Assembly (NCBI GenBank): GCA_002328405.1
Contig: DCXM01000006.1
Coordinates: forward strand, 104,913-168,912
Reading direction: 5' to 3'
DNA from: Proteobacteria bacterium UBA2136
GTDB taxonomy: Bacteria > Pseudomonadota > Alphaproteobacteria > UBA2136
DNA length: 64,000 nucleotides
The notes under the pieces: generated by a model
The model's input: the letters and a program-made list of their open reading frames with translations, nothing else
Database searches by the model: none
Told to the model about the DNA's origin: nothing
In this document: piece by piece, positions 1 through 64,000 of the stretch
How the letters are laid out: each line of letters starts with the position of its first letter
Position numbering within the stretch: position 1 is the first letter of the stretch
Translations under genes and position numbers: made by a program

Positions 1-46
1 GAAGTTTTTTAGCGGCTTGACACAGCAAAGCCACAGCTGAGAGGGT

Positions 47-754
47 TTACGAGCCCTTCAGCAAATCCGGCCTGTTCTTTTTGGTTTTTTGGTAAGCCTT
101 ATCCATCCGCCATTTTTGAATGTTGGCGTGGTGACCACTGGTCAACACCTCGGGCACCGTTTGCCCTTCCCACTCCACAGGGCGGGTAAAGTGCGGGTAC
201 TCCAGTAAAACCTCCCCCGCTTCAGTTTGAATGTCAAAACTTTCCTCATGCAAGGTGTTAGCATTGCCCAAACTTTCAGGAATATTGCGCACCACCGCAT
301 CAACCACAACCATGGCCGCCAATTCCCCTCCGCTGAGCACATAGTCCCCAATGGAAATTTCCTCATCCACTTCCGCTTGTAGCACACGGTCATCAATACC
401 TTCATAGTGACCACACAGCAAAATCAAACCACCCTCATGACTGGCCAGCTGGCGTGCCTTTTCTTGATTAAAGGACGTGCCTGAAGGGCTCATGTAAACC
501 ACCTTGGCATTGGGCGAGCCTTTTTTTGCATGACGAATAGCTGCCGCCACAACATCGGGGCGCATCACCATTCCAGCGCCACCGCCATAAGGTGTATCAT
601 CCACAGTTTTGTGCTTACCAAACGCAAAATCACGAATTTGAACGGTGCTCAGCGCAAACAAGCCCTTTTCTTCCGCACGTTTCATGATGGAAACACCAAG
701 CGGTCCAGGGAACATGTCCGGAAACAGGGTTACAACAGTAATGGGTAGTGTCAT
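47..754 (-). CDS. trmD: tRNA (guanine37-N1)-methyltransferase TrmD
   Basis: 235 aa ORF with the TrmD/SPOUT fold signature (…LLCGHYEGIDDRV…, SIGDYVLSGGE). It lies downstream of rimM and rpsP on the same strand. Confidence 0.9.
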   Translation of the reverse strand: MTLPITVVTLFPDMFPGPLGVSIMKRAEEKGLFALSTVQIRDFAFGKHKTVDDTPYGGGAGMVMRPDVVAAAIRHAKKGSPNAKVVYMSPSGTSFNQEKARQLASHEGGLILLCGHYEGIDDRVLQAEVDEEISIGDYVLSGGELAAMVVVDAVVRNIPESLGNANTLHEESFDIQTEAGEVLLEYPHFTRPVEWEGQTVPEVLTSGHHANIQKWRMDKAYQKTKKNRPDLLKGS

Positions 755-920
755 GCTTTTTCCTTTAAATTACCTCTTTTTTGTAGGCAAATTCCCTTAA
801 AAAAACAAGCACAATTAAAATAATTTAAATTAAAGTGTTGATTTTTAACAAAACGACCCCATAATTTTTAGCAACATTCACCTAAACCGTTTTACTTCAC
901 CACCACAGGAGGGTTCCCCT

Positions 921-1124
921 ATGAACCTAACAACACAAGAGAAAAACTTTCTCAAACGCTTAAAAAAAGAACCTTTCAAACTCACCATTGATCAAGCCAT
1001 GGACGATGCAAACCAGCAAGACATAGCCCTTGCAGACGCCCTGCATGAAAAAGGACTGTGCAACGTGACCTGCACCCCAAGCAAGGGGTACCATGCCTAC
1101 ATCCCCAAACCTGACAACGCATAA
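921..1124 (+). CDS. hypothetical small protein (67 aa)
   Basis: ORF preceded by GGAGGG 6 nt upstream of the ATG and followed by a hairpin+T-run terminator; no recognisable domain. Confidence 0.4.
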   Translation: MNLTTQEKNFLKRLKKEPFKLTIDQAMDDANQQDIALADALHEKGLCNVTCTPSKGYHAYIPKPDNA

Positions 1125-1147
1125 CCCAACTGAAAAAACGTTACCAG

Positions 1148-1178
1148 CTCACACATTTGACAATGTGTGAGTTTTTTT
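1148..1178 (+). terminator. rho-independent terminator
   Basis: Inverted repeat ctcacacatt…aatgtgtgag followed by TTTTTTT. Confidence 0.5.
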
Positions 1179-1266
1179 GTTGCAGAAATTATTAACAAGA
1201 CACATAAAAGGTTAACAATACTTTGAAACATTATAAACTGTGGCCTTGTGCCACTAAGGAACATTT

Positions 1267-1581
1267 ATGGAAATCATCCTAGCATCTGCTTTAGCTATTG
1301 CAAGCGTTACTCTTTATAGAGCGTTTATCGAAAAAACAGGCACGCCTGTGCATGTAACTGGCGGTTTAAAACGCCCTTTAACAGAGCTGGAATGCGAATA
1401 CATGGAAACCCTGCCTTTATTTGGCGCACATGTCCCCGCTGACCAGAAATTGTCACAAGCGCATGAAAGTTTGCTTTTGCTTGATTTGGTTACCGAACAG
1501 TGGAGCGATGACGGCCAAAGCCGTTTTATCAAGTTTACTGAAACGGGCCATCCCATTGCACAAAGCATGCGCACCAGCTAA
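1267..1581 (+). CDS. hypothetical protein (104 aa)
   Basis: ORF with AGGAAC-like RBS, followed by hairpin agacctg…caggtct + T-run; no recognisable domain. Confidence 0.4.
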   Translation: MEIILASALAIASVTLYRAFIEKTGTPVHVTGGLKRPLTELECEYMETLPLFGAHVPADQKLSQAHESLLLLDLVTEQWSDDGQSRFIKFTETGHPIAQSMRTS

Positions 1582-1597
1582 CTCCCCCTCGACAAAA

Positions 1598-1626
1598 GAC
1601 CTGAGCTTATGCCCAGGTCTTTTTTA
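1598..1626 (+). terminator. rho-independent terminator
   Basis: agacctgagcttatgcccaggtct followed by TTTTTT. Confidence 0.45.
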
Positions 1627-1649
1627 TAAAATCGACACTAAAAATTTAA

Positions 1650-2183
1650 TTAAAGGTCAAAGAAGTCCGCAACATCGTCATGCACTGTCACAACCTGCGC
1701 ATCAATATCAGACTTTAAGATGTATTCATCAGTATACGGAATTAAGATATCCTTGGTTTGCGGCTCCGCCCGTTTGATTTGAATGACCGTATGCGCGCCA
1801 TTGTCAAAGTGAGAACGAATCACCCCCACCTTTTCACCACTTTCAAACAACACAGCGGTGCCGACCAATTGGTCCAACAACATGTCATTTTCATCCAAGG
1901 TTGGTAAATAATCATCCGAAACATAAAGATAAGTTTTTAAAAGTTTTTCTGCCTCATTCCGGTTGGTGACACCGTCAAAGTGAATCAGCGCACCTTTGGG
2001 GGTTAACTTTGCTTTTGAAACAGAAAATGGCACGTCATCCAAACTGAACAACGTGCCATATTCAAAAATGCTTTGTGGGTTTGCAATAAACAGTTTTACT
2101 GTTACTTCCCCACGCAGACCATGCGCCGCAGTAATAACACCTGCACAAAAGAAACCTTCTTTAACAGGTGGGCGCTTGTGCAT
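1650..2183 (-). CDS. rimM: ribosome maturation factor RimM
   Basis: 177 aa; RimM N-terminal motif (GxVxxxHGLRGEV) and a PRC-barrel-like C-terminus. Sits in the conserved position between rpsP and trmD. Its stop overlaps the rpsP start. Confidence 0.85.
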   Translation of the reverse strand: MHKRPPVKEGFFCAGVITAAHGLRGEVTVKLFIANPQSIFEYGTLFSLDDVPFSVSKAKLTPKGALIHFDGVTNRNEAEKLLKTYLYVSDDYLPTLDENDMLLDQLVGTAVLFESGEKVGVIRSHFDNGAHTVIQIKRAEPQTKDILIPYTDEYILKSDIDAQVVTVHDDVADFFDL

Positions 2184-2572
2184 TATTCTGCTGCTGCCGC
2201 TTCTTCTGCTGCTTTAGCTTCAGCTTCTTCAGCTGCTTTAGCCGCTGCTTCTTCAGCCGCTTTAGCTTCAACACGCTTGCGTACAATTTCAGCACTGCGG
2301 TCGATAGACTTTTGGTACTTCGCACGTTGTACGTCAGAACCTAGGCCTTCTTTGATGATCAGCTTAGAAACTGTTTCAGTTGGCTGTGCACCTGTGCCTA
2401 ACCAGTAGTTTACGCGCTCTGCGTCCCACTTAAGTTCTTTTTTAATTGGGTTCCAGAAGCCCAATTTTTCGATAAAACGACCGTCACGAGGTGAACGAGC
2501 GTCCGCTGCGATTACGTGGTAAAAAGGTTGCTTTTTACGACCACCACGCGTCAAACGAATTTTAACTGCCAT
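2183..2572 (-). CDS. rpsP: 30S ribosomal protein S16 with an Ala/Glu/Lys-rich C-terminal extension
   Basis: N-terminus [35 protein letters not shown] is canonical S16. The C-terminal ~45 aa is an (AEEAAAKA)n low-complexity tail. Confidence 0.9.
2196..2272. repeat. coding tandem repeat (~24-nt unit) encoding the (AEEAAAKA)n tail of S16
   Basis: Repeated gcttcttcagc(c/t)gctttagc units are visible directly in the sequence. Confidence 0.6.
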
Positions 2573-2796
2573 AGTATTTTCCTAAATTTTATAATTCGGA
2601 TTCTAGTCGCGCTGTTGAAGGGCTCATCCCTTCCCGTACCATCTCCGAACAAACTACCAGCGCGATACGGTAAGCGTGTTTTACACACAAAAACGGTTAA
2701 AATCAACACTTTTTATCACAAAACACATCGCAACTTTATTTTTCGCTCAAATTTTGTCAAAATAACCGCAACACATTTAATGGCAAGGAACCACAG

Positions 2797-4227
2797 ATGA
2801 CCGCAATTATTTGGCTGAGAAACGACTTAAGACTTGAAGACAACCCCGCACTGAATACCGCCTGCCAAATAGGGGAAGTGTTGGCCGTTTATGTGCGTGA
2901 ACCGCAAAGCCAACAAACCCAAGCGCGGGATTGGTGGTTGCACCACAGCTTAAAAGACCTTGAGCAAAACCTAACCAAAAACGGCATCCCTTTGGTTTAC
3001 TTAAAGGGTGACGCCGCTGAAATTTTACCCAAATTCATTCAAGAACAAAAAGCGACACACCTTTTTTGGAACCGCCGCTACGATGAAGCTGGCATAAAAA
3101 CAGACACCCAAATCAAGGACCTGTACAAAGATGATGGCGACGTGCTTTGCCAGTCCTGCAAAGGCAACCTGCTTTTTGAACCGTGGGAAATTAAAAACAA
3201 GCAAGGTGGGTTTTTTAAAGTTTTCACCCCGATGTTCAAAGAACTGATGACCCATAAAGCCCCTGCGCCCACACCCTTTAACCCACCCAAATCAAAGCGT
3301 GAGCGTGTCCAAAGTGACCTCAATTGTGCTTTAGATGACTTTGCCTTAATTGATCATAGTAAAACGTGGCATCACAACTTTGAAAAAGTGTGGCAAATTG
3401 GCGAAGCCGCCGCCCAGCAAAAGCTTGAAGCATTTTTGGCGGAAAAAGTTTTGGAATATAAAGAAAGACGGGACTATCCAAGCGAAAACGCAACCTCCCT
3501 ACTTTCCCCTCATTTACATTTTGGTGAAATTTCCCCACGCGACATTTTTGAACAAGTACAAGCCTTTGAGCTGGCACAAAACGAACAAGGCAACAAAAAC
3601 ATTCATCACTTTAAAAGTGAAGTGGTCTGGCGTGAATTTTCATACCAACAACTCTATTTTTATGACGCCATTGACCACAAAGCCATCAACGAAAAGTTTG
3701 CCGAATTCCCATGGTCTGAAAATGATGCCTATTTAAAAGCATGGCAAACAGGTCAAACAGGCATTCCCATTGTGGATGCCGGCATGCGTGAACTTTGGCA
3801 AACAGGCACATTGCACAACCGTGTGCGGATGATTGTGGCATCGCTCCTCACCAAAAACATGCTTATCCCATGGCAAGAAGGCGCAAAATGGTTTATGGAC
3901 ACCTTGGTTGATGCGGATGAAGCCGCCAACAGTGCTTCATGGCAGTGGGTGGCAGGTTGCGGTTTGGACGCTGCCCCGTACTTTAGAATTTTTAACCCCG
4001 TCACCCAAGGGGAACGTTTTGATGAAAATGGCGAGTATGTTAAAAAATGGCTACCCGAGCTACAAGACCTTGACAAAAAATACATCCACAAACCTTGGGA
4101 AGCCAGTGTGTTTGACCTAAAACTGGCCAACATTGAATTGGGCAAAACCTACCCCAAGCCCATTGTAAACCTTAAAACCAGCCGTGAGAAAGCGCTGGAG
4201 GCTTATAACCATGTTAAAAATCAATAA
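2797..4227 (+). CDS. phrB: deoxyribodipyrimidine photolyase (class I CPD photolyase/cryptochrome family)
   Basis: 476 aa. N-terminal photolyase alpha/beta domain (IIWLRNDLRLEDNPAL) and a FAD-binding domain with motifs TGxPxVDAxMRxL and WxTGxxHNRxRMxxASFL. Divergent from rpsP. Confidence 0.9.
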   Translation: MTAIIWLRNDLRLEDNPALNTACQIGEVLAVYVREPQSQQTQARDWWLHHSLKDLEQNLTKNGIPLVYLKGDAAEILPKFIQEQKATHLFWNRRYDEAGIKTDTQIKDLYKDDGDVLCQSCKGNLLFEPWEIKNKQGGFFKVFTPMFKELMTHKAPAPTPFNPPKSKRERVQSDLNCALDDFALIDHSKTWHHNFEKVWQIGEAAAQQKLEAFLAEKVLEYKERRDYPSENATSLLSPHLHFGEISPRDIFEQVQAFELAQNEQGNKNIHHFKSEVVWREFSYQQLYFYDAIDHKAINEKFAEFPWSENDAYLKAWQTGQTGIPIVDAGMRELWQTGTLHNRVRMIVASLLTKNMLIPWQEGAKWFMDTLVDADEAANSASWQWVAGCGLDAAPYFRIFNPVTQGERFDENGEYVKKWLPELQDLDKKYIHKPWEASVFDLKLANIELGKTYPKPIVNLKTSREKALEAYNHVKNQ

Positions 4228-4333
4228 AAACCTTGAAATGTAGATAGCAGATAGTTATATGAAGTTTGTAAAAGCATAACATCCTCTTTTCAATTGAGCA
4301 CCGTGCTCTCATCAACCTTTGGAAATCTATCTT

Positions 4334-4966
4334 ATGAAAAACATCGCCTTGACGTTGTGTATTTTCTGCACCTCATTGCTTGTTCATGCAACCAATAATG
4401 AGATGCTACCCGCTTTAGCCAAAAGTAACCTGTACTATGCAACAGTGCGACATTCAACAGCCCCTGAAAATTCTGAAACAGTAACAATTGAAAAAATCAA
4501 TCAAGCTCGGAGCAGTGCTTTCCTTGAATTTTTCAAAACTAAAAATTTAACTGACACAACAAATCCCTACATCCAAGATATTGTGGAAGCCGGTGCATAC
4601 TGCGTATCTGATGACGCAAAACCTCAAGACACCCTGTATGGATGCCTTAAAGCCATTCAACAGTTCAACAAAGCCGTAAAAGATTTTGAACCAAGCCCAT
4701 ACAAGGAACTTTACTTAGAGCTTGAAACACACCCGCATACACCTTCTTATGAAGAGATTGTTGAAGCACAAAAAATTTATTCTAATTTCTTGCAGAACCC
4801 GCCCAAGGTTGGCGAGCATCAAAGATCTATGTTTTACGTGTATTCACAATCAGTTGGAAAGGTTTTAGACGATACTCACAACGCATCACCAACAAAGTCC
4901 AGAGGCGTTGTTGAAATATACATATACTACCTTGCCGAGGGCATTAAAGTAAGGAACAAATCATAA
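4334..4966 (+). CDS. hypothetical secreted protein (signal peptide MKNIALTLCIFCTSLLVHA)
   Basis: ORF track begins at 4319, but the Met at 4334 gives a canonical Sec signal peptide. No known domain. Followed by a bidirectional terminator. Confidence 0.5.
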   Translation: MKNIALTLCIFCTSLLVHATNNEMLPALAKSNLYYATVRHSTAPENSETVTIEKINQARSSAFLEFFKTKNLTDTTNPYIQDIVEAGAYCVSDDAKPQDTLYGCLKAIQQFNKAVKDFEPSPYKELYLELETHPHTPSYEEIVEAQKIYSNFLQNPPKVGEHQRSMFYVYSQSVGKVLDDTHNASPTKSRGVVEIYIYYLAEGIKVRNKS

Positions 4967-4982
4967 ACATCGAAAACAAAAA

Positions 4983-5012
4983 AGCACCCTATTGATTAGG
5001 GTGCTTTTTTTA
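4983..5012. terminator. bidirectional rho-independent terminator
   Basis: agcaccct…agggtgct hairpin flanked by an A-run and a T-run, placed between convergent genes. Confidence 0.5.
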
Positions 5013-5018
5013 ATGACG

Positions 5019-5477
5019 CTAACAGTTTAATGCCTTGTCAATTTCTGCGACAATTTCTAACGCTTCGGGCGTGATACGATCACGATACCGCTCTATAGCC
5101 GCTAGGTCATCCGCACCTAAGCTGGCTAAAATATCAGCACAACGCGGATGATCCATAACATCGCACAAAATAGCTGCAAAAACGGGCGCATCTTCCGCTC
5201 TATACTTACTAACTTTATAAACAGTGACCGACACATCTGTTGTAAAGTGATTTTTGCGATAGCTTTCATCAAACTTCATACGTGTATTTGAAATAGACTG
5301 TAGCGAACCCAAAATATCTTCTTCATCCAAACTCGCCTCCATTTCAGAACGCGTTTTCATGGATTTTTCGGGGTCATCCAGCATAAACGAATTCGCCAAT
5401 GCACGAAGAACACTACACTCAACAAAAATATCAACTGACGAAAACTTTTTACGAACAGGTAAATCAAATAAAGACAT
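5019..5477 (-). CDS. hypothetical protein (152 aa)
   Basis: Intact ORF between ffh and a terminator; no recognisable domain. Confidence 0.4.
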   Translation of the reverse strand: MSLFDLPVRKKFSSVDIFVECSVLRALANSFMLDDPEKSMKTRSEMEASLDEEDILGSLQSISNTRMKFDESYRKNHFTTDVSVTVYKVSKYRAEDAPVFAAILCDVMDHPRCADILASLGADDLAAIERYRDRITPEALEIVAEIDKALNC

Positions 5478-5580
5478 AAATGCCTCCTATAAGAAAGTAA
5501 ACGGAAAGGGTATATTGCTTGTACAGTTGTCATATAAGTATACACTTTATGTTTTACAAGAGAAAACTTATTAAAATGAC

Positions 5581-6939
5581 TTAACGCCCCATGGGAGGGA
5601 ACCCACCACCACCGCCAAACATTGAACCCAAGCCGCCCATGCCACCACTTTGCATTTTTTTCATCATTTTTTGCATTTGTTGGTGAGACTTAATAAGCTT
5701 GTTAACAGCGCTCACTTCCAAACCACAACCCTTTGCAATGCGCTGACGGCGCTTGGCATTTAAAATAGAAGGGTTTTTACGTTCCTGCTTGGTCATGGAA
5801 TCAATAATGGCAATTTGATGGACAACCATTTTGTCATCTACATTGGCTTGGTCCAGCTGTTTCGCCATTTTAGACACTCCAGGGATCAACTTCATCATCC
5901 CCTTTAAACTGCCCATGCGTTGCATCATTTTCATCTGCTTTTTCATGTCGTTCAAATCAAACTGGCCGGACAGCATTTTTTCCATCATGCCCATCATATC
6001 TTCTTCAGATGTCGCTTCTTGCACCTTTTCCACCAAGCTGACCACGTCGCCCATGCCAAGAATACGGTTGGCCATGCTTTCAGGGCGGAACACTTCCAAG
6101 GCGCCAAGGCCTTCACCCATACCCAAAAACTTAATAGGGCAACCCGTCATTTCACGCATGGAAAGGGCAGCACCGCCACGACCATCACCATCAATTCGGG
6201 TAAGGACGTTACCGGTAATGCCAATACGTTCGTGGAATGTTTTGGCAACATTCACAGCGACTTGACCTGTTAAACTGTCCACCACCAATAATGTTTCAAC
6301 TGGGTTCACAAGTTGCTTGACCGTTTCAAGCTCAGCCATCAGATCTTCGTCAATTTCTAAGCGACCTGCTGTATCCAAAAACAGCACATCATAACCGCCT
6401 GTTTTGGCAGCCTTGAGCGCACGCTTTGCAATTTCAACAGGTTTTTGACCCTCAACAATCTCCAAACCGTCCACGCCTGTGCGCTCGGCCAATGTTTGCA
6501 ATTGCTGTTGAGCAGCAGGGCGATAAATATCTAAAGAAGCGAGCAGAACCTTCTTCTTTTCTTTTTCTTTAAGGCGCTTGGCAATTTTACCAGTGGTTGT
6601 GGTTTTACCCGAGCCCTGTAAGCCAACCATCATCACCACGGCTGGTGGTTGCGTGGCAAGGTTTAAACCTTCACCTTCGCCTAAAATTTCAACCAACTTG
6701 TCATTGACAATTTTAACAACCTGTTCGCCCGGCTTGATAGATTTTAAAACCTTTTCGCCAACCGCATCTTCTTTTACTTTTTTGATCAACGTTTTGATCA
6801 CCGGCAGGGCGACATCCGCCTCCAGCAGTGCGATGCGAATTTCACGCATTGCGGCGTCAATATCCTTTTCGGACAGCACACCACGACCCGTTAGCTTTTT
6901 AAAAACACCATCTAAGCGACCTGAAAGTTGATCAAACAT
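5581..6939 (-). CDS. ffh: signal recognition particle protein Ffh
   Basis: 452 aa; SRP54 N and G domains (GLQGSGKTTT, DTAGR) and a Met-rich M-domain (…MMKKMQSGGMGG…). Confidence 0.95.
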   Translation of the reverse strand: MFDQLSGRLDGVFKKLTGRGVLSEKDIDAAMREIRIALLEADVALPVIKTLIKKVKEDAVGEKVLKSIKPGEQVVKIVNDKLVEILGEGEGLNLATQPPAVVMMVGLQGSGKTTTTGKIAKRLKEKEKKKVLLASLDIYRPAAQQQLQTLAERTGVDGLEIVEGQKPVEIAKRALKAAKTGGYDVLFLDTAGRLEIDEDLMAELETVKQLVNPVETLLVVDSLTGQVAVNVAKTFHERIGITGNVLTRIDGDGRGGAALSMREMTGCPIKFLGMGEGLGALEVFRPESMANRILGMGDVVSLVEKVQEATSEEDMMGMMEKMLSGQFDLNDMKKQMKMMQRMGSLKGMMKLIPGVSKMAKQLDQANVDDKMVVHQIAIIDSMTKQERKNPSILNAKRRQRIAKGCGLEVSAVNKLIKSHQQMQKMMKKMQSGGMGGLGSMFGGGGGFPPMGR

Positions 6940-7071
6940 TGACTCAAAAACCCTTTAATTTCTATAACAAATGAGAAAATACAACAAACAGCCTTGAAAT
7001 GCAAAGGCATTCACATTACATAATAACCAACATGTGGGGATTGGCCCTACACATAACCTAGGCGTTTAATC

Positions 7072-7404
7072 ATGAAAAAACTGATAACAGCTGTTTTGGC
7101 AACCACCTTTGTTTTTTGCGCTTCAGCAAATGCTGATGAAATTAAAATAAACGACAGGGATGCTATTATACTTGAAAAAATATTTAAACAAACAGTTCGC
7201 CCAAAAAGCCACTTCTTTACAATCCTGTACTTTGATACGGGACGCATATGCGAAAAAGCACGCCGACACGAGGCGGGCATTCACTGCTCCAACTGGGACA
7301 GCAATCCCATACAAGCCAAGTTTTTTGTAGAAAAATGTGAAGCATATGCCAAAGATAAGAGATTGTGCACTTATTACCAGAATGCGGCGCCCAAACTAAA
7401 TTAA
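7072..7404 (+). CDS. hypothetical small secreted Cys-containing protein
   Basis: Signal peptide MKKLITAVLATTFVFCASANA; 4 Cys in the mature part; terminator follows. Confidence 0.5.
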   Translation: MKKLITAVLATTFVFCASANADEIKINDRDAIILEKIFKQTVRPKSHFFTILYFDTGRICEKARRHEAGIHCSNWDSNPIQAKFFVEKCEAYAKDKRLCTYYQNAAPKLN

Positions 7405-7423
7405 GTTTTAAAATAGCGACAAG

Positions 7424-7454
7424 AAAAACCCCTCATCAGAGGGGTTTATTTTTG
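7424..7454 (+). terminator. rho-independent terminator
   Basis: aaaaacccctcatcagaggggtttattttt. Confidence 0.5.
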
Positions 7455-7557
7455 AACGGTCAAGCACTGTTAACGCATCACCAAAACAAGTGACATTGTG
7501 TGAAATACTTTATTTTTCGATAACGACTGCTACACAACAACGTAGCCGCTTACATGT

Positions 7558-8754
7558 TTACGCCTCTACCTCACTAAAGAAGGTTTCAAAATGAACCATC
7601 CCCTTTTCAAGGGTGTGTAGGTCACAAGCGTAGGAAATTCTTAAAGCGCCGGGGTGGCCAAAAGCACTGCCAGGCACACAGGCTACACCGTGACTCTCCA
7701 ATAAAAGTTCACACAAACGCACATCATCGGTGATGGTTTGCCCTTTGTACTTTTTACCAATAAAATGCGACACGTCAGGAAACGCATAAAAAGCCCCTTT
7801 TGGGAATGGGCAAACCAGCCCTTCAATGCTTTCTAAGCTATCCATCACGGCGTCACGCTTTTGTTTGAATTCAGCACACCTTTCTTCAATGAACGTTTGG
7901 TCACCTGTTAAAGCCGCCGCCGCCGCCTTCTGGGAAACGTGGGGAATGTTCATAAAAGTGTTGGTCGCCACAGAAACCATCATTTTAATAATATCCTTCG
8001 GGGCGGCCACAAAACCCACACGCCAGCCGGGCATACCATAAGACTTGGAAACCGACTGCACAATCACCATTCGGTCACGCAGCTCTGGCTCCGCAGTTAA
8101 AAGGTGGTGAAACTCTTCGCCATCAAAAATAATCTTGTCATACAAATCGTCGGAAATAATCCAAACATCATGCTTTTTAAGAACCACGGCCAACGCGGCA
8201 ATTTCCGCTTTGGTGTAAACCATACCTGTGGGGTTTGAAGGGTTATTAAACAAAAAAATGCGTGTTTTGGGGGTAATGGCCGCTTCTAGCTGTTCTGGTG
8301 TCAGCTTATAGCCCTGCTCACTGCCACATTCAATGGGCACTGGCACAGCGTCCGCCATTTGAACGGTTTGAATGTAATTACTCCAAAAAGGGGCGGGGAA
8401 CAACACTTCATCGCCGGCATTGCACAACACCTGGCACAAACTGGTCAAAGCATTTTTTGCACCCATGGTGGCACATGTTTCATCCAAGCTGTAAGTGAAC
8501 CCTTGCGACTTTAAAAGGTTTAAGAATGCCTCGCGCAGTTCGTCGCTCCCCGCAGAGGACAAATAAGCGCCACTGTCTTCGTTTACGGCTTTTGTGGCCG
8601 CTTCATAAACGTGTTGAGGTGGTAAAAAACCAGGCACACCGATTGAGAAGTTAAAAATCTCACGACCTTCTTTGGCTAAGGCTTTTGCCTTCATGTTGAT
8701 GGCAACAATGGGGCTGCCTTCTGTGTGGGCGTATTTGTCACTCACTTGTGGCAT
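7558..8754 (-). CDS. pyridoxal-phosphate-dependent aminotransferase, class I (aspartate/aromatic aminotransferase-like)
   Basis: 398 aa; fold-type I aminotransferase with the PLP-lysine motif SKSYGMPGWRVG and an NPSNPTG loop. Confidence 0.85.
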   Translation of the reverse strand: MPQVSDKYAHTEGSPIVAINMKAKALAKEGREIFNFSIGVPGFLPPQHVYEAATKAVNEDSGAYLSSAGSDELREAFLNLLKSQGFTYSLDETCATMGAKNALTSLCQVLCNAGDEVLFPAPFWSNYIQTVQMADAVPVPIECGSEQGYKLTPEQLEAAITPKTRIFLFNNPSNPTGMVYTKAEIAALAVVLKKHDVWIISDDLYDKIIFDGEEFHHLLTAEPELRDRMVIVQSVSKSYGMPGWRVGFVAAPKDIIKMMVSVATNTFMNIPHVSQKAAAAALTGDQTFIEERCAEFKQKRDAVMDSLESIEGLVCPFPKGAFYAFPDVSHFIGKKYKGQTITDDVRLCELLLESHGVACVPGSAFGHPGALRISYACDLHTLEKGMVHFETFFSEVEA

Positions 8755-8829
8755 GGGCGCATTCCTTTTTTATTATTAAGCCCTTATATGTTACCTAAAA
8801 AAATAGCATGCGACAAATTTTATCCGCTT

Positions 8830-10050
8830 TTAATGACTGTCCTGATTGGTGATAATTTTTAGCGGCGCACCTGTTTTGGTTTCTGTCAGCTTTTCATTTT
8901 CCTTGAGCTCTTGAATTTTATTCAAAGGCTTTTCCAGCATTCTTTGTCTTGTGGTTGTCAATTCCGTAAATGCTTTTTGCGAGTTGTCGATATGCTTGCC
9001 CACTTTTTCCATTGCGTCGGTAAATTTAAACCATTGCTTCGAAAAAGTTTCCAACAGCTCCAAAATTTCCCCTGCCTTACGCTCCATATGGAAGTTGTCC
9101 ACCGCTTGGCGAATGACCGCCAAAACAGCATACAAAGTGGTCGGGGAGCAAAGGACAATCTTTTTGCGCAATGATGCGTCCACCAAGTCATGGTCATGTT
9201 CGTTTAAAAAGGCATACACCTGCTCATTGGGAATAAACACCAAAACATAGTCCAAGGTGCCTTGGCTTTTGTCGATATATTCACGCTTTGTCGCTTCGTC
9301 AATACGTTGTCTTGCGTCTTTTAAAAATTGTGACTTGTATTTATCCCGCTCCAAGTCATTTTCTGCATTCATGTAGTTGAGGTAATTTTCCAGCGGAAAT
9401 TTAACATCCATATGCACCACATGATTGTCTGGTAAATAAAAGGTGTAGTCTGGTCGGCTTCTATCGCCTTCCTTTAAGGTTTGCTGCTTGAGGTAGTTGG
9501 TCCCTTCAATGAAACCTGCAAGGCGCAGAACATCCTCTGCCATTCGCTCACCCCACTGGCCACGCACCCGTGAATTGGTAAGCGCATTTTTAAGGCTGTG
9601 CGTTGTTTCCCTTAAATTTTTGGTTTCTGACGCTGTTTTGGTGATTTCTTGAGTTAGCACATCAAACTTGGCCTTGCGGTCCTTTTCAAGAGTTTGAACC
9701 ATTTCATTGACCTTGTCCAGCTCGCCCTTCATGCTTTTAAGGGTTTGGTCAATCAGTTCCTTCTTAGCGCCCATTTCTTGTTTGTTGTTTTCGGTATGTT
9801 TTGTTAAGGACTCTCCGGCCATTTTTAAAAAGGACTCGGTGTTTTTGGACAATGCATCTAAAGACAACGCACCGAAGGATTCCTTCATAGAATTCACCAT
9901 CCGGTCCATATCTTCACGGGCGTATTTTTCACGCTCGCGGAAAAGCTGTTCAGCATTTTGTTTAGCTTGCTTCACCAAGTAAAAACCAAGACCCAAACCA
10001 AGGCTTAGCCCCACAACCATACCAATGGCAAAAACCATCCAACTTTCCAT
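8830..10050 (-). CDS. rmuC: DNA recombination protein RmuC
   Basis: 406 aa; N-terminal TM helix, long coiled-coil, RmuC core (RGQWGERMAEDVLRLAGF… DVKFPLE… VLVFIPNE). Confidence 0.85.
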   Translation of the reverse strand: MESWMVFAIGMVVGLSLGLGLGFYLVKQAKQNAEQLFREREKYAREDMDRMVNSMKESFGALSLDALSKNTESFLKMAGESLTKHTENNKQEMGAKKELIDQTLKSMKGELDKVNEMVQTLEKDRKAKFDVLTQEITKTASETKNLRETTHSLKNALTNSRVRGQWGERMAEDVLRLAGFIEGTNYLKQQTLKEGDRSRPDYTFYLPDNHVVHMDVKFPLENYLNYMNAENDLERDKYKSQFLKDARQRIDEATKREYIDKSQGTLDYVLVFIPNEQVYAFLNEHDHDLVDASLRKKIVLCSPTTLYAVLAVIRQAVDNFHMERKAGEILELLETFSKQWFKFTDAMEKVGKHIDNSQKAFTELTTTRQRMLEKPLNKIQELKENEKLTETKTGAPLKIITNQDSH

Positions 10051-10221
10051 TTACAAAACCCTTTTATTGTTCAAAAAAACTATACCTTTTTTTAGTTTAT
10101 TTTTAAAGCTTGTCTTTTAAAGAAGCTGTGCCTATAATTTTTTAACAAATTACTCACATCCTCTTTTAACGGCGCATTTTTTTCTGCTGCGCCTGTAGCC
10201 ACCTCATAAGGAGGTTTAACG

Positions 10222-10392
10222 ATGCTTTATTTAATGATGTCAAACCACGGGCTTTTATTTTTAGCCCTATTCTGCAAATTAGCCGTATTTAGCGTATTTC
10301 TGGGCATTTGTTATTTTATGTCAAACCAATACTTAAAAGAAAAACAGGCACAAGACCCAAACTTCATCAAACCTAAGGAGCACTCACCATGA
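10222..10392 (+). CDS. candidate small membrane peptide (56 aa), not in ORF track
   Basis: AGGAGG 6 nt upstream of the ATG. Hydrophobic MLYLMMSNHGLLFLALFCKLAVFSVFLGICYF… Stop overlaps the next start as ATGA. Confidence 0.3.
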   Translation: MLYLMMSNHGLLFLALFCKLAVFSVFLGICYFMSNQYLKEKQAQDPNFIKPKEHSP

Positions 10393-10538
10393 TGCATTCC
10401 GATCACGATATTATTCTGCGCACAAGTGCGGATGATAAACCCAAGAAGAAAAAGTGTAAGCGCAACCCAGCCGGTTGTGAAACCTGTTCTTGCAAACAGA
10501 AAAAACAGCGAAAAGATCAATCACCCAAAAGTGAATGA
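10389..10538 (+). CDS. candidate small basic Cys-containing protein (49 aa), not in ORF track
   Basis: ATGA overlap with the upstream small ORF. …KKKKCKRNPAGCETCSCKQKKQRK…; terminator 7 nt downstream. Confidence 0.3.
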   Translation: MMHSDHDIILRTSADDKPKKKKCKRNPAGCETCSCKQKKQRKDQSPKSE

Positions 10539-10544
10539 CAAACA

Positions 10545-10576
10545 AAAGCCCTCTTTATGAGGGCTTTTTTATTTTT
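10545..10576. terminator. bidirectional rho-independent terminator
   Basis: aaaagccctctttatgagggcttttttattttt. Confidence 0.5.
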
Positions 10577-11282
10577 GTTCTGTGTAGAACAAGCCCACAA
10601 CAGGCCCCATATTTTGCTTTTGTATCACCACCGCAGCTTCCAACCCTTCGGGTCTAAGTGGTAATGTCAGGGACAGCTCTTTTTGACCATCCCACACCTT
10701 TAACAGTTCCTTAGAGCGGACAATGTTCACCGAGTGTAAAACACGCCCTTGATTCTCACCCTTGGTGACGGATGTGACAGCTTCAGGTCTGTAAGACACA
10801 TACCAAATATTGGCGACACCGCCCATGTCAAAGGCAGGCATTTGAACATATTCTCGGCCGTTTTTTTGGCTGTAAAAAATTGGGACATTCACTTGATTAT
10901 TTCGTGCCGATGACGCCAACATTTTAACCCGCCAGCCCCATGAGGCAGTGGTTTCTGATTGACCGTCCACCACCACTTGTGGCGTGTACAGGCTGCTGTT
11001 TTCAAACTTTTCCATATAATGCACTTGCCGTTGGCTGAAAGCACCTTGGGCAAAAGGGTCTTGCCAGCCCATTTTATCCCAATAATCCACATGGAAGCTT
11101 AAGGCAAAAAAATCGTCACGCTCATTTAATTGGCGGATAACCTTCTCACCCGCAGGGCAAGATCTGCAACCTTGTGAGGTAAAAAGCTCTAACAGCACAG
11201 GCCTTGCCTGCGCAAACAAGTCGTTCACACAAAAAAGCAAAACCAAGAAGGCAAGGGTTAGTTTTTGCCACATTGCACACAC
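10569..11282 (-). CDS. DUF1223 thioredoxin-like protein (secreted, CxxC)
   Basis: Signal peptide, then ELFTSQGCRSCPAGE, which matches the DUF1223 hallmark (ELFTSQGCSSCP). Overlaps the DoxX stop, so it is likely co-transcribed with the MNIO cluster. Confidence 0.65.
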   Translation of the reverse strand: MCAMWQKLTLAFLVLLFCVNDLFAQARPVLLELFTSQGCRSCPAGEKVIRQLNERDDFFALSFHVDYWDKMGWQDPFAQGAFSQRQVHYMEKFENSSLYTPQVVVDGQSETTASWGWRVKMLASSARNNQVNVPIFYSQKNGREYVQMPAFDMGGVANIWYVSYRPEAVTSVTKGENQGRVLHSVNIVRSKELLKVWDGQKELSLTLPLRPEGLEAAVVIQKQNMGPVVGLFYTEQK

Positions 11283-11836
11283 ACCTTGTTAAATTGACGC
11301 CTCACCCAGCTATCAAGCGACAAACAGCCCGAACCACGGCTGACCACCACCATTAACAGCAGCATCCACAAATAGTGTAAGTCATGTGCTTGGTATGTCA
11401 AATGCATCACCAAGGTCATAATCAGCAAACCAAAGGCCGCAATGCGCCCACCCAAGCCAACAAACAGCATCCAAGCAAAAACAATTTCAAAAAACGTGGC
11501 ACTTAACGCTGCAAATTCAGGTGAAAGATAAGGCACATTGTATTCATATTCAAACAACATATAAGCCGTATCCGTCACTTGATAAGGCAGAGGGATAAGA
11601 GGGAACTGCACACCCAAAAAGCTGACCGTTTCAGGCAAGCCAAACAATCCTTCACCTGTCACCTTGGTGTCAGCCGACCTTAAGAAAATTAAACCCATCC
11701 AAAAGCGTATCACCAACAAATTTACTGGCTCCACCACCCGTTCTAAAAAAATAAACTTACATTGCACCAACTGGCACAACTTTCCCCAACAACCGCATTT
11801 TTTCATAGTTTGATTTTGTTCATTGTTCATGGTCAT
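11258..11836 (-). CDS. DoxX family membrane protein (bufferin-cluster associated)
   Basis: Four predicted TM helices with DoxX-like topology. Overlaps the DUF2063 gene stop; same position as DoxX in bufferin operons. Confidence 0.7.
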   Translation of the reverse strand: MTMNNEQNQTMKKCGCWGKLCQLVQCKFIFLERVVEPVNLLVIRFWMGLIFLRSADTKVTGEGLFGLPETVSFLGVQFPLIPLPYQVTDTAYMLFEYEYNVPYLSPEFAALSATFFEIVFAWMLFVGLGGRIAAFGLLIMTLVMHLTYQAHDLHYLWMLLLMVVVSRGSGCLSLDSWVRRQFNKVCVQCGKN

Positions 11837-12581
11837 CTCTCCTCACAATCAATTGATGTTGCAATGCCAGCGTTAAGGCTTGCTCTAGCGTATCTCCGCC
11901 ATCTTCTTCAGCAATGTCTCTTAAAGTTTTGCCATCAAATAGCGCTTGCATTGCACCGTACACAGCTTTTGACAGCCCCTGAACCTGACAGTCGTAGGAT
12001 TCATCTCGCCATATCAAGGCATATTCATTATGAGCCAAATCAATATTTTCGACATCAAAACCACATTGCGATTGAATGTTATTATAAAGTGAAACAGCTG
12101 CACCATTAAAAGCCATTAAACAGGCCCTATCCACTGCTTTAAAGCGTAAATTTTCCATATCATCTTCGGTTATATGAACCAATGACAGACCCGTTAAAGA
12201 CATGTCATTTTCAGCGTGTTCGCATTGGTGCACCGCCCATTCCAACTTTGCAACATCATATAAAAATGTGTAATTCTGCGCAGAGGGGTGGTTTTGCAAA
12301 AACTCAGGGAATTTTTCACCATATTCAAACAAGCAACCCGATGTCGGTGGATACGCTTTAATATACTCTTCCGCAATGTAGCGAAAATAGGCCAGATCCA
12401 CCAATTCCGCTGTGATAGGGTATGTTGTGTGCAACGCTTTTTTTAAGCTGACAAATATATTGTTTTGATAAATGGCCAGCCGCTCAACCATTTGACCACT
12501 GACAATATCATGACTTGGTAAGCTTGCACCTTCTTGTTTTAAAAAGTGCTGTTGTAAAGTCTGCTGAAGGTTATGCAACAT
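11820..12581 (-). CDS. DUF2063 domain protein, partner of the MNIO enzyme (BufC-like)
   Basis: 253 aa; N-terminal motif …LAIYQNNIFVSLKKAL… (the YRNNV-type motif of DUF2063). Start overlaps the DUF692 gene stop by 11 nt. Confidence 0.75.
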   Translation of the reverse strand: MLHNLQQTLQQHFLKQEGASLPSHDIVSGQMVERLAIYQNNIFVSLKKALHTTYPITAELVDLAYFRYIAEEYIKAYPPTSGCLFEYGEKFPEFLQNHPSAQNYTFLYDVAKLEWAVHQCEHAENDMSLTGLSLVHITEDDMENLRFKAVDRACLMAFNGAAVSLYNNIQSQCGFDVENIDLAHNEYALIWRDESYDCQVQGLSKAVYGAMQALFDGKTLRDIAEEDGGDTLEQALTLALQHQLIVRRDDHEQ

Positions 12582-13449
12582 GTTGAGGCCTTACTTTTTG
12601 TTGAACAGTCATCGCCTTTTCCATTTCCCCTATCAGTACCGAAAGCGCTGGAATCTGACTGTCCCACTCCACCAAAGTGGCTGGTCGCCTGTCTGTGCTT
12701 TTTAAAAACAATTCGTACAACTGCCAAACATCATCTGCCACTTGAGCACCATGACTATCCACTTTCACCACCTGACCAGAGGCAAGGGTTTGCAATTCAT
12801 GCCCCGCAAGGTGCACCTCCTCAACCGCATCAAACGGCATGGCGCGTAATTGATCCGTCGCATCAAGGCCCAAATTTTCCGCCGTGACATAAACATTGTT
12901 CATATCCAACAGTAAACCACAACCTGTTTTTTCCACCATTTGGCTTAAAAACTCACCTTCTGGTTGCTGACCCTTCAAATTAAAGCCAACGTAAACAGAA
13001 GGGTTTTCCATCAAAATCTTCCTGCCCAAAAATTGTTGAACCATGTCAATATGCTGGCACAGTCTTTCCAGCGCTTCTCGGGTATAAGGCAGTGGCAGAA
13101 GGTCATTGAGATGCATACCGTCCACCCCTGACCATGACACATGTTCACTGACCAACGACGGTTGATATTGATCGACAATTTCTTTAAGGCGTTTTAGGTG
13201 TTTAAGGTCTGGCCTTGTGTGTGAACCTAGGGACAAACCAACACCGTGAAAACTTAGAGGATAATGTTCAGCCAATGCCTGCAAATAGGCATGCGCCTTA
13301 CCGCCTAATGCAAAAAAATTTTCACTGTGTACTTCCAAAAACCCAATTTCAGGCTTTTGTTCTAGAATTTCTTGATAATGCGGTGCACGCAATCCCACAC
13401 CTACATGAGCTGTGAGGTCTTGTGCACCATTTGGTCGGATGTCGTTCAT
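12571..13449 (-). CDS. multinuclear non-heme iron-dependent oxidative enzyme, MNIO/DUF692 (BufB-like)
   Basis: 292 aa; hallmark DUF692 motifs VGVGLRAPHY and FLEVHSENFF, TIM-barrel-like length. Abuts the precursor gene stop (13450). Confidence 0.85.
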   Translation of the reverse strand: MNDIRPNGAQDLTAHVGVGLRAPHYQEILEQKPEIGFLEVHSENFFALGGKAHAYLQALAEHYPLSFHGVGLSLGSHTRPDLKHLKRLKEIVDQYQPSLVSEHVSWSGVDGMHLNDLLPLPYTREALERLCQHIDMVQQFLGRKILMENPSVYVGFNLKGQQPEGEFLSQMVEKTGCGLLLDMNNVYVTAENLGLDATDQLRAMPFDAVEEVHLAGHELQTLASGQVVKVDSHGAQVADDVWQLYELFLKSTDRRPATLVEWDSQIPALSVLIGEMEKAMTVQQKVRPQHVA

Positions 13450-13713
13450 TTAAGACTCGGACGATTCCAAACTGCCGTTTACCAGCTTATCGCAAAGCCC
13501 TTTTGGAACGTAAACCCATTCAGTGGTGTCGCCATCTTCTTTTGACATACCTGCGCATGAGTGTACCGATGTACCACAGTCGTTTTGACCGGCTTTAGCA
13601 ACACCATAACATTTTTCATGTTCTTTTTTCTTCGCTTCAGCTTCACTGGCAGCGCCCGTGGTTGCAAGCGCACCTGTTAGCGCCAAGAAAGCCAATTTCG
13701 TTGTATTGTTCAT
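13450..13713 (-). CDS. DUF2282 precursor peptide (bufferin-like RiPP precursor, BufA-like)
   Basis: 87 aa. Sec signal peptide ([25 protein letters not shown]), then core [42 protein letters not shown] with 4 Cys in the DUF2282 pattern CYGVxxAGxNDC…HxCAG…WxxVPKGxC. Confidence 0.8.
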
Positions 13714-13921
13714 TGTTCAAGTTCCTTATTATTGAATGCAAGCAGTATTATTGCTTTTGTTATTTCTACATAGATATTCGCACCTATTTTCAGAATGGTT
13801 ACATTGTGAATGATTTTTGTGAGAAAAAAAACAGAAAGTTCATTTTTAAAGACAAAACAGCTTTGTATGGCAACTTTCTATACATAAGACATATAAACAA
13901 TTGACTGGCGACACAACAGCC

Positions 13922-15442
13922 TTACCAAGCGTCAAACTTGCCTTTAAATTCAGGGTCAGCGTAGTAGCGGATTTTTTCTGCTAAGACCGGACGACAACCC
14001 TGGACAAAAATAACCTGTGCGTCGTTTGGCATCCGCATCACTTCATCAGGGGTCATGAGAGGTCTCGACGTTTCGGAAACGTTGCTGCTGACATTGCCAC
14101 CAAACCACTGCCCCTTCTCCTTCGAGGTCCCTTCACCTGCCACACGGACCGTGGTTGTACCCATCATGTCAGACAAAATTTTGGCGGTGTCAAAGTCATT
14201 GGTACCAAAAGCCATCCGAACACTACAGTTGGCAATTAAGGACGCCCACTTGGGATAATCTTCCTTAATTTGTGATAAATCCTGAATAAACATCCAAAGG
14301 GAAATGCCATAACCAGCCAAATAACCGACACCTGATTCGATGTTTTTCATGTAACCAAGGGCTGGAAACTCATCAATAATAAACAAAGTTGGGTCTTTTG
14401 GTTTTTCTTGGGTACGGGTCAGCGTGGCAATAGTGATACCCATCATCAAACGCACTACAGGCTTGTATACATCTAAATACTCAGGTGGAATAATCACATA
14501 AAAAGATGTCGGCTCTTTTTTAATGTCTTCTAATTTAAAGTCACTGCGTGATGTGATGGAGGTTAGCCTTGGGCTGTCCCAAACAGCGGTTTGCGACTTT
14601 GCGGTGGAAAGAACCGAAGCCAATACCTTAGGCTCGGTCGCCGCTACTGAGTTAGCAATCCTTTGGATAATTTGGTTTTTACTGCGCTGCATGTCTTTAA
14701 TGGTCAGCTGAAAGTCTTTTTGGTCCTGCATAATCAGGTAACGCACCTCGCCCAAGTTGCGCAGCGCCGCAGGGCTTTCATTGGCCACATAAAGAATAAG
14801 GCCTGTGATCACGGTTTTTGCTTCATTGGTCCAAAACTCATCGCCACCACCGGGGACAATAATCATATCCGCAATTAAGGCGGCATCATCCAACTCATCA
14901 CTGGTGTTAATGCGAATAAAATCAATGGGGTTAAAGCAACCGCTACCTTCCATAAACGGTGCAAACGTGATTACTTTTGAAAATTGTGCACGGTGACGAC
15001 CAGAAACGGCGTAGTTTTCACCTTTAATGTCATTCACAACCACAGATCCTGGGTGGTCCAACAAGTTTGGAATAACGTGACCAACACCCTTACCACTACG
15101 TGTCGGTGCAAACGTGATTAAGTGACCAGGACTGCGAAAGCGCACAAATTTATTATCAAACTTGCCCAGCATAAAGCCATTTTCACGGACAAGATCCGCT
15201 TCTTTAAGATCCTTCATGGTTGCAAAGTCAGCAGAACCGTGGGCATGACTTGCCTTGCCTTGCATTTTCTTAAGTTCGCCCACTTGCTTTTTATAGCCTG
15301 CTTTGGGGCGATTTTTAAAATAAATATAAGCCATCGCAACAACAGCGGCAACAACCGCTGGAATCATCAACCCTTCCGGTACAACAAAAGGAATGGCCGC
15401 AGCCACCACAAGAGCTGTATACAAAAAAGTTTTTTGAGACAT
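13922..15442 (-). CDS. virD4: type IV secretion system coupling protein, VirD4/TraG family
   Basis: 506 aa; two N-terminal TM helices, Walker A APTRSGKGVGHVIPNLL (VirD4 type), Walker B LFIIDEFPALG. No other T4SS genes in the window. Confidence 0.75.
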   Translation of the reverse strand: MSQKTFLYTALVVAAAIPFVVPEGLMIPAVVAAVVAMAYIYFKNRPKAGYKKQVGELKKMQGKASHAHGSADFATMKDLKEADLVRENGFMLGKFDNKFVRFRSPGHLITFAPTRSGKGVGHVIPNLLDHPGSVVVNDIKGENYAVSGRHRAQFSKVITFAPFMEGSGCFNPIDFIRINTSDELDDAALIADMIIVPGGGDEFWTNEAKTVITGLILYVANESPAALRNLGEVRYLIMQDQKDFQLTIKDMQRSKNQIIQRIANSVAATEPKVLASVLSTAKSQTAVWDSPRLTSITSRSDFKLEDIKKEPTSFYVIIPPEYLDVYKPVVRLMMGITIATLTRTQEKPKDPTLFIIDEFPALGYMKNIESGVGYLAGYGISLWMFIQDLSQIKEDYPKWASLIANCSVRMAFGTNDFDTAKILSDMMGTTTVRVAGEGTSKEKGQWFGGNVSSNVSETSRPLMTPDEVMRMPNDAQVIFVQGCRPVLAEKIRYYADPEFKGKFDAW

Positions 15443-15555
15443 TGAAGCTTTACGCCTTATATTTTTTATTCACTATACACGCCGTACCAAACCTGTAAAG
15501 ACAAGCGCACCATTATAACCGCCCTGCTGTGACTTTGCAGTAGCACTTACAAGGG

Positions 15556-15804
15556 CTAGCGCTCTAAATCAAAGCCTTGTTCTTGCTCATGTTGTTGCTC
15601 AAGGCTTTTATCCATGACTTTATCACGGCCTTTCTCCAGCGCCATTTGAACTTGGCGAGACTGCGCAAGATAAACTTCATGCGTTTGCTCGGATTCTTTT
15701 AAAATCGTTTGAGCCGCACTCAACTCACCCTCGAGTGGTTTAATTTCACCATCTAAAAGCTCTTTAATTTGAGCAGATTTTTTTTCTCCATCAATCACAA
15801 CCAT
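15556..15804 (-). CDS. hypothetical coiled-coil protein (82 aa)
   Basis: Glu/Lys/Gln-rich helical ORF, translationally coupled (3-nt gap) to the upstream 183-aa ORF; upstream of virD4. Confidence 0.35.
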   Translation of the reverse strand: MVVIDGEKKSAQIKELLDGEIKPLEGELSAAQTILKESEQTHEVYLAQSRQVQMALEKGRDKVMDKSLEQQHEQEQGFDLER

Positions 15805-15807
15805 TTT

Positions 15808-16359
15808 TTAAACTCCCTTTAGTATATGCCCAAGCCAATTGGCAATTTTTTTGCCTTCGTTGAATGACTTTTTCATTTGTTCATAATTTATTGTATGCGC
15901 AACTTCTTTTGCGCGCAACCTGCCCCCAGTATTCACAACACCAAAAAGTGAAAAACCACGCAAATTACCAAAAACAGCCGGACGATTGCGCAGTGTCCAA
16001 CCTGTTTTAATCAGCCCTTTAACACCTTCCCACTGCAAACATTTTTGTTCTGCTTGGCTTGGTTTTTTGTAAACAATGCTAAAATTCGTACGCAAGTCTT
16101 TTTGAATCAGTTCCAATTTTGAGCGTATATCCTTAAAATCCTGCTTTAGGATTTGAATTTGATTCTCAATTTTTCGCACACGCCTTTTATTACCCCAAAT
16201 TGTGGAATCGCTCTCTTCCAGTGCCTTATTGAGGTAATGATTCAGCGCCGCCAGCTCGCTGGGTTTCATATTGTTTACAAGGTCAGAAAATTGGGCCTCT
16301 TTCCCAGTGTGACCCAGTATTTCCTTCAGTTCTGGCCTTGCGGCAAGAATATCCATCAT
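15808..16359 (-). CDS. hypothetical protein (183 aa)
   Basis: Intact ORF, no recognisable domain; first gene of a three-gene string ending in virD4. Confidence 0.4.
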   Translation of the reverse strand: MMDILAARPELKEILGHTGKEAQFSDLVNNMKPSELAALNHYLNKALEESDSTIWGNKRRVRKIENQIQILKQDFKDIRSKLELIQKDLRTNFSIVYKKPSQAEQKCLQWEGVKGLIKTGWTLRNRPAVFGNLRGFSLFGVVNTGGRLRAKEVAHTINYEQMKKSFNEGKKIANWLGHILKGV

Positions 16360-16560
16360 AAGTTCCCTTTTGCTTACACAGTTAATCCCCTTAACAGTTA
16401 TTTATAGAACATCACACCAATTCAATTATTAAAAAAACTTACACCTCCTGACACCTCAGGTTTTTATTATTTTTTTGATAAATAAGATATTTAGGCTTGC
16501 ATTCCATTCTACGCACCCCTACACCTTTTTAAAGAGGGAATTTAATGACGAGGGCAAGCC

Positions 16561-17106
16561 ATGCCACAACGTGATAAGTATGAAAAACTGTTGGATTTGA
16601 CGTCTCAAATGTCGTCTGATCAACAAATTGAGTTCATCCACAAAATTATAACCGACATTCCGCTTCAAACATTTTTTAATGAAAGAGATGCGCAAACAAT
16701 TGCACCCGTGGTGGACCTTATTCAAGAAACACTCACCTACAACATAGAAGCTAATTTATTTGAAGAAATGTTGGGATTGATGGCCTTTAAATGCGAAGAC
16801 ACCCATAACAAAAGCAAAGCATCAGTGCAAACGGTAACACATCAAAAAAAGGCTAAAGCCGCTTCCTACATAACAGATGCGGTATACAGCAGCTTAGAGT
16901 TCATTTACCATGAGCAACAAGAAAAAAGCTGCCCAATCAACATTATGCATATTTTAAACAACATTGAACTGGGTTATAAGTGGCTTAATGAATCAGCCAG
17001 TAAACCACATAAATTTTTAGAAACCTCTGCAGAAACAGCGCTAGAGATTCTGAATTGTGAAAAACCCCTTTATGTGGCAGAAGTTGTCAACTTCCCCAAC
17101 CGCTAG
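16561..17106 (+). CDS. hypothetical protein (181 aa)
   Basis: Intact ORF; no domain recognised. Confidence 0.4.
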   Translation: MPQRDKYEKLLDLTSQMSSDQQIEFIHKIITDIPLQTFFNERDAQTIAPVVDLIQETLTYNIEANLFEEMLGLMAFKCEDTHNKSKASVQTVTHQKKAKAASYITDAVYSSLEFIYHEQQEKSCPINIMHILNNIELGYKWLNESASKPHKFLETSAETALEILNCEKPLYVAEVVNFPNR

Positions 17107-18563
17107 AGCGTTGCGGACACATCCACAGTGATTGACACCTCAGCTGAGGAAACAGCACCCGTTAAGCTAACAGGTTCAACTTCCGCTTCCACGTCAACCT
17201 CTGTTTCACCTTCAACTACGATTACAGTAGGTGAGACAACTTTAACAACCCCATCTACCACCACAGCCGTTTCGGACACATCACTTTGTGGCATAACAGC
17301 TGTTTCGCTGACTTCTAAGGTAGGGGCAGCTGAGGGCTGACTTTCGTCCACCTCAAGGCCTGTCACTTCTGTCACAGAGCTCATTCCTTGTGACTTATCT
17401 TCTACCGCTTCAGGGTCAGAAGTCACCACATCTTCCACATCCCCCAAGTAAGACTCTAAAATATGGTTAAAACTTGGCACAAACATCATAATAGGGAAGC
17501 CATTAAACAACACTTTTTGACCTGTACTTTCGAAGTGAATTTCTACCTCTTCTTGTCCTTTAGGGGTGAATTTGGTGAGGTCCACCGGTGCTTCATTAAC
17601 ACCGCCAATATGGTTTAAAGCATCAATGTTTTTAAGTTTAATGCGCATTTGCCCCACGGGCTTCATATCGTCATTCAGGCGTAACTGATATGAAAGTTCC
17701 CCTTCAAAGTCATCAATTTTAAGGGATAAATCTTCCAAAGAAAATTCAGCCCCTTGCTGAGCCATATTCTTTGCAAAGGCCATGAGGGAATTTTTTAGCG
17801 CCCGTTTTTGTGCAGTGGTCGCATTTTGAGCGTCCAAAGCGTGCACAGCGTCTAACAATACACGCACATCAGTTGGCATATTTTTCAACAAAAGTTTAAA
17901 ACTAAAAGCATCCACTTCAAAACTGTTCTCGGCTTGCAAATCAAAGAATGTTGCACCTGAAACTTTGACAGATGTTTCACCATTCAATGCACCTTTTGTG
18001 GTTTTATCTGACGAGTTAAGGTGAATAGAGTTGACAGTTAACAAGCGTTTTTCCGCAATGTCTTCCGATGTCACATAAACATCCAAATCACTCATCACGC
18101 CCTTGTAATTCTTGGAAACGCCCCAAACACCTTCACCCACAGAGCGGGCAATGTTAAAACGCATTTGAACATTGTCTTGGTCGGACTGGACATCCACAAC
18201 ACCTTCAAAGTCCTTAATAAAGCTGTGAACCTGAATGGGTTGACCTGTAAACACTTTATAAAAATCAAAAATGGAAACATAGACGCGGTTTTCGCCACTG
18301 GTTGTAAGCTTAGCGCGGTGGTTTGTGCTTTTTTCAAACAAAATAAGACCAACATTTTCCACATCAAACCCAGCCTTAAAAGGAAAGCCCGTTGGTTTGA
18401 GAGTGTAATGAACATCCACGTCTGTTTTAGGGTTTGAAAGTTGCAATCTTTCAATATTTTGTGCAACAACCTCTTCAACTTTGTGAAGGGTTTGAAGCCA
18501 CAAAAAGTACCAGCCAACTGTAACTGCCAGCAAAACAACAAACAACCAACTTAAGCGCTTCAT
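17103..18563 (-). CDS. hypothetical N-terminally anchored protein with Val/Glu/Thr/Ser-rich repetitive C-terminus
   Basis: N-terminus MKRLSWLFVVLLAVTVGWYFLW (signal anchor, reminiscent of alphaproteobacterial DUF2125 proteins). C-terminal ~100 aa carries SETAV/VxVE repeats. Confidence 0.45.
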   Translation of the reverse strand: MKRLSWLFVVLLAVTVGWYFLWLQTLHKVEEVVAQNIERLQLSNPKTDVDVHYTLKPTGFPFKAGFDVENVGLILFEKSTNHRAKLTTSGENRVYVSIFDFYKVFTGQPIQVHSFIKDFEGVVDVQSDQDNVQMRFNIARSVGEGVWGVSKNYKGVMSDLDVYVTSEDIAEKRLLTVNSIHLNSSDKTTKGALNGETSVKVSGATFFDLQAENSFEVDAFSFKLLLKNMPTDVRVLLDAVHALDAQNATTAQKRALKNSLMAFAKNMAQQGAEFSLEDLSLKIDDFEGELSYQLRLNDDMKPVGQMRIKLKNIDALNHIGGVNEAPVDLTKFTPKGQEEVEIHFESTGQKVLFNGFPIMMFVPSFNHILESYLGDVEDVVTSDPEAVEDKSQGMSSVTEVTGLEVDESQPSAAPTLEVSETAVMPQSDVSETAVVVDGVVKVVSPTVIVVEGETEVDVEAEVEPVSLTGAVSSAEVSITVDVSATL

Positions 18564-18792
18564 ATAATCACTCCATATTTGTATGATAGACTTGTGAGTA
18601 TAGGGGCAAACGCCTTTTTTTTAAACCATTTTCTAGTCCAAATCATTAGACCTTGCCCACAAGACTTATTTTTGCTATTTTTGATGAGATACAACTTTAC
18701 AACATATTCTTTTCATTCACCCAAACCTACACTCTTGTCATTACATACAAATAATTGACATTTATCAAAAACATACCTGTGGAGGTATCGTT

Positions 18793-19671
18793 ATGCAGTC
18801 ACCCAAGTACCCAACCCTGACTAAAAAAGGGTTTTTAACCAAGCGTGGGCATGACCTGGACAAAAACCTCATTGAATTTTTAAATGAAGTGATTTCCCAA
18901 ATGCCTCACGGCTTACCCCTTAATAGCAAAATACGTGGATTGTACGCACAAGACCTTTATATGCAAACGTATGAAGGTCAAGCATCACCACAACTGCCTT
19001 TTGCTGAAAATATCAGCGAAGAAACCTTGCGGCAAAACCTGTTTGAATGGACACAAAACTCTCCGCTTCGGCTGATTACATCTTATGATCCTAATCAGTC
19101 AAACAGCCCGCAAGTGTACCTTGAGCGCTACCCGTTGTTCATCACGGAAGAATTGATTGGATACATTCACTTTTTCCGCACCAGTGATGAACCGCACTTG
19201 CACACCCACCCGTGGCGCACATCTTACAGCGCCATTTTAGCAGGTGGATACACCGAAACCCGCTTGAAGGACATGACGTTACTAGCCGAAGGGAAAGGCT
19301 GTGTTCAACATCAACGTTCCGCCGGGAGCTTTGGCAGTTTAACCCATCAAACCCAGCACTTTGTAACCCTCCCGCAAACCGCAACGGGTGAACGCACCTG
19401 CTGGACCCTGTTTTTGCACCACCGCAACTGGGAATACGGCTGGGGATTTACTGAAAATGAACCTGTTGTCGCCAAAGTGTGGGATGACCTTGCCAATGAT
19501 GGAAACGGTGAATACAAAGAAACTTCTGGCACGTTGTTTGTCACCAAAGAAAAAGGTGGCGGTGCGAACAAAAAAAGCTGGTGGACCATGGAGCAAGGAC
19601 CAACTCGTTTTATTGATAAAGCCCACATCCTCAGGGAAAAGTACCAGCTTTCCAAAGATAGCTATTTATAA
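18793..19671 (+). CDS. hypothetical protein (292 aa) with His-rich HLHTHPW motif
   Basis: GGAGG RBS; possible metal-binding His cluster (cupin-like?) but no confident family assignment. Confidence 0.45.
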   Translation: MQSPKYPTLTKKGFLTKRGHDLDKNLIEFLNEVISQMPHGLPLNSKIRGLYAQDLYMQTYEGQASPQLPFAENISEETLRQNLFEWTQNSPLRLITSYDPNQSNSPQVYLERYPLFITEELIGYIHFFRTSDEPHLHTHPWRTSYSAILAGGYTETRLKDMTLLAEGKGCVQHQRSAGSFGSLTHQTQHFVTLPQTATGERTCWTLFLHHRNWEYGWGFTENEPVVAKVWDDLANDGNGEYKETSGTLFVTKEKGGGANKKSWWTMEQGPTRFIDKAHILREKYQLSKDSYL

Positions 19672-19698
19672 AAACAACCCCTTCGAATAAAAACACCC

Positions 19699-19730
19699 TC
19701 AATGCGAGGGTGTTTTTTTGTTTATCTACA
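19699..19730. terminator. bidirectional rho-independent terminator
   Basis: acaccctcaatgcgagggtgttttttt between convergent genes. Confidence 0.5.
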
Positions 19731-19738
19731 AGCTTCTG

Positions 19739-20110
19739 TTAAAAGCCTTTGATACCATGCACTACCATCAAACAGCCAAAAATGGCTACCATCGCACCGC
19801 TGATGACCCATAAATTCACCTTTGCTTGATCCACAATAATCGCCATCAACGTCATCCAAATCACTGTAAAAATGACTGTACCTACACCGCCAATGGTCGC
19901 ACCACCAATTTCGTAAGCCTTACCAATCAAATAATTAGAAGGGCCAAAAAACAAAGGGAAGGCTGCAATGATCCGCAAAACAACATTGTCGGTCAATGCG
20001 TATAGACCGCCAAAAACAGAAGGGAACAAAAAGCCATTTAAAAAAGCAATACCCAAATAAACACCCGCCATACCAAGGGCTGATAATGCAAACGCATAAA
20101 CTGTAATCAT
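19739..20110 (-). CDS. hypothetical small integral membrane protein (123 aa, ~4 TM)
   Basis: Highly hydrophobic with Gly-rich helices. Start overlaps the upstream helicase gene stop (ATGA), so it is co-transcribed with it. Confidence 0.45.
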   Translation of the reverse strand: MITVYAFALSALGMAGVYLGIAFLNGFLFPSVFGGLYALTDNVVLRIIAAFPLFFGPSNYLIGKAYEIGGATIGGVGTVIFTVIWMTLMAIIVDQAKVNLWVISGAMVAIFGCLMVVHGIKGF

Positions 20111-21426
20111 GAATTTTCTTTCATTTTTTGACTTTGCGCATAGTCCTTCACAAAACTTAAAATACGCTCATCGCATTTAATGTCTCTCGCCTGAATGGGT
20201 TTTTTTAGCGCAATTTTATCAAAATGTCTACATCTGGAAAGGGCAACGTAAAGCTGACCTGGCGCAAAAGCACCTCGACCCAAATCAATAATCGCACTGT
20301 CCAATGTTTTGCCTTGGCTTTTGTGAATGGTGATCGCCCATGCTAAAATAAGGGGGTACTGGCTAAAGCTGCCAATTTCCTCTTCCACCAGCTTATCTTC
20401 CTCTTCATCAAAAGAATAGCGGATAGACGGCCACTTTTCCTGTTCTATCTTGTAACGCCTTGGCTCACCATTTTTAAAAATTTCCACTTCCACATTTTTC
20501 AGGGACAAGTTCACCACACGACCAATGGTGCCATTGACCCACCTTTTATCAGGGTCATTTTTCACAAACATCACCTGCGCCCCTTCTTTAAGAACCAGCC
20601 TTTCAGGGCAAGGCAGGCGACCAGTCTCGCTGTCAAACTCCCCCTTCACGTCTCCTTTAAAAGTGTAGGGCGTGCCCTTCAGCTCTTTGAGCTTTGATTG
20701 ATTCAACGTATTGGCAATTTTGTTGGTAGAACACAAGGTAACACTGCTTTGATAGTCCTCCATATCCACACCATGACGTTCATTTAAAAAGTTTAAAATC
20801 TCCGGCGTTTTGTGGCCAACCCGCACCCGATTTAAAGTATCAATAAAGCCGTCTTCTTGTTGCCTAAAAATGTTGTTAAAGCGCACAAGTTCAAAGTCGT
20901 CCATGTCAAAACTGTGGGCATCAAAGAAAAAGGGAGAATTGTAAAAACGTTTAAAATATTCCTCTTCTTCACCGGTAATCACAGGTGGCAGCTGAAAAAG
21001 GTCCCCAATGACGCACATTTGAACACCGCCAAACGGCATACCTTGTTGAGGACCATTGACACGCAAAACCTTTTCAATACCATCCATCACATCGGCACGC
21101 ACCATGGAAATTTCATCAATAATCACCAAATCAATTTGCTGATAAGTTTTGCGGTTGCGGCGCCGACCAATGTTTGAAACATCGACAAACCGAGGTTCCA
21201 AACCAAAAAATGAATGAATGGTCTGTCCCCTGACATTTAAAGCGCTGACACCCGTTGGCGCCACGACGACGATGTTCTTTTTGGTGTTTTTACGAAAATA
21301 ATCCAAAAAAGTGGATTTACCAGTCCCCGCCTTACCTGTGATAAACACATGACTGCCAGTATACTCCAGCGTTTCAAACGCTTTTTCGAATTCGCTGGTT
21401 AATTTAATGTCATCGGAAGAAATCAT
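20107..21426 (-). CDS. Pif1/RecD-like ATP-dependent DNA helicase (AAA_30 + UvrD_C_2)
   Basis: Walker A GKAGTGKST, Walker B VIIDEISMV, C-terminal IHKSQGKTLD motif. The track start at 21462 is a TTG; the first ATG is at 21426. Confidence 0.8.
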   Translation of the reverse strand: MISSDDIKLTSEFEKAFETLEYTGSHVFITGKAGTGKSTFLDYFRKNTKKNIVVVAPTGVSALNVRGQTIHSFFGLEPRFVDVSNIGRRRNRKTYQQIDLVIIDEISMVRADVMDGIEKVLRVNGPQQGMPFGGVQMCVIGDLFQLPPVITGEEEEYFKRFYNSPFFFDAHSFDMDDFELVRFNNIFRQQEDGFIDTLNRVRVGHKTPEILNFLNERHGVDMEDYQSSVTLCSTNKIANTLNQSKLKELKGTPYTFKGDVKGEFDSETGRLPCPERLVLKEGAQVMFVKNDPDKRWVNGTIGRVVNLSLKNVEVEIFKNGEPRRYKIEQEKWPSIRYSFDEEEDKLVEEEIGSFSQYPLILAWAITIHKSQGKTLDSAIIDLGRGAFAPGQLYVALSRCRHFDKIALKKPIQARDIKCDERILSFVKDYAQSQKMKENS

Positions 21427-21539
21427 AAGAAAGAATATCTCACAAAAGGTTACCACTCGCAATTACCACTTTACAAAAAATGCAAACAAGCCTACATTAC
21501 AAAAAGTTATCAACTTTCTTTTCCTTTTCAGGAGGCTTT

Positions 21540-21857
21540 ATGCTTAACAACTTAGACCCTAACATCCTGCAACGCGCTCGGAAGATTTATAATTTTAGCA
21601 AAGATGAATTCATAAACATTTCCGATCGCATTGGTAAAATGCCAACACACTTAACCGGTCAAGAAATGATGCATGAATTTGACCACGAATTCAAAACCGG
21701 TCAAGACAAGCTTATTCAGGCTGTCACAATGGTTCTTTGCTCTCATGACGGTATTGCTGACAGCGACCATGCCATCACCACAGATAAAGACGGTAGCGCG
21801 CACAAGTCTCAAAACTATCAAGACATTGTTCAGCTAATCGCCAGCCAGATACAGTAA
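21540..21857 (+). CDS. hypothetical protein (~105 aa)
   Basis: AGGAGG 6 nt upstream of the ATG at 21540 (track ORF starts earlier, at 21480); strong terminator follows. Confidence 0.4.
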   Translation: MLNNLDPNILQRARKIYNFSKDEFINISDRIGKMPTHLTGQEMMHEFDHEFKTGQDKLIQAVTMVLCSHDGIADSDHAITTDKDGSAHKSQNYQDIVQLIASQIQ

Positions 21858-21867
21858 CATTTCGATA

Positions 21868-21901
21868 AAAAACCCCTCTCAACCTTGAGAGGGGTTTTTT
21901 G
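21868..21901 (+). terminator. rho-independent terminator
   Basis: aaaaaacccctctcaaccttgagaggggtttttt. Confidence 0.55.
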
Positions 21902-22031
21902 AATGTATCAGCTAAAACCAATGTCAGCAGCATTAGTGATATTGTTGTATATGTTTTATTTTTAAACGAGGACGTGTAGAAAAAGCCCTACACGACACGG
22001 CATAAAAATGAAACAGATGCAGCAAGAGCGC

Positions 22032-22991
22032 TTATGCCTCAAGCAGCCCTTCAACATAACGGATGGTATCCAAAGCCGCCATACAGCCCAAACCAGCTGC
22101 TGTCACCGCTTGGCGGTAAATTGGATCAGCCACGTCACCAGCAGCAAAAACACCATCCACATTCGTGTTGACTGTGCCCTTTTCAACTTCTAGATATCCA
22201 TATTCGTCCATATCCAACTGACCTTTAAATAAGTCAGTGTTTGGCTTGTGACCAATGGCAATGAAAACACCGTGACAAGGCACTTCTTCATATGCCCCAT
22301 CTTCGGTGTTTTGAAGTTTCACAGATGTTACACCACCCAGCGGGCCTTCTGTGCCTTGAATTTCAGCCACAACCGAGTTCCACTTTACTTGAATATTTTC
22401 GGTTTTTTCAATGCGGTTGCGCAGCACAACTTCACCACGGAAAGCATCACGGCGGTGCACCACCGTAACCGATTTACAAATGGCACTGAGGTACAAAGCC
22501 TCTTCCATCGCGGTGTTACCACCACCCACAACGACTACATCTTGACCGCGGAAAAACGCACCATCGCAAGTGGCACAAGCGCTCACACCTTTACCACTGA
22601 ACTTTTGTTCGCTTTCCAAGCCCAACCATTTGGCAGAAGCACCTGTTGCCACAATCAGTACATCACAGGTGTAAGTCGTGCCACTGTCACCTTTTAAAAC
22701 ATGTGGCTTTTGCTTCAAGTCCACTTCCACAATGGTGTCATTCACCATTTCTGTGCCGCAGTTTTCCGCCTGTTTGTTAAATTGATCCATCAACCAAGGG
22801 CCTTCAACAACGTTTGCAAAGCCAGGATAGTTTTCCACTTCATGGGTAATGGTCATCTGACCACCTGGCTGTAAACCATGAATAAGCATGGGCTTTAAGT
22901 TTGCGCGTGCTGTGTAAATAGCAGCGGTTGAACCGGCAGGTCCACTGCCTAAAATGATAACTTTGCGGTGAATGTTATTGGACATTGTCAT
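22032..22991 (-). CDS. trxB: thioredoxin-disulfide reductase
   Basis: 319 aa; FAD motif GSGPAGSTAAIY, redox-active CATCDG, NADPH motif VVGGGNTAMEEA. Confidence 0.9.
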   Translation of the reverse strand: MTMSNNIHRKVIILGSGPAGSTAAIYTARANLKPMLIHGLQPGGQMTITHEVENYPGFANVVEGPWLMDQFNKQAENCGTEMVNDTIVEVDLKQKPHVLKGDSGTTYTCDVLIVATGASAKWLGLESEQKFSGKGVSACATCDGAFFRGQDVVVVGGGNTAMEEALYLSAICKSVTVVHRRDAFRGEVVLRNRIEKTENIQVKWNSVVAEIQGTEGPLGGVTSVKLQNTEDGAYEEVPCHGVFIAIGHKPNTDLFKGQLDMDEYGYLEVEKGTVNTNVDGVFAAGDVADPIYRQAVTAAGLGCMAALDTIRYVEGLLEA

Positions 22992-23052
22992 TTAAACCAT
23001 ATTTTTTGATGTTAATCTCATGCATGTAGGGATTATTATTAACAAGCTTCTG

Positions 23053-23065
23053 GTTGAAGTTCAAC
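23053..23065. promoter_or_regulatory. perfect palindrome GTTGAAgTTCAAC in the trxB/prx divergent intergenic region (candidate operator)
   Basis: Seen directly in the sequence; centrally placed between divergent redox genes. Confidence 0.3.
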
Positions 23066-23169
23066 ACAATAAAAGTCTGACATTTTCATTTTTACCATTT
23101 CCGCCAGTTCTGTTATAGTGCGGTTATATGGTTATATTTTTTAAGTCATAAAAAATTAAGGAGAAAAAA

Positions 23170-23763
23170 ATGACATTTATGGTTGGGCAAAAATTCCCAA
23201 CTGCTACCACACCAGCAGTTATGGAAAATGGCGAAATTAACAACGACTTTAGCGTAGCCGAGCATGGCAAAGGCTCATACACAGTTGTATTCTTTTACCC
23301 ACTTGACTTTACATTTGTATGCCCAACAGAACTTGTGGCATTCAACAAAGCAATGAGCCGTTTTGAAGCACTGGGTTGCAAAGTTGTTGCCGCATCTGTG
23401 GACAGCGTTTTCTCTCACGCTGCATGGCGCCGCACACCACTGGCAGACGGTGGCATTGAAGAAGTGAACTACCCAATGCTTTCAGACATTGAGCGTAAGC
23501 TTTCAAACGAGCTTGGCATCTTGGCTGATGGCGGTGTGACTTTCCGTGCATCTTACCTAATTGACAAAGAAGGTACAGTTCGCCACATGGTTGTGAACGA
23601 CCTACCACTTGGCCGCAGCGTTGAAGAAATGTTGCGCATGGTGGAAGCTTTAGACTTCCACGAAAAACACGGTGAAGTTTGCCCAGCAAACTGGAAACAA
23701 GGCGAAGAAGGTATGCAAGCCAACCGTGAAAGCACAAGCGCTTACTTGTCTAAAACAGCATAA
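23170..23763 (+). CDS. peroxiredoxin (typical 2-Cys Prx, AhpC/TSA family)
   Basis: 197 aa; peroxidatic Cys motif FTFVCPTE and resolving Cys GEVCPA near the C-terminus; AAGGAG RBS. Confidence 0.9.
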   Translation: MTFMVGQKFPTATTPAVMENGEINNDFSVAEHGKGSYTVVFFYPLDFTFVCPTELVAFNKAMSRFEALGCKVVAASVDSVFSHAAWRRTPLADGGIEEVNYPMLSDIERKLSNELGILADGGVTFRASYLIDKEGTVRHMVVNDLPLGRSVEEMLRMVEALDFHEKHGEVCPANWKQGEEGMQANRESTSAYLSKTA

Positions 23764-23814
23764 GCTCAAACAACAAAGCTTTTTGCTGACTTGGCAAAAA
23801 TAGCTTGATACATA

Positions 23815-23846
23815 AAAAAGCCCTGCACACAGCAGGGCTTTTTTAG
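23815..23846 (+). terminator. rho-independent terminator
   Basis: aaaaagccctgcacacagcagggctttttt. Confidence 0.55.
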
Positions 23847-23998
23847 TGAAACTTCAAAAGCTTGACATCTCATAACAAACCAAGTATACAATAAAACCAA
23901 TAAGGATATAGAACCATCAAGGCACAACTTAAACGCCAAATCTTTTCGTTCATTAAACTTCAAACTTCATGAAGTTTTCATCTAAGAGGGGTATTATT

Positions 23999-24337
23999 AT
24001 GCCTATACAAAAAAACAAAATCAGTCTAGCTGTGGCTGCTGCCACCATTCAAAGCACACTCAAACCTTTTGTCAATCAAGACGTGTGCATTGCAAAATCA
24101 AGCGAATTTGAAAGTTCAATTTACTTTAGCGACAATCGTTTCCCGCTTGATCTCATCAACAATGGAACACCTGGTTCTGACCAGCGGGAAGGTGAGCCTT
24201 CTATTCTATCGCAAATTAGCAAAATTGAAGAGCAAGGCATTAAGATTGCGATCAAACCGCGTCAAGAAAATGACGAGACCGGTTACCAAAACGGTATGCC
24301 GCAGGACTTTAAGATCGTTGTAACAGCACCAGCGTAA
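23999..24337 (+). CDS. hypothetical protein (~112 aa)
   Basis: ORF with AGAGGGG RBS before the Met at 23999; terminator ~130 nt downstream. Confidence 0.35.
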   Translation: MPIQKNKISLAVAAATIQSTLKPFVNQDVCIAKSSEFESSIYFSDNRFPLDLINNGTPGSDQREGEPSILSQISKIEEQGIKIAIKPRQENDETGYQNGMPQDFKIVVTAPA

Positions 24338-24465
24338 TGAAGCTGTAAAGCGATCTTAATCATACAAATTTCATTTAGCGTTGATGAAGGTTACTAAAGC
24401 ACTGCTTTAACCAATGCACAATACCAGCGCTTTTTACCTATCACTTAACATATCGACACAACTTC

Positions 24466-24500
24466 AAAAGCTCTGCACACTGTGTAGAGCTTTTATTTTT
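24466..24500 (+). terminator. rho-independent terminator
   Basis: aaaagctctgcacactgtgtagagcttttattttt. Confidence 0.5.
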
Positions 24501-24662
24501 GGGAATGTTTATTTTTAATGTTATACTCCCAGTCAAACGTTATTTAAAAAAAAGCATATCGTGGCAACCAACTTGAAAAAGCGATGGTTCAACACCACAA
24601 ATGTGATAGCGAATATTTTTTAAAGTTTTTAAAAACAAAATAAGAAAAATGAGGTGAACCCC

Positions 24663-26927
24663 ATGCAAATTGAAAGCACACCAGCCTTTGTGGAAGCTGT
24701 TTACAAAAAAACAGAAGAAAATCTGAAAATTGTCCGTGAAAGGCTTAAACGCCCCCTCACCTACGCAGAAAAAATTATTTACGGCCACTTAGATGACCCA
24801 CAAGACGCTGAACTTGAGCATGGTACATCTTACATTAAAGTACGCCCCAACCGCATCGCATTGCAAGATGCCACCGCGCAGATGGCTATTTTACAATTTA
24901 TGCTCGCAGGTAAGTCCTCGGCTGCTGTACCAGTGACTGTTCACTGTGACCACCTGATCCGTGCCCACACAGGCGCAAAAGACGACTTGGCCACAGCCAA
25001 CAGCGAAAACAAAGAGGTTTACAATTTCCTTTCATCCGCTTCTTCAAACTATGACTTTGGCTTTTGGAAGCCAGGTGCTGGTATCATCCACCAAGTGGTG
25101 CTGGAACAATACGCCTTCCCTGGTTTGATGATGCTGGGCACAGACTCCCACACACCAAACGCTGGTGGCCTTGGTGCCTTTGCTTGTGGCGTAGGCGGTG
25201 CCGACGCTGTCGACGTGATGGTTGATATGCCTTGGGAAGTTTTACACCCGAAAATTGTAGGTGTCCGCTTAACAGGCGAACTTAAAGGCTGGGCCGCACC
25301 GAAAGACATTATTTTGAAGCTGCTTGGCATTTTAACATGTGCGGGCGGTACCAACCGTGTGATTGAATACTTTGGCGAAGGTGTGCAATCTATTTCTTGC
25401 ACCGGTAAGGCAACCATTTGCAACATGGGTGCAGAGCTCGGCGCAACCACATCTATCTTCCCATATGACAAGCGCATGTCCACCTACCTTGGTGTCACCA
25501 ACCGTAAAGAAACTGCCGAACTGGCCGACAAGTACACACACTTGCTTTGCGCAGATGATGAAGTGCTCGCCAAACCGGAAGACTTTTACGAAATGGTGAT
25601 CGACATCAACTTGTCCGAACTAGAACCACACATTGTTGGCCCACACTCACCAGATTTGGCCGTGCCTGTGTCAGGCATGAAAAAGCACATGGAAGAAGGT
25701 GGCTGGCCTAAAAACCTCACATCCGCCCTCATTGGTTCTTGCACCAACTCATCTTATGAGGACATGGGCCGTGTCGCCGAAATGGCCGAGCAACTTTCTG
25801 CAAAAGGCGCCAAGTTGAAAATGCCACTCCTCATCACACCGGGCAGTGAGCAAGTTCACCAAACCATCATCCGTGATGGGCAATTGGCTTCACTGGAAAA
25901 ATTGGGTGCAACCGTTCTTGCCAACGCTTGTGGCCCTTGCATTGGCCAATGGAAACGGGACGACATTGAGATGGGCGAAGAAAACTCCATCGTTTCATCT
26001 TACAACCGTAACTTCCCGAAACGTAATGACGGCAACCCACAAACTTGCTCATTCATCGGCAGCCCTGAAACGACGTTGGCTTATGCCTTGTTTGGCCGCC
26101 TAGACGTTGACCCATACAACACCGACATTGAAGCCGCAGACGGTACAAAATTCCGCCTCAACGCACCCGAAAATGTTGCGGAAGTTCCAGCCGACGGTTT
26201 TGTGAAGGATGAAGCTGGCTACCAAAAACCAGCAGACGGCAAAGTGGACGTTGTTGTTGACGAAAACAGCGAACGCCTTGAAAGGCTCACACCATTCGAC
26301 AAATGGAGCGGCGAGGACTACAAAGGCCTCCGCCTATTGCTAAAAGCGCAAGGCAAATGCACAACCGACCACATTTCTCCAGCAGGGCCTTGGTTGAAGT
26401 TCCGTGGCCACCTTGACAATATCAGTGACAACATGTTCAACGGCGCCATTAACGCCTTTAGCGGTGAAGCTGGCTTTGGTAAAAACCCTTACACCGAAGA
26501 AAAAGAGCAGTTCAGCAAAATTGCCCGTGCCATTAAGGCCAAAGGCGAAGGCTGGGTTGCCGTGGGTGACAACAACTACGGTGAAGGTTCGTCCCGTGAG
26601 CATGCGGCCATGAGCCCAAGGCTACTCGGTTGCCGTGCCGTAATCACCCGTAGCTTTGCACGTATCCATGAAACCAACCTCAAAAAGCAAGGTGTTCTAC
26701 CTTTAACCTTTGTGAATGAGTCGGACTACGAGCTGATTGAAGAAGGTGACAAAATCGACCTTGTTGGCTTGAAGGACTTGGCACCAGGCAGCCGTGTCAA
26801 AGCTGTGGTCACACACGCAGACGGCTCAACTGTTGAAATTGAACTGAAACACTCACTCAACAATGAGCAATTGGTTTGGTTTAGAAACGGCAGTGCTTTA
26901 AACACCATCCGCGCAAAAGCGTCATAA
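24663..26927 (+). CDS. acn: aconitate hydratase (mitochondrial-type aconitase family)
   Basis: ~754 aa; Fe-S ligand cysteines in the aconitase motifs (…VGGADAVDVM…, IGSCTNSSYEDM, NACGPCIGQW), swivel-domain SR motif (GSSREHAA). The track start at 24654 is a GTG; the ATG at 24663 has a GAGGTGA SD. Confidence 0.85.
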   Translation: MQIESTPAFVEAVYKKTEENLKIVRERLKRPLTYAEKIIYGHLDDPQDAELEHGTSYIKVRPNRIALQDATAQMAILQFMLAGKSSAAVPVTVHCDHLIRAHTGAKDDLATANSENKEVYNFLSSASSNYDFGFWKPGAGIIHQVVLEQYAFPGLMMLGTDSHTPNAGGLGAFACGVGGADAVDVMVDMPWEVLHPKIVGVRLTGELKGWAAPKDIILKLLGILTCAGGTNRVIEYFGEGVQSISCTGKATICNMGAELGATTSIFPYDKRMSTYLGVTNRKETAELADKYTHLLCADDEVLAKPEDFYEMVIDINLSELEPHIVGPHSPDLAVPVSGMKKHMEEGGWPKNLTSALIGSCTNSSYEDMGRVAEMAEQLSAKGAKLKMPLLITPGSEQVHQTIIRDGQLASLEKLGATVLANACGPCIGQWKRDDIEMGEENSIVSSYNRNFPKRNDGNPQTCSFIGSPETTLAYALFGRLDVDPYNTDIEAADGTKFRLNAPENVAEVPADGFVKDEAGYQKPADGKVDVVVDENSERLERLTPFDKWSGEDYKGLRLLLKAQGKCTTDHISPAGPWLKFRGHLDNISDNMFNGAINAFSGEAGFGKNPYTEEKEQFSKIARAIKAKGEGWVAVGDNNYGEGSSREHAAMSPRLLGCRAVITRSFARIHETNLKKQGVLPLTFVNESDYELIEEGDKIDLVGLKDLAPGSRVKAVVTHADGSTVEIELKHSLNNEQLVWFRNGSALNTIRAKAS

Positions 26928-26943
26928 CGCTTGCAACACAAAC

Positions 26944-26975
26944 AAAAAACCGCCTGTTAAAGGCGGTTTTTTTTC
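26944..26975. terminator. bidirectional rho-independent terminator
   Basis: aaaaaaccgcctgttaaaggcggtttttttt between convergent genes. Confidence 0.55.
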
Positions 26976-26979
26976 ATCG

Positions 26980-27471
26980 CTAAGACACCTGTTTTAAAGG
27001 CTCGTTTTGTTTGTGCGGCATCTGGTCATAGTAAATGACTGCGCTGGGCGCCAGCTTGGCCACTTTGGCAACAAATTTTTCAGCATCTTCTTTATGCTGA
27101 AACATCACCGCAAAGCTGTTTTTATCATCTTTAAATTGCTTACGGAGCGTTTTAATCAAACGTTTGTCAGGCAATGTTACCAAGGGTATATGCGCCATAT
27201 GAATGTCATGCACATTCAGTGAAATGCCTTGTGTGTTTTTAGCGCGGTAATGGCGCACACGGTTGGCATCTCCTAAACTTAGGCCGTAAACATAAACCGC
27301 ATGATGCGCATGCGATTGTTTTTGGCAAAGACTGCGATAACCAGAACAGCGTTCAATAAATTGTTCTAATATTTTGGACATGGTTACCACAATTGAAGGG
27401 TACAAACGACGCTTTTTAACAACGCCTAAATCATTACGTTCAACACAAATTGTATTTTTCATATTTGTCAT
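26980..27471 (-). CDS. hypothetical protein (163 aa)
   Basis: Intact ORF, His-rich segment; no family recognised. Confidence 0.4.
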   Translation of the reverse strand: MTNMKNTICVERNDLGVVKKRRLYPSIVVTMSKILEQFIERCSGYRSLCQKQSHAHHAVYVYGLSLGDANRVRHYRAKNTQGISLNVHDIHMAHIPLVTLPDKRLIKTLRKQFKDDKNSFAVMFQHKEDAEKFVAKVAKLAPSAVIYYDQMPHKQNEPLKQVS

Positions 27472-27631
27472 ATATCTCCAAGAAAAGACAAAAAAGAAGG
27501 GTGGGGGTAAAAGCTAAACCTCCTAAATCAGGTGAAAGAAAATAAAAGATAAAGATTATGCAGGTTCCAAAAACCCACATTCATTAGGGTTGACCCTTTT
27601 ATCAAACAGGTCATATAGACGCAAGTGTTTT

Positions 27632-28570
27632 TTACAGTTGGTCCAAAATTTCCGTAATTTTTTGCGTTGTCCTTTGCTCTTTAGCGGTGTGCCCCGCATT
27701 GCCAATCACGTAAAGTTGGCTATGTGGCACCGCTTTATGTAACTGATAAGCGGTTTCAAACGGACAAACCATGTCATAACGCCCTTGTACAATATGCACA
27801 GGAAAGTCTTGTGTTTTTTGGCCAATGGTTTTCAAAATGGCATCGCCATCTATAAAGCCTTTGTTTACAAAGTAGTGGTTTTCTATCAAGCTGTGGCTTA
27901 GAACATAATCGGCATTTTCCATTTGTGCATTCAACGCAGCCTCATCCACCTCCAACCGAGAGATACAAAGCTCCCACTTCGTCCAAGCTTGCAAAGCCTT
28001 CTTTTTCAACTTCTGCTCACCTGTTTGAAAAATGCGGTGATAATTTTGGATGATATGCCCTTGTTGTTCTGTGGGAAGAACATTGGCAAAGTCTTCAAAA
28101 ACATCGGCAAACACAACACTTGAAACACCGCCTTTTTCATACATGTTAAACAGCTCCCGCTCCCGACATAAAAAGACACCATAAACCACCACTGATAAAA
28201 AATCTTCTGGGTATTGGTCAGCGTAAGCCAGTGCCAAGGTTGACCCCCAAGACCCGCCAAAAACATGCCATTTTTGATGCCCCAATTGCTCTTTTAAAGC
28301 GTGCAAGTCTTCCACCAAATCAGAGGTGGTGTTTTGAGCCAAACAACCGTGGGGAATGCTTTGACCACAGCCACGCTGATCCAACAATATAATTTGATAT
28401 TTTTCAGGGTTAAAAAATTGCCGTTGCCAAGCCGACGTGCCACTGCCGGGGCCACCATGTAAAAACACAATCGGCACACCTTCTGGGTTGCCTGATAATT
28501 CATAATAGATTTTATGCTGACCACGCGGCAAAAAAGCAGTTTTGTAGGGTTGGATTTCTGGATATTTCAT
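27632..28570 (-). CDS. pip: proline iminopeptidase (prolyl aminopeptidase, alpha/beta hydrolase S33)
   Basis: 312 aa; N-terminus matches Pip (…IVFLHGGPGSG…), nucleophile elbow GGSWGSTLALAYA. Confidence 0.85.
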   Translation of the reverse strand: MKYPEIQPYKTAFLPRGQHKIYYELSGNPEGVPIVFLHGGPGSGTSAWQRQFFNPEKYQIILLDQRGCGQSIPHGCLAQNTTSDLVEDLHALKEQLGHQKWHVFGGSWGSTLALAYADQYPEDFLSVVVYGVFLCRERELFNMYEKGGVSSVVFADVFEDFANVLPTEQQGHIIQNYHRIFQTGEQKLKKKALQAWTKWELCISRLEVDEAALNAQMENADYVLSHSLIENHYFVNKGFIDGDAILKTIGQKTQDFPVHIVQGRYDMVCPFETAYQLHKAVPHSQLYVIGNAGHTAKEQRTTQKITEILDQL

Positions 28571-28623
28571 AAAAATAAGATTAGCAAAAAAACAACGCTC
28601 ACTCCATATTAAAAGTTCTTTTC

Positions 28624-28652
28624 TTGGTGGTCACTTCAAGTCAGGCTATAAT
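28624..28652 (+). promoter_or_regulatory. sigma70-like promoter candidate for metY (TTGGTG-17-TATAAT)
   Basis: Hexamers with 17-nt spacing ~40 nt upstream of the metY start. Confidence 0.35.
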
Positions 28653-28694
28653 GTTCATATAAAAAATAATACAAAAAACAATGAGGTTAACCCC

Positions 28695-29969
28695 ATGCAC
28701 TTTGAAACTAAAGCCATCCACAGCGGTCAAAAATGTGACCCCTCCAGCGGCAGCGCCATCACCCCTATCCATCAAAATGTGTCATTTCAGTTTGAATCGG
28801 CCGAGCAAGCGTCCAACCGTTTTTCGTTAGATGAATTTGGTCAAATTTACAGTCGCATGGGCAACCCAACGGTGGATCATTTTGAAGAGCGCATGGCCGC
28901 ATTAGACGATGGCGTTGGCGCCGTTGCGTTAGCATCGGGCATGACCGCCGTGGCCTATGCGGTGATGAACATTTGCAAAGCGGGCGACAACTTTGTCACC
29001 AGCCGCAACCTTTACGGTGGTGTTTCAAACCTGTTTATGAATATTTTTAAGGACTATGGCATTGAGGCACGATTTGTCGACCACGAAGACCCTGAAAACT
29101 TCCGCCGCGCGATGGATGACAAAACAAAACTGTTTTTCGGGGAGGTTTTGCCAAATCCACGCCTAAACGTACTTCCTATTGAGGACATCGCAAAGGTAGC
29201 CAAGGATGTCGGCGTGCCTTTAATTGTGGACAACACCTGCGCCACACCGGCTTTGTGTCGCCCGATTGAACATGGTGCGGACATTGTGGTTTACAGCGCA
29301 ACCAAATACATTGGCGGACATGCCAATGCCATGGCTGGAGTTGTGGTGGACAGTGGCAATTTTGACTGGAGCCAAAACCCCGACAGATTCCCGATGATCA
29401 ACCAGCCAGATCCTTCCCTTCATGGCATTGAGTGGGTGAAGAAATTTGACAAACTGGCCTACCTTGTCAAACTGCGCGCCACCATGCTGCGTGACTTTGG
29501 TGGATGCTTAGCACCCATGAATGCTTATTTAATGAGCCAAGGACTGGAAACCCTATCCCTTAGAATGGAAAAACATTGCACCAACGCCAAAAAAGTGGCT
29601 GAATTTTTACAAAACCACCCCAAGGTTGGACATGTCATTTACCCAAGCCTTGCCAACGACGGTACCAAAGAACTGGCTGAAAAACAATTTGGCGGTGACC
29701 ACTACGGTGCATTGGTCGGCATGGACGTTAAAGGCGGCACTGTTGCAGGCAAAAAGGTGGTGGAAAGTTTAAAGATGTTTTACCACGTAGCCCACATTGG
29801 TGATGTGCGTTCGATGGCCATTCACCCTGCGTCGACCACGCATTCACAAATCCCCAGCCAAGAGCGTTTGAAAGCCGGCATCACCGATGGCTATGTCCGC
29901 CTATGTATTGGCATTGAACACCCAGACGATATCATTGCCGACCTCAGTCAAGCTTTGGATAAAATTTAA
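28695..29969 (+). CDS. metY: O-acetylhomoserine/O-succinylhomoserine sulfhydrylase (PLP-dependent Cys/Met metabolism enzyme)
   Basis: 424 aa; PLP-lysine region SATKYIGGHANAMAGVVV, typical MetY/MetZ length and N-terminal motifs. Confidence 0.85.
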   Translation: MHFETKAIHSGQKCDPSSGSAITPIHQNVSFQFESAEQASNRFSLDEFGQIYSRMGNPTVDHFEERMAALDDGVGAVALASGMTAVAYAVMNICKAGDNFVTSRNLYGGVSNLFMNIFKDYGIEARFVDHEDPENFRRAMDDKTKLFFGEVLPNPRLNVLPIEDIAKVAKDVGVPLIVDNTCATPALCRPIEHGADIVVYSATKYIGGHANAMAGVVVDSGNFDWSQNPDRFPMINQPDPSLHGIEWVKKFDKLAYLVKLRATMLRDFGGCLAPMNAYLMSQGLETLSLRMEKHCTNAKKVAEFLQNHPKVGHVIYPSLANDGTKELAEKQFGGDHYGALVGMDVKGGTVAGKKVVESLKMFYHVAHIGDVRSMAIHPASTTHSQIPSQERLKAGITDGYVRLCIGIEHPDDIIADLSQALDKI

Positions 29970-29979
29970 CAACAACCCA

Positions 29980-30010
29980 CAAAAAAGCCACCCTTGGGTG
30001 GCTTTTTTCA
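29980..30010 (+). terminator. rho-independent terminator
   Basis: aaaaaagccacccttgggtggctttttt. Confidence 0.55.
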
Positions 30011-30017
30011 TCGCTTA

Positions 30018-30515
30018 TTATGATTTATCGGATTTACCGCCTTTGCAACGTGCACGGTCTTTTTCGGCCCGTGCCTTTTTGTGCGCTTGCTGCTCGGCAA
30101 TGGTACGCTTATTTTTGTGCGCTTTGCGACGCTTGTTGCCATGCTTATCGCAGCCGTAACGGTCTAAACCAGAATTGTTGCTTGAGCGTGAACTGTTACC
30201 CTTACGGCGAGCTGGGTTCGAGCGAGGTTTTACCTGCTTTTGCTCTTGGCGTGCCTCGGTAATCCAGCGTTCTGCAATGGTATAATTTACAAAGTCCACG
30301 CCAATACCTGCAGGTTCCAGTTCACGTGCTAATTTGTTACAAATTTGGGTGGAAACACCATTTGGCACCCCTACAAACTTTGCACGATTTTGAACGGCAC
30401 GTAGCGCAATGTCTTTCGTTGCAGATTCATCGCCCAGCACCAAACGTGCAAAAAGCTTTGGGTTTGCCGCAATGTTTAAACGGTTATGAGCCACAGCAGG
30501 CTTTTGATTGGTCAT
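30018..30515 (-). CDS. hypothetical protein with structured N-terminal domain and highly basic Lys/Arg-rich C-terminal tail (possible RNA/DNA-binding; ProQ/FinO-like?)
   Basis: 165 aa; the C-terminal 70 aa are ~40% K/R. Family assignment is uncertain. Confidence 0.4.
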   Translation of the reverse strand: MTNQKPAVAHNRLNIAANPKLFARLVLGDESATKDIALRAVQNRAKFVGVPNGVSTQICNKLARELEPAGIGVDFVNYTIAERWITEARQEQKQVKPRSNPARRKGNSSRSSNNSGLDRYGCDKHGNKRRKAHKNKRTIAEQQAHKKARAEKDRARCKGGKSDKS

Positions 30516-30680
30516 AAGATATCCTTAGCCCTGAACAGGGCAAGTTACGTTAAGATTTTGCCACACGGAGAGTGTGACCGTAAAAGATCAAGTATTGATT
30601 ACATGTGATTATGTAGGCATTTTAAATGCCAATTTCAATACCATGAAAAGAAAAACTCCCCAGACGGGGAGCTTTCTGAT

Positions 30681-33600
30681 TTAGTTAACCAAGCCTTTTA
30701 ACTGCCCTAAAGCAACGTTTAAAATGGCGTGAGAGACTTCTTCGTTCTCCTTCAACTCCTCAATAAATTTGTTGTATTGAGTCATTGAACCATTTTTGGT
30801 GCCAAGCCAGCATTTAACAGCGTCGCCTGCTTGTTTAATTTTACCGCACTCCTTGTCTTCAATCACATGGCCGGTAATTTCTTTTTGATAACCATATAAC
30901 TGCTCAATGATAGACAAGCTACCCACCCGTTGCCAGTTGTTGGTCACGGGGATTGCACGAGTACGTTTGTGCAGGTAATCAAACTCCAAGCTTTCACCCA
31001 CTCTAAAGTGCAGGTCCATCACCTCGCCCACTTTTTTCTGACGTTCCATGGCAATGGTTGCCACATCGGCCGAACAGTTAAGCGTTGGCATCAGAGACCA
31101 TTCCTTTGCAACTTTTGCAGGCACGCCCATTTCAAGCCATGTGGATTCACGCTTGTTAATGCGTTCTTGCATGTCCGCCGTTAAGTGTTTTGGCAACACC
31201 TTACGAATGTCATCAAAGTAAGTTTGGAACGCTTTTAAGCTTTTCTCCACGTTCAATGGTTTGTCCTTACCATTACGCAAGAACCAAAACGCTGTACCTT
31301 CTAAAAGTTTTTTAACGACATTACGCATTTCTTTTTGGACATTGGCGTTCACCTTGTTATCCAAGGCATCAATGGCGTCATACCATTTTTGTGCACCCAA
31401 TAGTTTCTTAGAAATAACAAAGGCACGGGTAATGGTGCAAGCCTCGTGGCCTGTTTCATCCATCATACGGTCCATAAAGGTCATACCCATGCGGTTGATC
31501 AGCTCATTGGTCACCTTCGTTGCAATAATTTCCGTTTTCAGGCGGTGCTTTTGCATAAAGTCTTTGTATTTACGCTGCAACTTGGTTGGGAAGTAGTCGT
31601 ACAGGTACAAGTCTTCCATCACCGTCTCACTTGGCAACTTGCTGTTCACCAAAGTGTTGTAAAGGTCCATTTTGGTGTAAGCCATCAATACAGAAAGTTC
31701 TGGCCTTGTAAGCCCTCTTCCTTCCTTAGAACGTTGTTCCAGCTCTTCCTCATCTGGTAGGTATTCCAACTTACGGTTTAGGAAACCTTTCTTCTCAAGC
31801 GATGTTAACAAGCGCTTGTGCGGTTCCAACATATCCTTACTGACCATTTGCGCAATACTTAAAATTTGTGACTGACGGTAGTTGGCTTCCAGTGAAAGTT
31901 CACCCACCTCTTCTGTCATTTCTTCTAACAATTTATTACGTGCCGCTTCTTTAAGTTTGCCGGTTTCTTCAACCAAACGGAGCAACACTTTAATGTTCAC
32001 CTCAATGTCAGAACAGTTGACACCGGCCGAGTTATCAATCGCATCGGTGTTGACGTAACCACCTTTAGCCGCATAATCAATACGTGCCAGTTGGGTAAAG
32101 CCTAAGTTACCGCCTTCGCCAAGGGCTTTCACACGTAGCTCATCCGCATTGATACGAATGGCATCATTGGCACGGTCGCCCACTTCGGCGTTGCTCTCTT
32201 CCTTAGACTTCACAAAGGTACCAATACCGCCGTTCCACAGCAGATCAACTGGTGCTTTTAAAATGCACTGAATCAATTCATTCGGTGTCATCTTCGCTTG
32301 ATTTACACCGAGCACTTGCTGCATTTCTTTTGAAATTTCAACCGACTTTTCACCACGACTGATGATGGCACCACCTTTTGAAATGGCATTTGTGTCATAA
32401 TCCGCCCAAGTAAGCCTTGGGTTTTTAAACAGGCGTTGACGTTCCTTGTAACTTTTCGCCACGTCTGGGTTCGGGTCTAAGAAGATGTGCATATGGTTGA
32501 ACGCTGCCACCAACTTCGTATGCTTGGAAAGCAACATGCCGTTACCAAACACGTCCCCCGCCATGTCGCCAATGCCTACGCAGGTAAAGTCTTCTTCTTG
32601 AATGTTGCGACCCATTTCACGGAAATGGTGTTTCACACATTCCCAAGCGCCACGGGCAGTGATACCCATTTTTTTATGGTCATAACCGTTTGAACCGCCT
32701 GATGCAAAGGCATCGCCAAGCCAGAAGCCTGCATCGGTGCCATCCCAATAGTCGGCAGTTAACGCCTGTTCATTGGCAAGGTCTGAAAATGTGGCGGTAC
32801 CTTTATCCGCTGCCACAACAAGGTACGGGTCATCGCCGTCCTTCATCACCACGTTACGTGGGTGAAGCACTTTACCTTCAAATAAGTTATCGGTCACCGA
32901 AAGCAAACCGTGGATAAACACCTTGTAAGCCGTTTGCACAGCTTCCATCATCGATGCTCTATCCTTGCTTTCAGGTTCCGCCTTCAGGACAAAACCACCT
33001 TTTGAACCCAACGGCACAATCACCGCATTTTTGGTCATCTGTGTTTTCATCAAGCCAAGCACTTCGGTTCTAAAGTCTTCTGGACGGTCCGACCAGCGTA
33101 AACCACCACGTGCCACCATGCCACCACGCAAGTGAACACCTTCCACCACACTGTGGTAGACAAAAATTTCATACATGGGGTGTGGTTTTGGCAGGTTTGG
33201 CACCTTGGCACTTTCCACCTTAAAGGCTAGTGGCGCTGTCGCCTCTTCATTTTGGAAGGCGTTGGTACGCACGCACGCATTGATCACGCCCCAAATTTGG
33301 CGCAAAATCACGTCCTCATCCAGTGACTTCACCTGCGCCAAGGTTTCTTCTAATTTACCTGCAATCGCTTTTTCAGACTTTTCACGCACCGCTTTTGAAA
33401 GCGCTGGGTTAAAGCGAGCATCAAAAAGTTCACACAAGGTGCGGGAAATATCAGCATGCTTGATTAAAGTTTGGCGGATATATTCTTTTGAGTAAGGCAT
33501 CACGCACTGCTGGAGGTAAGCCACAAAAGCTCGCAAATAAACCACTTCGCGGATGTTGAGCCCAGCTTCAACAATCAATGCATTCAAGCTGTCATTTTCC

Positions 33601-35528
33601 AATTCGCCACACCATGCGCGTTCCACCGCTTCTGTGAGAACATTTCTCACATTTTCGTCATAAATGCACTTTTGATTCGCATTTACGGCAACACCAAAAT
33701 CATGCACCCAAACGCCTGGTTCGTTCAAAGCTTCAATGTATGTTGAGTTCTCATCTGTGATGTAAAGACCCATGTTATTGAAGGTTGGCATCAACTGGGA
33801 CAAGCCAATTCGTTCTTCTTTATGGAGCACTTTTAAATGCACTTCCTTTTCTTCTCCTAGAGCGATGGAAACCAAGAAGTTGAGGTCATATTTAAACATG
33901 TTTTCAAAGGATGTAATGTCCTGCAACGCCATGTAAACATTGTTGTTTTCTTGGTAACCAAGGCGGAAAGCGCCTTTGTATTTTTTGTGTAAGCTTAAAC
34001 CCTCACGCTCACCATAAGCGTCGCAAAGCTGGTGTTCCAAGTCGTCCGTCCACGACCTTGCAACTTCACGGATCCGCGCTTCCACTTCCAGCTCTTTCAC
34101 CTGTGGGACAGACGGTGGGTTGGAACGAATTTTTAGGTACAATCGCGCAAGACGTGATTCGCCTACGTTCATCAAATATTCAATATCTTCAGCGTTGTAT
34201 TCTTCTGTTAAAATGGCAACAATTTTCTTACGCAACGCACTGCTCATACGGTCTAGCGGAATAAAGACCATGGCGGTGGTCAACAACTCGTGACGGCTTT
34301 GACGAACAAAAAGGCGCACCTGTTGACGTTCCTTTAAATTCAAAATCCCGGTAGAAATACGTTCTAAATCATCCACATCAATTTGGAAAAGCTCGTCCCT
34401 TGGGTACATTTCAAGGATGTTGACCAACGCTTTGTAGTTGTGAGACTGTGGCGGCAAGTTGGTTTGTGCGGACAGCACCTTTTCAATTTTACGGCGGACA
34501 ATTGGAATTTGCCTTGGGTTGGTGGTGTACGCGCGGGATGTCAACAGACCAAGGAAGCGGTGTTCGCCAATCACGTTGCCTTTTTCGTCAAATTCTTTAA
34601 TACCGATGTAGTCCATGTCTGCCCTGCGGTGAACTGGAGACTTGGTGTTGGCTTTGGTAATAGTGACAAAATCTTTTTTGTTGGAGTAATAATGTTTAAG
34701 GTTTGGCGGCACATCATCTAAACATGTTTTTTCATAAACAGATGACGTTTTATCATCACGCAAAATGCCTAAACCACTGCGCTTGGAAAGCGCCATGTAT
34801 GTCTTTTTATTTTCGTGTGAAATTTTATAATGGCGATAACCTAAGAAAATGTAATTTTTGTTAATCAGCCATTTGAAAAACTCAGATTCTTCGCTGTGCT
34901 TTTTGGCCGTTGTGGACTTTTCAACCTTTTGCACCAAAGCATCCATTTTTTTCACCATACCTGCAAAGTCACGGCTAACAGCTGCAGCTTCTTTTAAAAC
35001 ATGTTGAATAGCGGCTTCAATTTCTTCTAACAAAGAATCTTCAGGAATATATTCCAATTCCATGTGGATCAACACTTCACGGTTGTAACCTTCTGGCGCC
35101 TCGCCTGAATCAGTGTTGTCCTCAAACTCAAGCAAACGGCCGTTTTTATCTCTCTTCACCAAGAAAACAGGGTGGAAGGTGTGGCGCACTTCAATGTCCC
35201 TATCTTGGGCTTCTTCCCACATGGAATCCACCAAAAATGGGCCATCGTCCATGTAAACTTCAATCACCACATTGCTGGTGTCCTGCGCGCGGTAGACCGA
35301 AACATGCTGTTCACCCGGTTTAAAGGCCTTTAAAACATCAAAAGCGTGCTCCATATGTTTATCAAAGTGAGGGCGATTATCAATCAGTGAGACGACTTCT
35401 GCCTCTGGCGTTCTGTCAAAATAAAGTTGCGCAAATTTTGCTAAATTTTTGCCCTGCTTGTTTTTTTGAAGTTTTTTGATAAAAGTTTGAAAACTTTTTT
35501 TACCGCTCTTGGTTTCAATTGGCGCCAT
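30681..35528 (-). CDS. gdhB: NAD-specific glutamate dehydrogenase, large (~180 kDa) Bac_GDH family
   Basis: 1615 aa single ORF; characteristic length and central catalytic region (…GGxRWSDRPEDFRTEVLGL…, KGTATFSD) of giant NAD-GDHs. Confidence 0.9.
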   Translation of the reverse strand: MAPIETKSGKKSFQTFIKKLQKNKQGKNLAKFAQLYFDRTPEAEVVSLIDNRPHFDKHMEHAFDVLKAFKPGEQHVSVYRAQDTSNVVIEVYMDDGPFLVDSMWEEAQDRDIEVRHTFHPVFLVKRDKNGRLLEFEDNTDSGEAPEGYNREVLIHMELEYIPEDSLLEEIEAAIQHVLKEAAAVSRDFAGMVKKMDALVQKVEKSTTAKKHSEESEFFKWLINKNYIFLGYRHYKISHENKKTYMALSKRSGLGILRDDKTSSVYEKTCLDDVPPNLKHYYSNKKDFVTITKANTKSPVHRRADMDYIGIKEFDEKGNVIGEHRFLGLLTSRAYTTNPRQIPIVRRKIEKVLSAQTNLPPQSHNYKALVNILEMYPRDELFQIDVDDLERISTGILNLKERQQVRLFVRQSRHELLTTAMVFIPLDRMSSALRKKIVAILTEEYNAEDIEYLMNVGESRLARLYLKIRSNPPSVPQVKELEVEARIREVARSWTDDLEHQLCDAYGEREGLSLHKKYKGAFRLGYQENNNVYMALQDITSFENMFKYDLNFLVSIALGEEKEVHLKVLHKEERIGLSQLMPTFNNMGLYITDENSTYIEALNEPGVWVHDFGVAVNANQKCIYDENVRNVLTEAVERAWCGELENDSLNALIVEAGLNIREVVYLRAFVAYLQQCVMPYSKEYIRQTLIKHADISRTLCELFDARFNPALSKAVREKSEKAIAGKLEETLAQVKSLDEDVILRQIWGVINACVRTNAFQNEEATAPLAFKVESAKVPNLPKPHPMYEIFVYHSVVEGVHLRGGMVARGGLRWSDRPEDFRTEVLGLMKTQMTKNAVIVPLGSKGGFVLKAEPESKDRASMMEAVQTAYKVFIHGLLSVTDNLFEGKVLHPRNVVMKDGDDPYLVVAADKGTATFSDLANEQALTADYWDGTDAGFWLGDAFASGGSNGYDHKKMGITARGAWECVKHHFREMGRNIQEEDFTCVGIGDMAGDVFGNGMLLSKHTKLVAAFNHMHIFLDPNPDVAKSYKERQRLFKNPRLTWADYDTNAISKGGAIISRGEKSVEISKEMQQVLGVNQAKMTPNELIQCILKAPVDLLWNGGIGTFVKSKEESNAEVGDRANDAIRINADELRVKALGEGGNLGFTQLARIDYAAKGGYVNTDAIDNSAGVNCSDIEVNIKVLLRLVEETGKLKEAARNKLLEEMTEEVGELSLEANYRQSQILSIAQMVSKDMLEPHKRLLTSLEKKGFLNRKLEYLPDEEELEQRSKEGRGLTRPELSVLMAYTKMDLYNTLVNSKLPSETVMEDLYLYDYFPTKLQRKYKDFMQKHRLKTEIIATKVTNELINRMGMTFMDRMMDETGHEACTITRAFVISKKLLGAQKWYDAIDALDNKVNANVQKEMRNVVKKLLEGTAFWFLRNGKDKPLNVEKSLKAFQTYFDDIRKVLPKHLTADMQERINKRESTWLEMGVPAKVAKEWSLMPTLNCSADVATIAMERQKKVGEVMDLHFRVGESLEFDYLHKRTRAIPVTNNWQRVGSLSIIEQLYGYQKEITGHVIEDKECGKIKQAGDAVKCWLGTKNGSMTQYNKFIEELKENEEVSHAILNVALGQLKGLVN

Positions 35529-35712
35529 TGTTTTTCTCTTCTTTTTGAATGCTTTAAAGTTAATTTTTGTTTATCAATTATTTTAAATTCCATTGTACCG
35601 TCATGTAAAGCATTTTAGCAAAAAACACCCTCTTACAGGGTGCGCATCCAAGGCAACGCTGTTGCAAATTTAATCTGTTTTAAATATTAAGAATGGTAAT
35701 GTCTTGCGCCGG

Positions 35713-36411
35713 TTAAGCTTTAATGTCCAACAAGGCATCTTCCATATCATTCACAGCGGAGAATACTGTTAAGCTGGCTTCATATGCTCTTTGTGAAACT
35801 TTCATATCCACCACAGGGGACACAGGGTCACTGGCAGCCAGAAAAGCTTCAGGCGATAAATCCGACCCGCTTACCACATTGGCGGCGGCACTGTATGTGT
35901 TCACCAAGTCGGTTGCCGCATATGAAAAGTCTGTTTGGGCTTTTTGCGCCCCTTTCACAGCTGTCGTCAATGCGGAAGAAGCACTTAAAGTTCCTGAATT
36001 TAATAAATTAATCAATAAAACATCCCTCCAATTTTAAGCGTATTGATCGACAGCGTCGCTGTTACTTAGATAAGCTTGTGACAGAACACCACCCGACGCG
36101 CCATATGATGAGGTGAGCAAGCCTGATAAACCTTGACTGCCAACACCGTAAGCGGCACTTAGTAACGAATCTGCCGCGCTGTAACTGTTCAGTTGAGCCA
36201 GCGAGCTTAATGTCGATTCCTGAGAACTGAGAGCTTGCGCCACCGCACCCGAAAGGGGCTGTGTTTGGCCACCAAAATCCACATTCACATCAGGAATTTG
36301 CTGACTGACGTAGGACTGTAACAATGAACTTTGGGACGCACTGCTCAAAACACGGCTACCAAAGCTGTTGGCCAGCAGTGATTGATTCATCGTACTTGTA
36401 ATGTTGGTCAT
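35713..36411 (-). pseudogene. flagellar basal-body rod/hook-family gene remnant, one reading frame interrupted by a single in-frame TAA
   Basis: ORFs 36034-36411 and 35713-36015 are in the same frame, separated only by the stop at 36034-36036. The downstream part ends with a Flg_bbr_C-like motif (…VVDMKVSQRAYEASLTVFSAVNDMEDALLDI). Ser/Ala/Gly-rich middle. Confidence 0.4.
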
Positions 36412-36550
36412 TTTTACCTCCCTTTCTCTCTACATTTATGGCATTTCACGTAAATTATGGACTGACAAGGGGTTGTTTCCAGAAAAACCAAACTTCACAG
36501 CGCAACCCTTAGAACAGTTTAAAACAACCAAAATAGGTCGGACATTAAAC

Positions 36551-37378
36551 TTATGACCCCATCAACACCAAAGACAAGGCTTTTTTGTGGGTGATTTCAA
36601 TGTCATCTTGTAGTTTTGTCAGCGCTTCCATTTTTCGGAAATCTTGGGTGGTTTGGGCGACCCCCACCTCCGATTCCGCGCGTGAAAGCCCTGTTTCAAT
36701 GCGGTTTAGTTCTTCACCTTTAATGTCAATCATCTTCGCTTGTTCGGCATCACCACTTAGAGCACTTGAACCACCCAAACCCGCCAACGGCTCGGCACTG
36801 CCTTGACCGCCACTACTGGTAATCGGCTCCTCAATATATTCCGGCACAGGCGACGCTTCGCCGACATCCTCACCAGACACTGATGAAGGCTCAGACGACA
36901 ATTCTCCAATGTTACTGGTGCGACCAATATTAGAAAGAGCTGCTGTGGCGCTAGAACCTTCAACCGCACCGGTGGTTCCTGCTAACGCCACCAAAGCTGC
37001 ACTGGTTGCTGCGGCGGAGATCTCCTCATCACCTTGAGGTAAGTCAAAAACACTGCGGGCGTTGGTGATGGCGACAATTTCATCTAAAAAGGATTGGTCC
37101 GTCACAGCACTGTCCGTATTCACGCTTTGAATAGCATTCACCATCTGGCTTGAAACTGCAACTGTAGCGGACAGCCCACCCATGGATGACATGTCCGTAA
37201 AGGCTGGACCTTCCTCATTATTGGGGGACAGTCTGGAAAATCCAAATGGATTATCCTGACTTGCAAAACCATTCGCGATATTAAGTGCAACAACACCGAA
37301 GTCCGAACTATGTTCTTCTATTCCCATTGAGACACGAGCGTAAGCGCTCATGGCAACTGAATTGACTCCTGCGACCAT
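36551..37378 (-). CDS. hypothetical Ser/Ala/Gly/Thr-rich low-complexity protein with rod-protein-like N-terminus (possible second flagellar remnant)
   Basis: N-terminus …FGVVALNIANGFAS… resembles the NIAN motif of flagellar rod/hook proteins. The remainder is low complexity; different frame from the downstream remnant. Confidence 0.35.
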   Translation of the reverse strand: MVAGVNSVAMSAYARVSMGIEEHSSDFGVVALNIANGFASQDNPFGFSRLSPNNEEGPAFTDMSSMGGLSATVAVSSQMVNAIQSVNTDSAVTDQSFLDEIVAITNARSVFDLPQGDEEISAAATSAALVALAGTTGAVEGSSATAALSNIGRTSNIGELSSEPSSVSGEDVGEASPVPEYIEEPITSSGGQGSAEPLAGLGGSSALSGDAEQAKMIDIKGEELNRIETGLSRAESEVGVAQTTQDFRKMEALTKLQDDIEITHKKALSLVLMGS

Positions 37379-37575
37379 GGCATAACCTTTCTAGCATTAC
37401 ATTTATTCAATTTTATTCTTTTTTGCACTTGCTTGATACGGCTTCCATCCACACTACTTATGGGAATGTATACAACTTTATTTTTGAATATTCCTGTCAC
37501 CCCTTAATGGATAACCATACCAACCCTTTGTGGTTTTGCTTTATCTTATTTTCAAAACATTGTATAAAACGTGGC

Positions 37576-38280
37576 ATGACAAATAGAGAATACATTCTGG
37601 CTTTTGATACCTCAACCGAACACCTCAGCGTGGCGGTTGTTGACCGTTTGGGCAACACATTAAGTCAATTTAATGAGCTGGCCTTTCGCCACCTAAGCGA
37701 CAAATTACACCCAGCCATTGAGCAATGCATGACCGAAGCTGGCATTACATACCCACAACTTCTTGCCATTGCCTGCACCAAAGGCCCTGGCTCCTTTACC
37801 AGTGTGCGTGTTGGCTTATCGGCTGCCAAAGGGTTAAGCTTTGCCCTTCAAATTCCAGTGGTCACATTTAACACCCTTGAAGTTTTAGCAAAGCAAATTG
37901 CCGAAAGCGACAACCTTGAAACAAAGCTTCACATTTGGGTGGAAGCCCACGGCGGCAATGTTTACACCACATCCTTCCTGCACGGTGAGAAACAATGCGA
38001 CATTGAATCCCTCCCCGCAGGACTAGCAGCTGAAAAAATTGAAGAGGGTGAAATGCTTGCTGGCAGTGGTATGCAAAAATACAGCGACGCTGCCCCCTCC
38101 CATGCACAACAAATTCACCAGCTTTATGTTCAAGCCACAACTTTAGCACAGATGGCTTTTGAAGCGTTGGAGCACAACAAGGCAAACGTCAACGACCTAA
38201 AACCACTTTATATTCACCCGCTTCAGTATCATAAAACTTACAAAAGCGATGGCACACCACTCAGCAAAGCCACTTCTTAA
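37576..38280 (+). CDS. tsaB: tRNA threonylcarbamoyladenosine biosynthesis protein TsaB
   Basis: YeaZ/TsaB N-terminus ILAFDTSTEHLSVAVVD. The track ORF extends to 37423, but Met52 (37576) is the conserved start. Confidence 0.85.
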   Translation: MTNREYILAFDTSTEHLSVAVVDRLGNTLSQFNELAFRHLSDKLHPAIEQCMTEAGITYPQLLAIACTKGPGSFTSVRVGLSAAKGLSFALQIPVVTFNTLEVLAKQIAESDNLETKLHIWVEAHGGNVYTTSFLHGEKQCDIESLPAGLAAEKIEEGEMLAGSGMQKYSDAAPSHAQQIHQLYVQATTLAQMAFEALEHNKANVNDLKPLYIHPLQYHKTYKSDGTPLSKATS

Positions 38281-38283
38281 AAC

Positions 38284-38742
38284 ATGCTCACCTTTACCGC
38301 CATCAACATCAGCCATGCCAAGATTTGCGCCCAGTTGGACAGCTTGTGCTTTGACAGTGAAGTGTTTGACCTGACAATGATTCAGTCTCTTCTCAGCACG
38401 CCTTATGTTTCAGGTTGTTTGGCAATGGAAGGGGAAGATGCAATTGGTTATGCGCTGTTTTCCCACAGCGGGGGCGAAGGTGACTTGCTCACCATTTCCA
38501 TTTTACCAAACAAGCGAGGCCAAGGTTATGGCAAAAAATTGCTGATGGAAGTGTTTAAAATGGCAACCGCCCAAAAAATAGAAAAACTGTTTTTAGAGGT
38601 GAGGGTCAGTAATCAAGCAGCGATTCAGCTTTATCAAAACCAGGGTGGCAAAACCATTGGCCGACGTGCCAATTATTACAGTATAGCCAATAGCACCCAA
38701 AAAGAAGACGCACTGGTGATGGAGCTGCCGATAAAAATTTGA
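38284..38742 (+). CDS. rimI: ribosomal-protein-alanine N-acetyltransferase (GNAT)
   Basis: 152 aa GNAT fold (…NKRGQGYGKKLL…) immediately downstream of tsaB, the conserved pairing. Confidence 0.8.
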   Translation: MLTFTAINISHAKICAQLDSLCFDSEVFDLTMIQSLLSTPYVSGCLAMEGEDAIGYALFSHSGGEGDLLTISILPNKRGQGYGKKLLMEVFKMATAQKIEKLFLEVRVSNQAAIQLYQNQGGKTIGRRANYYSIANSTQKEDALVMELPIKI

Positions 38743-38804
38743 CAAAGCAACCCTTTTAACGCACTCTAACTTTTAAAATCACCTTCCCTTTTTGAGGTTT
38801 TACC

Positions 38805-39014
38805 ATGAAAAAAATTTCTCACCTGATCCAAAAAGTCAGAAACTTATGGCCAAAAATTTGTTGCGCCCTATCATTCCACACACCGGACGGTGACTGGGGC
38901 TATCACGCCCACAAGCCAGAAGCCTACTGCAAGTGCAAACACTGCCGAAACTGGATTACTAAAAAACAAAGAGACTTGTAAAAAGCGTAACGAACTCTTA
39001 CATAAGGAGCAGTA
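38805..39014 (+). CDS. candidate small Cys-rich protein (69 aa), not in ORF track
   Basis: Hand-translated: MKKISHLIQKVRNLWPKICCALSFHTPDGDWGYHAHKPEAYCKCKPAETGLLKNKETCKKRNELLHKEQ. Its 3' end carries the AAGGAG RBS of the next gene. Confidence 0.25.
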
Positions 39015-39048
39015 ACTTTTTACCGAACCTTTTACCAATAAGGAATTC

Positions 39049-39510
39049 ATGATGCCTTCACAATGCACTGAAGACCCTTCAATACCCTCACCCATCAACC
39101 AGAGCCTTGCCTGCGAAGACTCAAACATCAACCGTGTTTTTTGCAAAAGTGAAACGGGTAACATTCAAACGTACTGTTACCAAGATTACTTAAAAAACAC
39201 CGATGACTGGCCATTAAGCAACTGCGGTCAATTTCACATTGGCCCCACCGAAAAAAAGAACATACGCCGTTATGTTACCTTTTTTTACCGCGGCGGTTTT
39301 AAGTCATGCGACTTAATGTACGGCATGGCCACTTTAGAGAAAAAAGCCTGCGTTAAAACCAAACGCATTTTTTATACCCTCACCATGGAGCCTGACCTGA
39401 CACAAGTGACATGGCTTGATAAGTATCTGGTGAAAGACATTATTGCAGTGGATGATAACAGCAATGCAGCTGACCCCTTTTACAGGGAACCCGCCATATT
39501 AACGCTTTAA
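39049..39510 (+). CDS. hypothetical Cys-containing protein (153 aa)
   Basis: AAGGAA RBS; 9 Cys; followed by a terminator hairpin; no family recognised. Confidence 0.45.
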   Translation: MMPSQCTEDPSIPSPINQSLACEDSNINRVFCKSETGNIQTYCYQDYLKNTDDWPLSNCGQFHIGPTEKKNIRRYVTFFYRGGFKSCDLMYGMATLEKKACVKTKRIFYTLTMEPDLTQVTWLDKYLVKDIIAVDDNSNAADPFYREPAILTL

Positions 39511-39536
39511 TGCCACACCTTGATTGAACGATGTAA

Positions 39537-39565
39537 GAAGCCCTCATATTTGAGGGCTTTTTGTT
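39537..39565 (+). terminator. rho-independent terminator
   Basis: gaagccctcatatttgagggcttttt. Confidence 0.5.
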
Positions 39566-39569
39566 TGCT

Positions 39570-39601
39570 CAAAAAAAAGCACCCGATGGGTGCTTTTTTT
39601 A
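39570..39601. terminator. bidirectional terminator downstream of pnp
   Basis: aaaaaaaagcacccgatgggtgcttttttt. The stem is near-identical to the 43170-43203 terminator. Confidence 0.5.
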
Positions 39602-39607
39602 TAAAAA

Positions 39608-41809
39608 TTACGCGCTGCGACGTGGACGACGATCCTTACGATCTTTTCTGTCGTTGTCTTTACGCTCTGGACGTGGCTGGTCACCACCTTCTTCTGCTGC
39701 TTTGATTTTCGCCGCAACAGCTTCGTTTTGGTCTTGACCTTTCATGGTCAAACGCACTTTACCGCGCTCGTCCACTTCCATGCAGTGTACAGTTACTTCG
39801 TCACCTTCTGCGAGGACAGAGTCCACAGTGCCAAGGCGTACGTTGCAAATTTCACTGATGTGTACCAAGCCATCTTGGTTTGGAAGAATGCTTACAAACG
39901 CACCAAAGTCTGCAATACGCACAACTTTACCTGTGTAAGTTTGGCCTGCTTCCGCTTCCGCCAAAATGTCTTCAATCATCTTCACAGCCGCTTTCAAGCC
40001 TTCTGCATTTTCAGAAGATACACGGCAAGAACCATCATCTTCAATGTCCACAGCAGCGCCTGTTTCTTCAATGATACCGCGGATAACTTTACCGCCTGTA
40101 CCAATTACTTCACGGATTTTGTCCACTGGAATTTGCAAGCTGTGCATTTGTGGTGCTGTGTCAGAAACTGTACCACGGCTTTCTTGGATTGCTTCAGCCA
40201 TTTTTGTAAGAATGTGCAAACGACCTGTTTTAGCTTGCGCCATTGCTTTTTCAAAAATTTCTTTGGTAATCGATGTAATCTTGATATCCATCTGCAAAGC
40301 TGTAATACCTTTTTCGGTACCACAAACTTTAAAGTCCATATCACCCAAAGCGTCTTCATCGCCCAAAATATCTGAAAGAATGGCAAAGTCATCACCTTCC
40401 TTAATAAGACCCATAGCAATACCAGCAACAGGGCGAGGCATTGGGACACCAGCAGCCATCAAACTCATGGAAGATGCACAAACTGTACCCATAGAAGAAG
40501 AACCGTTACAAGATAGAACTTCTGCAACCACACGTGTTGTGTAAGGCCATTCTTCTTTGCTTGGCAACATAGCTGTCAAAGCACGACGTGCCAACATACC
40601 ATGACCATATTCACGGCGAGATGTACCGCCCATACGGCCTACTTCACCCACAGAGTATGGAGGGAAGTTGTAGTGCAACATAAAGTGATCTTTGTATTCG
40701 CCTTCAATAGCGTCCACAATCTGCTCGTCACGGCCTGTGCCCAAAGTGGTCACACCCAGCACCTGCGTTTCACCACGGGTAAACAAAGCTGAACCGTGAA
40801 CACGGTTTAGAACGTCCACTTCACAGATGATTGGACGAATTTCGTCCGCCTTACGGCCACCAATACGCTTGCCATTTTCCAAAATGTTCGCACGTAGTAG
40901 TTCACCTTCAAGTTCTTTCATTTGTGCTTTTACAAGGTCTGCGCTGTACTCAGCATCATCACCTGTTGCAAAGGCTTCAACCGCTGCTTCTTTTACAGCG
41001 CTCATCGCATCTTTACGGTCCCACTTATCAGCGTGTTCGTATGCTTTTTGAACATCGGCACTGAATTTTTCTTTCAGTTTGCCAAAAAGTTCGCTGTGGT
41101 CAGGTGTTTCAAATTCGTAACCTGGTTTTGCACAAGCTTCAGCCAATTCAATAATCGCATCAATCACAGCTTGGTATTCATCTTTCGCAAACATAATCGC
41201 ACCCAACATCTGATCTTCAGAAAGTTCAGAAGCAGAAGACTCAACCATTGTTACACCTTCAGATGTACCAGCAACAGTCAACTTAAGGTCTGTTTCGTCA
41301 ATCACATCCATGGTTGGGTTTAAGATGTATTCGCCATCTTTAAAACCAACGTTGGCCGCAGCAATTGGACCAAGGAAAGGAATACCAGAAAGTGTCAGCG
41401 CTGCTGACGCACCAATCATCGCTGGGATATCACTGTCGTTTTCGCCATCAGATGCCAAAACAGTCAACACAACTTGTGTTTCGTTTTTGAAACCTTCTGG
41501 GAACAATGGGCGGATTGGACGGTCGATCAAACGAGATGTCAACGTCTCTTTTTCAGTTGGGCGGCCTTCACGGCGGAAGAAACCACCAGGGATTTTACCA
41601 CCAGCGTAGAATTTTTCTGTGTAGTTTACGGTCAGTGGGAAGAAGTCTTGGCCTTCTTTCATAGATTTAGCAAAAGTTACAGCCGCAAGCACCTGTGTGC
41701 CACCGTATGTTACCATAACTGCGCCATCAGCTTGGCGGGCCATTTTACCTGTTTCAATGGTTAATGGACGACCGCCCCATTCCATTTCTTTTTTGAAAAT
41801 TTTAAACAT
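39608..41809 (-). CDS. pnp: polyribonucleotide nucleotidyltransferase (PNPase)
   Basis: 733 aa; two RNase PH domains, KH and S1 domains, Arg/Asp/Lys-rich C-terminal tail. Confidence 0.95.
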
Positions 41810-42306
41810 TTTATTTCCTTAATTCATTTTTCAAAACGCCCTTTAGGTGAAGCGCTTCATCTAAAAACCCCATCAACTTTAAACTTAAGGCTTTTAAACG
41901 AAACTCTTCCACCCCAAAGAGCACAATTTTACCCACTCTTTATACTTCATTTAAGGCAAAATTTAAAGTGCTAAAACCAAACTGTCAGCTTTTTACAAGG
42001 GCAGTTTCAAGGCCTAGCCATAAGTTTTTAACTTTGACATTCAGAGTGGCAACTTGAAGGTGGCCATTCTGGTTACCGTTTTCAAGGTCACTTTGTGACT
42101 TTAACAATTATTTTGTGCGATTTATCGCACTTATTGACATATCAGAATTTATTCATGAATCAACTAGATGAGATAAGATTTTACTTGTTTGAAGGCTGTG
42201 GAAACGCCAGTGTATTTAACAATACACGCGTCCCGCAATATCTGAAAAACAAGAAAAAGATTGCTCATATAGAGTTTCAAGGAAAATTCTGCAACAGGAG
42301 AAACTT

Positions 42307-43146
42307 ATGTCAAACGTAACAGGTAGTACACAAAACAGCTGGGGATCTTTGTTAGTTGGCATGCTTGCAAAGGCGGAGATTGATGAATCCATCAGTCAAT
42401 TCAACCCAAAACCAGCGACCTTAAAGTTCGGGCGTTCAAAGCACCCAACAGGGTTTGGCGAACAACAGCAACGTGAAGCGCGTACACACCGTACGCACTG
42501 GAGCGATTGCATGGACGCTGACCGCATCGTGCGTTTCAAGTCTGCCAACGCACCTTCCATTGAAGAAGGCTTGGCAGAGTATGAAGAGACGCGTTGTTTG
42601 GGCGGTTACACCTCAACAAAAGCTGCTTACGCAGATTGCGCAAAGGAATACCTCCTATCGCAACACTCTTTGGAGTATCCTGATGAACAGGCCATGCTGG
42701 AACAATATGGTCGATTCCTGCTCAATCATGGTTATATTGAATGCCAAGAAACTCATTATTTCGCCAACTTCGTACCTTTTGAACACCTTCCACGTGATGG
42801 GCATATGCCTAAAGCATGGAAAGAATTTCAAAACGAACAACGAAACAAAGAGTATCAAGAACACATAGCATTCTGCGAAGATCATGGAATGATGTGCGAT
42901 GATGACCTTGACGGTTACTGGAATTCAGACAGCCGAACCGAAATGGAATTAGATGATTTTGATGACATGTCTAACTTCATGGAAAGCAATGCACCTGCGC
43001 ATACTTACGTTGCGCCGCTTCCTGCGGACAACAAAGTACGTGCTTGGTATGCTGGTAAAGGTAAAGTCGCAAGGCTGACCCAGCGTCAGTACACAGCCGA
43101 TTGTGGCCAGCCTGTCCCTGAAGGTTATGATCCTTACGAGGATTAA
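42307..43146 (+). CDS. hypothetical acidic protein (279 aa) inserted between pnp and rpsO
   Basis: CAGGAG RBS; Asp/Glu-rich C-terminus; no family recognised. Opposite strand to the surrounding operon. Confidence 0.45.
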   Translation: MSNVTGSTQNSWGSLLVGMLAKAEIDESISQFNPKPATLKFGRSKHPTGFGEQQQREARTHRTHWSDCMDADRIVRFKSANAPSIEEGLAEYEETRCLGGYTSTKAAYADCAKEYLLSQHSLEYPDEQAMLEQYGRFLLNHGYIECQETHYFANFVPFEHLPRDGHMPKAWKEFQNEQRNKEYQEHIAFCEDHGMMCDDDLDGYWNSDSRTEMELDDFDDMSNFMESNAPAHTYVAPLPADNKVRAWYAGKGKVARLTQRQYTADCGQPVPEGYDPYED

Positions 43147-43169
43147 ACCTGAACAGAAACATTTAGCGA

Positions 43170-43203
43170 AAAAAGAAAAGAGCACCCGAGGGTGCTCTTT
43201 TTA
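43170..43203. terminator. bidirectional rho-independent terminator
   Basis: gaaaagagcacccgagggtgctcttttt between convergent genes. Confidence 0.5.
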
Positions 43204-43222
43204 TATCGAAACAAAGCTTATT

Positions 43223-43576
43223 TTAGTCGCCAAAAATACCAAACAAGCGTGGATCTGCTTCGCAATATCCTTTGTCATGGTAACAATTGGCATAATACCA
43301 CTTTTCTTCACCATTTGGCTTGCGTACTTCAATTTCACAATCCACTTCGCTGTATTCGTCATCATCTGCGTCGCATTCAAGACCACCAATATGCTCCATA
43401 CCTTGTTCGTGCACATGACGCACCAAAAGCTGCTTGGCAATTTGTTCACGCTCGCCAGGCCAAACATACGGGCCAGAAACAATAAACCAAGAGCCATAAG
43501 CAATCGCGCATAACACTCCAATAATAACCAACACAACTATCAGCTCAATCAACGTAAAACCTTTTGAATTTTTCAT
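43223..43576 (-). CDS. type IV prepilin-like protein (prepilin-type N-terminal cleavage/methylation domain), orphan
   Basis: Met30 of the track ORF gives MKNSKGFTLIELIVVLVIIGVLCAIA, the class III signal peptide (G|FTLIE) shared by type IV pilins and T2SS pseudopilins. C-terminal domain has 4 Cys. Confidence 0.6.
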   Translation of the reverse strand: MKNSKGFTLIELIVVLVIIGVLCAIAYGSWFIVSGPYVWPGEREQIAKQLLVRHVHEQGMEHIGGLECDADDDEYSEVDCEIEVRKPNGEEKWYYANCYHDKGYCEADPRLFGIFGD

Positions 43577-43727
43577 GTAAGAATTTTCCTTAAAAAAGAA
43601 ATGAAAAGACAAGGTGTTCCCTAAGAACAAATTTGTTTTAAGAACCACACAGCCTTTTTTCAAGCCCTAAACACAAAAAAGGCCGCCTTAAAAGCAGCCT
43701 TTTTACAGTTTGAAACCTTAAGATTTC

Positions 43728-43997
43728 TTACTTACGCAAGCCAAGCTCTTTGATCAAAGCCGTGTAACGGTCTTGGTCTTTACCTTTCAGGTAGCCCAAG
43801 ATCTTACGACGGTTGTTTACAAGAGCAATCAAACCACGACGAGAGTGCTTATCTTGCTTGTGAGACTTAAAGTGCTCAGTCAAGTTGGCAATACGTGTTG
43901 TTAGAATTGCAACCTGCACTTCAGGAGAACCAACATCACCTTCGGCACGTGCAAATTTTTTGATCAGTTTTTGCTTATCAGCAGCTGTAATAGACAT
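43728..43997 (-). CDS. rpsO: 30S ribosomal protein S15
   Basis: 89 aa; canonical S15 (…[34 protein letters not shown]…). Confidence 0.9.
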
Positions 43998-44028
43998 AAT
44001 ATTTTTTCCTTACATGTCGATATCGTTA

Positions 44029-44952
44029 TCATTTTTCAAACAAAAGTGGGAAGTTTTTTTGCGGCTTTGCAACTGCATTATCCAACATTGCCAAGCTAAC
44101 CAACAAACCACATTTTGTTTTTAACCGCACCATTTGGCCTGTGCTTAAACCGTGGTCACCCTTCAGTTCAAGCGCTTGACCATTTAACACGGTTTGCGCT
44201 TCATCCTTAGAAATGGTGTAAACCGGGATATCGTCCAGTACATAATCCACATCCAAAAGATAAGTTTGGGCACTTTGCCCCATTTTTGTGCATAAATCAA
44301 GTTTTTCTTGCGTTACCGCTTGCGATATTAAAAAAGGTGGCACTTTGGTACGCACCAACACACTCACAAAAGCAAAACAACCGAGTGCCCGACCAATGTC
44401 CCGACAAAGGGACCGCACATACGTCCCCTTACTAACATGGACATTCAGCGTCGCTTTATCCGTGTCAAAACTTTCCAATTCTATATTAAAAATGGTGACA
44501 TCTCTAGGTGCAAGCTCCACCGTTTCACCTGCACGGGCACGGTCACAAGCACGCTTGCCGTTCACCTTCAATGCGCTGTAAACCGGGGGCATTTGCGAAA
44601 TTTCACCTTGAAAGTTCGCCATCACATCAAGCAACTCTTCTTGGCTCGGGCGATTGTCTGAAACTTGAACCACCTCGCCTTCGGCATCATCGGTGTCACG
44701 TTCCGCGCCAAAGGTCATTTCAAATTGGTAATGTTTATCTTCCGCCAACATATAAGAAAGTGTCTTGGTCGCCTCGCCCAAAGCAATCGGCAACACCCCT
44801 TCAGCCAACGGGTCTAATGTCCCCCCGTGACCGGCCTTTTTGGCATCAAACAAACGACGCACATATCCCACAGCTGCGTTCGAGCTCATGCCTTTGGGTT
44901 TATAAAAATTCACAAAACCGTGAATATCTTGACCTTTTTTACGCCTTGCCAC
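44029..44952 (-). CDS. truB: tRNA pseudouridine(55) synthase
   Basis: 307 aa; TruB catalytic motif GHGGTLDPLAEGVLPI. Confidence 0.9.
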   Translation of the reverse strand: MARRKKGQDIHGFVNFYKPKGMSSNAAVGYVRRLFDAKKAGHGGTLDPLAEGVLPIALGEATKTLSYMLAEDKHYQFEMTFGAERDTDDAEGEVVQVSDNRPSQEELLDVMANFQGEISQMPPVYSALKVNGKRACDRARAGETVELAPRDVTIFNIELESFDTDKATLNVHVSKGTYVRSLCRDIGRALGCFAFVSVLVRTKVPPFLISQAVTQEKLDLCTKMGQSAQTYLLDVDYVLDDIPVYTISKDEAQTVLNGQALELKGDHGLSTGQMVRLKTKCGLLVSLAMLDNAVAKPQKNFPLLFEK

Positions 44953-44964
44953 AATACACCTATT

Positions 44965-45285
44965 TTATTTTTGGAATTTGATAATGCACATTTCAATGTC
45001 CGTGTCACAATACACATCTTGAATTGGGGGCTCTAAATACTTGGGGCAATATGGCATTTTTTGACTGGCCAATTGAAAGTGACATTCAGCGTCATTTTTA
45101 AAATCTTGATGAACGGCTGCACTGCTGCCACAAGTACCCTTAATAACCACACAGTCTGCATCTTGTTTGCAAGACTTCCATTCAGGTTGATATTCATCAT
45201 CCACCCGACCATCGCAACCATATACATCCTGAGGTTTTGAAGAAATCAAAAAAAACAAAAGCAACACAACTCTATGTAAACGCAT
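44965..45285 (-). CDS. hypothetical secreted Cys-rich protein (8 Cys)
   Basis: Signal peptide MRLHRVVLLLFFLISS from Met7 of the track ORF; abuts the stop of the upstream gene. Confidence 0.4.
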   Translation of the reverse strand: MRLHRVVLLLFFLISSKPQDVYGCDGRVDDEYQPEWKSCKQDADCVVIKGTCGSSAAVHQDFKNDAECHFQLASQKMPYCPKYLEPPIQDVYCDTDIEMCIIKFQK

Positions 45286-45286
45286 A

Positions 45287-45688
45287 TCAAACTTTCTTCG
45301 CATTTAAGTTTGCCATCAAATCAATCGACTCATGATTAACATCATCCAATCTTCTGAGCTCCATTTCAAGCTCTTGCCTAAGTGTCAAAATCTCACGCTC
45401 CAATTCCTTTATTCGATTCTCAGGCAAGTTTTGCCTTTTTGTGACAACATACTTCAAACACCTAACAACACCATAAACACTAATCAGAATCCAGCTTAAT
45501 TGAATAAACATCGACCCTGCATTAAAGTCCTTTAGCAATGAAATTGCCACAAGCAAAGCTGAGAACAAATTCAACAACGAATAACTCATCGTTTTAGCAT
45601 AATCCCTTTTAAGCTGTAAAAGAGCATATGACAACAAATAACCAAAAGCGCCACACATGCCAACAAGGCTATACAAAGTCAACTCCAT
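45287..45688 (-). CDS. hypothetical membrane protein with C-terminal coiled-coil (133 aa)
   Basis: Three predicted TM helices, then KELEREILTLRQELEMELRRL; inserted between rbfA and truB. Confidence 0.4.
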   Translation of the reverse strand: MELTLYSLVGMCGAFGYLLSYALLQLKRDYAKTMSYSLLNLFSALLVAISLLKDFNAGSMFIQLSWILISVYGVVRCLKYVVTKRQNLPENRIKELEREILTLRQELEMELRRLDDVNHESIDLMANLNAKKV

Positions 45689-45770
45689 GATAACTCCTTA
45701 TAAAAACAAAACAGTCCTAAACATATACACAAGAAAGAAAGTTACTTTTTAAAAGAACTGACAATCGCAG

Positions 45771-46151
45771 TTATGCACCCACGCCAATTTGATTAAAAAG
45801 TGCTTCAATGCGTGCTGTGCGTGCTGTGTCTTCATCCGGAATAAATTTCAGACGTGGCGTACTTTTACGGCTAAATTTCGTCAGTTCTTGCTGGAATCGG
45901 AACGCCTCTGCATTCAAGGCTTTGGCCACTTCTTTGGTCATATCCTGATCCGCATCATTCAAGGTTGTAAAGAAAACACGGGCGTTGCGCAGGTCTGGGC
46001 TAATCCACACGTGAGGAATAGAGATCATCCCGTCAATCAGTGGGTTTTTAAAGCCGCCTTTGGACAAACTTTGACCCAGAGCTTCACGAATTTGCTCTGC
46101 CACACGCTCTTGCCTTACGGACATTTCTTTCATTGTATCAACCTCATTCAA
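45771..46151 (-). CDS. rbfA: ribosome-binding factor A
   Basis: RbfA core (…RVAEQIREAL… ISIPHVWISPDLRNARVFFT…); conserved position downstream of infB. Confidence 0.85.
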   Translation of the reverse strand: MNEVDTMKEMSVRQERVAEQIREALGQSLSKGGFKNPLIDGMISIPHVWISPDLRNARVFFTTLNDADQDMTKEVAKALNAEAFRFQQELTKFSRKSTPRLKFIPDEDTARTARIEALFNQIGVGA

Positions 46152-46292
46152 TTTTTAAGTTACCTTTTAAGTAAGCAAGGTGTATACCACAATCAAGTCA
46201 AAAATAAAACTTTTTCAAATTTTACAAATCAACCGAGTTGCTCAAAACAAAAAAGCGCCCGAAGGCGCCTTTTTATATAAACAGCCAAAAGC

Positions 46293-48809
46293 TTAGCTTT
46301 CAGCGTCCATCATTGCTTGAAGTTCCGCTTCTTCACGGGCTGCTTTGGCAGCCGCTTCTTTATCAGCTTGTGCTTTTTTCACATCTTCAAGGGTACGTTT
46401 AACTTCCACCATTTCATAGGCCTCCACTTCATCACCTTCTTTGATGTCGTCAAAGTTGGCAAAGGTTAAACCACACTCGTAGTTTTCTGCCACCTCTTTC
46501 ACATCATCCTTAAAGCGGCGCAAGGTATCAATTTCACCTTCATGCACAACCACACCGTCACGCACAATACGGATCTTACCGTTACGGATCAACTTACCTT
46601 CTGTCACATAACAACCAGAGATCTTGAACTTGTTGATCAACATCACTTGACGAATTTCCGCACGGCCAATCACCTTCTCTTCATATTCAGGAGAAAGGAG
46701 ACCCGTCAGCGCAGCTTTTACATCGTCCATCAAATTGTAAATCACGCTGTAGTAACGCACTTCAATACCTTCACGCTCCGAAGCGGTACGCGCTTGAGCA
46801 TTGGCACGGACGTTAAAGCCAAGGATCAACGCATCTGAAGCCGAGGCCAAGTTCACGTCGTTTTCGGTAATAACACCCACCGCACCGTGAATCACTTGAA
46901 CCTTCACTTCATCTGTTGCCAGCTTGTTCAAGGCATCGGTAATCGCCTCAACAGAACCTTGCACGTCTGCCTTCACAACAACAGAAAGTTTAACCACTTC
47001 ACCTTCAGCAATTTTGCTAAACAATGATTCAAGTGAAGCTTTAGAACCAACCATCGCTTTTTCACGCTTTTTCTGCTCACGGAAGGCAGCCACTTCACGG
47101 GCACGACGATCATTTGGCGCCACTTGGAAACCATCACCTGCATCACAAACGGACTGCAAACCTTGAATTTCAACCGGCGTTGCTGGGCCAGCCTCTGTCA
47201 ATTTATTCCCTTTGTCGTCCATCATCGCACGGACACGGCCCCAAATGGAACCCGCCACAAACACATCACCAACACGCAATGTACCACGATTTACAATGAT
47301 AGAAGCAATCGGACCACGCCCTTTATCCAAGCGGGATTCCACAACCACACCGTCGGCACGGCGGTCGGGGTTGGCTTGAAGTTCCAACACGTCCGCTTGC
47401 AGCAGAATCATTTCTTCCAAGTGCTCCAATCCTGTGCCAGCTTTTGCTGAAATTTCACAGCAAACAATGTCACCACCAAAGTCTTCTGGCACAAGGTCGT
47501 GGCTCAAAAGCTCTTGTTTAACACGGTCAGGGTTCGCTTCTGGTTTATCACATTTGTTAATCGCCACAATAATTGGCACTTCCGCCGCTTTCGCGTGGCG
47601 GATCGCTTCAACAGTTTGTGGCATAATGCCGTCATCTGCTGCCACAATCAAAATGACAATATCAGTCACAGATGCACCACGGGCACGCATGGAGGTAAAC
47701 GCCTCGTGACCTGGTGTATCCAAGAAAGTGATCAAACGGCCAGACTCGGTACGAATTTGATACGCACCAATGTGCTGTGTAATACCACCAGCTTCACCGT
47801 CCACCACGTGTGTTTTACGCAAAGCGTCTAACAAAGATGTTTTACCATGGTCAACGTGACCCATTACCGTCACCACAGGAGGGCGCTCGGAAAGTTCATC
47901 TTTTTTATCTTCGTTGCCCACCAAATCTTCTTCAATGTCGCTGTCGCTCACCAATTTGTAGGTGTGGCCAAACTCTTCCACAATCAAAGCGGCTGTTTCT
48001 TGGTCGATCGACTGGTTTTGTGTCACCATCTGGCCCATCATCATCAACTTCTTGACTACATCTGCCACTTTTTCGGACATACGGCTTGCCAGCTCTTGCA
48101 CGGTGATGATATCTGGGATCACCACTTCACGGATCACCTTCTCGGCAGACTGTTCAGAGCCACCGTATTTTTTCACCTTTTGACGGCGTGTGCCGTGCAT
48201 GCCACGCATCCGCGTTTCCAAACCTTCAAGGTAAGCATTACGGCCGCCACGTTTTTTGTTGCCAGCAGGCGCAGCTTTACCAGCGGGTGCTTTTTTCTTA
48301 CCCGAGGTAAATTCTTCCGCTGTAAAACGCTTGGAACTGCCTTTTTGATCAACCGATGCAGCCACTTGCTGCTCAGCCAATTCTTGCTTACGGCGCTCTT
48401 CTTCTTGTTTTTCTTTGTCTGGAGTTGCTTGCGCTTCCGCTTCTTTTTGCTTGGCTTCTTCTAAAGCCTTGCGTGCTTCTTGCTTTTGCTGAGACTCTGC
48501 CTCCTTTTGCGCTTTAAGGGCTTTGAGTTCTTCAGCGCGTTTGCGCTCTTCTTCACGGCGCTTTTCTTCCAGCACTTCATTTTCTTTAGCTTTTTCCAAC
48601 ACTTTTAGGCGCTGGTCCAGCTCGCTGTTACCAGAAGGCTTTGCAGGACCTTCACTTTGTGACTGACTAGGTGATGTATTAAAACGACGACGTTTCACTT
48701 CGACAGAAACACCCGACTTAGAGCCACTGCTTTTACCAGAGCTCCCCAGACTTAATGTTCCACCTAAGCTTAACGTTCCTTTTTTTGTACCTTTATCAGA
48801 ATCTGTCAT
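46293..48809 (-). CDS. infB: translation initiation factor IF-2
   Basis: 838 aa; GTPase G-domain (GHVDHGKTSLLD, DTPGH, NKCD), charged repetitive N-terminal region. Confidence 0.95.
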   Translation of the reverse strand: MTDSDKGTKKGTLSLGGTLSLGSSGKSSGSKSGVSVEVKRRRFNTSPSQSQSEGPAKPSGNSELDQRLKVLEKAKENEVLEEKRREEERKRAEELKALKAQKEAESQQKQEARKALEEAKQKEAEAQATPDKEKQEEERRKQELAEQQVAASVDQKGSSKRFTAEEFTSGKKKAPAGKAAPAGNKKRGGRNAYLEGLETRMRGMHGTRRQKVKKYGGSEQSAEKVIREVVIPDIITVQELASRMSEKVADVVKKLMMMGQMVTQNQSIDQETAALIVEEFGHTYKLVSDSDIEEDLVGNEDKKDELSERPPVVTVMGHVDHGKTSLLDALRKTHVVDGEAGGITQHIGAYQIRTESGRLITFLDTPGHEAFTSMRARGASVTDIVILIVAADDGIMPQTVEAIRHAKAAEVPIIVAINKCDKPEANPDRVKQELLSHDLVPEDFGGDIVCCEISAKAGTGLEHLEEMILLQADVLELQANPDRRADGVVVESRLDKGRGPIASIIVNRGTLRVGDVFVAGSIWGRVRAMMDDKGNKLTEAGPATPVEIQGLQSVCDAGDGFQVAPNDRRAREVAAFREQKKREKAMVGSKASLESLFSKIAEGEVVKLSVVVKADVQGSVEAITDALNKLATDEVKVQVIHGAVGVITENDVNLASASDALILGFNVRANAQARTASEREGIEVRYYSVIYNLMDDVKAALTGLLSPEYEEKVIGRAEIRQVMLINKFKISGCYVTEGKLIRNGKIRIVRDGVVVHEGEIDTLRRFKDDVKEVAENYECGLTFANFDDIKEGDEVEAYEMVEVKRTLEDVKKAQADKEAAAKAAREEAELQAMMDAES

Positions 48810-48824
48810 TCATCACCTCATCAT

Positions 48825-49367
48825 TTAATCAATCAAAGCTTTATATTTACTATACACGTTTAAAAGACAATCAGCTTCTTTTTTGTCTTCCACACCAACC
48901 AAGCTTACATTGTGTTGGCCCAGTGCATTTTCAAGGTCTAAACTTGTTACACCATGACATAACATAATTTGCCAAGAATGTACACGTTTTGAAACATCTT
49001 TGCCAGCATCGCTCGCCAACACCAACGCTTTTAGGGGTTTTGTAGCCATGCGCTCTTGAACCTTTGGCAGTCCCACCACAATCGAGCCAGACTTTTTAAG
49101 CAAAGAAAGTGTCTGTAAAAAATGCTTCTTCAAAGCATTTTCAACCGCATTCTTCATATTACCTGCCACGGTTACACCCGAACCCTCAGCCAACTGCTGT
49201 TGCAAAAACTGCTGCAAGCAATCCTTGGTTGCCGGGATGTAAAAAGATTTTTGCGCCGGCGCTTTTTCGTGTAGGTCAAACCACAGGTTGTTTTGGTCAT
49301 CCAAAACAAAGCGCAAGCGCTCCTCTTTTGTTAAGCTTTCACTTTCAAAAAGAAACACTTGCGACAT
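48825..49367 (-). CDS. YlxR(DUF448)/L7Ae-like fusion RNA-binding protein of the nusA-infB operon
   Basis: 180 aa between nusA and infB. C-terminal part resembles L7Ae-family proteins (…GSIVVGLPKVQERMATKPLKALVLASDAGKDV…), the arrangement typical of alphaproteobacteria. Confidence 0.55.
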   Translation of the reverse strand: MSQVFLFESESLTKEERLRFVLDDQNNLWFDLHEKAPAQKSFYIPATKDCLQQFLQQQLAEGSGVTVAGNMKNAVENALKKHFLQTLSLLKKSGSIVVGLPKVQERMATKPLKALVLASDAGKDVSKRVHSWQIMLCHGVTSLDLENALGQHNVSLVGVEDKKEADCLLNVYSKYKALID

Positions 49368-49386
49368 ATGCCTCGCCTTTCAACAA

Positions 49387-50991
49387 TTACGCTGTGGCGT
49401 CCAACTCTTCGTTGTCAGACTCTTCGTCCTCGAACCAATGCTTACGGGCTTCCATGATCAAGCTTTCAGCTTGGTGCTTGGTCATCATGCCATCTGTCAA
49501 CATCTCAAGAAGTTCGTCTGTTGCAAGTTCTGCAAAGTCGTCAAGCGTAGTGACACCACCACGTACAACTTCCATCAATGCTTCAAACTTCAAGCCGTGC
49601 AAGTTGATCAAAGCTTCTTCAACCTTCTTGTCTTGCAGCTCTTGCATTTGTGCATCCACGCTCTTTTGAGCACGGGCTTGAATTTCAACCGCTAGATCAT
49701 GGTTAAAGCCTTCAATCGCTGCAATTTCATCCACACTTACCAACAGCAAGTCGTTGATACTTGAGAAACCTTCGCCCACCAAAACATGGGTAATTGTTTC
49801 GTCCACATCCAAACCTTCCATAAAGGTCTTAGACATCACCGCAAATTCTTTTTGGCGACGCTCTTCTTCTTCCTGCTCGCTCATAATGTCAATGTTCCAA
49901 CCTGTAAGGATGGAAGCAAGGCGCACGTTTTGACCACGGCGGCCAATGGCGATAGACAATTTATCTTCTGGCACAACCACGTCAATGCGTTGCTCTTCTT
50001 CATCCAGCACAATCTTAGAAACTTCTGCAGGCGCAAGGGACTCAACCAAGTATTCTGCTGGGTTGGCTTTCCACTCAATAATATCAATGCGCTCACCTTG
50101 CAATTCGCTGGTGATAGACTGCACACGAGAACCACGGATACCTACACAAGCACCCACTGGGTCCAAGTTGTGATCAAATGATTTCACTGCAATTTTTGCA
50201 CGGTGACCAGGATCACGCGCTACGCCCATCACTTCAATCACACCGGTTGAAATTTCTGGCACTTCTTCTTCAAAAAGCTTCTTCAAAAACTCTGGGTGCG
50301 TACGAGATAGGAAAATTTGCGGACCACGCACTTCACGCTGTACTTTGAAAACGTAAGCACGGACACGGTCGCCTAAACGGTAAGATTCACGTGGCAACAT
50401 TTCATCACGTGGTAGGAAGGCTTCAACACCGTTCACTTCCACCGTGGTGCCTGAGTGATCGTTACGCTTCACCGTACCAGTTACCAACTTACCTTCGTTT
50501 TCTTTAAAGGCTTCAAACTCTTTACCACGTTCAGCATCACGTACCTTTTGGAAAATAACCTGCTTGGCAGCTTGTGCCGCAATACGACCAAAGTCCATTG
50601 GCGGCAAGTCTTCCATGATGAACTCACCCACTTCAATGTTCGGGTTGTTCTTTTTCGCTTCTGCTAGAAGAATTTGCATGCCGTTTTCTTTCAACGGGTA
50701 ACCCTTGCTGTCACAAGCCGGACGCATTTCCATTGGGCGCTGCTCACGTTGAGCCAAACGGTACTCTTCTGGGCTTACCGGTTCCATCACAAGGTTGACA
50801 ACTTCCAACGCTTTTTTCAAAGTGATGCCACCGTCAATACGGTCCATATTGGCGATAATGTTCAGGTGCATCCCAAACTTACGACGTGCAGCCATTTGAA
50901 TAGCCTCTTCCATCGCCGTGATGATACTTTCCTTGTCAATATCCTTCTCACGTGCAACAGCATCTGCAACTTGTAAAAGTTCCAACGTCAT
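49387..50991 (-). CDS. nusA: transcription termination/antitermination factor NusA
   Basis: 534 aa; N-terminal domain, S1, two KH domains and C-terminal acidic repeats. Confidence 0.95.
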   Translation of the reverse strand: MTLELLQVADAVAREKDIDKESIITAMEEAIQMAARRKFGMHLNIIANMDRIDGGITLKKALEVVNLVMEPVSPEEYRLAQREQRPMEMRPACDSKGYPLKENGMQILLAEAKKNNPNIEVGEFIMEDLPPMDFGRIAAQAAKQVIFQKVRDAERGKEFEAFKENEGKLVTGTVKRNDHSGTTVEVNGVEAFLPRDEMLPRESYRLGDRVRAYVFKVQREVRGPQIFLSRTHPEFLKKLFEEEVPEISTGVIEVMGVARDPGHRAKIAVKSFDHNLDPVGACVGIRGSRVQSITSELQGERIDIIEWKANPAEYLVESLAPAEVSKIVLDEEEQRIDVVVPEDKLSIAIGRRGQNVRLASILTGWNIDIMSEQEEEERRQKEFAVMSKTFMEGLDVDETITHVLVGEGFSSINDLLLVSVDEIAAIEGFNHDLAVEIQARAQKSVDAQMQELQDKKVEEALINLHGLKFEALMEVVRGGVTTLDDFAELATDELLEMLTDGMMTKHQAESLIMEARKHWFEDEESDNEELDATA

Positions 50992-50995
50992 TTCT

Positions 50996-51526
50996 TTATC
51001 CTTCTATTCGATTTATAATTTTTCTCATATCTTCATCTGTAAAGAACAGATGGGCATACTTAATTTGCTCGTAAGGCAATTTTACCTCTGTGCCATCTTC
51101 ATCCATTTCAATGGTCACTTCACCTTCGTTTAAACCTTTTAAAACGCCTACAAACTTACGGCGATTGTCAAACGGCACTGCCATTTGCACCTTCACACGG
51201 GCGCCTGTGTACTCTTCAAAGTCCGCATCTGTAATCAGCGGCCTTTCCATCCCTGTGCTTGAAATTTCAAGGTTATAGCGACTTTGAATCACATCTTCCA
51301 CATCTAATAAAGCTGAAGCCATTCTTGAAACTTCTGCGCATTGGTCCACCGTCGCGGAAATCATGTTATCTCGTGTGGTTTCTTTCGGTTCAATCATTAC
51401 CTGCAAAGTCCCGCTGTGCTCACCCCCAGCAAAGCGCACACGCACCACGCGCAAACCCAGCTCATCCACACCAGGTTCTAACAGTTGCCAAATCTCTTGT
51501 TCTACGGGTTGTAGCATTCTATTCAC
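50996..51526 (-). CDS. rimP: ribosome maturation factor RimP
   Basis: 176 aa; conserved position upstream of nusA; RimP-like N-terminus (…LGLRVVRVRF…). Confidence 0.85.
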   Translation of the reverse strand: MNRMLQPVEQEIWQLLEPGVDELGLRVVRVRFAGGEHSGTLQVMIEPKETTRDNMISATVDQCAEVSRMASALLDVEDVIQSRYNLEISSTGMERPLITDADFEEYTGARVKVQMAVPFDNRRKFVGVLKGLNEGEVTIEMDEDGTEVKLPYEQIKYAHLFFTDEDMRKIINRIEG

Positions 51527-51654
51527 CTTATAAAATTAAAAAAAGCGGGGTATACCCACTTGTTTTTTACACAAAAACAATTTTAAAAACTTGTTTACCT
51601 GAAGGGGAATATATAACGAATCCCCCTTCACTGCAAGTGTTGTCACAAAAAAAT

Positions 51655-52038
51655 TTAGGCTGCTGTTTTAGCCATGGATTTTACAAGATCCAAAACTTTT
51701 TTACGCACCTTATCATCAGCAATACTGTAGTAAGCACGAATCAAATCAATAGACTCACGCTTGTTCAACTGACGATCAAATTCAGAAACTTCTTCGTTCA
51801 CCTCTAACGCATCCGACTTATAACCTTCATAGAAATACTCAACAGACACATTTAGAATAGTAGCTATCATATACAAACGGCTGGCGCCAATGCGGTTGCT
51901 ACCATTTTCATATTTTTGTACTTGTTGGAAAGTAATACCTAACTGGTCGGCCAATCTTTCTTGGCTCATACCCAAAACCGTACGACGCAATCTTACGCGA
52001 CTACCAACATGAACATCTACAGGATCCGGTCCACTCAT
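51655..52038 (-). CDS. XRE-family helix-turn-helix transcriptional regulator
   Basis: 127 aa; HTH_3 motif LGMSQERLADQLGITFQQVQKYENGSNRIGASRL; C-terminal dimerisation region typical of small alphaproteobacterial XRE regulators. Confidence 0.7.
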   Translation of the reverse strand: MSGPDPVDVHVGSRVRLRRTVLGMSQERLADQLGITFQQVQKYENGSNRIGASRLYMIATILNVSVEYFYEGYKSDALEVNEEVSEFDRQLNKRESIDLIRAYYSIADDKVRKKVLDLVKSMAKTAA

Positions 52039-52275
52039 TTACACCACCTATTATTTATATTATTTAAATTACTTTAATTTTCACAGAATGGACACGTTTT
52101 AACATACCACCCCACAGCAAAACTGACAGGAGAATATACGAAAACAAAATGTATTACAAAGTAAATGCACATTTTTGCGCATTTTACAACTTCAAGAACC
52201 TAACAAAAACCCAAAACAACTTAAAAAGTGTACACAAAAAACAACCACCAGAATCCAAACAGAAACAACTTCACC

Positions 52276-53682
52276 TTATAACGATAGAACGCCCTGTTCA
52301 CCGTCCACCAATTGCCATAACACACGACCGTAAGCATCAATCAAAGCAGAAGTTCCGCCATGGGCAACACGCAGAACAGTTTTTTGCAGTAGCGCCGCTT
52401 GAACCTTTACAATGGCAAAATGCTGGGCAGGACCCCAAAACCCTCTAAACCATGCATCATTGGTGATGTTTAACACATAATCAGCGTCACCATCCACCAA
52501 GTCTGCCGCAAAAGGCAAAACAATTTCACCGCAAATTAAAGGTGCAAAAACCACTCCTTTCACCATCAAACCCTGCTGATCCGCCTGCCCAGAACTGTAG
52601 CTGGACTGCCCTTGCAAAAACTTTTGCAAAAATGCAGGCATCCAATTTTGAAACGGGAAATACTCACCAAACGGCACCAAATAACGCTTGTCATAACGGA
52701 ACGATAACTGCCCGTCCGCATCCATTTTATACAAACTGTTATAATAACCCCCTAGGCGGTAAGAAGGCGCGCCAAAGACAAAGGCCTCCGCAGTTGTCTT
52801 TTGTCGAAGGTAGTCCCTCAGCGCATCATCACGCTCCACATAATACGTGACAGCTGTTTCTGGCCAAATTAAAAGGTCCACTTCCTCGGGCGGACTTGAC
52901 CGCTCTAAGTAGTCATTCAGATAAGACCACTTTGTTTGCTTTTGCCACTTTTCCTTTTGCGGCACATAACCCGAAACCACATGCACCGACAAACCTTTTT
53001 CATCCTTTTCGGTCAAGCCGTCAGGCGCATTAGACAAAACCGCCAAGCCATTCAAATAAACACCCACCAAAAGCAAGACTGAAAACACCCGCCCCACAGG
53101 ACAACGCAACCACACCGCACTAAGCACAAAAATAAAGGACAAACCAAATAAGCCAACATGTGGCAATGCTTGCAAAAATTCAGGACTGTCCGCCCACACA
53201 TGCACAGGCAAGTTCCACGCAAAAGTTGGTACCAAAAAACTGCGCATCGCCTCAAAGGCCACCCAAAAAGACGCAAAAAACAACCCCTGAACCAACACGC
53301 CACGACCTTGAAGCAACCGCACCGCCGGTGCTAAAAACAACGCCATAAACGCCGCCAAGAAAGCCGACAAAACCACAACACATACCACACCCAAAAGCCA
53401 TGCCAACCACAAAGGATCATACATCGCTAAAAATGAGCCAATCAACCAATTCAGTGCGGTAAGGTAGTGACAAAAGGCAAACACAAACACAAACAGAACC
53501 ACCCGCCAAAACCCCTGAAGCTGAAAGGCCATACTTGCCACACCCCAAAGCGCCAACAGCGCAAGCGGCCAAAGATTAAAGGGCGCAAACCCTAAGGTAT
53601 ACAAACAGCCACACAACACCGCCCATAAAAAAGGCGTGCCCCGCAATCGGTCACACACCCCTTTTAATTGAGTCATCAACAC
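52276..53682 (-). CDS. lnt: apolipoprotein N-acyltransferase
   Basis: 468 aa; N-terminal polytopic membrane domain, C-terminal CN-hydrolase domain with catalytic Glu/Lys/Cys (…LIWPETAV…, …LICGEI…). Confidence 0.85.
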   Translation of the reverse strand: MLMTQLKGVCDRLRGTPFLWAVLCGCLYTLGFAPFNLWPLALLALWGVASMAFQLQGFWRVVLFVFVFAFCHYLTALNWLIGSFLAMYDPLWLAWLLGVVCVVVLSAFLAAFMALFLAPAVRLLQGRGVLVQGLFFASFWVAFEAMRSFLVPTFAWNLPVHVWADSPEFLQALPHVGLFGLSFIFVLSAVWLRCPVGRVFSVLLLVGVYLNGLAVLSNAPDGLTEKDEKGLSVHVVSGYVPQKEKWQKQTKWSYLNDYLERSSPPEEVDLLIWPETAVTYYVERDDALRDYLRQKTTAEAFVFGAPSYRLGGYYNSLYKMDADGQLSFRYDKRYLVPFGEYFPFQNWMPAFLQKFLQGQSSYSSGQADQQGLMVKGVVFAPLICGEIVLPFAADLVDGDADYVLNITNDAWFRGFWGPAQHFAIVKVQAALLQKTVLRVAHGGTSALIDAYGRVLWQLVDGEQGVLSL

Positions 53683-53684
53683 TT

Positions 53685-54560
53685 TTAAACAGCCTTTGAC
53701 AATTCATCTTTTGGAATAAAGGTCAAACGCTGAACACGGCGACCGTCAGACTTTGTCACCACCAACCTTGCACCTGTCTCAAGGTTCAACTGCTCGCCTT
53801 CCGCTGGCACTTTGCCGCAAAAGTCCAAGACAAAACCGCCCAACGTTTCATAATCCCCATCGGCAGAAGCGCCTAAACCTTGAACCAAGGCTTCGTCCAT
53901 GTCGACAATTTCCATCCGCGCGTCCAATTGCAGGCGTCCACCCACAAGCTCCACGACATCTTCCGCATCGCTAACTTGTTCATTTTCATCGTCCAAGTCG
54001 CCTACCAACTCTTCCATAATATCTTTTACGGTAATCAAACCTTCGGTGCCGCCGTATTCATCCACCACAATCGCCACTTGGACGGTGCGGTTACGCATTT
54101 CATCCAACACAGATGGGATTGCCAAAGTTTCGGGCACAAAAGTGCAAGGTCGCATCACACGTTTTAGATCAAAAGAACTTTCCTCACCGATGTGCTGAAC
54201 CATGTCTTTTAAGGTAACAAAACCCACAACTTCATCCAAGTCTTTACCGCACACAGGTAAACGGGAGTAACCAGACTCCTTAAAACACTTCACAACGGTT
54301 TGATAATCGTCTTTTTTAGAAAGATACACAATGTCACTTCTTGGTACACAAGCGGCACCGGCAGTGATACTGCTAAAGCTTAACACAGCTGTAATTAGGT
54401 TTTTCTCTTCTTCAGACAACGGCTCCTCATCTTCACGACTGTCAATCAGATCGTGCAGGTCCTGATCCACATCCTTGCGGAAAATTTTGGTCCAAAACCC
54501 TTTAAAACCGTCTTTCCAACCACGCCTCGACGACGTCTCTGGCTCTACTTTACTGTCCAT
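53685..54560 (-). CDS. corC: CBS-pair + CorC_HlyC domain protein (CorC/TlyC family, Mg/Co efflux-associated)
   Basis: 291 aa; tandem CBS domains and a C-terminal transporter-associated domain; conserved ybeY-corC-lnt arrangement. Confidence 0.85.
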   Translation of the reverse strand: MDSKVEPETSSRRGWKDGFKGFWTKIFRKDVDQDLHDLIDSREDEEPLSEEEKNLITAVLSFSSITAGAACVPRSDIVYLSKKDDYQTVVKCFKESGYSRLPVCGKDLDEVVGFVTLKDMVQHIGEESSFDLKRVMRPCTFVPETLAIPSVLDEMRNRTVQVAIVVDEYGGTEGLITVKDIMEELVGDLDDENEQVSDAEDVVELVGGRLQLDARMEIVDMDEALVQGLGASADGDYETLGGFVLDFCGKVPAEGEQLNLETGARLVVTKSDGRRVQRLTFIPKDELSKAV

Positions 54561-54578
54561 CTAAGATATAAAAACCCT

Positions 54579-55091
54579 TTAATTATTGAACTTATCTTCA
54601 CCCTTATGGTAAGGGTTATTAACGCCCAGTTTGGCTAAAATGTCAATTTCTAAACGCTCCATCTCTTCCGCCTCGGCGTCATCAATGTGGTCGTAACCCA
54701 ACAAATGTAAAACACTGTGGATAAACAAATGACAAAAGTGATCTTCCACGCTTTTATTTTGCGCTTGCGCTTCACGCTTTAAAGTATCCACTGAAACAAT
54801 CACATCGCCAATGTATTTTTCAGGCATTTCCACCATTTCCATACCCGGCATATCATCACCACTGGGGAAGGATAAAACATTGGTCGGCTTATCCTTACCA
54901 CGAAACTGTTTGTTAAGGGACTGCACCTCCACATCGTCAGACAACCTCATCGCCAGCAGTAATGTCTTACCCTCGCCTTCCAGCGCCAAGTCAGGGCATT
55001 GCCAAAGCACTTGTAAAGCTTGTTCGCACAGCTTTAGAACCTGCCCTTCATCTATAAAAGGCACCGCAAAATCAACATCCACTTCAATCAT
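54579..55091 (-). CDS. ybeY: rRNA maturation endoribonuclease YbeY
   Basis: 170 aa; zinc motif HSVLHLLGYDH. Confidence 0.9.
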   Translation of the reverse strand: MIEVDVDFAVPFIDEGQVLKLCEQALQVLWQCPDLALEGEGKTLLLAMRLSDDVEVQSLNKQFRGKDKPTNVLSFPSGDDMPGMEMVEMPEKYIGDVIVSVDTLKREAQAQNKSVEDHFCHLFIHSVLHLLGYDHIDDAEAEEMERLEIDILAKLGVNNPYHKGEDKFNN

Positions 55092-55116
55092 AAAAAAACC
55101 TCTAAAAAAAATCCAT

Positions 55117-55989
55117 TCAACTTAACACAATCGGCAAAACTGCGGCATAACTGGCACCACCTACCGCTAATTGTTGTTGCCAACGCCCCTCACCCCAGTA
55201 AACGGCGGCCACCACCATCACCGCAACAGCGGCCAATGTCATCGCCACCCAACCTAAAGTCACCGGAATATACGTTACAAAGAGAGACAAAATCACCATT
55301 TCAGTCGCCGTTTGAAAAACACCCAAACCAGCCGTGTTCCACTTAAATGGCGCCATAAAAACCTGAAAACTTGAACGCCTGCCAAACAAACAAGCGGTCG
55401 TCAACATCCCCACGCCACTTAAAAACACCAAACCATACCAATGGCAATGGGTTAAAAAGAAGTGATCCACCAAGCCAAACATACTACCAATGCATACTTG
55501 AATTAAAAACAACAACTTCACAAAGGGCGTTTGCGTACTTAAATGCCCTTTAAAATAAAAATACAAACCAATAGCAAAAAGAGCCGAAACTGAAAGCCAC
55601 TGCGGCAACGTTAATTCCTCGCCAAAAATGGCATTACCCGCCGCAATCACGCCAATGCACAAAAACCCAAAGAAACCAGCACTGCTGTTACTTGTACGAC
55701 GTATGATCTGCCCGCAATAAATCAACCCCCAAAAACCTGCGCCCTTAAGCAAACCCAGTAAAATTAAATAAGGGCTATCGACCAAAATAGCCTGAACTGC
55801 TTGCGCTTCCTCCATAAAAATAGGCAACAACAAAATCGGCGCCAACACATACCAACCACCAATCGAATTGCAGGACTCAAACGGCGTGCTAACCAACGCC
55901 TGTTGCCGCATGTACAAAGCGCGGACAAAAGCCAGTGCAAACAAACCTGCCATGATAACCATGGTTGACATTTCATATCTCCATTGCAT
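55117..55989 (-). CDS. hypothetical polytopic membrane protein (~8-9 TM)
   Basis: Highly hydrophobic 290-aa ORF (a Met7 start at 55971 is also possible); no family recognised. Confidence 0.45.
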   Translation of the reverse strand: MQWRYEMSTMVIMAGLFALAFVRALYMRQQALVSTPFESCNSIGGWYVLAPILLLPIFMEEAQAVQAILVDSPYLILLGLLKGAGFWGLIYCGQIIRRTSNSSAGFFGFLCIGVIAAGNAIFGEELTLPQWLSVSALFAIGLYFYFKGHLSTQTPFVKLLFLIQVCIGSMFGLVDHFFLTHCHWYGLVFLSGVGMLTTACLFGRRSSFQVFMAPFKWNTAGLGVFQTATEMVILSLFVTYIPVTLGWVAMTLAAVAVMVVAAVYWGEGRWQQQLAVGGASYAAVLPIVLS

Positions 55990-56055
55990 AAAATCTTCAC
56001 TTCAATGTATATTAACAGTCACAAAAAACAAAAACAAAAATAAGCACACACAATT

Positions 56056-57210
56056 ATGGCAAACACATTTTTATTCACCAGCGAATCCGTTTCTGAAGGC
56101 CACCCTGACAAAGTCTGCGACCAAATCAGCGACGCGATATTAGATGCATTCCTTGCGCAAGACCCACAAGCACGTGTCGCTGTGGAAACATTGGTCACCA
56201 AAAACCTTGTAACCGTTGCGGGGGAAGTACGCTCTCATTTCAAACCCGATTATGACAAAATAATCCGCCAAACCATCCGCAAAATTGGCTACACTTTTGG
56301 CGACTTTAACGCCGATACGGTGGAGATTATCAACCGCATTCACAGCCAAAGCGCCGAAATTGCCCAAGGTGTTGACGAAGGCGAAAGCAAAGAAGAAGGC
56401 GCTGGCGACCAAGGCCTAATGTTTGGCTTTGCGGTCAATGAAACACCGACATTGATGCCTGCCCCCATTTATTACGCCCACTTGATCATGAAAAAATTGG
56501 CAGAAATGCGCCATGCTGGCGAAACACGATTAGAACCCGACGCCAAAAGCCAAGTCACCCTTCTTTACAAAGACGATAAACCTGTGGCGGTGGACACGGT
56601 TGTTGTTTCCCACCAACACAAAAAAGACGTCAGCCAAGATGACATCAAAACATTGGCCGAAACTGTTTTGGCACAAGTGTTCCCCAAAGGGTGGATCACC
56701 AGTAAAACCAAAGTGTACATCAACCCGACAGGCTCCTTTAATTATGGCGGACCTGGGGCAGACACCGGTTTAACAGGGCGCAAAATCATTGTTGATACGT
56801 ACGGTGGTATGAGCCGTCACGGCGGCGGTGCCTTTAGCGGTAAAGACCCTACAAAAGTTGACCGTAGCGCCGCATACGCCGCAAGATACCTTGCCAAAAA
56901 CGTGGTTGCTGCGGGGTTAGCACAATCTTGCGAAATTCAACTTTGCTACGCTATTGGTGTCAGCCAGCCACTGGCCATCTACCTTGACACTTTTGACACC
57001 GGCAAAGGCTACAGCGATGAAGAACTGGCACAAGCCGTGCGCAAGTCAATGGACCTGTCACCCAAAGGCATCCGCACCCATTTAAACCTCAATCAGCCGA
57101 TTTATCAAAAAACGGCAGCTTATGGCCACTTTGGTCACCCAGCCGAAGGCAATCACTTCCCGTGGGAAGCCACCGACTTGATTGACAAAATTAAAGAAAA
57201 TCTCGTATAG
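56056..57210 (+). CDS. metK: S-adenosylmethionine synthetase
   Basis: 384 aa; MAT signatures [12 protein letters not shown] and [23 protein letters not shown]. Confidence 0.95.
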
Positions 57211-57240
57211 AAAAAGCCCCCAAAGTTGGGGGCTTTTCTT
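57211..57240. terminator. bidirectional rho-independent terminator
   Basis: aaaaagcccccaaagttgggggcttttctt between convergent genes. Confidence 0.55.
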
Positions 57241-57712
57241 ACTTCGCTACATAAACATTGTAATAACTTTTAATAAAGTGGTCGAACTGCCCGTAAAAGG
57301 CGTCAATTTTTGGCACAGTGTCTTCCGCCAAAAACGCATTGGCACTCAAGCGCTCCACACGACTGATGGTTTCTTTCTCGCCTTTATCCATGTCACCGAA
57401 AAAGTAACTGCAATGGTTGACGGCAAAAATGGACGAAGTGGAAATGGCATCGGCACTTTGCTTAATATCATCAAAGCGCTTAGCAGTTAAATGAAAGCCA
57501 CGGTAAAGGCGGTAAACCTCATAATAAGTTTTACCGTCCTTAGCACGAGCGCTTCGCATTTTACTGCGCAACGCATCCAGTTTTGGTGCAGTCACCGCCG
57601 TGACTTGGTCAAAACATCGGTCACGCAAGGGGCTTTTCCCCTTGTCCGCCACAGCAAGCGAGGCGCAAGCCATTAAACCAACCGCAAAAACCGCTTTAAA
57701 TACACTTTTCAT
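57239..57712 (-). CDS. hypothetical secreted protein (signal peptide MKSVFKAVFAVGLMACASLAVA)
   Basis: Signal peptide begins at Met14 of the track ORF; no domain recognised. Confidence 0.45.
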   Translation of the reverse strand: MKSVFKAVFAVGLMACASLAVADKGKSPLRDRCFDQVTAVTAPKLDALRSKMRSARAKDGKTYYEVYRLYRGFHLTAKRFDDIKQSADAISTSSIFAVNHCSYFFGDMDKGEKETISRVERLSANAFLAEDTVPKIDAFYGQFDHFIKSYYNVYVAK

Positions 57713-57850
57713 AACAAATGCTCCTAAATGGAAAGAAATGCAAAATTGCAAAAGGGTGGATTTACATAAAAAAGACCAGGTAACTTACAAAGCGCAACAT
57801 AAAACAATTTATTAAAAAATTCAACGCCAACCTTTACACTTTTCTAAAAA

Positions 57851-58594
57851 TTGTCTACAACACATATTATGAAACACGGTGACAAAGACTTATTTGTAAA
57901 AGAAGGGCGCTTGCGCTCCTTTGGGCGTACCTCCTCAAGACTCACCCAAAAGGACCAGCAAAAACTGGACGACAAGCTAAAACCTTATCTATTAACAGCT
58001 CAACAAGCAAAAGAATTTAAACCACAAAGCAAACTGGTGGTGGAAATTGGTATGGGCAACGGCGCTTGCTTGGCACAACGCGCAAAAAACGAGCCTGAAA
58101 CACAATTCATCGGCTGTGAAGTATACAAAAACGGCCTTAACGCACTGGTCAACACCCTAACCGAGCAAAACAGCCAAAACTTCCACATTTGCCATGACGA
58201 TGCCCGTGATTTACTTGAAAACCTACCGCCACAATGCGCCGATGAACTGGTTGTGCTTTACCCAGACCCATGGCCGAAAAATAAACAAAAAAAGCGCCGC
58301 ATCGTCAATACCGAGCTCTTAAACCTTGCCAACCGACTGCTCAAAGATGACGGCGTTTTATTCATCGCCACCGATATCCCAGACTATATGATGTGGATCT
58401 TGCGCGAAGTGTACAATCACGACACATTCTTCCCCATTGCAACCAAACCAACCGAATGGGCAACCGCACCCGACTGGTGGCTGAGCACAAAATACGAGCA
58501 AAAAGCCATCAAGCAAGGACGCTCTCCCTGGTATATGACTTTTAAGCGCGGGGTAGACAAATCCAACACCAAGTGCGCACCACTAACCACATGA
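57851..58594 (+). CDS. trmB: tRNA (guanine46-N7)-methyltransferase
   Basis: 247 aa; SAM-binding EIGMGNG, motif LYPDPWPKNKQKKRR. Confidence 0.85.
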   Translation: MSTTHIMKHGDKDLFVKEGRLRSFGRTSSRLTQKDQQKLDDKLKPYLLTAQQAKEFKPQSKLVVEIGMGNGACLAQRAKNEPETQFIGCEVYKNGLNALVNTLTEQNSQNFHICHDDARDLLENLPPQCADELVVLYPDPWPKNKQKKRRIVNTELLNLANRLLKDDGVLFIATDIPDYMMWILREVYNHDTFFPIATKPTEWATAPDWWLSTKYEQKAIKQGRSPWYMTFKRGVDKSNTKCAPLTT

Positions 58595-58944
58595 CTCTGT
58601 ATTTACTTGTGGCATCTGGTGGCATGATTGGCGCTCTTTTGCGTTACGGCATCAGTCAATGGCAACCACATATCAGCACCACTTTTGCCATCAACATCTT
58701 CGGGTCATTTTTATTAGGCGCTTTTATGGCATGGCAAAGCCAAAACCCAAACATCAGCCCAGCCCTTAAAGCATTGGTCAGCGCTGGTATTCTTGGCGCA
58801 TTTACCACCTTTTCCACTTTTAGCATGGAAAGCTTTCACCTTATTAACAAAGGGCTTTATGCAAAAGCCTTTTGCTACGTAACCGCTTCTGTTATCCTTT
58901 CCATTGGTGGCTTTGCGCTGGCAAACACCTTGTTTAAAAACTAA
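58573..58944 (+). CDS. crcB: fluoride ion channel CrcB/FluC
   Basis: 123 aa, four TM helices; N-terminal GGxxGAxLRY motif (GGMIGALLRYG). Confidence 0.8.
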   Translation: MRTTNHMTLYLLVASGGMIGALLRYGISQWQPHISTTFAINIFGSFLLGAFMAWQSQNPNISPALKALVSAGILGAFTTFSTFSMESFHLINKGLYAKAFCYVTASVILSIGGFALANTLFKN

Positions 58945-58957
58945 AAAGGCTTTTAAC

Positions 58958-59479
58958 ATGCGTCAAATATTTTTAAAAACTTGGTTATGGGCATTACTTT
59001 GCCTCTCCTTCACCCATTTAGCACAGGCCCAAACCAAACCTGCCCAAAAAGCCGACTTGATTGGCACATGGCAAGTGGTTGCCTTTTTCCCAGGGTCTTT
59101 CGCCTTGAATAATCCAGACTCTGACCTGTTACTGCCCAGCCAAATTTACGGATTTTATCAAGACAACCATATGCGAAGTTTGACAGATGATAAGGCGAAA
59201 GAATTTAACTACACCCTAGACGAACTTGAAAGCCGTTTTGGCAACCGCCCACAAAAATTACACTATCAAGTCATTAAAGCAGGACTGGTCGCCACCACCA
59301 TTGATGAAAAACAGCAAATTGGCAGCCTTTGGCAAAGCTACATCGCCACCGAGGACCATAAGATCGAAGGGTTACCCACCCAAAAAGGTGACCTTATTAT
59401 GGGGATGATCCCTCATGACAAATCCGCCCCTGCCGGTCAATTTAGCTATATCCGTGTATTAAGAGCCGTCAACCGCTAG
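58958..59479 (+). CDS. hypothetical secreted protein (signal peptide MRQIFLKTWLWALLCLSFTHLAQA)
   Basis: AAAAAGG RBS before the Met at 58958; the track ORF starts earlier, overlapping crcB. Confidence 0.45.
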   Translation: MRQIFLKTWLWALLCLSFTHLAQAQTKPAQKADLIGTWQVVAFFPGSFALNNPDSDLLLPSQIYGFYQDNHMRSLTDDKAKEFNYTLDELESRFGNRPQKLHYQVIKAGLVATTIDEKQQIGSLWQSYIATEDHKIEGLPTQKGDLIMGMIPHDKSAPAGQFSYIRVLRAVNR

Positions 59480-60189
59480 AAGTTATCTTTTTGTTGGCGT
59501 AGTTTTGCAAAGGCCTCCACAGTCGCAGCACGCATAAATATATTATGCGATCTTTCATAGCAAATAGTTGTTGGAATAGTGGGCAACCCTTGTTCGCGCA
59601 CTTTTTCCGCCTGCATTAAGGCTTGCTGGTAACAGCGCCCATCCGCCACCGAAACTGCAAATTTAAAGTTATCCACCGTGTATTCATGGGCACAATAAAC
59701 CGCAACATCGTCAGGCAGGCCTTTTAATTTAACCAATGAGTTAAACATATTATCAGCAGACCCTTCAAACAGACGGCCACAACCGCCAGAAAACAATGTG
59801 TCACCACAAAAAAGCATTTTCTCTTGCTCAAAATAATAAGCAATATGGCCAATGGTGTGCCCATCCAAGCGCAACACCTTCGCCTTAGAAGCACCCACCA
59901 TCACTTCATCACCGTCCACCACCGTGGTTGTCGCCCGTGGTATACGATGCACATCGCACCTTGCACAGATCACATCAGAATTATAAATATCGCATAATTT
60001 AGCAACACCGCCTACATGGTCATAATGGTGATGGGTGATTAAGATATTATGCAAAGTATCCTCAGCTAGAAATGACAAAACAGGCTCACTATCACCAGGA
60101 TCTACCACAGCCCTTTGCCCCGTTACATCACATTGGAGCATGAAAATGTAATTGCTATCAAAAGCCTTTAATAAATTCACATTTAACAT
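59476..60189 (-). CDS. gloB: hydroxyacylglutathione hydrolase (glyoxalase II, metallo-beta-lactamase fold)
   Basis: 237 aa; metal-binding motif ITHHHYDHVGG. Confidence 0.85.
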   Translation of the reverse strand: MLNVNLLKAFDSNYIFMLQCDVTGQRAVVDPGDSEPVLSFLAEDTLHNILITHHHYDHVGGVAKLCDIYNSDVICARCDVHRIPRATTTVVDGDEVMVGASKAKVLRLDGHTIGHIAYYFEQEKMLFCGDTLFSGGCGRLFEGSADNMFNSLVKLKGLPDDVAVYCAHEYTVDNFKFAVSVADGRCYQQALMQAEKVREQGLPTIPTTICYERSHNIFMRAATVEAFAKLRQQKDNF

Positions 60190-60719
60190 TTTGGTTTAAC
60201 ATATCCCCCTTTGTGAATTTGAACCATTCGACCATAAGAATCTCGACTACCGATGGTTAAATAAGCCGTCGTTTTTTTAAAAGGTGGCTTTTGAGCTGGC
60301 AACTTTGATGCTTCTGCCAATTTTAGATGGCAGCCTGTGGTGATGTGTGGTTCAAAATCAGCACCATAACCATTAAACACTTTCCTACCATCAAACAATC
60401 GCATAACATCTTTTTGGATTTTGGACAGGGATCCCACCCCTTCTAAGCTAAAACTACTATAAATACGACTTCGCCATGGCGCATCAAGCACAAAAGTTTT
60501 GATCACCACCGGAATTTCGGTTGGGATGACGGATTGTTGTAATTTTTGCCACATATCGTCAACATCTGATGCATCCCCCTCTATATGAGTGATTGAAACA
60601 TGCGGCACAGAATTAACACCCAACACATATTCAGAAGCGCTTTTTTGATGCAGTCGCTTTGATACCAAAGAAAGCGCCATTTCGTCTTGCGGGTTAAATG
60701 TGTATGCAATGTTCAACAT
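60183..60719 (-). CDS. 2H phosphoesterase superfamily protein (LigT/2'-5' RNA ligase-like)
   Basis: Two H-x-(T/S)-x motifs (HVSIT and HITTG) at the expected spacing; start taken at Met22 (MLNIAYTF). Confidence 0.5.
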   Translation of the reverse strand: MLNIAYTFNPQDEMALSLVSKRLHQKSASEYVLGVNSVPHVSITHIEGDASDVDDMWQKLQQSVIPTEIPVVIKTFVLDAPWRSRIYSSFSLEGVGSLSKIQKDVMRLFDGRKVFNGYGADFEPHITTGCHLKLAEASKLPAQKPPFKKTTAYLTIGSRDSYGRMVQIHKGGYVKPKC

Positions 60720-60773
60720 AGAGCATGACTTCCTTACTTTTTTATTGCATAATACTATAACCCGAAACTGAAA

Positions 60774-61502
60774 TTGGTGCAAAAGTTGGATATTTTAACA
60801 CTTAGAAACTGGTATAGAACACCCACAGGCCACATGGTGCGCCGCCATGTGCAACATGCCATTTCCAAGCTTTGGCCCAGTCTTCACGGTAAACGCATTT
60901 TAGTAGTGGGTTACGGAATACCCTACGTTAAACTTTGGCTCAAAGAGGCTCAGGTTTTTTGCGCCTTGCCTGCACGCATGGGAGCTATGCCTTGGCCCAA
61001 CCACGCACCCAACAAATGCATACTCAGCTGGGAACATGAACAACCATTCCCCGACGATTTTTTTGATGCCATTTTGGTGATGCACTGCCTAGAGTTTTGT
61101 CAAGATGAGCTGGCTGTTTTAAATGAGTGTAACCGTATTTTAAAGGACAAGGGGCACATCCTCACTATTGCGGCTAACCGCAGTGGAGCTTGGTCCCATC
61201 GTGAGATTTCGCCTCTTGCGATGGGGCGACCGTTTAGCACCGGCCAACTGGACCGCGCTTATCAAAAATGCGCCTTTAAGGCGACCCAATCAGCTCTTGC
61301 GCTTTACACCCCACCGACAGACAGGGCTTGGGTTCAAAAATACAGCGAAACCTTTGAAAAGCTAGGCACCAAGCTACAAGCACCGATGGGCGGTGTTATT
61401 TTGCTTGAAGGGCAAAAGGATATTCACGCCTGCTTGGTCATTCGATCCAATGAAACCAGCAAAAGGTTTATCCGCTTTACCCCTGCCGCAATGAACAGTT
61501 AA
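60774..61502 (+). CDS. class I SAM-dependent methyltransferase
   Basis: 242 aa; Rossmann-like motif ILVVGYG and a conserved acidic loop. Divergent from gloB, as in many alphaproteobacteria. Confidence 0.55.
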   Translation: MVQKLDILTLRNWYRTPTGHMVRRHVQHAISKLWPSLHGKRILVVGYGIPYVKLWLKEAQVFCALPARMGAMPWPNHAPNKCILSWEHEQPFPDDFFDAILVMHCLEFCQDELAVLNECNRILKDKGHILTIAANRSGAWSHREISPLAMGRPFSTGQLDRAYQKCAFKATQSALALYTPPTDRAWVQKYSETFEKLGTKLQAPMGGVILLEGQKDIHACLVIRSNETSKRFIRFTPAAMNS

Positions 61503-61575
61503 TCAATCGGTTAACTATCAAATTCCGAGCACAAAAAATGAATAATAGCAGTTAATTAAACTAATCAGTTAATTA

Positions 61576-64000
61576 TTATGAAAATGTTTTATGGATAAAT
61601 GACTCAACCTTCATCAAGGTGATTTTAAGATTTTTAAGCCTGTTATCATACTCCACATCATTTGCATCCAAAGCCAAACGACACTGATACACAACCTCGT
61701 CCATACCTAAAGGTTTTGCAGCATCTTTTAACCGCTTCATAGCAGTCGTCCAATTTTTTCGATCCTTGTTTTTACACGCCGTTTCCAAAACGTTAAGAAC
61801 CTGATGCGCCGTCTCAATGTATCCTTCTAAAGCCTCTTTTTGATTTTCACTTCCTTTGCCCACTGTACTTTCCAACTTTTGTACTTTAACCACAGCAATG
61901 TTGTCATCACCCTTTAAACTACCGCGAACACTATTTTTCTGAACTTCATGGAAAACTGATTCAAGTTTAGAACTGGTCACAGGCTTGCTTAAATAGCCAT
62001 CCATCCCAGACTGAATACACAAATCTCGATGCTCTTTCAAAGCATTAGCTGTCAAAGCATATATGGGAATAGGCGTCATATCATTCTCATTTTCCAACTG
62101 ACGAATAAGCGCTGTCGCCTTAGTCCCATCCATAACCGGCATTTGCATATCCATAAAAATAACGTCGTAATCTTGCGTCTTAAATTGCTCAAATGCCTCT
62201 TGACCATTCCCAACAACATCTACGTCAACCTCAAAGCCTTGAAGCATTTTTAAAATGACTTTTTGATTAATGATATCGTCTTCAGCAACCAAAACACGCA
62301 TGCCTTGAAAATCTGGCTCACCACTCCCCCCATCTTGTATTAATCCAGAGCTATCACTGTACACAAATTCACACGCATGGGAACTAAGTCTATTTAAAAA
62401 CTTATACATCGCAATTTCAGAAAGCGGCTTTTTGATATGTGCATAAACCCCAAGCTCGTTCAATTCTTGCGAATTTATCGAACTATCTTTATATGCATAA
62501 GTTACCCACTTTAAATGTGTGTTTTTCACAAAATTTGAAGACTTACGAAGCCACATCATATTATCTTCTGAATATTGATCAATGTTCACAAAAGCAAAGT
62601 CAACCTCTGGATTAAACATATCATCAACATCGTCTATACACCTCAGCAATGTCACATCAAAACCAACATACTCCAAAATCTCGACCATATACTCAGATTC
62701 CAAATCATCGCAATCCACAACCAAAGCCTTACCTGCCACACTGTTTTGCGCCACTTGATATTTATAAAAAGTGTCGTTCAGGTCATCTCGCTCTAATTTC
62801 AAGTTAAATTCAAAGCACGATCCATTAGCCAGCTCACTTTTTAAATTGATACGACCATTCATCCGTGCCACCAATTCACTGATAATTGAAAGCCCAAGCC
62901 CTGTCCCACCATACTCTCTAGTTGTAGAAGCATCGGCTTGAGTAAACCGTTCAAATATTTTATGTTGATTTTCAGCGCTAATACCAATACCTGTATCTTC
63001 AACTGCCGCACAAAAACCCAAACGCTCGTCATATCGCACTGTTATTTTAACAAAACCTTGATGCGTAAATTTAATGGCATTGCTAACCAAATTAGAAAAT
63101 ATTTGCTTAACCCTTGTGGGGTCACCCACCGCCAAACCCGGCATTCCAGGCTCAAAACGCAGCAACATGGAAACACCCTTCACTGACGCTAGATGATGAA
63201 ATGTATTAAAAACATCAAAGATAGCATTACGAAAATCAAAGGATACATTTTCCAAAGCAAGCTCTCCAGCTTCTATCTTTGTAAAATCTAAGATATCATT
63301 GATGATACACAATAAATTGTCTGCACTACGTTCAATGGTCTGTGCCAAATCTCGCTGTTCTTCACTCAGCGATGTATTCAATAAAATGTCTGTAGTGCCA
63401 ATCACCCCATTCATCGGCGTTCTAATTTCATGGCTCATATTTGCTAGAAAATCACGTTTTGCCATGTTCGCCACTTCAGCCGCTTGCCTTTGCTTTTCAG
63501 CCAAATCACGTTCTTTTTGTAGCTTAAAATCACGCTCTTTTATTTTAAAAACCATATTATTAAAAGAATGCACCAAACTGCCCAATTCATCACCACGCTC
63601 TAAATACCGAATAGATATTGGCACATCTGCATTTTGAGCGACCCTATGCATTCTATTTGTGAGATGCTTCAAGGGCTTGACCAATATTTTGTCCAATAAA
63701 AACAACATCAAGAGCATCACAAAAATCAAAACCAGCAACATCAATACAAGCTTAACCGACATAGACTTTTCAAAAATTTGATCAATATTCCTCTGAGTCC
63801 ACACAATGGACAAATACCCCACCAACTCACCCGTACGGGGCATCACCACACTGATAAAAGTGATATACTGGCTTTTGTCTATCTGTGAAATGGTGACAAC
63901 CTCACCCTTATCTAGCTGGGTTAAATTTTGTACAAGCAATTTATGAAGGTCGAAGTCGTGCTGGTAATAAGGTGACTCATCATAAGTTTCTACCTTCAAA
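61576..64000 (-). CDS. hybrid sensor histidine kinase/response regulator with C-terminal HPt domain (5' end beyond window)
   Basis: TM region, HisKA ([14 protein letters not shown]), HATPase_c (GTGLGLSI), receiver domain ([13 protein letters not shown]…[14 protein letters not shown]), HPt-like C-terminus. The reading frame is open at the window edge. Confidence 0.8.

Follow-up and report, generated by a model that had tools for sequence, protein, structure and literature searches.

The 64-kb stretch of DNA analysed here, which we refer to as the window, carries a bufferin operon whose fifth and last gene encodes a DUF1223 protein. Taken as a whole, the evidence is best explained by a single stress-induced bufferin operon in which a DUF1223 protein has been captured as a redox partner of the bufferin, a reading to which we give reasonable though not strong credence. 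What is new here is the lineage-wide retention of DUF1223, a sequence motif particular to the clade, and the ECF16 and redox contexts in which the family occurs. Bufferins are the largest family of MNIO-modified peptides. To our knowledge, roles in bufferin systems have so far been assigned to the MNIO and its DUF2063 partner alone, and we know of nothing reported on the fate of a bufferin after its export. Nor do we know of a function assigned to DUF1223, for which a crystal structure has been available since 2005.

The five open reading frames lie on the minus strand at the coordinates given in a first-pass annotation of this DNA, and form a transcription unit in the order bufA-bufB-bufC-doxX-DUF1223 (13713..10569; Table 1). 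Reading the junctions from the DNA, the bufA stop codon abuts the bufB ATG, and the overlaps that follow are 11 nt for bufB-bufC, 17 nt for bufC-doxX and 16 nt for doxX-DUF1223, the last counted from the DUF1223 ATG at 11273; the compact arrangement of abutting and overlapping genes that the annotation had described is thus confirmed. Translation from this ATG, rather than from the GTG at 11282, yields a 234-aa protein corresponding to the deposited MAF31971.1. No internal terminator was found on the minus strand within the five-gene unit, which is closed by a predicted hairpin at 10568–10544. Exact matches to the proteins are present in marine MAGs from Tara Oceans whose deposited names are 'Magnetococcales bacterium' or 'Pseudomonadota bacterium'.

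Table 1. Features of the bufferin operon and its flanks, in window coordinates
Feature	Position	Strand	Evidence and remarks
ECF16/sigmaF-type promoter motif GTAACC-N16-CGAA (-35 TGTAACC, -10 CGAAT)	13777..13802	-	64 nt upstream of the bufA ATG
bufA, 87-aa Buf1-type (DUF2282) bufferin precursor	13450..13713	-	Pfam PF10048, 85.1 bits (cutoff 22.4)
bufB, MNIO (DUF692) bufferin maturase	12571..13449	-	Pfam PF05114 MbnB_TglH_ChrH/DUF692, 332 bits
bufC, DUF2063 partner of the MNIO	11820..12581	-	Pfam PF09836 (N-terminal domain), 72.5 bits (cutoff 27.2)
bufD, DoxX-family membrane protein	11258..11836	-	Pfam PF07681, 41.6 bits (cutoff 23.6)
DUF1223, predicted secreted thioredoxin-fold CxxC protein	10569..11273 (ORF 10569-11282)	-	Pfam PF06764, 180.5 bits (cutoff 30.7)
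Predicted intrinsic terminator hairpin	10544..10568	-	AAAAGCCCTCATAAAGAGGGCTTTT then GTTTG; 10-pair stem; directly after the DUF1223 stop

Profile searches, which the annotation had proposed, matched all five proteins to the expected Pfam families above cutoff; two of the accessions it gave were wrong, DUF2282 being PF10048 and DUF2063 being PF09836. The BufA match spans positions 2–53 of the 53 in the PF10048 profile. The four cysteines of the DUF2282 pattern already recognised, C35, C46, C53 and C74, are together with His51 invariant in eight clade members that are 65–79% identical. As read from the sequence, BufA begins with a Sec-type signal peptide composed of MNNTTK, a 16-residue hydrophobic stretch and SEAEA followed by KKK, with cleavage predicted between AEA and KKK, and this layout is also kept in the relatives. 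A PHD_2 match of BufA fell below threshold and was discarded. BufB contains the DUF692 motifs noted previously (HVGVGLRAPH and EVHSENF) and scores 351.3 bits against the NCBIfam MNIO_BufB equivalog NF050167 (cutoff 310); its scores against the other NCBIfam MNIO subfamilies HvfB, MbnB, ApyH and ChrH are far under their cutoffs. It is ~51% identical to proteins of Photobacterium and Teredinibacter named 'MNIO family bufferin maturase'. BufC matches NCBIfam HvfC weakly, under the cutoff, and the DoxD match of the DoxX protein is likewise weak. The Cys-rich ends of the latter were considered as a motif and dropped, only Cys14 being invariant. These matches support assignment of the four-gene core as a canonical Buf1-type bufferin cluster, bufABCD of the 'captophorin' class, as the annotation had proposed; clusters of this kind are already known from Leprevost et al. 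2024 (PMC11626156) and from the MNIO landscape paper (PMC12452194).

The closest point of reference is the buf1 operon of Caulobacter vibrioides (CCNA_03363-03366 / CC3254-CC3257, bufferin 1), which has the same order of DUF2282 precursor, MNIO, DUF2063 and DoxX genes, a four-Cys precursor that is Sec-exported (in the window, predicted to be so), and the same upstream sigmaF/ECF16 motif, GTAACC-N16-CGAA. In Caulobacter, Brucella and rhizobia, the ECF16 regulon has been connected with stress from metals, oxidants and hypochlorite. When both strands of the 64-kb window are considered, this is the one perfect match to the motif, against an expectation of 0.07, and the motif is kept upstream of bufA as (C)ACAATGTAAC(C)-N16-CGAAT in six diverged relatives (L001, L003, L005, L006, L173 and L174); both the motif and its conservation are new here. 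SigmaF binds this sequence at the Caulobacter operon CC3254-57 (PMC3511200), and the ECF16 consensus (T/C)GTAAC-N17-CGAA (PMC8315932) accommodates it as well. The operon most likely starts at a stress promoter of the ECF16 (sigmaF/NrsF) type, and we infer its control by an actual sigmaF. Unlike in Caulobacter, no sigF-nrsF pair was found near the operon, and the window's ORFs of 150–250 aa gave no Sigma70_r2/r4 or DUF1109 match. The further differences concern the end of the operon, where a fifth gene, translationally coupled, has been added, and the sister lineages, in which DoxX is dispensable but DUF1223 has been kept.

The annotation had also recognised this fifth gene as DUF1223 with a CxxC, which the Pfam match and the sequence C36-R-S-C39-P bear out. 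It had further placed the gene outside the canonical operon; in keeping with this, DUF1223 in a bufferin context is not mentioned in the main texts and text supplements of the literature searched (for PMC11626156, the main text alone), and the landscape paper describes extra conserved genes as occurring 'in extremely low proportions' (PMC12452194). The protein has a signal peptide, an HVDYWD sequence, a cis-Pro at T97-P98 and a C-terminal beta-sandwich, and 173 sequences show no variation at C36, C39, P40, T97 and P98, the CxxC lying at the start of helix 1. In the AlphaFold2 model (pLDDT 93.1) the fold is a thioredoxin-like domain plus a beta-sandwich. A Foldseek comparison pairs the model with 2axo with an E value of 5e-18, TM-scores of 0.79/0.83 and 24% identity in the structural alignment; the same entry is found at 1.4e-60 when PDB sequences are searched with an HMM. 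This entry, Atu2684 / AGR_C_4864 of Agrobacterium tumefaciens, is the only solved DUF1223; it shares the Pfam family and the two-domain fold, at a TM-score of about 0.8, but at 24% identity, and nothing ties this structural-genomics entry to bufferins. An NCBIfam Omp28 match of DUF1223, which scored 36.9 bits where the cutoff is 150, was discarded.

DUF1223 is the last gene of the operon in 10 of 10 lineage relatives with upstream sequence, and it follows the preceding gene in these loci by 13 nt or less or overlaps it. One further locus, L175, is uninformative for linkage, its contig ending 180 nt upstream of DUF1223; two of the ten were found through BufB matches alone. The relatives' DUF1223 proteins are 44–62% identical to that of the window. 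Across the 11 lineage operons, the window's included, DoxX is present in six and absent from five, a pattern that on the tree needs at least two losses, and all 11 keep DUF1223. The lineage keeps DUF1223 more faithfully than DoxX, the standard fourth gene, and this retention of a predicted secreted CxxC protein while DoxX is discarded suggests a redox step in the periplasm that is open to testing. The shared synteny counts as vertical inheritance, essentially one evolutionary event, to which a Sphingomonas cluster described below is to be added.

The operon-linked DUF1223s form one clade in 100 of 100 neighbour-joining bootstraps and share a clade-specific motif, W112-G-W-R-x-K-M118 (WGWRxKM). 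W112, W114, R115, K117 and M118 are invariant in the clade and occur in 0–7% of 160 outgroup sequences, among the matches listed. A second outgroup sample came from a metagenome scan with the in-clade alignment; no in-clade contig was among the matches listed, which were all at 40% identity or less. Judged from the order of secondary-structure elements, WGWRxKM would sit in the canonical thioredoxin substrate loop. The genome scan returned no in-clade species genome among the matches listed.

The pattern of DoxX loss bears on the possibility that DoxX and DUF1223 form an oxidising pair like DsbB and DsbA, in which DUF1223 would make the CysI-CysIV disulfide once the bufferin is exported and would itself be re-oxidised through a quinone-linked DoxX. 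The DoxD/DoxX family has links to quinone oxidoreductases, the distant Foldseek matches of DUF1223 include DsbA, overlaps of 13–16 nt couple doxX and DUF1223 translationally in all six loci that have both, and mature Buf1 needs one disulfide (PMC11626156). The co-occurrence that such a pair predicts failed, however, in 5 of the 11 operons, where DUF1223 stayed as DoxX was lost; the neighbours of the family belong mainly to a reducing pathway (ScsB/DsbD, CcdA). Moreover, DoxX is dispensable for the maturation and function of Buf1 in Caulobacter, and the Buf1 S-S bond forms in Escherichia coli even without export (PMC11626156). We consider the oxidising pair improbable.

Outside the clade, linkage of DUF1223 to an MNIO was found in one of 175 loci among the matches listed, a count accompanied by a sensitivity control and a reverse screen. 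This one locus, a Buf2-like cluster on the Sphingomonas paeninsulae megaplasmid NZ_CP032828.1, overturned a provisional conclusion that the linkage was exclusive to the clade (0 of 160, among the matches listed). The cluster reads sigma, DUF1109, precursor, DUF692, DUF2063 and DUF1223, so that the order of MNIO, DUF2063 and DUF1223 is that of the window; DUF1223 overlaps the DUF2063 gene, and an exact ECF16 motif precedes the precursor gene, as in the window. It differs in that the precursor is six-Cys and Buf2-like, not DUF2282, and in having an adjacent sigma/anti-sigma pair. Its DUF1223 is 34.5% identical and has neither WGWRxKM nor the His of HVDYWD. The linkage is most simply regarded as a separate recruitment.

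Elsewhere DUF1223 has a different setting. The 15 plasmid-borne loci contain 12 exact ECF16 motifs, against 0.2 expected, seven of them directly upstream of DUF1223; the motif also lies upstream of DUF1223 in 14 of 154 chromosomal or metagenomic loci among the matches listed, and in 3 of 1408 control windows. Annotated neighbours include ScsB/DsbD-domain proteins, thioredoxin with CcdA, DsbB and DsbA, as well as SCO/PCuAC/TlpA proteins, multicopper oxidase, CopD and sigma/NrsF pairs. In three Burkholderiaceae plasmids the gene directly downstream of DUF1223 encodes a ScsB/DsbD-domain protein, and in three loci a thioredoxin-CcdA pair stands beside DUF1223. By these sequence contexts, the family recurs across Proteobacteria as a predicted member of the ECF16 stress regulon and as a neighbour of genes for the envelope reducing pathway. 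The motifs, together with the ScsB/DsbD, CcdA and copper-related neighbours, provide a first functional handle on this widespread family and add DUF1223 to the candidate members of the regulon. Most DUF1223 genes are alone or next to aconitase, and the family therefore has a function needing no bufferin.

The Scs (suppressor of copper sensitivity) and DsbD/CcdA systems likewise employ periplasmic thioredoxin-fold CxxC proteins under copper stress. DUF1223 is not, however, of the ScsC/DsbA family, its fold similarity to these being distant, and the link is one of neighbourhood alone: CcdA, DsbD and ScsB genes were sought in the 64-kb window as electron donors and none was found. The same neighbourhoods bear on a role as a Sco-like copper handler instead of a redox enzyme, in which Cu(I) would be bound by the CxxC and nearby His and Asp and passed to or from the bufferin. 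DUF1223 and Sco share the thioredoxin fold, SCO, PCuAC, multicopper oxidase and CopD occur as neighbours, and C36, C39, H61, D63, Y64 and W65, invariant family-wide, lie together where strands 1 and 2 end. The MNIO-linked Sphingomonas protein, however, is without the His (FAVTYWD), the data examined give no sign of a metal in the solved homologue, and adjacency to ScsB/DsbD and CcdA better suits a redox client; we regard copper handling as very unlikely.

A stronger competitor is co-regulation without mutual action. DUF1223 would then be a general ECF16 envelope thiol-repair enzyme with many periplasmic substrates, merged into a neighbouring operon of its regulon in a compact marine genome with the saving of a promoter. 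The tight, overlapping packing of the genes in the window fits this reading, as do the scarcity of MNIO linkage in the 175 outgroup loci and the fact that elsewhere DUF1223 has its own ECF16 promoter motif with no bufferin genes near; the Caulobacter sigmaF regulon, moreover, works with no DUF1223 among its listed members. Against it, the position of DUF1223 in the operon has been kept across more than 50% sequence divergence, precise deletions of DoxX leave DUF1223 coupled to bufC, WGWRxKM is invariant and clade-specific, and a second fusion, with a different bufferin family, has occurred in Sphingomonas. We view co-regulation alone as a doubtful but serious contender.

Under the favoured reading of a captured redox partner, the operon has probably taken in a periplasmic thiol oxidoreductase of the stress regulon, DUF1223; that the bufferin is the substrate of DUF1223, and that bufferin chemistry takes place at this locus, we infer. 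By homology to the characterised Caulobacter Buf1 system, BufB, a multinuclear iron oxidase, and BufC would convert the two central cysteines of BufA, C46 and C53, to 5-thiooxazoles in the cytoplasm, the modified BufA would be exported by the Sec pathway, the outer cysteines C35 and C74 would form a disulfide, and the mature bufferin would sequester excess periplasmic copper. Buf1 itself carries two thiooxazoles and a single S-S bond, while a second S-S bond is present in a form at -12 Da (PMC11626156). DUF1223 would act as a periplasmic thiol-disulfide oxidoreductase that keeps the bufferin sulfur ligands redox-correct under copper or oxidative stress, possibly by reducing or isomerising wrong disulfides, including that of the inactive form in which a second S-S bond joins the thiooxazole sulfurs. 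More tentatively, and with the odds against it, DUF1223 may represent an overlooked class of periplasmic thiol-disulfide oxidoreductase in the ECF16 metal and oxidant regulon, drawing electrons from ScsB/DsbD/CcdA, with the WGWRxKM subfamily serving as a redox chaperone dedicated to maintaining thiooxazole metallophores, the bufferins, in active form. In that case it would be the first known example of an accessory enzyme working on an exported bufferin. Capture into the bufferin operon of the marine lineage would have been followed by specialisation, which is suggested by the private WGWRxKM motif. As candidate sources of the clade, the housekeeping (aconitase-adjacent) and the ECF16-driven types of DUF1223 were compared, and the clade proteins are 36–39% identical to both.

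The five minus-strand open reading frames described in the first-pass annotation were found exactly where it had placed them, and its family names proved right in a profile check, every protein scoring well above the curated Pfam cutoff (see table); the Pfam accession numbers that it quoted were wrong. Read from the DNA, all stops and starts in the operon abut or overlap, the coding strand contains no internal terminator that we could find, and directly 3' of the DUF1223 stop codon comes a hairpin of 10 pairs with a run of T behind it. The likelier start of DUF1223 is the ATG at 11273, giving a 234-residue protein as deposited (MAF31971.1). The MNIO scores 351.3 bits against the NCBIfam BufB equivalog (cutoff 310) and far below the cutoff of each other NCBIfam MNIO subfamily. 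The precursor has four cysteines and a Sec-type signal peptide, both kept in relatives. The bufferin interpretation is correct.

The four-gene core is a system already known. The Caulobacter buf1 operon has the order DUF2282, DUF692, DUF2063, DoxX (Leprevost et al. 2024, PMC11626156). Modification of BufA1, for which BufB and BufC are both required and together suffice, turns the two central cysteines into 5-thiooxazoles, and a disulfide joins the outer pair; there is also a −12 Da form that contains a second S–S bond, DoxX is dispensable, and the mature bufferin binds copper in the periplasm (PMC11626156). The window precursor has the same four cysteines and type of signal peptide as Caulobacter BufA1. 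DoxX proteins of the clade have a Cys-rich N-terminus and usually one C-terminal Cys (residues 1-30 and 185-192 in the window protein), Cys14 being the sole invariant cysteine.

Coordinates of features in the window and, where named, at other loci (bit scores are from Pfam and exceed the curated cutoff)
Feature	Position	Strand	Remark
DUF2282/BufA1	13450-13713	-	85 bits
DUF692/MNIO	12571-13449	-	332 bits
DUF2063	11820-12581	-	72.5 bits
DoxX	11258-11836	-	41.6 bits
DUF1223, as ORF	10569-11282	-	180.5 bits
TGTAACC-N16-CGAAT	13802..13777	-	64 nt upstream of bufA ATG
VirD4/TraG-type type IV coupling protein	13922-15442	-	core chromosome, adjoins buf operon
Two small conserved ORFs	15556-15804 and 15808-16359	-	no Pfam match
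Thioredoxin-reductase-like	22032-22991	-	
AhpC-type peroxiredoxin	23170-23763	+	
Aconitase	24654-26927	+	
NAD-specific glutamate dehydrogenase	30681-35528	-	1615 aa
DUF302, deepest branch	L088 3191-3646; L089 1673-2125; L090 1374-1826		<=16 nt after DUF1223
430-445-aa gene, relatives	L001 2615-3907; L003 2547-3884; L005 2498-3790; L176 4220-5554		no Pfam match
Six-motif stretch, Paraburkholderia plasmid L183	NZ_AP023177.1, 264490-275155		10.6 kb
~260-aa hypothetical gene, Burkholderiaceae plasmids	L185 4104-4886; L186 4072-4875		directly upstream of DUF1223
DUF2282-DoxX pair lacking an MNIO; DUF1223; Paraburkholderia phytofirmans L066	3-1087 and 5878-6690		~5 kb apart

The first-pass annotation, sound as to gene content, had not noticed a putative ECF16/sigmaF-type promoter upstream of bufA. 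The motif matches GTAACC-N16-CGAA, the sequence shown by experiment to bind sigmaF at the buf1 and buf2 operons of Caulobacter (PMC3511200), and also fits the ECF16 consensus (PMC8315932). With both strands scanned, the perfect motif occurs once in the 64-kb window, against 0.07 expected. Six relatives have both boxes, identical 16-nt spacing and a similar distance to bufA in otherwise diverged spacers, the match being exact in two, with one mismatch in three and two in one; judged from sequence, the motif is a phylogenetic footprint of a probable promoter. The spacer ahead of bufA, AT-rich and 208 bp long, contains no sigma-70-like site. Neither an ECF sigma factor nor a DUF1109 anti-sigma factor was found among the 150-250-aa ORFs of the window, and the regulator must therefore lie elsewhere.

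Homologues of the window DUF1223 form one group at 44-99% identity, after which identity falls to <=40%. In every group member with recoverable upstream context, DUF1223 is the last gene of bufA-bufB-bufC(-doxX), overlapping the preceding gene or separated from it by <=13 nt; L175, whose contig ends 180 nt upstream of DUF1223, was left out as uninformative. Two further operons, located through BufB matches alone and therefore independent of DUF1223 as query, also have it. Most group operons share VirD4 ... RmuC-aminotransferase-Ffh synteny; in L088-L090, which branch off deepest, the downstream gene is instead DUF302, possibly as a sixth operon member. Neighbour joining of 13 clade members with 160 outgroup sequences recovers the buf-linked DUF1223s as monophyletic in all 100 bootstrap replicates; residues F56, W112, G113, W114, R115, K117, M118 and L228 are invariant in the clade and occur in 0-7% of sequences outside it. 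DoxX is missing from five lineage operons, through at least two losses because DoxX-less taxa are sister to DoxX-bearing ones at two places in the tree; DUF1223 was kept, and so is the better conserved accessory gene. These losses argue against DUF1223 and DoxX forming an oxidising pair of the DsbA/DsbB kind.

Of the 160 loci outside the clade among the matches listed (80 from species genomes, 80 from metagenome contigs), none encodes an MNIO or a DUF2063 protein up to 6 kb from DUF1223; this held in a sensitivity control and in a reverse screen. One of 15 plasmid/chromid loci does: the Sphingomonas paeninsulae megaplasmid encodes sigma, DUF1109, a six-Cys Buf2-like precursor, DUF692, DUF2063 and a DUF1223 that is 34.5% identical to the window protein and lacks the clade signature. 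With 1 of 175 outside loci linked, among the matches listed, MNIO fusion is therefore rare, and it arose at least twice, with two different bufferin families. We conclude that the DUF1223 extension is a conserved variant specific to the lineage and that it occurs a second time, separately, outside it. The Sphingomonas locus also has a divergent DUF2282-DoxX pair resembling the stand-alone pair of P. phytofirmans, where an exact ECF16 motif lies upstream of DUF1223.

The plasmid neighbourhoods of DUF1223 hold mostly envelope thiol-redox and copper genes: a ScsB/DsbD-domain reductase directly 3' at three loci, thioredoxin with CcdA at three, DsbB with thioredoxin, three DsbA genes, SCO, PCuAC and TlpA, a multicopper oxidase and CopD. 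YedY-like molybdoenzymes (two loci), an MXKDX repeat protein and, within 5 kb, sigma/DUF1109 pairs (four loci) also occur. Exact GTAACC-N16-CGAA is found 12 times in the 15 plasmid/chromid loci, against 0.2 expected, and seven of these loci have the motif, exact or in the form GTAACN, in the correct orientation 31-166 nt before the start of DUF1223; in the locus from Sphingomonas it stands before the precursor gene, not DUF1223. Among the matches listed, the motif is present no more than 300 nt upstream of DUF1223 in 14 of the 154 outgroup loci, chromosomal or metagenomic, that could be used, compared with 3 of 1408 control windows. Aconitase is the commonest outgroup neighbour (64 of 175 loci among the matches listed), and ccm genes are sometimes near. 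No locus among those listed is both motif-bearing (n=20) and aconitase-adjacent (n=64), so DUF1223 seems to be of two types, housekeeping and stress-regulon. DUF1223 is not named in the ECF16 and bufferin literature searched (main text for PMC11626156). The ECF16 link suggests a role for this domain of unknown function that can be tested.

The six exact motifs of L183 precede DUF1223-DsbD, an HD-GYP gene, a YkgJ-family gene, thioredoxin-CcdA, a sigma-DUF1109 pair and a DUF4148 gene, and the stretch looks like an ECF16 regulon island. The ~260-aa gene of L185 and L186 has its own motif, exact in L185 and with one mismatch in L186.

An AlphaFold2 model of the window DUF1223 (pLDDT 93) has a thioredoxin fold followed by a beta-sandwich. 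It most closely resembles 2axo (the DUF1223 protein Atu2684, from structural genomics) and HBP35, and more distantly DsbA, TlpA and CcmG. Family-wide invariants are C36-x-x-C39-P, HVDYWD, T97-P98 and G-E-N; a Thr preceding the cis-Pro is typical of DsbC/DsbG-type proteins. The order and topology of secondary structure would place the clade's WGWRxKM in the strand-4/helix-3 loop, which in thioredoxins forms the substrate groove with the CxxC and the cis-Pro loop.

In the best-supported mechanism, an ECF16-type sigma factor would switch on one transcript, BufB and BufC would make the thiooxazoles, and the peptide, exported via Sec, would buffer periplasmic copper. DUF1223, probably a secreted CxxC thioredoxin-fold protein that elsewhere appears in the same regulon beside a reducing pathway, would manage the four sulfur atoms of the peptide under copper or oxidant stress, most likely as a reductase or isomerase. 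It is quite plausible, as an alternative, that DUF1223 and the bufferin genes are co-regulated without specific interaction. A Sco-like copper carrier is a further rival, against which the Sphingomonas DUF1223 lacks the histidine.

The exact window proteins are encoded by marine MAGs from Tara Oceans, which were deposited under the names 'Magnetococcales bacterium' and 'Pseudomonadota bacterium' and whose contigs reach 963 kb. The window (G+C ~44%) belongs to the core chromosome and encodes, among others, TrmD, RimM, Ffh, RmuC, aconitase, PNPase, TruB, RimP and MetK. The VirD4/TraG-type gene and the two small ORFs show conserved synteny across all long contigs of the lineage. A 430-445-aa gene lies between VirD4 and bufA in four relatives and is lacking in the window, L173 and L177. 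The window aconitase, clustered with the thioredoxin-reductase-like and peroxiredoxin genes, has no DUF1223 alongside, the single window copy being that of the buf operon. The glutamate dehydrogenase is of the bacterial type, with a full set of ACT and helical-motif domains.

Follow-up and report, generated by a model that had tools for sequence, protein, structure and literature searches.

A candidate bufferin 1-type precursor gene at the head of a predicted five-gene buf operon from an uncultured marine lineage

The bufA gene and the genes downstream of it

The gene designated bufA here is located on the minus strand at positions 13450..13713, stop codon included, of the window, by which we mean the entire 64-kb stretch of DNA that was analysed. 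It is an 87-aa ATG-to-TAA open reading frame, annotated as a BufA1/DUF2282 bufferin precursor, and its bounds are exactly those given in the initial annotation, in which the strand was left unstated. An AAGGAA ribosome-binding site, read from the sequence (13722..13727, minus strand), is positioned 8 nt before the bufA ATG. The product, BufA, matches Pfam PF10048 (DUF2282) with 85.1 bits and E = 3.2e-24 (cutoff 22.4), in an alignment of residues 33-82 with profile positions 2-53 of 53, and this family has been renamed BufA1 in newer Pfam releases. At E <= 1e-3, 1229 database proteins were found to be homologous to BufA, and PF10048 was present in all of them among the matches listed. The open reading frame is real, and the match is far beyond chance. 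A further Pfam match on BufA, to PHD_2 (19 bits against a cutoff of 28), was discarded as an artefact of the Cys/His composition. A PDB sequence search with the BufA precursor gave no match, and an Rfam scan of the entire window detected nothing.

The bufA gene is followed on the minus strand by the genes expected of a buf locus. The bufB gene (12571..13449), whose ATG abuts the bufA stop codon, encodes a 292-aa MNIO (DUF692) maturase (Pfam MbnB_TglH_ChrH, 332 bits), and the bufC gene (11820..12581), which overlaps bufB by 11 nt, encodes its 253-aa DUF2063 partner (Pfam DUF2063, now HvfC_N, 72.5 bits, cutoff 27.2). A bufD-like gene for a DoxX membrane protein of 190-192 aa (11258..11836; Pfam DoxX, 41.6 bits, cutoff 23.6) overlaps bufC, and is itself overlapped by 16 nt by the last gene of the operon (10569..11273), which encodes a DUF1223 protein of 234 aa counted from its ATG (Pfam DUF1223, 180 bits). 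Since all of these junctions abut or overlap, the genes are translationally coupled. A 10-bp GC-containing hairpin (10544..10568, minus strand) is located directly after the DUF1223 stop codon and likely marks where the operon ends, even though the minus-strand T-run is weak. As judged from gene order and family matches, bufA-bufB-bufC-doxX is the canonical buf1ABCD arrangement, which together with the DUF1223 gene would constitute a five-gene operon.

The predicted maturase is a well-preserved member of its family. BufB scored 351 bits against the NCBIfam model MNIO_BufB, for which the equivalog cutoff is 310, and matched PDB 3BWW with E = 8e-38. No residue conserved to at least 95% across 51 diverse BufB homologues has been lost from it; those retained include H24, H68, H103, E148, D182, N185, H213, D231, H233, and E261, a pattern that probably corresponds to the MNIO iron ligands of MbnB structures. 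For BufC, a weak match to the NCBIfam model HvfC was obtained, and no match was found in a PDB sequence search.

The same arrangement is widespread. The GTDB sample consisted of 80 buf loci among the matches listed, from many Pseudomonadota and from other phyla, all of them from species other than that of the window, and the bufA-bufB-bufC-doxX order was found in most of these loci. The identical BufA protein is encoded on 48 contigs, including some from Tara Oceans assemblies and from NCBI metagenome-assembled genomes (MAGs); its NCBI entry reads 'hypothetical protein [Magnetococcales bacterium]' (MAF31967.1), and it is also present in a 'Pseudomonadota bacterium' MAG. The surrounding synteny, in which the buf operon is located between a gene for a type IV secretion system (T4SS) coupling protein on one side and the genes for RmuC, an aminotransferase, and Ffh on the other, is kept even where the BufA identity of relatives falls to 65%.

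With regard to regulation, a sigmaF-type ECF promoter motif of the form GTAACC-N16-CGAA (GTAACCATTCTGAAAATAGGTGCGAA) was identified at 13777..13802 on the minus strand, with its 3' end 64 nt upstream of the bufA ATG. This form is the sigmaF-binding consensus that was experimentally defined at the buf operons of C. crescentus (PMC3511200). The motif is the sole exact match in the window, where 0.07 would be expected by chance, and three relatives whose upstream regions have otherwise diverged retain its TGTAAC and CGAA boxes as conserved islands, with the spacing unchanged. A relaxed form of the motif occurs in the region preceding bufA at 7 of the 80 GTDB loci (among the matches listed), against approximately 0.004 expected per 450 nt. 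A sigma-70 promoter scan of the bufA upstream region gave no convincing site. In addition, a Pfam scan of 20 ORFs of 150-320 aa in the window detected no sigma-70_r2/r4 and no DUF1109 (NrsF) domain. The operon is probably transcribed with a sigmaF-type ECF sigma factor whose gene lies elsewhere in the genome. As a separate observation, this marine genome, which is distant and AT-rich, matches the Caulobacter sigmaF consensus base for base, and no sigF gene adjoins the operon.

Cysteine positions, predicted fold, and the termini of the precursor

The initial annotation described four cysteines in the contexts EKC-YG, NDC-G, HSC-AG, and GLC-D, all of which are present in the translation as quoted. 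These are Cys35 in HEKCYGV (CysI, codon 13609-13611), Cys46 in QNDCGTS (CysII, 13576-13578), Cys53 in VHSCAGM (CysIII, 13555-13557), and Cys74 in KGLCDKL (CysIV, 13492-13494), with the codon positions checked by hand. Among 121 aligned homologues, none deviates at any of the four cysteines or at G37, K40, N44, A54, D60, or G72, and His51, two residues before CysIII, is near-invariant (116 of the 121). The 11/7/21 spacing of the BufA cysteines is also the mode of the family, being shared by 165 of 209 members.

The roles of the cysteines have been established for Buf1 of C. vibrioides, in which CysII (Cys23, in the context Asp22-Cys-Lys24) and CysIII (Cys31, in the context Ser30-Cys-Ala32) carry the -4.03 Da modification as 5-thiooxazoles, while CysI (Cys12, after Glu10 and before Tyr13) and CysIV (Cys52, followed by Val53) form a disulfide and are otherwise unmodified (PMC11626156; bioRxiv 10.64898/2025.12.15.693703). 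The alignment target in our comparison was a set of BufA1-type proxies together with the published residue anchors, which stood in for C. vibrioides BufA1 itself. One of the proxies, P0154, carries 16 of the 17 published Buf1 anchors and was found when an artificial query assembled from these anchors was used to search for homologues; the proxies also include proteins that are named 'BufA1 family periplasmic bufferin-type metallophore' by NCBI. Among the proteins from the anchor-built search, none had a 68-aa core at the published mass of 6978.35 Da.

By both MAFFT and BLASTP, the four BufA cysteines were placed in the same columns as CysI-IV of the proxies, with gaps of one residue within the CysII-III loop and of four residues after the helix. 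The published anchors of Buf1, namely E10, C12-Y13, D22-C23, S30-C31-A32, W44, and C52, map to E33, C35-Y36, D45-C46, S52-C53-A54, W66, and C74 of BufA, respectively. The cysteines thus do fall on the modified and the disulfide positions, in columns shared with the proxies, and the alignment raises no objection to the analogy with bufferins that was drawn in the initial annotation. The further proposal made there, that the two middle cysteines are the MNIO targets and the outer pair forms a disulfide, is backed by homology of these residues to CysII/III and CysI/IV of Buf1, respectively.

An AlphaFold2 (AF2) model of BufA, which was built on an 83-sequence alignment, has pLDDT values above 90 for residues ~31-80 and contains two strands (32-36 and 66-70) and a short helix (74-76). 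In Buf1, strands are formed by Thr9-Tyr13 and Trp44-Lys48, a short helix is also present, and copper is bound 1:1 via a 2N/2S site (PMC11626156). The published secondary-structure layout of BufA1 is therefore reproduced by the BufA model. A Foldseek search of the PDB with this model returned noise only (best E = 1.7). As both the cysteine columns and the fold match, the assignment of the central cysteines to modification and of the outer cysteines to the disulfide is supported. Furthermore, the PF10048 score, the buf operon context, the cysteine mapping, and the predicted fold together favor the view that the gene encodes a bufferin precursor, as was originally suggested.

At the N-terminus, a Sec signal peptide is predicted for residues 1-27 (13633..13713, minus strand) from sequence inspection, the conserved A25 and A27, and the low pLDDT of residues 1-30. 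It has an n-region MNNTTK with one lysine (K6), an uncharged h-region of 16 residues (L7-A22), and a c-region SEAEA, and contains neither a lipobox cysteine nor a twin-arginine motif. The (-3,-1) rule fits three sites by inspection, A22|S23, A25|E26, and A27|K28. A small residue is kept at the position of A25 in 72 and at that of A27 in 82 of the 121 homologues, and because these are conserved small residues, cleavage at AEA|KKK, which would give a 60-aa core, is favored as at least as likely as cleavage at SEA|EAK. The signal of Buf1 is cut at its predicted site (PMC11626156). The predicted core peptide, K28-S87 (13453..13632, minus strand), contains all four cysteines and the high-confidence part of the model (pLDDT above 90 for ~31-80). 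The earlier claim of a cleaved signal and a mature peptide of ~60 aa agrees with the evident n/h/c architecture and with the size of the predicted core, but the cleavage site named with it, SEA|EAK, is one of three allowed sites, of which AEA|KKK is preferred.

The C-terminus of BufA, ...NGSLESSES in the translation, was described earlier as an atypical SLESSES tail. In the alignment, G80-S81-L82 is invariant across both subclades, and the 'SL' therefore belongs to the domain. The distal tail that follows is of normal length, with 6 residues against a family mode of 5. Its net charge is -2, a value reached or exceeded on the negative side by 21 of 204 tails, most tails being neutral or basic, and a fraction of serine plus glutamate of at least 0.8 was found in 3 of the 204, which are those of BufA and its two nearest relatives. 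The term atypical is thus appropriate for the unusually acidic composition of ESSES, but not for GSL, which is a conserved family element, nor for the tail length. From these comparisons ESSES appears to be a variable region that is typical of the lineage, and no functional conclusion is possible from it.

Proposed maturation and alternative explanations

Our analysis suggests that bufA is very probably the precursor gene of a bufferin 1-type RiPP metallophore and the first gene of a five-gene operon. This level of confidence applies to the whole account, i.e., a BufA1 precursor with modification, export, disulfide formation, and copper binding of the Buf1 type, of which the chemistry is taken over from C. 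vibrioides Buf1. The 87-aa precursor would be made in the cytoplasm, where BufB, a multinuclear non-haem iron oxidase, and BufC, a DUF2063 protein that would act as an RRE-like partner, would oxidise Cys46 and Cys53, which both lie in the loop connecting the two beta strands, to 5-thiooxazoles, with a change of -4 Da each. In C. vibrioides, BufB and BufC are jointly necessary and sufficient for the modifications of Buf1 (PMC11626156). The modified precursor would then be exported by Sec, and signal peptidase I would remove approximately 27 residues, most likely at AEA|KKK. The resulting periplasmic product of ~60 residues is predicted to fold into a two-stranded sheet (32-36 and 66-70) with a short helix, in which a Cys35-Cys74 disulfide would clamp strand 1 to the helix, and the two thiooxazoles would chelate one copper via a 2N/2S site, resulting in periplasmic copper buffering under metal stress. 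The modification chemistry, the disulfide, export and cleavage, copper binding, and regulation are all proposed by analogy with C. vibrioides Buf1.

Part of the evidence could also be read in other ways. BufA might be an unmodified periplasmic or membrane-anchored cysteine protein, containing two disulfides or binding metal through thiolates, with the MNIO acting elsewhere. For instance, the hydrophobic stretch at the N-terminus could conceivably serve as a signal anchor, the protein bears the labels 'hypothetical' or 'uncharacterized membrane protein' at NCBI and JGI, with 'predicted integral membrane protein' as the old Pfam label, and some genomes contain orphan DUF2282 genes that have no MNIO gene nearby (PMC12452194; loci such as L049, L061, and L062). 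However, bufB begins immediately where bufA ends, most of the 80 loci (among the matches listed) show the A-B-C order as well, and the cleavage motif A-x-A is conserved. Moreover, the Buf1 modifications need only BufB and BufC, and Buf1 is cut at its predicted site (PMC11626156). We therefore regard an unmodified BufA as quite improbable. It is even harder to believe that the buf locus is a decayed or silent remnant that yields no functional bufferin, for which nothing specific speaks, the one precedent being that the related mmr cluster of Microbulbifer is unexpressed in the laboratory (PMC12538549). All five ORFs are intact, the identical BufA is present on 48 contigs, synteny extends down to 65% BufA identity, the conserved residues of BufB are complete, and a promoter motif and a ribosome-binding site are present, all of which argue against decay.

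Alternatively, BufA may be an MNIO substrate whose outcome differs from that of Buf1, through formation of oxazolone-thioamides, modification of another set of cysteines, or binding of another metal in connection with the shorter loop and His51. An oxazolone-thioamide was in fact the first assignment for the related HvfA product (PMC11252979), BufA has HSCAG and a CysII-III spacer of 6 residues where Buf1 has 7, and the C. crescentus buf operon is induced by Cr and Cd and not by Cu alone (PMC3511200). On the other hand, three approaches have since led to 5-thiooxazole as the assigned or re-assigned modification of bufferins and of EGKCG peptides (PMC13097082; bioRxiv 10.64898/2025.12.15.693703), with an independent 5-thiooxazole assignment in the sister family (PMC13097082). 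In addition, the score of BufB exceeds the BufB equivalog cutoff but falls far short of that for MbnB (75 vs 325), and the residues flanking the cysteines, D-C and S-C-A, are the same as in Buf1. A different outcome is thus unlikely, and a bufferin of the Buf1 type is the reading that we prefer. Within that reading, metal ligation or selectivity could still differ from Buf1 in the BufA subclade, because of the shorter CysII-III loop, the near-invariant His51, and the missing 4-residue segment, and the conserved histidine of the HSCAG loop might tune metal selectivity in this subclade.

The part of the locus that departs from other buf loci is the DUF1223 gene. Its product has a signal peptide and a CxxC motif, GCRSCP, within a conserved GC-x-(S/T)-CP pattern, and matches PDB 2AXO, which has a thioredoxin fold, with E = 8e-28, the ELFTSQGCxSCP motif being conserved. 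DUF1223 has been classed as thioredoxin-like (PMC3091736). All four members of the clade that were examined carry the gene, among them the relatives L005, L088, and L089, and in two of the four it is located directly after bufC, with DoxX absent. It is absent from all 80 of the other GTDB buf loci (among the matches listed), and searches of the text and supplements of the 2025 paper on the MNIO landscape (PMC12452194) revealed no association of DUF1223 with buf genes. It is conceivable, although we consider it doubtful at present, that the buf operon of this marine lineage has recruited the periplasmic CxxC protein as a possible dedicated redox partner of the bufferin. [quoted passage not shown] If this is true, it would provide a first function for DUF1223 and a hint at the role of DoxX in ordinary buf operons.

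The precursor itself is of little import, as BufA is an ordinary member of the known BufA1/DUF2282 family, which was characterised in 2024-2026 and is already included in Pfam and NCBI names, and bufferins have been described as the largest family of MNIO-modified RiPPs, with thousands of clusters. The value of the assignment is in annotation, in that a 'hypothetical' protein and its maturase in Tara MAGs can be named as a bufferin 1 cluster of an abundant uncultured marine lineage.

Comparison with known systems

Methanobactin (MbnA/MbnBC) resembles the predicted product of this locus in being a copper-binding RiPP made through the action of an MNIO on cysteines. It is derived, however, from an unrelated leader-bearing precursor, contains oxazolone-thioamides, and, once secreted, serves as a chalkophore in copper acquisition, and BufB scores 75 bits against the MbnB model TIGR04159 (cutoff 325). 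The captophorins with EGKCG repeats (oxazolin HvfA, fontiphorin, gonophorin, and bulbicupramide) share with the BufA system the MNIO and DUF2063 subfamily, often a DoxX protein, and a Sec signal, which for BufA is a predicted one; their modification is 5-thiooxazole, and the product binds Cu. In contrast to these proteins, which are repetitive, probably disordered, and multi-site, BufA would, according to the prediction, fold into a mini-protein with an ordered 1:1 site. The BufA sequence lacks EGKCG and K-C-G motifs, and the HvfB model gives BufB a score of 228 bits (cutoff 360).

BufA2 (BUF_6/12Cys; NCBIfam NF050166) is similar to BufA in Sec export, the BufB/BufC pair, the central thiooxazoles, and the outer disulfide, which are predicted features in the case of BufA. 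The similarity of BufA to the BufA2 profile is weak (29.2 bits over residues 7-62, below the cutoff of 60), and BufA has four cysteines rather than six or twelve, lacks Cys-Lys motifs, and is encoded with DoxX, which is missing from BufA2 operons. Assignment of BufA or BufB to the BufA2, EGKCG/HvfA, or methanobactin type was rejected, since the scores are below the cutoffs, and the number of cysteines (BufA2), the repeat motif (EGKCG/HvfA), or the precursor (methanobactin) does not correspond.

BufA1 of Caulobacter vibrioides (CCNA_03363 / CC3254; buf1ABCD; Leprevost et al. 2024, PMC11626156) has in common with BufA the PF10048 domain, a length of 80-120 aa, a Sec signal, which for BufA is a predicted one, and four cysteines. 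The contexts E-x-CysI-Y, D-CysII, and S-CysIII-A are the same, as are the CysI-II and CysIII-IV spacings of 11 and 21 and the distance of 13 from CysIII to the tryptophan. The likeness further includes the predicted sheet and helix, the order of precursor, MNIO, DUF2063, and DoxX genes, the GTAACC-N16-CGAA motif, and the G-S-L on the C-terminal side. Core identity of BufA with the BufA1-type proxies is about 40-50%, and several differences from Buf1 are found within the core. The CysII-III spacing is 7 in BufA and 8 in Buf1 (a spacer of 6 vs 7 residues), HSCAG in BufA replaces TSCAG, with Thr or Gly at the position of His51 in the Caulobacter type, and CysII is followed by glycine in BufA but by lysine in Buf1. 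Strand 2 reads WVYVP in BufA and WKMVK in Buf1, the 4-residue segment of the 'TPKG' type after the helix is missing from BufA, and the last five residues are the acidic ESSES, whereas Buf1 ends in the basic TPKA. At the level of the operon, no sigF-nrsF pair adjoins the operon among the 20 ORFs scanned, and the DUF1223 gene is an addition of the locus described in this work.

Promoter motif and neighborhood of the buf operon

Upstream of bufA, the bufferin precursor gene, a sigmaF-type ECF promoter motif was found at 13777-13802 on the minus strand, and it fits the consensus for Caulobacter sigmaF, GTAACC-N16-CGAA, exactly. This motif, located 64 nt upstream of bufA, was the sole match within the window, and its boxes are kept in the relatives L005, L088, and L089 of the same marine clade. 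A scan of 20 ORFs in the window turned up neither sigF nor nrsF.

A gene encoding a VirD4/TraG-like type IV secretion coupling protein (13922-15442, minus strand; T4SS-DNA_transf, 326 bits) is located immediately upstream of the buf operon, and this adjacency is kept in all relatives examined. No Pfam T4SS matches were obtained for its neighbors within 8 kb, and the genes between it and a PIF1-type helicase had no Pfam match.

DUF1223, DoxX, and nearby redox genes

The last gene of the operon, which overlaps, encodes a DUF1223 protein (10569-11273, minus strand), and an overlapping DUF1223 gene also ends the buf operons of L005 (9913-10608), L088 (8009-8725), and L089 (8597-9280). As a buf-operon gene it is confined to this marine clade, being found in 0 of 80 other buf loci among the matches listed. 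The encoded proteins are periplasmic, with a thioredoxin fold and a conserved CxxC motif, and may act as redox accessories dedicated to the bufferin. The operons of L005 and L088 (78% and 69% BufA identity, respectively) are without doxX, bufC being followed directly by the DUF1223 gene, and both genes are present in the operons of the window and L089. This pattern suggests that the lineage can dispense with DoxX or replace it.

Approximately 9 kb from the operon, the window contains divergent genes for a thioredoxin-reductase-like pyridine nucleotide-disulfide oxidoreductase (22032-22991, minus strand) and a 1-Cys/AhpC-type peroxiredoxin (23170-23763, plus strand), which are probably housekeeping redox genes unrelated to the buf operon.

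Variant buf loci and precursors in other genomes

Among the matches listed, tandem arrays of bufA-like ORFs lie upstream of a single bufB in L073, L013, L024, L033, L043, L046, L055, L076, and L079. The largest, with five ORFs, is that of L073, a Thiotrichaceae MAG (6122-7997), in which one copy is without CysII and CysIII. In four other loci among these matches (L028, L039, L063, and L081), the BufB-matching ORF is ~1650 nt long and a separate bufC ORF is absent, suggesting that they encode BufB-BufC fusion proteins. There, a divergent second Cys-rich ORF (…GGKNTCAV…GISCQG…AICAG…) precedes the long ORF, and a normal bufA is also present.

Variation was also observed among the DUF2282 homologues. 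P0011, P0015, and P0017 are six-Cys variants of 99-100 aa, in which the CysIII loop is duplicated by an inserted segment (…HSCAGKTHECATKPHSCAG…), and which may have extra thiooxazole sites. The signal peptides of P0028 and P0056 end in a lipobox-like LTAC or LAGC, and these homologues may be lipoprotein-anchored bufferins; their Cys spacing of 11/8/21 is like that of Buf1, bufferin 1 of Caulobacter vibrioides.

Follow-up and report, generated by a model that had tools for sequence, protein, structure and literature searches.

Relaxases, toxins and Beps carry a signal made up of a BID domain and a positively charged tail, which VirD4-type coupling proteins (T4CPs) recognise (PMC6509941, PMC5675462). 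BID domains are known as secretion tags on cargo, and in Alphaproteobacteria they are nearly always VirB/VirD4-linked (PMC6509941). In Helicobacter pylori, CagZ binds the all-alpha domain of the T4CP Cag-beta and controls both hexamerisation and ATPase activity (PMC9886983). A search of the literature on orphan chromosomal T4CPs found nothing relevant. Among type IV secretion systems (T4SSs), VirE1/VirE2 of Agrobacterium and IcmS/IcmW of Legionella are adaptor-chaperones, and the rvh T4SS of Rickettsiales has virB8-9-10-11-D4 clustered and virB4/6/8/9 duplicated.

Here we analyse a three-gene locus in a 64-kb stretch of DNA (the window) from an uncultured marine proteobacterium, where it has housekeeping surroundings. 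An earlier note, made from the sequence alone, had reported a minus-strand string of genes for proteins of 183, 82 and 506 aa, and this arrangement was confirmed. The features of the locus are, in the direction of transcription:

16360..16560, minus strand: intergenic region upstream of the BID gene, divergent from a 181-aa ORF, with promoter-like sites at 16533..16506 and 16454..16425
15808..16359, minus strand: predicted stand-alone BID-domain protein, 183 aa (profiles, AF2/Foldseek, relaxase repeats, selection)
15556..15804, minus strand: small acidic protein, 82 aa, pI 4.8 (conserved position, coupling to the BID gene)
15499..15472, minus strand: candidate sigma70-type promoter, TTTACA-16-TATAGT (consensus scan only, 10/12 matches; low confidence)
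13922..15442, minus strand: VirD4/TraG-family type IV coupling protein, 506 aa, complete (Pfam, NCBIfam, AF2, Foldseek, dN/dS)

Alphaproteobacterial integrative mobilisable elements (IMEs; for instance those in loci L006, L022 and L028) carry T4CPs of the same short subfamily (44-52% identity, sister clade), and their relaxases have a BID-like domain homologous to the 183-aa protein. In the present locus, by contrast, the BID domain stands on its own as a 183-aa protein without a nuclease domain. The locus lacks NikA, an integrase, ParA and cargo defence genes, lies in a housekeeping context and appears to be vertically inherited. With the Bartonella Beps, VbhT and rhizobial TraA relaxases it shares a four-helix bundle with a hook and genetic linkage to a VirD4-like T4CP (PMC6509941), but it has no N-terminal FIC, toxin or relaxase cargo, no consistently positive tail and no linked virB locus, and its hosts are uncultured organisms, not Rhizobiales pathogens. 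CagZ resembles the 183-aa protein in being a helical protein of ~180-200 aa encoded beside a T4CP, and Cag-beta is the best structural match of the window T4CP. However, the 183-aa protein has neither homology nor a fold match to CagZ, and Cag-beta lies inside a full T4SS island; the likeness is an analogy only. The Ti-type Dtr operon traC-traD-traG, with its divergent traA, also has small proteins encoded directly upstream of the T4CP gene and a BID-bearing protein in the system, but the 82-aa protein is unlike TraD or the neighbouring small proteins, and the relaxase and oriT are missing here. Finally, the 82-aa protein recalls VirE1/VirE2 and IcmS/IcmW as a small acidic protein beside a T4SS substrate or adaptor that it is proposed to bind, given the charge complementarity computed here; it has no sequence similarity to them, and a comparable role is one that we infer.

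The 506-aa protein is a complete coupling ATPase

The 506-aa protein matched PF02534 (T4SS-DNA_transf) over residues 82-500 at 5.8e-97 (325.9 bits, against a gathering cut-off of 20.1), with further Pfam matches to PF12696 (TraG-D_C) and PF10412 (TrwB_AAD_bind). Its Walker A (APTRSGKGVG) and Walker B (LFIIDEF) motifs were invariant in 18 family members. In the AF2 model (pLDDT 72.6 overall, ~90 in the all-alpha domain), a TM hairpin is predicted (helices ~3-19 and 23-44, with a loop of ~4 residues), with a nucleotide-binding domain and an all-alpha domain at ~203-296; the protein has no extended C-terminal tail. Foldseek gave Cag-beta (8dol) as the best match of this model (4.9e-22), then TrwB and DotL. 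These results bear out the VirD4-type Walker A/B protein recognised earlier.

The protein is indeed shorter than classical VirD4, as the earlier note had remarked, but its length is not a sign of truncation. The subfamily is large and its members are 506-545 aa long, so the short form is natural. A C-terminal truncation or pseudogene, which was to be checked by alignment, is excluded by the family length, by the intact motifs and by a dN/dS of 0.04-0.07, about as slow as that of core genes. In sum, this is a T4CP of the VirD4/TraG type, full-length for a subfamily whose proteins are naturally short. Its best NCBIfam match was to IncP-type TraG (PRK13876), at 326 below the cut-off of 674, and it also fell under both VirD4 equivalog cut-offs (PRK13897, 258 vs 728; PRK13850, 222 vs 681).

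The 183-aa protein is predicted to be a bare BID domain

BID domains were recognised by Pfam PF17841 and by the description of Stanger et al. 2017, in the form in which it is cited in PMC6509941. PF17841 matched four of 12 members of the 183-aa family (best E 4.7e-4) and gave no match to the window's protein alone; the assignment therefore rests on family profiles and predicted fold, not on a single-protein match to PF17841. Searched against the PDB, the family profile found the BID domain of Bep9 first (4yk2_A, E 2.4e-4), and also 4nps/7zbr and 4yk3. Structure prediction, which had been named as a check, was run in AF2 with database homologues. The model (pLDDT 90.8) has an N-terminal helical extension and then a four-helix bundle with a hook at ~126-144, and its top eight Foldseek matches in the PDB were all BID domains (best TM-score 0.67 on the target). 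Relaxases in L021, L022 and L028 end in tandem BID repeats at the C-terminus, and the family profile matched these too (lowest iE 2.6e-13); such BID-bearing MobA/VirD2-type relaxases are encoded beside the nearest mobile-element T4CPs. One homologue (P0131) is named 'BID domain-containing protein' by NCBI. What had been listed as a coiled-coil unknown is a coding gene, as stated, but no longer an unknown: four independent routes (the family profile against the PDB; PF17841 matches in family members together with the NCBI name; the AF2 model with Foldseek; and the relaxase repeats) identify its predicted product as a stand-alone BID domain.

The protein is basic (pI 9.9, net charge +13); the NCBI start is the second ATG of the ORF, giving 182 aa. 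Its length is 182-189 aa in 30 homologues, and the gene is under purifying selection (pN 0.18-0.27 vs pS ~0.75). It lacks a catalytic domain and any cargo such as a relaxase, FIC or PezT/Zeta toxin, and its helical extension of 60-80 residues had no domain match. Counted over the last 20 residues, net charge is +3 in the window's protein and -4 to +2 in its homologues; the positive tail that makes up the other half of the canonical bipartite signal does not appear to be conserved.

A small acidic protein follows the BID domain

All eight BID-containing loci compared have an acidic ORF (62-102 aa, pI 4.0-5.1) at this position, and in each its start overlaps the stop of the BID gene or lies within a few nt of it. 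L092 and L093 have comparable ORFs (90-101 aa) after their BID genes. The 82-aa ORF evolves fast under weak constraint (dN/dS 0.3-0.9), had no Pfam or NCBIfam match, and probably encodes a largely disordered or helical protein. A TraD/TraC-like relaxosome accessory was considered and rejected: the protein showed no similarity to the TraD copies of pSAMIE_5, to a pSAMIE_5 hypothetical protein or to the 76-aa protein upstream of an IME T4CP, and hhalign against Ti-type TraD and the neighbouring small proteins gave probabilities of <=0.1%.

The charges of the two small proteins are complementary (pI 9.9 for the BID protein vs 4.8), and we propose that the 82-aa protein may serve its basic BID partner as a chaperone, neutraliser or adaptor. 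The earlier suggestion that both are partners or substrates of the coupling protein is thus strong for the 183-aa protein, through its predicted BID domain, and for the 82-aa protein stands as a proposal.

Arrangement of the locus

The ORFs for the 183-aa and 82-aa proteins are 3 nt apart, and the ribosome-binding site of the latter (GGGAG) is embedded in the 3' end of the BID gene. A gap of 113 nt separates the 82-aa gene from the T4CP gene. Because the candidate sigma70-like site lies inside this gap, the T4CP gene may have its own promoter in addition; the number of such sites found by the consensus scan in the region was not above shuffled expectation, and the gap sequence was not conserved in L007, L008 or L003. 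The operon promoter is presumably located in 16360..16560, where the conservation shared with L007 and L008 is limited to an AT-rich tract and the ribosome-binding site. This region contained no oriT-like feature and no significant inverted repeat, in line with the earlier statement that no oriT is seen. The remnant of an oriT, or a regulatory RNA, between the genes was also considered and rejected, as a conserved repeat was absent and there were no Rfam matches window-wide.

The three ORFs are, on sequence evidence, real genes and not chance ORFs, because the T4CP and BID genes are under purifying selection and the 82-aa ORF is conserved in position and acidic character. GC around the locus is 0.41-0.45, the same as in the remainder of the window, and there is no tRNA anywhere in the window.

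Relatives of the module and their genomic context

In a neighbour-joining (NJ) tree, the chromosomal T4CPs formed a monophyletic clade whose sister group is the T4CPs of IMEs; the best plasmid T4CPs were only 36-41% identical. The clade was found in ~15 divergent uncultured genomes (T4CP identity 56-100%), in housekeeping contexts. Its neighbours are AhpC/TrxR or RmuC, or the core genes AlaRS, isocitrate DH, SDH/ETF, flagellar hook and TatC, and mobile-element hallmarks were found at none of the chromosomal clade loci. The hosts come from marine, freshwater and soil samples, and the MAG labels read Magnetococcales, Alphaproteobacteria or Proteobacteria; none is Rickettsiales.

The T4CP has diverged in step with its housekeeping neighbours, which points to vertical inheritance: L007 is 85% identical to the window in the T4CP, 83% in RmuC and 89% in SRP54, and L009 is 67% identical in the T4CP and 57% in RmuC. 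The order BID-acidic-T4CP is repeated in L001, L003, L007, L008, L012, L017, L019, L020 and L093. The BID gene is missing beside the T4CP in clade loci L009/L010, L011, L013-L015, L016 and L018, so the T4CP evidently persists without an adjacent BID gene.

The sister IME loci L006 and L028 encode a relaxase and NikA, and L006 also an integrase; no VirB genes were found within 20 kb in these islands. A related plasmid has traA, traD and the T4CP only, and UBA6503 has a second T4CP, borne on a mobile element.

The locus is immediately adjacent to a RiPP (bufferin) cluster, as had been noted. A functional link was considered and rejected, as the adjacency is inverted in L003 and absent in most other clade loci, where DUF1223 and RmuC remain; the position looks like local synteny.

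Search for a secretion channel

Pfam annotation of called genes and tblastn with Trb/VirB and relaxase queries found no VirB components and no relaxase in the window, as the earlier note had stated. Across the window and the related clade loci together (447 kb), no VirB/Trb channel part, VirB4, relaxase or integrase was found apart from one VirB11-like gene, the single Trb/VirB/relaxase tblastn hit, ~700 nt from the T4CP in L011. The T4CP is thus not associated with mating-pair-formation (VirB/Trb) genes in the window or the related loci, nor did we find an integrase, relaxase, tRNA, att repeat, oriT-like repeat or GC anomaly that would mark an integrative element.

Relatives conserve the VirB11-like ATPase as a gene standing alone, in one case apparently on the same 1.78-Mb contig as the T4CP P0023; this evidence comes from the relatives' loci and not from the window's own genome. 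Because such a gene is conserved, and lies so near the T4CP in one relative, a scattered T4SS is plausible. An anti-phage defence system was also considered and rejected, PADLOC yielding only a weak P-loop match to mad8.

Discussion

The reading that we prefer, with a probability of about 0.5, is that the locus is a domesticated, vertically inherited three-gene module of a stand-alone BID protein, an acidic partner and a complete short T4CP, in which the BID protein would dock on the T4CP and a channel would be supplied from elsewhere. Because the clade is monophyletic, is located among housekeeping genes and has a dN/dS of 0.04-0.07, we take it to be the domesticated descendant of a mobilisable element and not a decaying relic. 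A relic of an integrated conjugative element had been one of the origins first suggested; the mobile-element part of that suggestion holds, the sister group being IME T4CPs, and the relic part fails against vertical inheritance in housekeeping contexts.

Judged from homology and phylogeny, the ancestor would have been the pair of a T4CP and a BID-bearing MobA/VirD2-type relaxase of alphaproteobacterial IMEs. The nuclease domain of the relaxase would then have been lost and its T4CP-recognition part, the BID domain, retained as a separate gene. The TM hairpin would anchor the T4CP in the inner membrane, and the T4CP would act as an ATP-driven hexamer and bind the BID fold, most likely on its all-alpha domain by analogy with other T4CPs. 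Because it has no cargo domain, the BID protein would be either a substrate dedicated to translocation or, like CagZ for Cag-beta, an adaptor or regulator bound to the T4CP. Before docking, the acidic protein may maintain its strongly basic BID partner in a soluble or inactive state, in a VirE1-like manner. Transport across the envelope would require a VirB/Trb-type channel from elsewhere, of which the solitary VirB11-like ATPase in relatives is the sole hint.

A somewhat unlikely alternative is that the T4CP has been repurposed to work independently of a channel, as an FtsK-like membrane ATPase with a BID partner and without VirB proteins. Its role could then be to translocate or remodel protein or DNA at the inner membrane, or to serve as a decoy, titrating the machinery of incoming conjugative elements. 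Channel genes are absent near all ~15 clade loci, as this would predict, although the VirB11-like ATPase adjacent in L011 hints at further T4SS parts, and we know of no T4CP that works without a mating-pair-formation channel. The housekeeping-like conservation and context, unusual for an accessory secretion part, also fit, as do the periplasmic loop of the TM hairpin, just ~4 residues in the window protein, and a partner gene that is replaceable. A defensive role finds no PADLOC match, and the retention of a BID domain favours secretion, since acting as a T4S signal is the sole primary role established for this domain (PMC6509941).

It is distinctly less likely that the T4CP docks in trans on the channel of a resident or incoming conjugative element and exports the BID protein, or something that the BID protein binds, only then. 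Within this family, elements that carry a T4CP alone and rely on a foreign channel are apparently the norm, given the sister T4CPs in islands with relaxase and NikA and no nearby VirB genes, and the plasmid with only traA, traD and a T4CP; UBA6503, moreover, carries a second T4CP on a mobile element. A sporadic foreign channel is ill-matched to core-gene-like purifying selection and retention throughout a deep lineage, and the parts for DNA mobilisation are gone, relaxase and oriT both being absent.

The earlier note had also suggested a scattered rvh-type T4SS as in Rickettsiales. A solitary T4CP and solitary VirB11-like genes among housekeeping genes do resemble the scattered rvh layout, but we consider homology to that system very improbable: the T4CP falls far under the VirD4 equivalog cut-offs and is closest to IncP/IME-type TraG, with alphaproteobacterial IME T4CPs as its nearest relatives, no virB8-9-10-11-virD4 cluster or duplicated virB4/6/8/9 was found in the window or related loci, and the MAG labels are not Rickettsiales. 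Least probable of all is that an integrated conjugative or mobilisable element has decayed here, leaving a truncated or non-functional T4CP and remnant upstream ORFs; in our judgement, selection and conservation already exclude this. The mobile-element origin and the lost nuclease domain would suit such a relic, but not the full-length, intact and constrained T4CP, the fixed BID length in 30 homologues, the conservation of the module in ~15 divergent genomes in housekeeping contexts, or the lack of an integrase, tRNA, att repeat or GC anomaly.

We think it unlikely, but worth stating, that a deep uncultured aquatic lineage has made the T4CP and the bare BID domain of a former relaxase, possibly with the solitary VirB11-like ATPase, into a core machine without a canonical VirB channel. 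If true, this would be a new minimal use of the energising parts of a T4SS, and the first BID protein that partners or regulates a T4CP instead of tagging cargo. If these genomes lack a channel, the module would give the first indication of a channel-independent T4CP role. The domesticated module that we favour has a meaning of its own. It is a clear case of mobile-element transfer genes domesticated by the host chromosome, in which the BID tag alone, coupled to its receptor ATPase, appears to be retained with the stability of core genes. Should the two proteins interact, they would offer a minimal natural model in which to study the recognition of the BID fold by a T4CP.

A free-standing BID gene in a three-gene module

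The module lies on the minus strand, and its three ORFs were called as follows.

16359..15808, minus strand: BID-domain ORF, 183 aa
15804..15556, minus strand: acidic ORF, 82 aa
15442..13922, minus strand: type IV coupling protein (T4CP) ORF, 506 aa

The first two ORFs are separated by 3 nt, with a ribosome-binding site inside the 3' end of the 183-aa gene, and the gap between the 82-aa and T4CP genes (113 nt) contains a sigma70-like site by consensus scan. Promoter, Rfam and repeat scans gave nothing decisive for mechanism. Elsewhere the 64-kb window consists of core genes (among them NusA, RbfA, TruB, S15, PNPase, aconitase, MetK, Lnt, YbeY).

We identify the 183-aa product as a BID domain that stands alone; VirD4-type T4CPs recognise this fold on relaxases and Bartonella effectors (Beps). 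Searched against the PDB, its family profile gave the Bartonella Bep9 BID as top sequence match (4yk2, E 2.4e-4) and matched two more BID chains. Pfam PF17841 matched 4 of 12 family members, and one homologue carries the NCBI name 'BID domain-containing protein'. The AF2 model had a pLDDT of 90.8, and its first eight Foldseek matches in the PDB were all BID crystal structures. The earlier note had placed this gene correctly, but its label 'unknown' falls, as profile, Pfam and AF2/Foldseek all give BID. Apart from the BID domain and an N-terminal helical extension the protein contains essentially nothing else. It is strongly basic (pI 9.9) and fast-evolving (26% identity where the T4CP keeps 68%), with a conserved motif, L+N.P..FG.L+G...G...R..A. 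Among 1.84 billion representatives searched, about 25 clusters were full-length stand-alone relatives (175-210 aa), the other matches being multi-BID proteins of 350-1900 aa.

Published accounts treat BID domains as tags carried by relaxases, toxins and Beps, with linkage to virB/virD4 loci in nearly every case (PMC6509941, PMC5675462). Whereas such tags are fused to cargo, the BID gene of the window is free-standing and is coupled to a T4CP that is chromosomal and vertically inherited, with no T4SS or mobile-element locus around it. We found no free-standing BID gene coupled to such a T4CP in the literature searched.

The coupling protein and the acidic protein

The VirD4-type identity proposed earlier for the 506-aa protein was borne out by Pfam (T4SS-DNA_transf, 5.8e-97; also TraG-D_C and TrwB_AAD_bind) and by its closest structural matches, Cag-beta, TrwB and DotL. 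Its AF2 model (pLDDT 72.6 overall, ~90 in the all-alpha domain) comprises a TM hairpin, a nucleotide-binding domain and the all-alpha domain. The idea that this copy is truncated does not hold, as most of the listed homologues have lengths of 506-545 aa, their alignment runs from one end to the other, and the motifs Walker A (APTRSGKGVG) and Walker B (LFIIDEF) do not vary. Many contigs from marine metagenomes encode the identical 506-aa protein, as does an 802-kb contig of the Tara MAG GCA_002687415.1, whose label is 'Magnetococcales bacterium'.

Profile methods detected no homologues of the 82-aa protein, which is hardly alignable across the clade. However, an acidic ORF (62-102 aa, pI 4.0-5.1) was present in 8/8 BID-containing loci compared, its start overlapping or abutting the BID-gene stop in all eight, and two further loci have ORFs of 90-101 aa after the BID gene. 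A relationship to Ti-type TraD was considered; on comparison the proteins were unrelated. The pairing of a basic BID protein with an acidic partner suggests that the latter may be a chaperone or neutraliser of the former.

Possible mechanisms and the search for a channel

In the reading that we prefer, with a probability of about 0.5, the membrane T4CP would bind its cognate, cargo-less BID protein, and the complex would feed a channel encoded elsewhere. The BID protein may be a dedicated substrate or a CagZ-like adaptor or regulator of the T4CP (PMC9886983), and the acidic protein would be its chaperone. That the T4CP is a repurposed ATPase acting independently of any channel is a tentative second option. 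It is unlikely that the module hijacks foreign conjugative channels in the manner of IME (integrative mobilisable element) ancestors. A PADLOC scan gave nothing decisive on function.

A tblastn search with TrbB/C/D/E/F/I/J/L and relaxase over 447 kb (window plus clade loci) found nothing besides one ATPase in the related locus L011, in keeping with the earlier observation of no VirB components or relaxase in the window. The L011 ATPase (321 aa) lies ~700 nt downstream of the T4CP gene and convergent with it, and its best model is the VirB11 equivalog (219.6 bits vs a cut-off of 249.95). Its orthologues in JGI metagenomes (48-61% identity) are again solitary, among housekeeping genes. Such VirB11-like ATPases (321-342 aa) are conserved in relatives of the window organism, always alone amid housekeeping genes (BipA, MFS, GatB).

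L011:12139-13104, minus strand: VirB11-like ATPase
L104:9965-10963: VirB11-like ATPase
L098:10007-11035: VirB11-like ATPase

One orthologue is on contig Ga0233446_1000001 (1,776,261 nt; GC 0.35, that of related locus L003), and the longest contig bearing T4CP homologue P0023 and BID homologue P0130 is also 1,776,261 nt. Another is on a 993,775-nt Tara contig, matching in size and GC (0.476) the UBA6503 contig that bears the T4CP. The solitary VirB11-like ATPase and solitary T4CP therefore coexist in at least some relatives of the window organism, which lends modest support to a scattered T4SS in the clade. An rvh-type system, the scattered T4SS of Rickettsiales, is nevertheless very improbable, as the T4CP, whose nearest NCBIfam model is IncP-type TraG, falls under every equivalog cut-off, including those of both VirD4 models.

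Domestication with variable partners

Fourteen genomes that represent GTDB species carry the T4CP clade (56-100% identity), as do additional contigs from metagenomes. Its neighbourhoods are housekeeping (including AhpC/TrxR, RmuC, SRP54, AlaRS, isocitrate DH, SDH/ETF, Def/Fmt, flagellar hook genes, TatC), and those examined contained no integrase, relaxase or VirB genes. T4CP identity parallels that of neighbouring core genes. This distribution, together with a T4CP dN/dS of 0.04-0.07 and purifying selection on the BID gene likewise, makes a decaying relic barely credible; the module is domesticated.

What stays constant is the T4CP, while its partners vary. The BID gene is not beside the T4CP in L009/L010, L011, L016 and L018. 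In one sub-lineage (L013-L015) its place upstream of the T4CP is taken by a conserved protein (162-182 aa) unrelated to it, and a small acidic ORF bearing 'DAR'-type repeats comes before that protein. Pfam matched neither of the two.

L013:9288-9776: BID-replacing protein
L014:9295-9786: BID-replacing protein
L015:9364-9912: BID-replacing protein

A high-GC sub-lineage has a TatD-like paralogue (355-400 aa) immediately upstream of the BID gene. Its occurrence in two different chromosomal contexts suggests that it travels with the BID/T4CP module. By eye, the copy of L012/L089 has apparently lost the N-terminal HxH metal motif.

L089:7961-9028: TatD-like paralogue
L019:7765-8967: TatD-like paralogue
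L093:4094-5182: TatD-like paralogue

Several other features of the window were observed. Immediately downstream of the T4CP is a bufferin-type RiPP cluster (10569-13713, minus strand: BufA1/DUF2282 precursor, MbnB-like enzyme, HvfC/DUF2063, DoxX, plus DUF1223). It also adjoins the T4CP in L003, in inverted orientation, and only DUF1223 and RmuC are left of these neighbours in L009/L010; the pattern resembles a hotspot of gain, loss and inversion more than a functional link. Four genes that could not be annotated separate the BID gene from a Pif1 helicase (16561-20110). They encode proteins of 181 aa, 486 aa (N-terminal TM segment, acidic valine/glutamate-rich tail), 292 aa and 123 aa, the last a membrane protein, with just 30-60% identity to related locus L007, compared to 81-92% for flanking genes. 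The Bac_GDH-family NAD-specific glutamate dehydrogenase (1615 aa, 30681-35528, minus strand) is an ordinary core gene, notable for its size.

Probable origin in a mobilisable element

The BID profile matched the C-terminal part (residues ~350-540, one or two tandem copies, iE down to 2.6e-13) of 550-650-aa proteins beside related T4CPs in L021, L022 and L028. In L028 this protein combines a MobA/VirD2 nuclease domain with TraI_middle, and NikA is encoded next to it; a protein in the same position in L006, with Pfam Relaxase and TraI_middle domains, matched weakly. Both islands, L006 and L028, encode a relaxase and NikA together with integrase/ParA or cargo genes for defence, and VirB genes are absent within 20 kb. 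The L028 island, from Sphingomonadales, also has two distinct short T4CPs (L028:9752-11335 and L028:16967-18541) and an MmeI-type restriction-modification gene, in addition to NikA and the relaxase with a BID-like C-terminus.

The closest plasmid T4CPs are merely 36-41% identical and occur in Ti-type traA / traD-traD-T4CP arrangements. Sphingobium plasmid pSAMIE_5 (NZ_AP018668.1; loci L091 and L094) is typed by MOB-suite as 'conjugative, MPF_T', but its gene table in PLSDB, which may be incomplete, lists only traA, two traD and one T4CP and lacks VirB genes, so that the plasmid seems to be mobilisable and not conjugative.

The chromosomal T4CPs group in a single clade of an NJ tree, and the sister group of this clade is the short mobile-element T4CPs of these relaxase loci. 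The simplest reading is that the chromosome captured the T4CP/relaxase pair of a mobilisable element and retained, of the relaxase, only the part that the T4CP recognises.

Follow-up and report, generated by a model that had tools for sequence, protein, structure and literature searches.

A FlgC-derived family of D0-only 'mini-rod' proteins outside the flagellar loci of Alphaproteobacteria, with lineage-specific partners

Introduction

Rod, hook and needle proteins share a common building principle, in which the hairpin formed by their terminal helices packs into an inner coiled-coil tube. In axial proteins, these terminal helices are unfolded for type III export. The described system closest to the locus studied here is the flagellar rod protein FlgC (TIGR01395; PF00460 plus PF06429). 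Like FlgC, the product of the gene that we call g3 carries a C-terminal helix of the form (A/S)QRAYEA(S/N)xKV...DEM, recognized by Pfam at 27.6 bits, and the N-terminal helix of the g3 family aligns with the rod N-terminal motif. Both proteins are acidic and free of cysteine, and an hhalign comparison of E. coli FlgC with g3 gives a probability of 86% (E 4.7e-6). The two differ in size and setting: g3 has 100 amino acids (aa) rather than 134, is without the middle domain and lies outside the flgBC-fliE operon and any flagellar locus. Moreover, the g3 protein of the window (the whole 64-kb stretch of DNA that was analysed) gives no match to PF00460 and reaches only 19.9 bits with the NCBIfam FlgC model, against a cut-off of 102.1.

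Two other kinds of axial protein resemble g3 in shape or size. Injectisome needle and inner-rod proteins (PrgI/MxiH/YscF and PrgJ/YscI) are helix-turn-helix hairpins of ~80-100 aa, in effect D0-only axial subunits, which polymerise after type III export. The AF2 model of g3 likewise predicts a hairpin. However, g3 has no sequence-family match to these proteins and no injectisome gene nearby, and its sequence affinity is with the flagellar rod proteins. Similarly, FliE (the ~104-aa rod adaptor on the export gate) is near g3 in size and is a small, helical, axial-type protein with no outer domains, but it is matched only weakly, by one of 60 g3 family members (E 5e-4), and not at all by the g3 of the window.

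Closer relatives can be found among deposited proteins. WP_159997900.1 (Roseomonas sp. 18066, 99 aa) belongs to the ~100-aa family of g3 (profile E 2.1e-8), while WP_111068137.1 and WP_109331458.1 (Azospirillum, 134-136 aa) are orphan FlgC-like proteins that look like longer ancestors of this family. All three are only 27-33% identical to g3, and their genes have neither the g1 and g2 partners nor the position between tsaB and gdh described below. A literature search returned no paper on, and no described function for, any of them. Here, we describe an uncharacterised, D0-only, FlgC-derived mini-rod family, whose member in the window has the lineage-specific partners g1 and g2.

The locus and its neighbourhood

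The first-pass annotation of this DNA had drawn three open reading frames on the minus strand, and their coordinates and lengths (275, 125 and 100 aa) hold:

36551..37378, minus strand: g1, 275 aa, acidic (pI 4.1), free of Cys and Trp (from the open reading frame and homologues)
36034..36411, minus strand: g2, 125 aa, rich in Ser, Gln and Ala, acidic, with no Cys, Trp, His or Lys (from the open reading frame and homologues)
35713..36015, minus strand: g3, 100 aa, TTG start, the 'mini-rod' protein (from the open reading frame, Pfam, AF2 and hhalign)

All three products have a pI of ~4.1 and are without Cys or Trp, a composition typical of axial or exported proteins. The gene order is rimI-tsaB, g1 g2 g3, gdh, where gdh encodes an NAD-glutamate dehydrogenase (GDH) of 1615 aa, which we take to be of the GdhZ type. 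This order is kept in the related loci L001, L005, L009, L010, L011 and L026, with proteins 53-72% identical. The carriers belong to a marine MAG lineage whose members are labelled either 'Magnetococcales bacterium' or 'Alphaproteobacteria bacterium', and a literature search on this lineage gave nothing informative. A metagenome scan with a narrower alignment returned only four loci. The 64-kb window contains no Rfam family and no tRNA.

Candidate regulatory elements flank the trio on both sides:

35616..35643 (hairpin 35643-35625), minus strand: intrinsic-terminator-like hairpin and T-run, about 70 nt past the g3 stop (consensus scan)
37494-37500, minus strand: conserved motif GTGACAG, in the divergent tsaB/g1 intergenic region
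37467-37475, minus strand: conserved palindromic motif TTGTATACA, in the same intergenic region

The hairpin has a 7-bp stem with four GC pairs, followed by TTTTTGCTAA, and as a putative terminator it would set the trio apart from the downstream gdh. On the other side of the trio, the columns of GTGACAG and TTGTATACA are invariant in a four-lineage alignment whose flanks have otherwise diverged. These two motifs are candidate promoter or operator elements, for either tsaB or g1. The sequence upstream of g1, read by eye, holds no obvious sigma-54 or sigma-28 consensus.

The observation that there are no other flagellar genes in the 64 kb, also made in the first-pass annotation, is upheld by three approaches. 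No flagellar, motor or chemotaxis gene was found in the window by tblastn with 36 E. coli proteins, by Pfam scans of its open reading frames or among the Pfam families already assigned to co-linear contigs, which extend the view by 10 kb past each window end. In about 84 kb around the locus, no flagellar or type III gene was found. The 28 related loci are equally devoid of flagellar, motor or chemotaxis genes, and about 10 independent contexts of the g3 family have no recognisable flagellar gene within +/-10 kb. As for an injectisome, none of 60 family members matches a needle or inner-rod family of Pfam, and there are no secretion genes nearby.

Separate genes or one broken frame

g2 and g3 lie in one frame, separated by a single TAA at 36034-36036 and then six codons before the TTG of g3. 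The first-pass annotation had read this as a frame broken by one in-frame stop: g2 and g3 would be one rod/hook gene, split by a stop codon or a sequencing error, and the locus a set of decaying flagellar genes. The shared frame and the lone TAA are real, but the two halves are separate genes, each with its own start and ribosome-binding site (GGGAGG for g2). That of g3 lies between them:

36024..36029, minus strand: g3 ribosome-binding site GGAGGG, within the 18 nt that separate g2 from g3 and 9 nt before the TTG (from the sequence)

In every relative, the g2-g3 spacer contains a purine-rich ribosome-binding site and an ATG, positioned as in the window. In four of five lineages the spacer length is divisible by three, which together with the single stop speaks for a split gene. 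However, a spacer of 13 nt in L001 shifts g3 out of the frame of g2, and in L005 the genes are separated by two in-frame stops. These two relatives, along with the lack of a fused homologue, also rule out stop-codon readthrough as a way of joining g2 and g3.

The same picture emerges at the level of the family. No fused g2-g3 form turned up when 1.84 billion representatives were searched with a sensitive profile method. The close relatives without exception have a g3 of 100-101 aa, the family as a whole spans about 90-125 aa, and deeper lineages have g3 homologues without g2 or g1. Moreover, g3 alone holds both the N- and the C-terminal rod helix (see below), so no upstream half is needed. One cluster, found on 42 contigs (NCBI, JGI, ENA, Logan and TARA), has the 125-aa g2 product with 100% identity. 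The g2 stop is thus reproduced in independent assemblies and is therefore no sequencing error, a concern that had been raised for positions 36030-36040.

Selection was measured by Nei-Gojobori counts in the three genes and in tsaB and gdh. Synonymous differences are saturated in all five (pS about 0.55-0.9), and non-synonymous differences are much lower:

g1: pN 0.13-0.29 (0.19-0.29 against the window), pS saturated
g2: pN 0.25-0.49, pS saturated
g3: pN 0.23-0.34, pS 0.55-0.79
tsaB: pN 0.27-0.41, pS saturated
gdh: pN 0.13-0.21, pS saturated

g1, g2 and g3 are under purifying selection, comparable with that on their housekeeping neighbour tsaB. None of the marks of a pseudogene is seen: there is no disruption relative to the orthologues (lengths and boundaries are equal), pN is far below pS, and no orthologue is fused. 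These comparisons show the three to be intact, conserved and separately translated genes. The idea of gene remnants is at odds with the conserved lengths, the synteny and the low pN against saturated pS of all three, and the split-gene explanation, left with next to no probability, is effectively excluded. In short, the first-pass annotation saw a real rod signal and drew the wrong main conclusion (decay) from it.

Rod-protein homology and predicted fold of g3

The C-terminal end of g3 (...VSQRAYEASLTVFSAVNDMEDALLDIKA; ...VDMKVSQRAYEASLTVFSAVNDMEDALLDIKA) matches Pfam PF06429 (Flg_bbr_C), and the score of 27.6 bits (E 2e-6) exceeds the curated threshold of 23. This bears out the relationship to rod/hook C-termini that had been proposed from the motif of the 100-aa product, and 53 of the 60 family members tested match the same domain (best 5.5e-13). 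PF00460 (Flg_bb_rod), suggested alongside PF06429 as a check, behaves otherwise: neither the g3 nor the g1 of the window matches it, and among the family members only 2 of 60 do (best E 0.002). Matches to the NCBIfam FlgC and FlgG models are weak and cover the C-terminal ends only. With 19.9 bits for FlgC (as given above) and 13.1 bits for FlgG, the latter against a cut-off of 252.75, g3 is far below both equivalog cut-offs and is for this reason not filed as FlgC. A profile built from six close g3 sequences, searched against 177,635 PDB sequences, returned only the C-termini of FlgG, FlgC and FlgF.

Further evidence comes from profile-profile comparisons, in which the g3 family profile was aligned by hhalign with alignments of the termini of E. 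coli FlgB/C/F/G/E/K/L, using 40 column-shuffled controls. The C-terminus of the family aligns with the rod C-termini (E 1.5e-10, probability 97%) and its N-terminus with the rod N-termini (E 8.4e-6, probability 83%), the latter with a score of 27.8 compared to 6.3+/-0.9 for the shuffled controls. Over the full length, FlgC, FlgG and FlgE align best. The AF2 model computed from the family alignment (mean pLDDT 77.6) consists of a helix at residues 2-49, a short helix at 55-62 and a helix at 66-99. The middle (Dc/D1) domain is missing, as g3 has 100 aa and its model is helix-loop-helix only. Altogether, the alignments and the model indicate that g3 corresponds to the two end (D0) helices of a flagellar rod protein, closest to FlgC, predicted to form a hairpin without the middle domain.

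It could be argued that g3 has no kinship with rod proteins, and that the amphipathic C-terminal helix of this Ala-rich helical hairpin mimics the QRAYEAN motif by chance or convergence. The match is indeed short (about 35 aa), the window protein by itself has no PF00460 match, and a Foldseek search of the model against the PDB returned generic coiled coils only. Yet g3 passes the curated Pfam threshold, family members reach 5.5e-13 and 4.6e-13, and rod proteins alone were returned from the 177,635 PDB sequences. The N-terminal helix provides an independent alignment, with rod N-termini, that scores far higher than the shuffled controls, and intermediates grade into full FlgC-like proteins. 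A chance likeness is thus very improbable and, in effect, excluded.

The g3 family and its genomic contexts

The profile search of 1.84 billion representatives gave 66 family representatives at E<=1e-3, nearly all of 90-125 aa and matched over their full length. They form a rare, uncharacterised, alphaproteobacterial family that is encoded away from flagellar genes. Its only source annotation is 'flagellar basal body rod C-terminal domain-containing protein', and a literature search found no paper on small proteins made of Flg_bbr_C only or on orphan FlgC paralogues.

Intermediates connect the family to full-length rod proteins. A 104-aa member (L028), from a high-GC contig of a microbial mat, resembles FlgC at both ends and reaches 48.9 bits with Flg_bbr_C. 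On Azospirillum chromids, orphan FlgC-like genes outside flagellar operons encode proteins of 134-136 aa in which the middle domain is present.

The genomic contexts of the family are of several kinds. In several marine lineages, a family gene stands between tsaB and a large NAD-GDH gene (1600-aa class) without g1 or g2, and the GDH of these lineages is 46-52% identical to that of the window. Among these marine loci, L016/L017 and L027 have neither partner, L012 and L015 are short contigs, and in L025 the g3 homologue adjoins a g1-like gene of 140 aa. In the high-GC genome of L028, 1.5 kb separate the family gene from gdh, and the GDH identity is 37%. In Roseomonas sp. 18066, it is directly upstream of a rimI-like acetyltransferase gene. 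Elsewhere, the neighbours of family genes include gcrA, a GGDEF-EAL gene and the gene for a Rieske protein.

The partner genes g1 and g2

Neither g1 nor g2 occurs outside the sub-lineage of the window, except for the short g1-like gene of L025. Their lineage-specific products abound in Ser, Ala, Gly and Gln and appear to be mostly disordered. Neither matches Pfam or NCBIfam (even at E<=10), PHROGs or PADLOC; a phage or defence origin was considered and dropped, given the empty PHROGs and PADLOC searches. Similarly, the whole of g2 and the C-terminus of g1 have no significant similarity to the 36 E. coli flagellar proteins. g2 consists of a conserved ~90-aa core and a lineage-specific tail, and homologues of 90-130 aa occupy the equivalent position in L001, L005, L009, L010 and L011.

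Marine MAGs or metagenomes are the source of all 15 clusters of g1 homologues, whose members measure 271-285 aa. The N-terminal ~105 aa, which include LNIANGF...GFSR, are highly conserved (alignment A3), as is the C-terminal helix (241-274), and the middle is variable and rich in Ser, Thr, Ala and Gly. g1 is predicted to be mostly disordered, and an AF2 pLDDT of 44 makes its model unusable.

The rod-like NIAN segment that the first-pass annotation had pointed out in g1 does exist, as VVALNIANGF at residues 29-38. The N-terminus of g1 (GIEEHSSDFGVVALNIANGFASQDNPFGFSR) can be aligned with the rod motif gl......v.a.NIAN..t.G[fy].. by allowing a 5-residue insertion. The resemblance is a faint one, however: there is no PF00460 match even at E<=10, a PDB profile search returned no rod protein, and hhalign against the E. 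coli rod N-termini gives only E 0.033. The score of 14.6 compares with 8.6+/-1.7 in column-shuffled controls and was reached by 0 of 40 shuffles.

Two other leads on g1 came to nothing. A similarity to NeuB/SiaC proved to be an artefact of the chimeric sequence P0020 in alignment A2 and was gone after its removal. The g1 homologue of L025 contains ...QFRAYEAAEKL...; the idea taken from it, that the C-terminus of g1 is a Flg_bbr_C-like helix, is unsupported (E 0.19 and 0.077).

Possible roles of g3

In axial proteins, the terminal hairpin packs the inner tube and depends on type III export, so g3 most likely acts via the same surface. By analogy, our leading though still tentative reading is that g3 would be an exported or assembling axial-type subunit or adaptor that uses the rod-type D0 surface, with g1 and g2 as co-exported partners. 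As a small exported protein (an axial subunit, a cap or an adaptor), it would insert into or dock on a rod-type D0 assembly; alternatively, it might act as a competitor or regulator of such an assembly. g1 and g2, encoded in a unit with g3, would probably be its co-exported partners or substrates, and the three would be expressed from a housekeeping neighbourhood (tsaB-rimI and gdh), not from a flagellar operon.

Several observations count against such an axial role. No flagellar or type III gene was found in the roughly 84 kb around the locus, nor in the 10 kb on either side of about 10 independent family members. g1 and g2 have no significant similarity to any flagellar protein, and the Foldseek matches of the predicted g3 hairpin are generic coiled coils.

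The main alternative, which we regard as quite possible without calling it likely, is that the lineage has no flagellum and that the D0-only hairpin (with g1 and g2) is a relic repurposed for a task apart from any flagellum, in line with the second option of the first-pass annotation, repurposed rod-like proteins. It might, for instance, serve as a self-assembling coiled-coil scaffold, or as a regulator connected with the large NAD-GDH or with tsaB/rimI. In the contexts examined, family genes are never in flagellar loci. The order tsaB, g3, gdh persists where GDH is only 46-52% identical, and g3 is still found 1.5 kb from gdh in the high-GC genome where GDH identity is 37%. This long-held linkage to gdh and tsaB hints at a non-flagellar role, and the Roseomonas member directly upstream of a rimI-like acetyltransferase gene fits the same pattern. 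On the other hand, a terminator-like hairpin lies between g3 and gdh, an interaction between g3 and GDH has no support, and other members adjoin unrelated genes (gcrA, GGDEF-EAL and Rieske), so the linkage may be mere inherited gene order. Furthermore, Azospirillum, which carries a related orphan FlgC-like gene, is flagellated.

The motility of the carriers bears on both the axial and the repurposed reading. The group of Roseomonas sp. 18066 has been reclassified as Pseudoroseomonas, a genus described as non-motile, although a table of the same paper gives motility as variable (PMC8414978). For the function of the family this is only a hint, one that leans towards repurposing and against an axial role.

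A more specific form of the repurposed role can be drawn, which at present we consider unlikely. The FlgC-derived D0-only family, kept by tsaB and the giant NAD-GDH over deep alphaproteobacterial divergence and joined here by two disordered partners, would work independently of the flagellum, for example as a new kind of self-assembling filament or scaffold, or as a metabolic and cell-cycle regulator linked to the GdhZ-type enzyme. In Caulobacter, GdhZ couples metabolism to cell division.

Implications

The result for g1, g2 and g3 corrects a tempting pseudogene call. If the g3 family is flagellar, the flagellum of Alphaproteobacteria would have a small axial or adaptor component that is missing from its parts list and whose gene lies outside the flagellar regulon, which would matter for the nucleation or capping of the rod. 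If the family is independent of the flagellum, it would illustrate cleanly the reuse of the axial D0 hairpin, parallel to the injectisome needles. Either way, orphans of the g3 type would mislead annotation pipelines that take Flg_bbr_C as a sign of motility.

Other features of the window

Positions 11258-13713 of the window, on the minus strand, hold a complete RiPP operon of the bufferin type, a label that we assume from the arrangement of DUF2282, DUF692, DUF2063 and DoxX genes:

13450-13713, minus strand, DUF2282 precursor gene (PF10048, 85 bits), whose product contains Cys and has a signal peptide
12571-13449, minus strand, MbnB/DUF692 enzyme gene
11820-12581, minus strand, DUF2063 gene
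11258-11836, minus strand, DoxX gene

The region 13922-21462 probably represents what is left of an integrated mobile element. Its GC content is a little reduced (0.41-0.44), and five ORFs with no Pfam match separate its two recognizable genes:

13922-15442, orphan type IV secretion coupling protein gene, TraG/VirD4-like
20107-21462, PIF1-like helicase gene

A type-IV-pilin/pseudopilin-like gene is flanked by rpsO/truB and pnp, with no further pilus genes found in its vicinity, and the related locus L001 keeps it in the same position:

43226-43576, minus strand, N-terminal methylation motif (PF07963, 42 bits)

Surroundings and relatives of the mini-rod gene

The spacer between g2 and g3, the latter encoding the mini-rod protein, was compared between the window (36016-36033) and the junctions of four related loci (L001, L005, L010 and L011). 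Its length is divisible by three in four of the five lineages (18, 15, 9 and 9 nt; 13 nt in the fifth), so that g2 and g3 are mostly in frame, yet clearly separate genes; this bias may be chance. Upstream, two motifs remain unchanged in four lineages within otherwise diverged intergenic sequence and are candidate promoter or operator elements of g1 or tsaB:

37467-37500, divergent tsaB/g1 intergenic region, GTGACAG and the palindromic TTGTATACA

The SiaC matches of the initial g1 profile were spurious, having been produced by a contaminating chimera, P0020. This deposited 380-aa protein of locus L009 (MAG MED694, NZGE01000059.1) joins a NeuB-like N-terminus to the C-terminal 63% of g1, and probably owes its existence to an artefact of assembly or gene calling.

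Azospirillum chromids carry orphan FlgC-like genes that encode full-length proteins (134-136 aa), belong to no flagellar operon, neighbour PP2C phosphatase and TPR-protein genes, and are annotated solely as 'rod C-terminal domain-containing protein':

L032, 9001-9405, orphan FlgC-like gene
L033, 9001-9411, orphan FlgC-like gene

Beyond the window, a gene for a NAD-glutamate dehydrogenase (GDH) of about 1600 aa, usually accompanied by tsaB, adjoins the mini-rod gene in related loci L012, L015, L016/L017, L025, L027 and L028. GDH identity across the lineages with this adjacency is only 37-52%. The lasting neighbourhood of the mini-rod gene, gdh and tsaB could be a matter of gene order passed down by inheritance, or a sign that the genes are linked in function.
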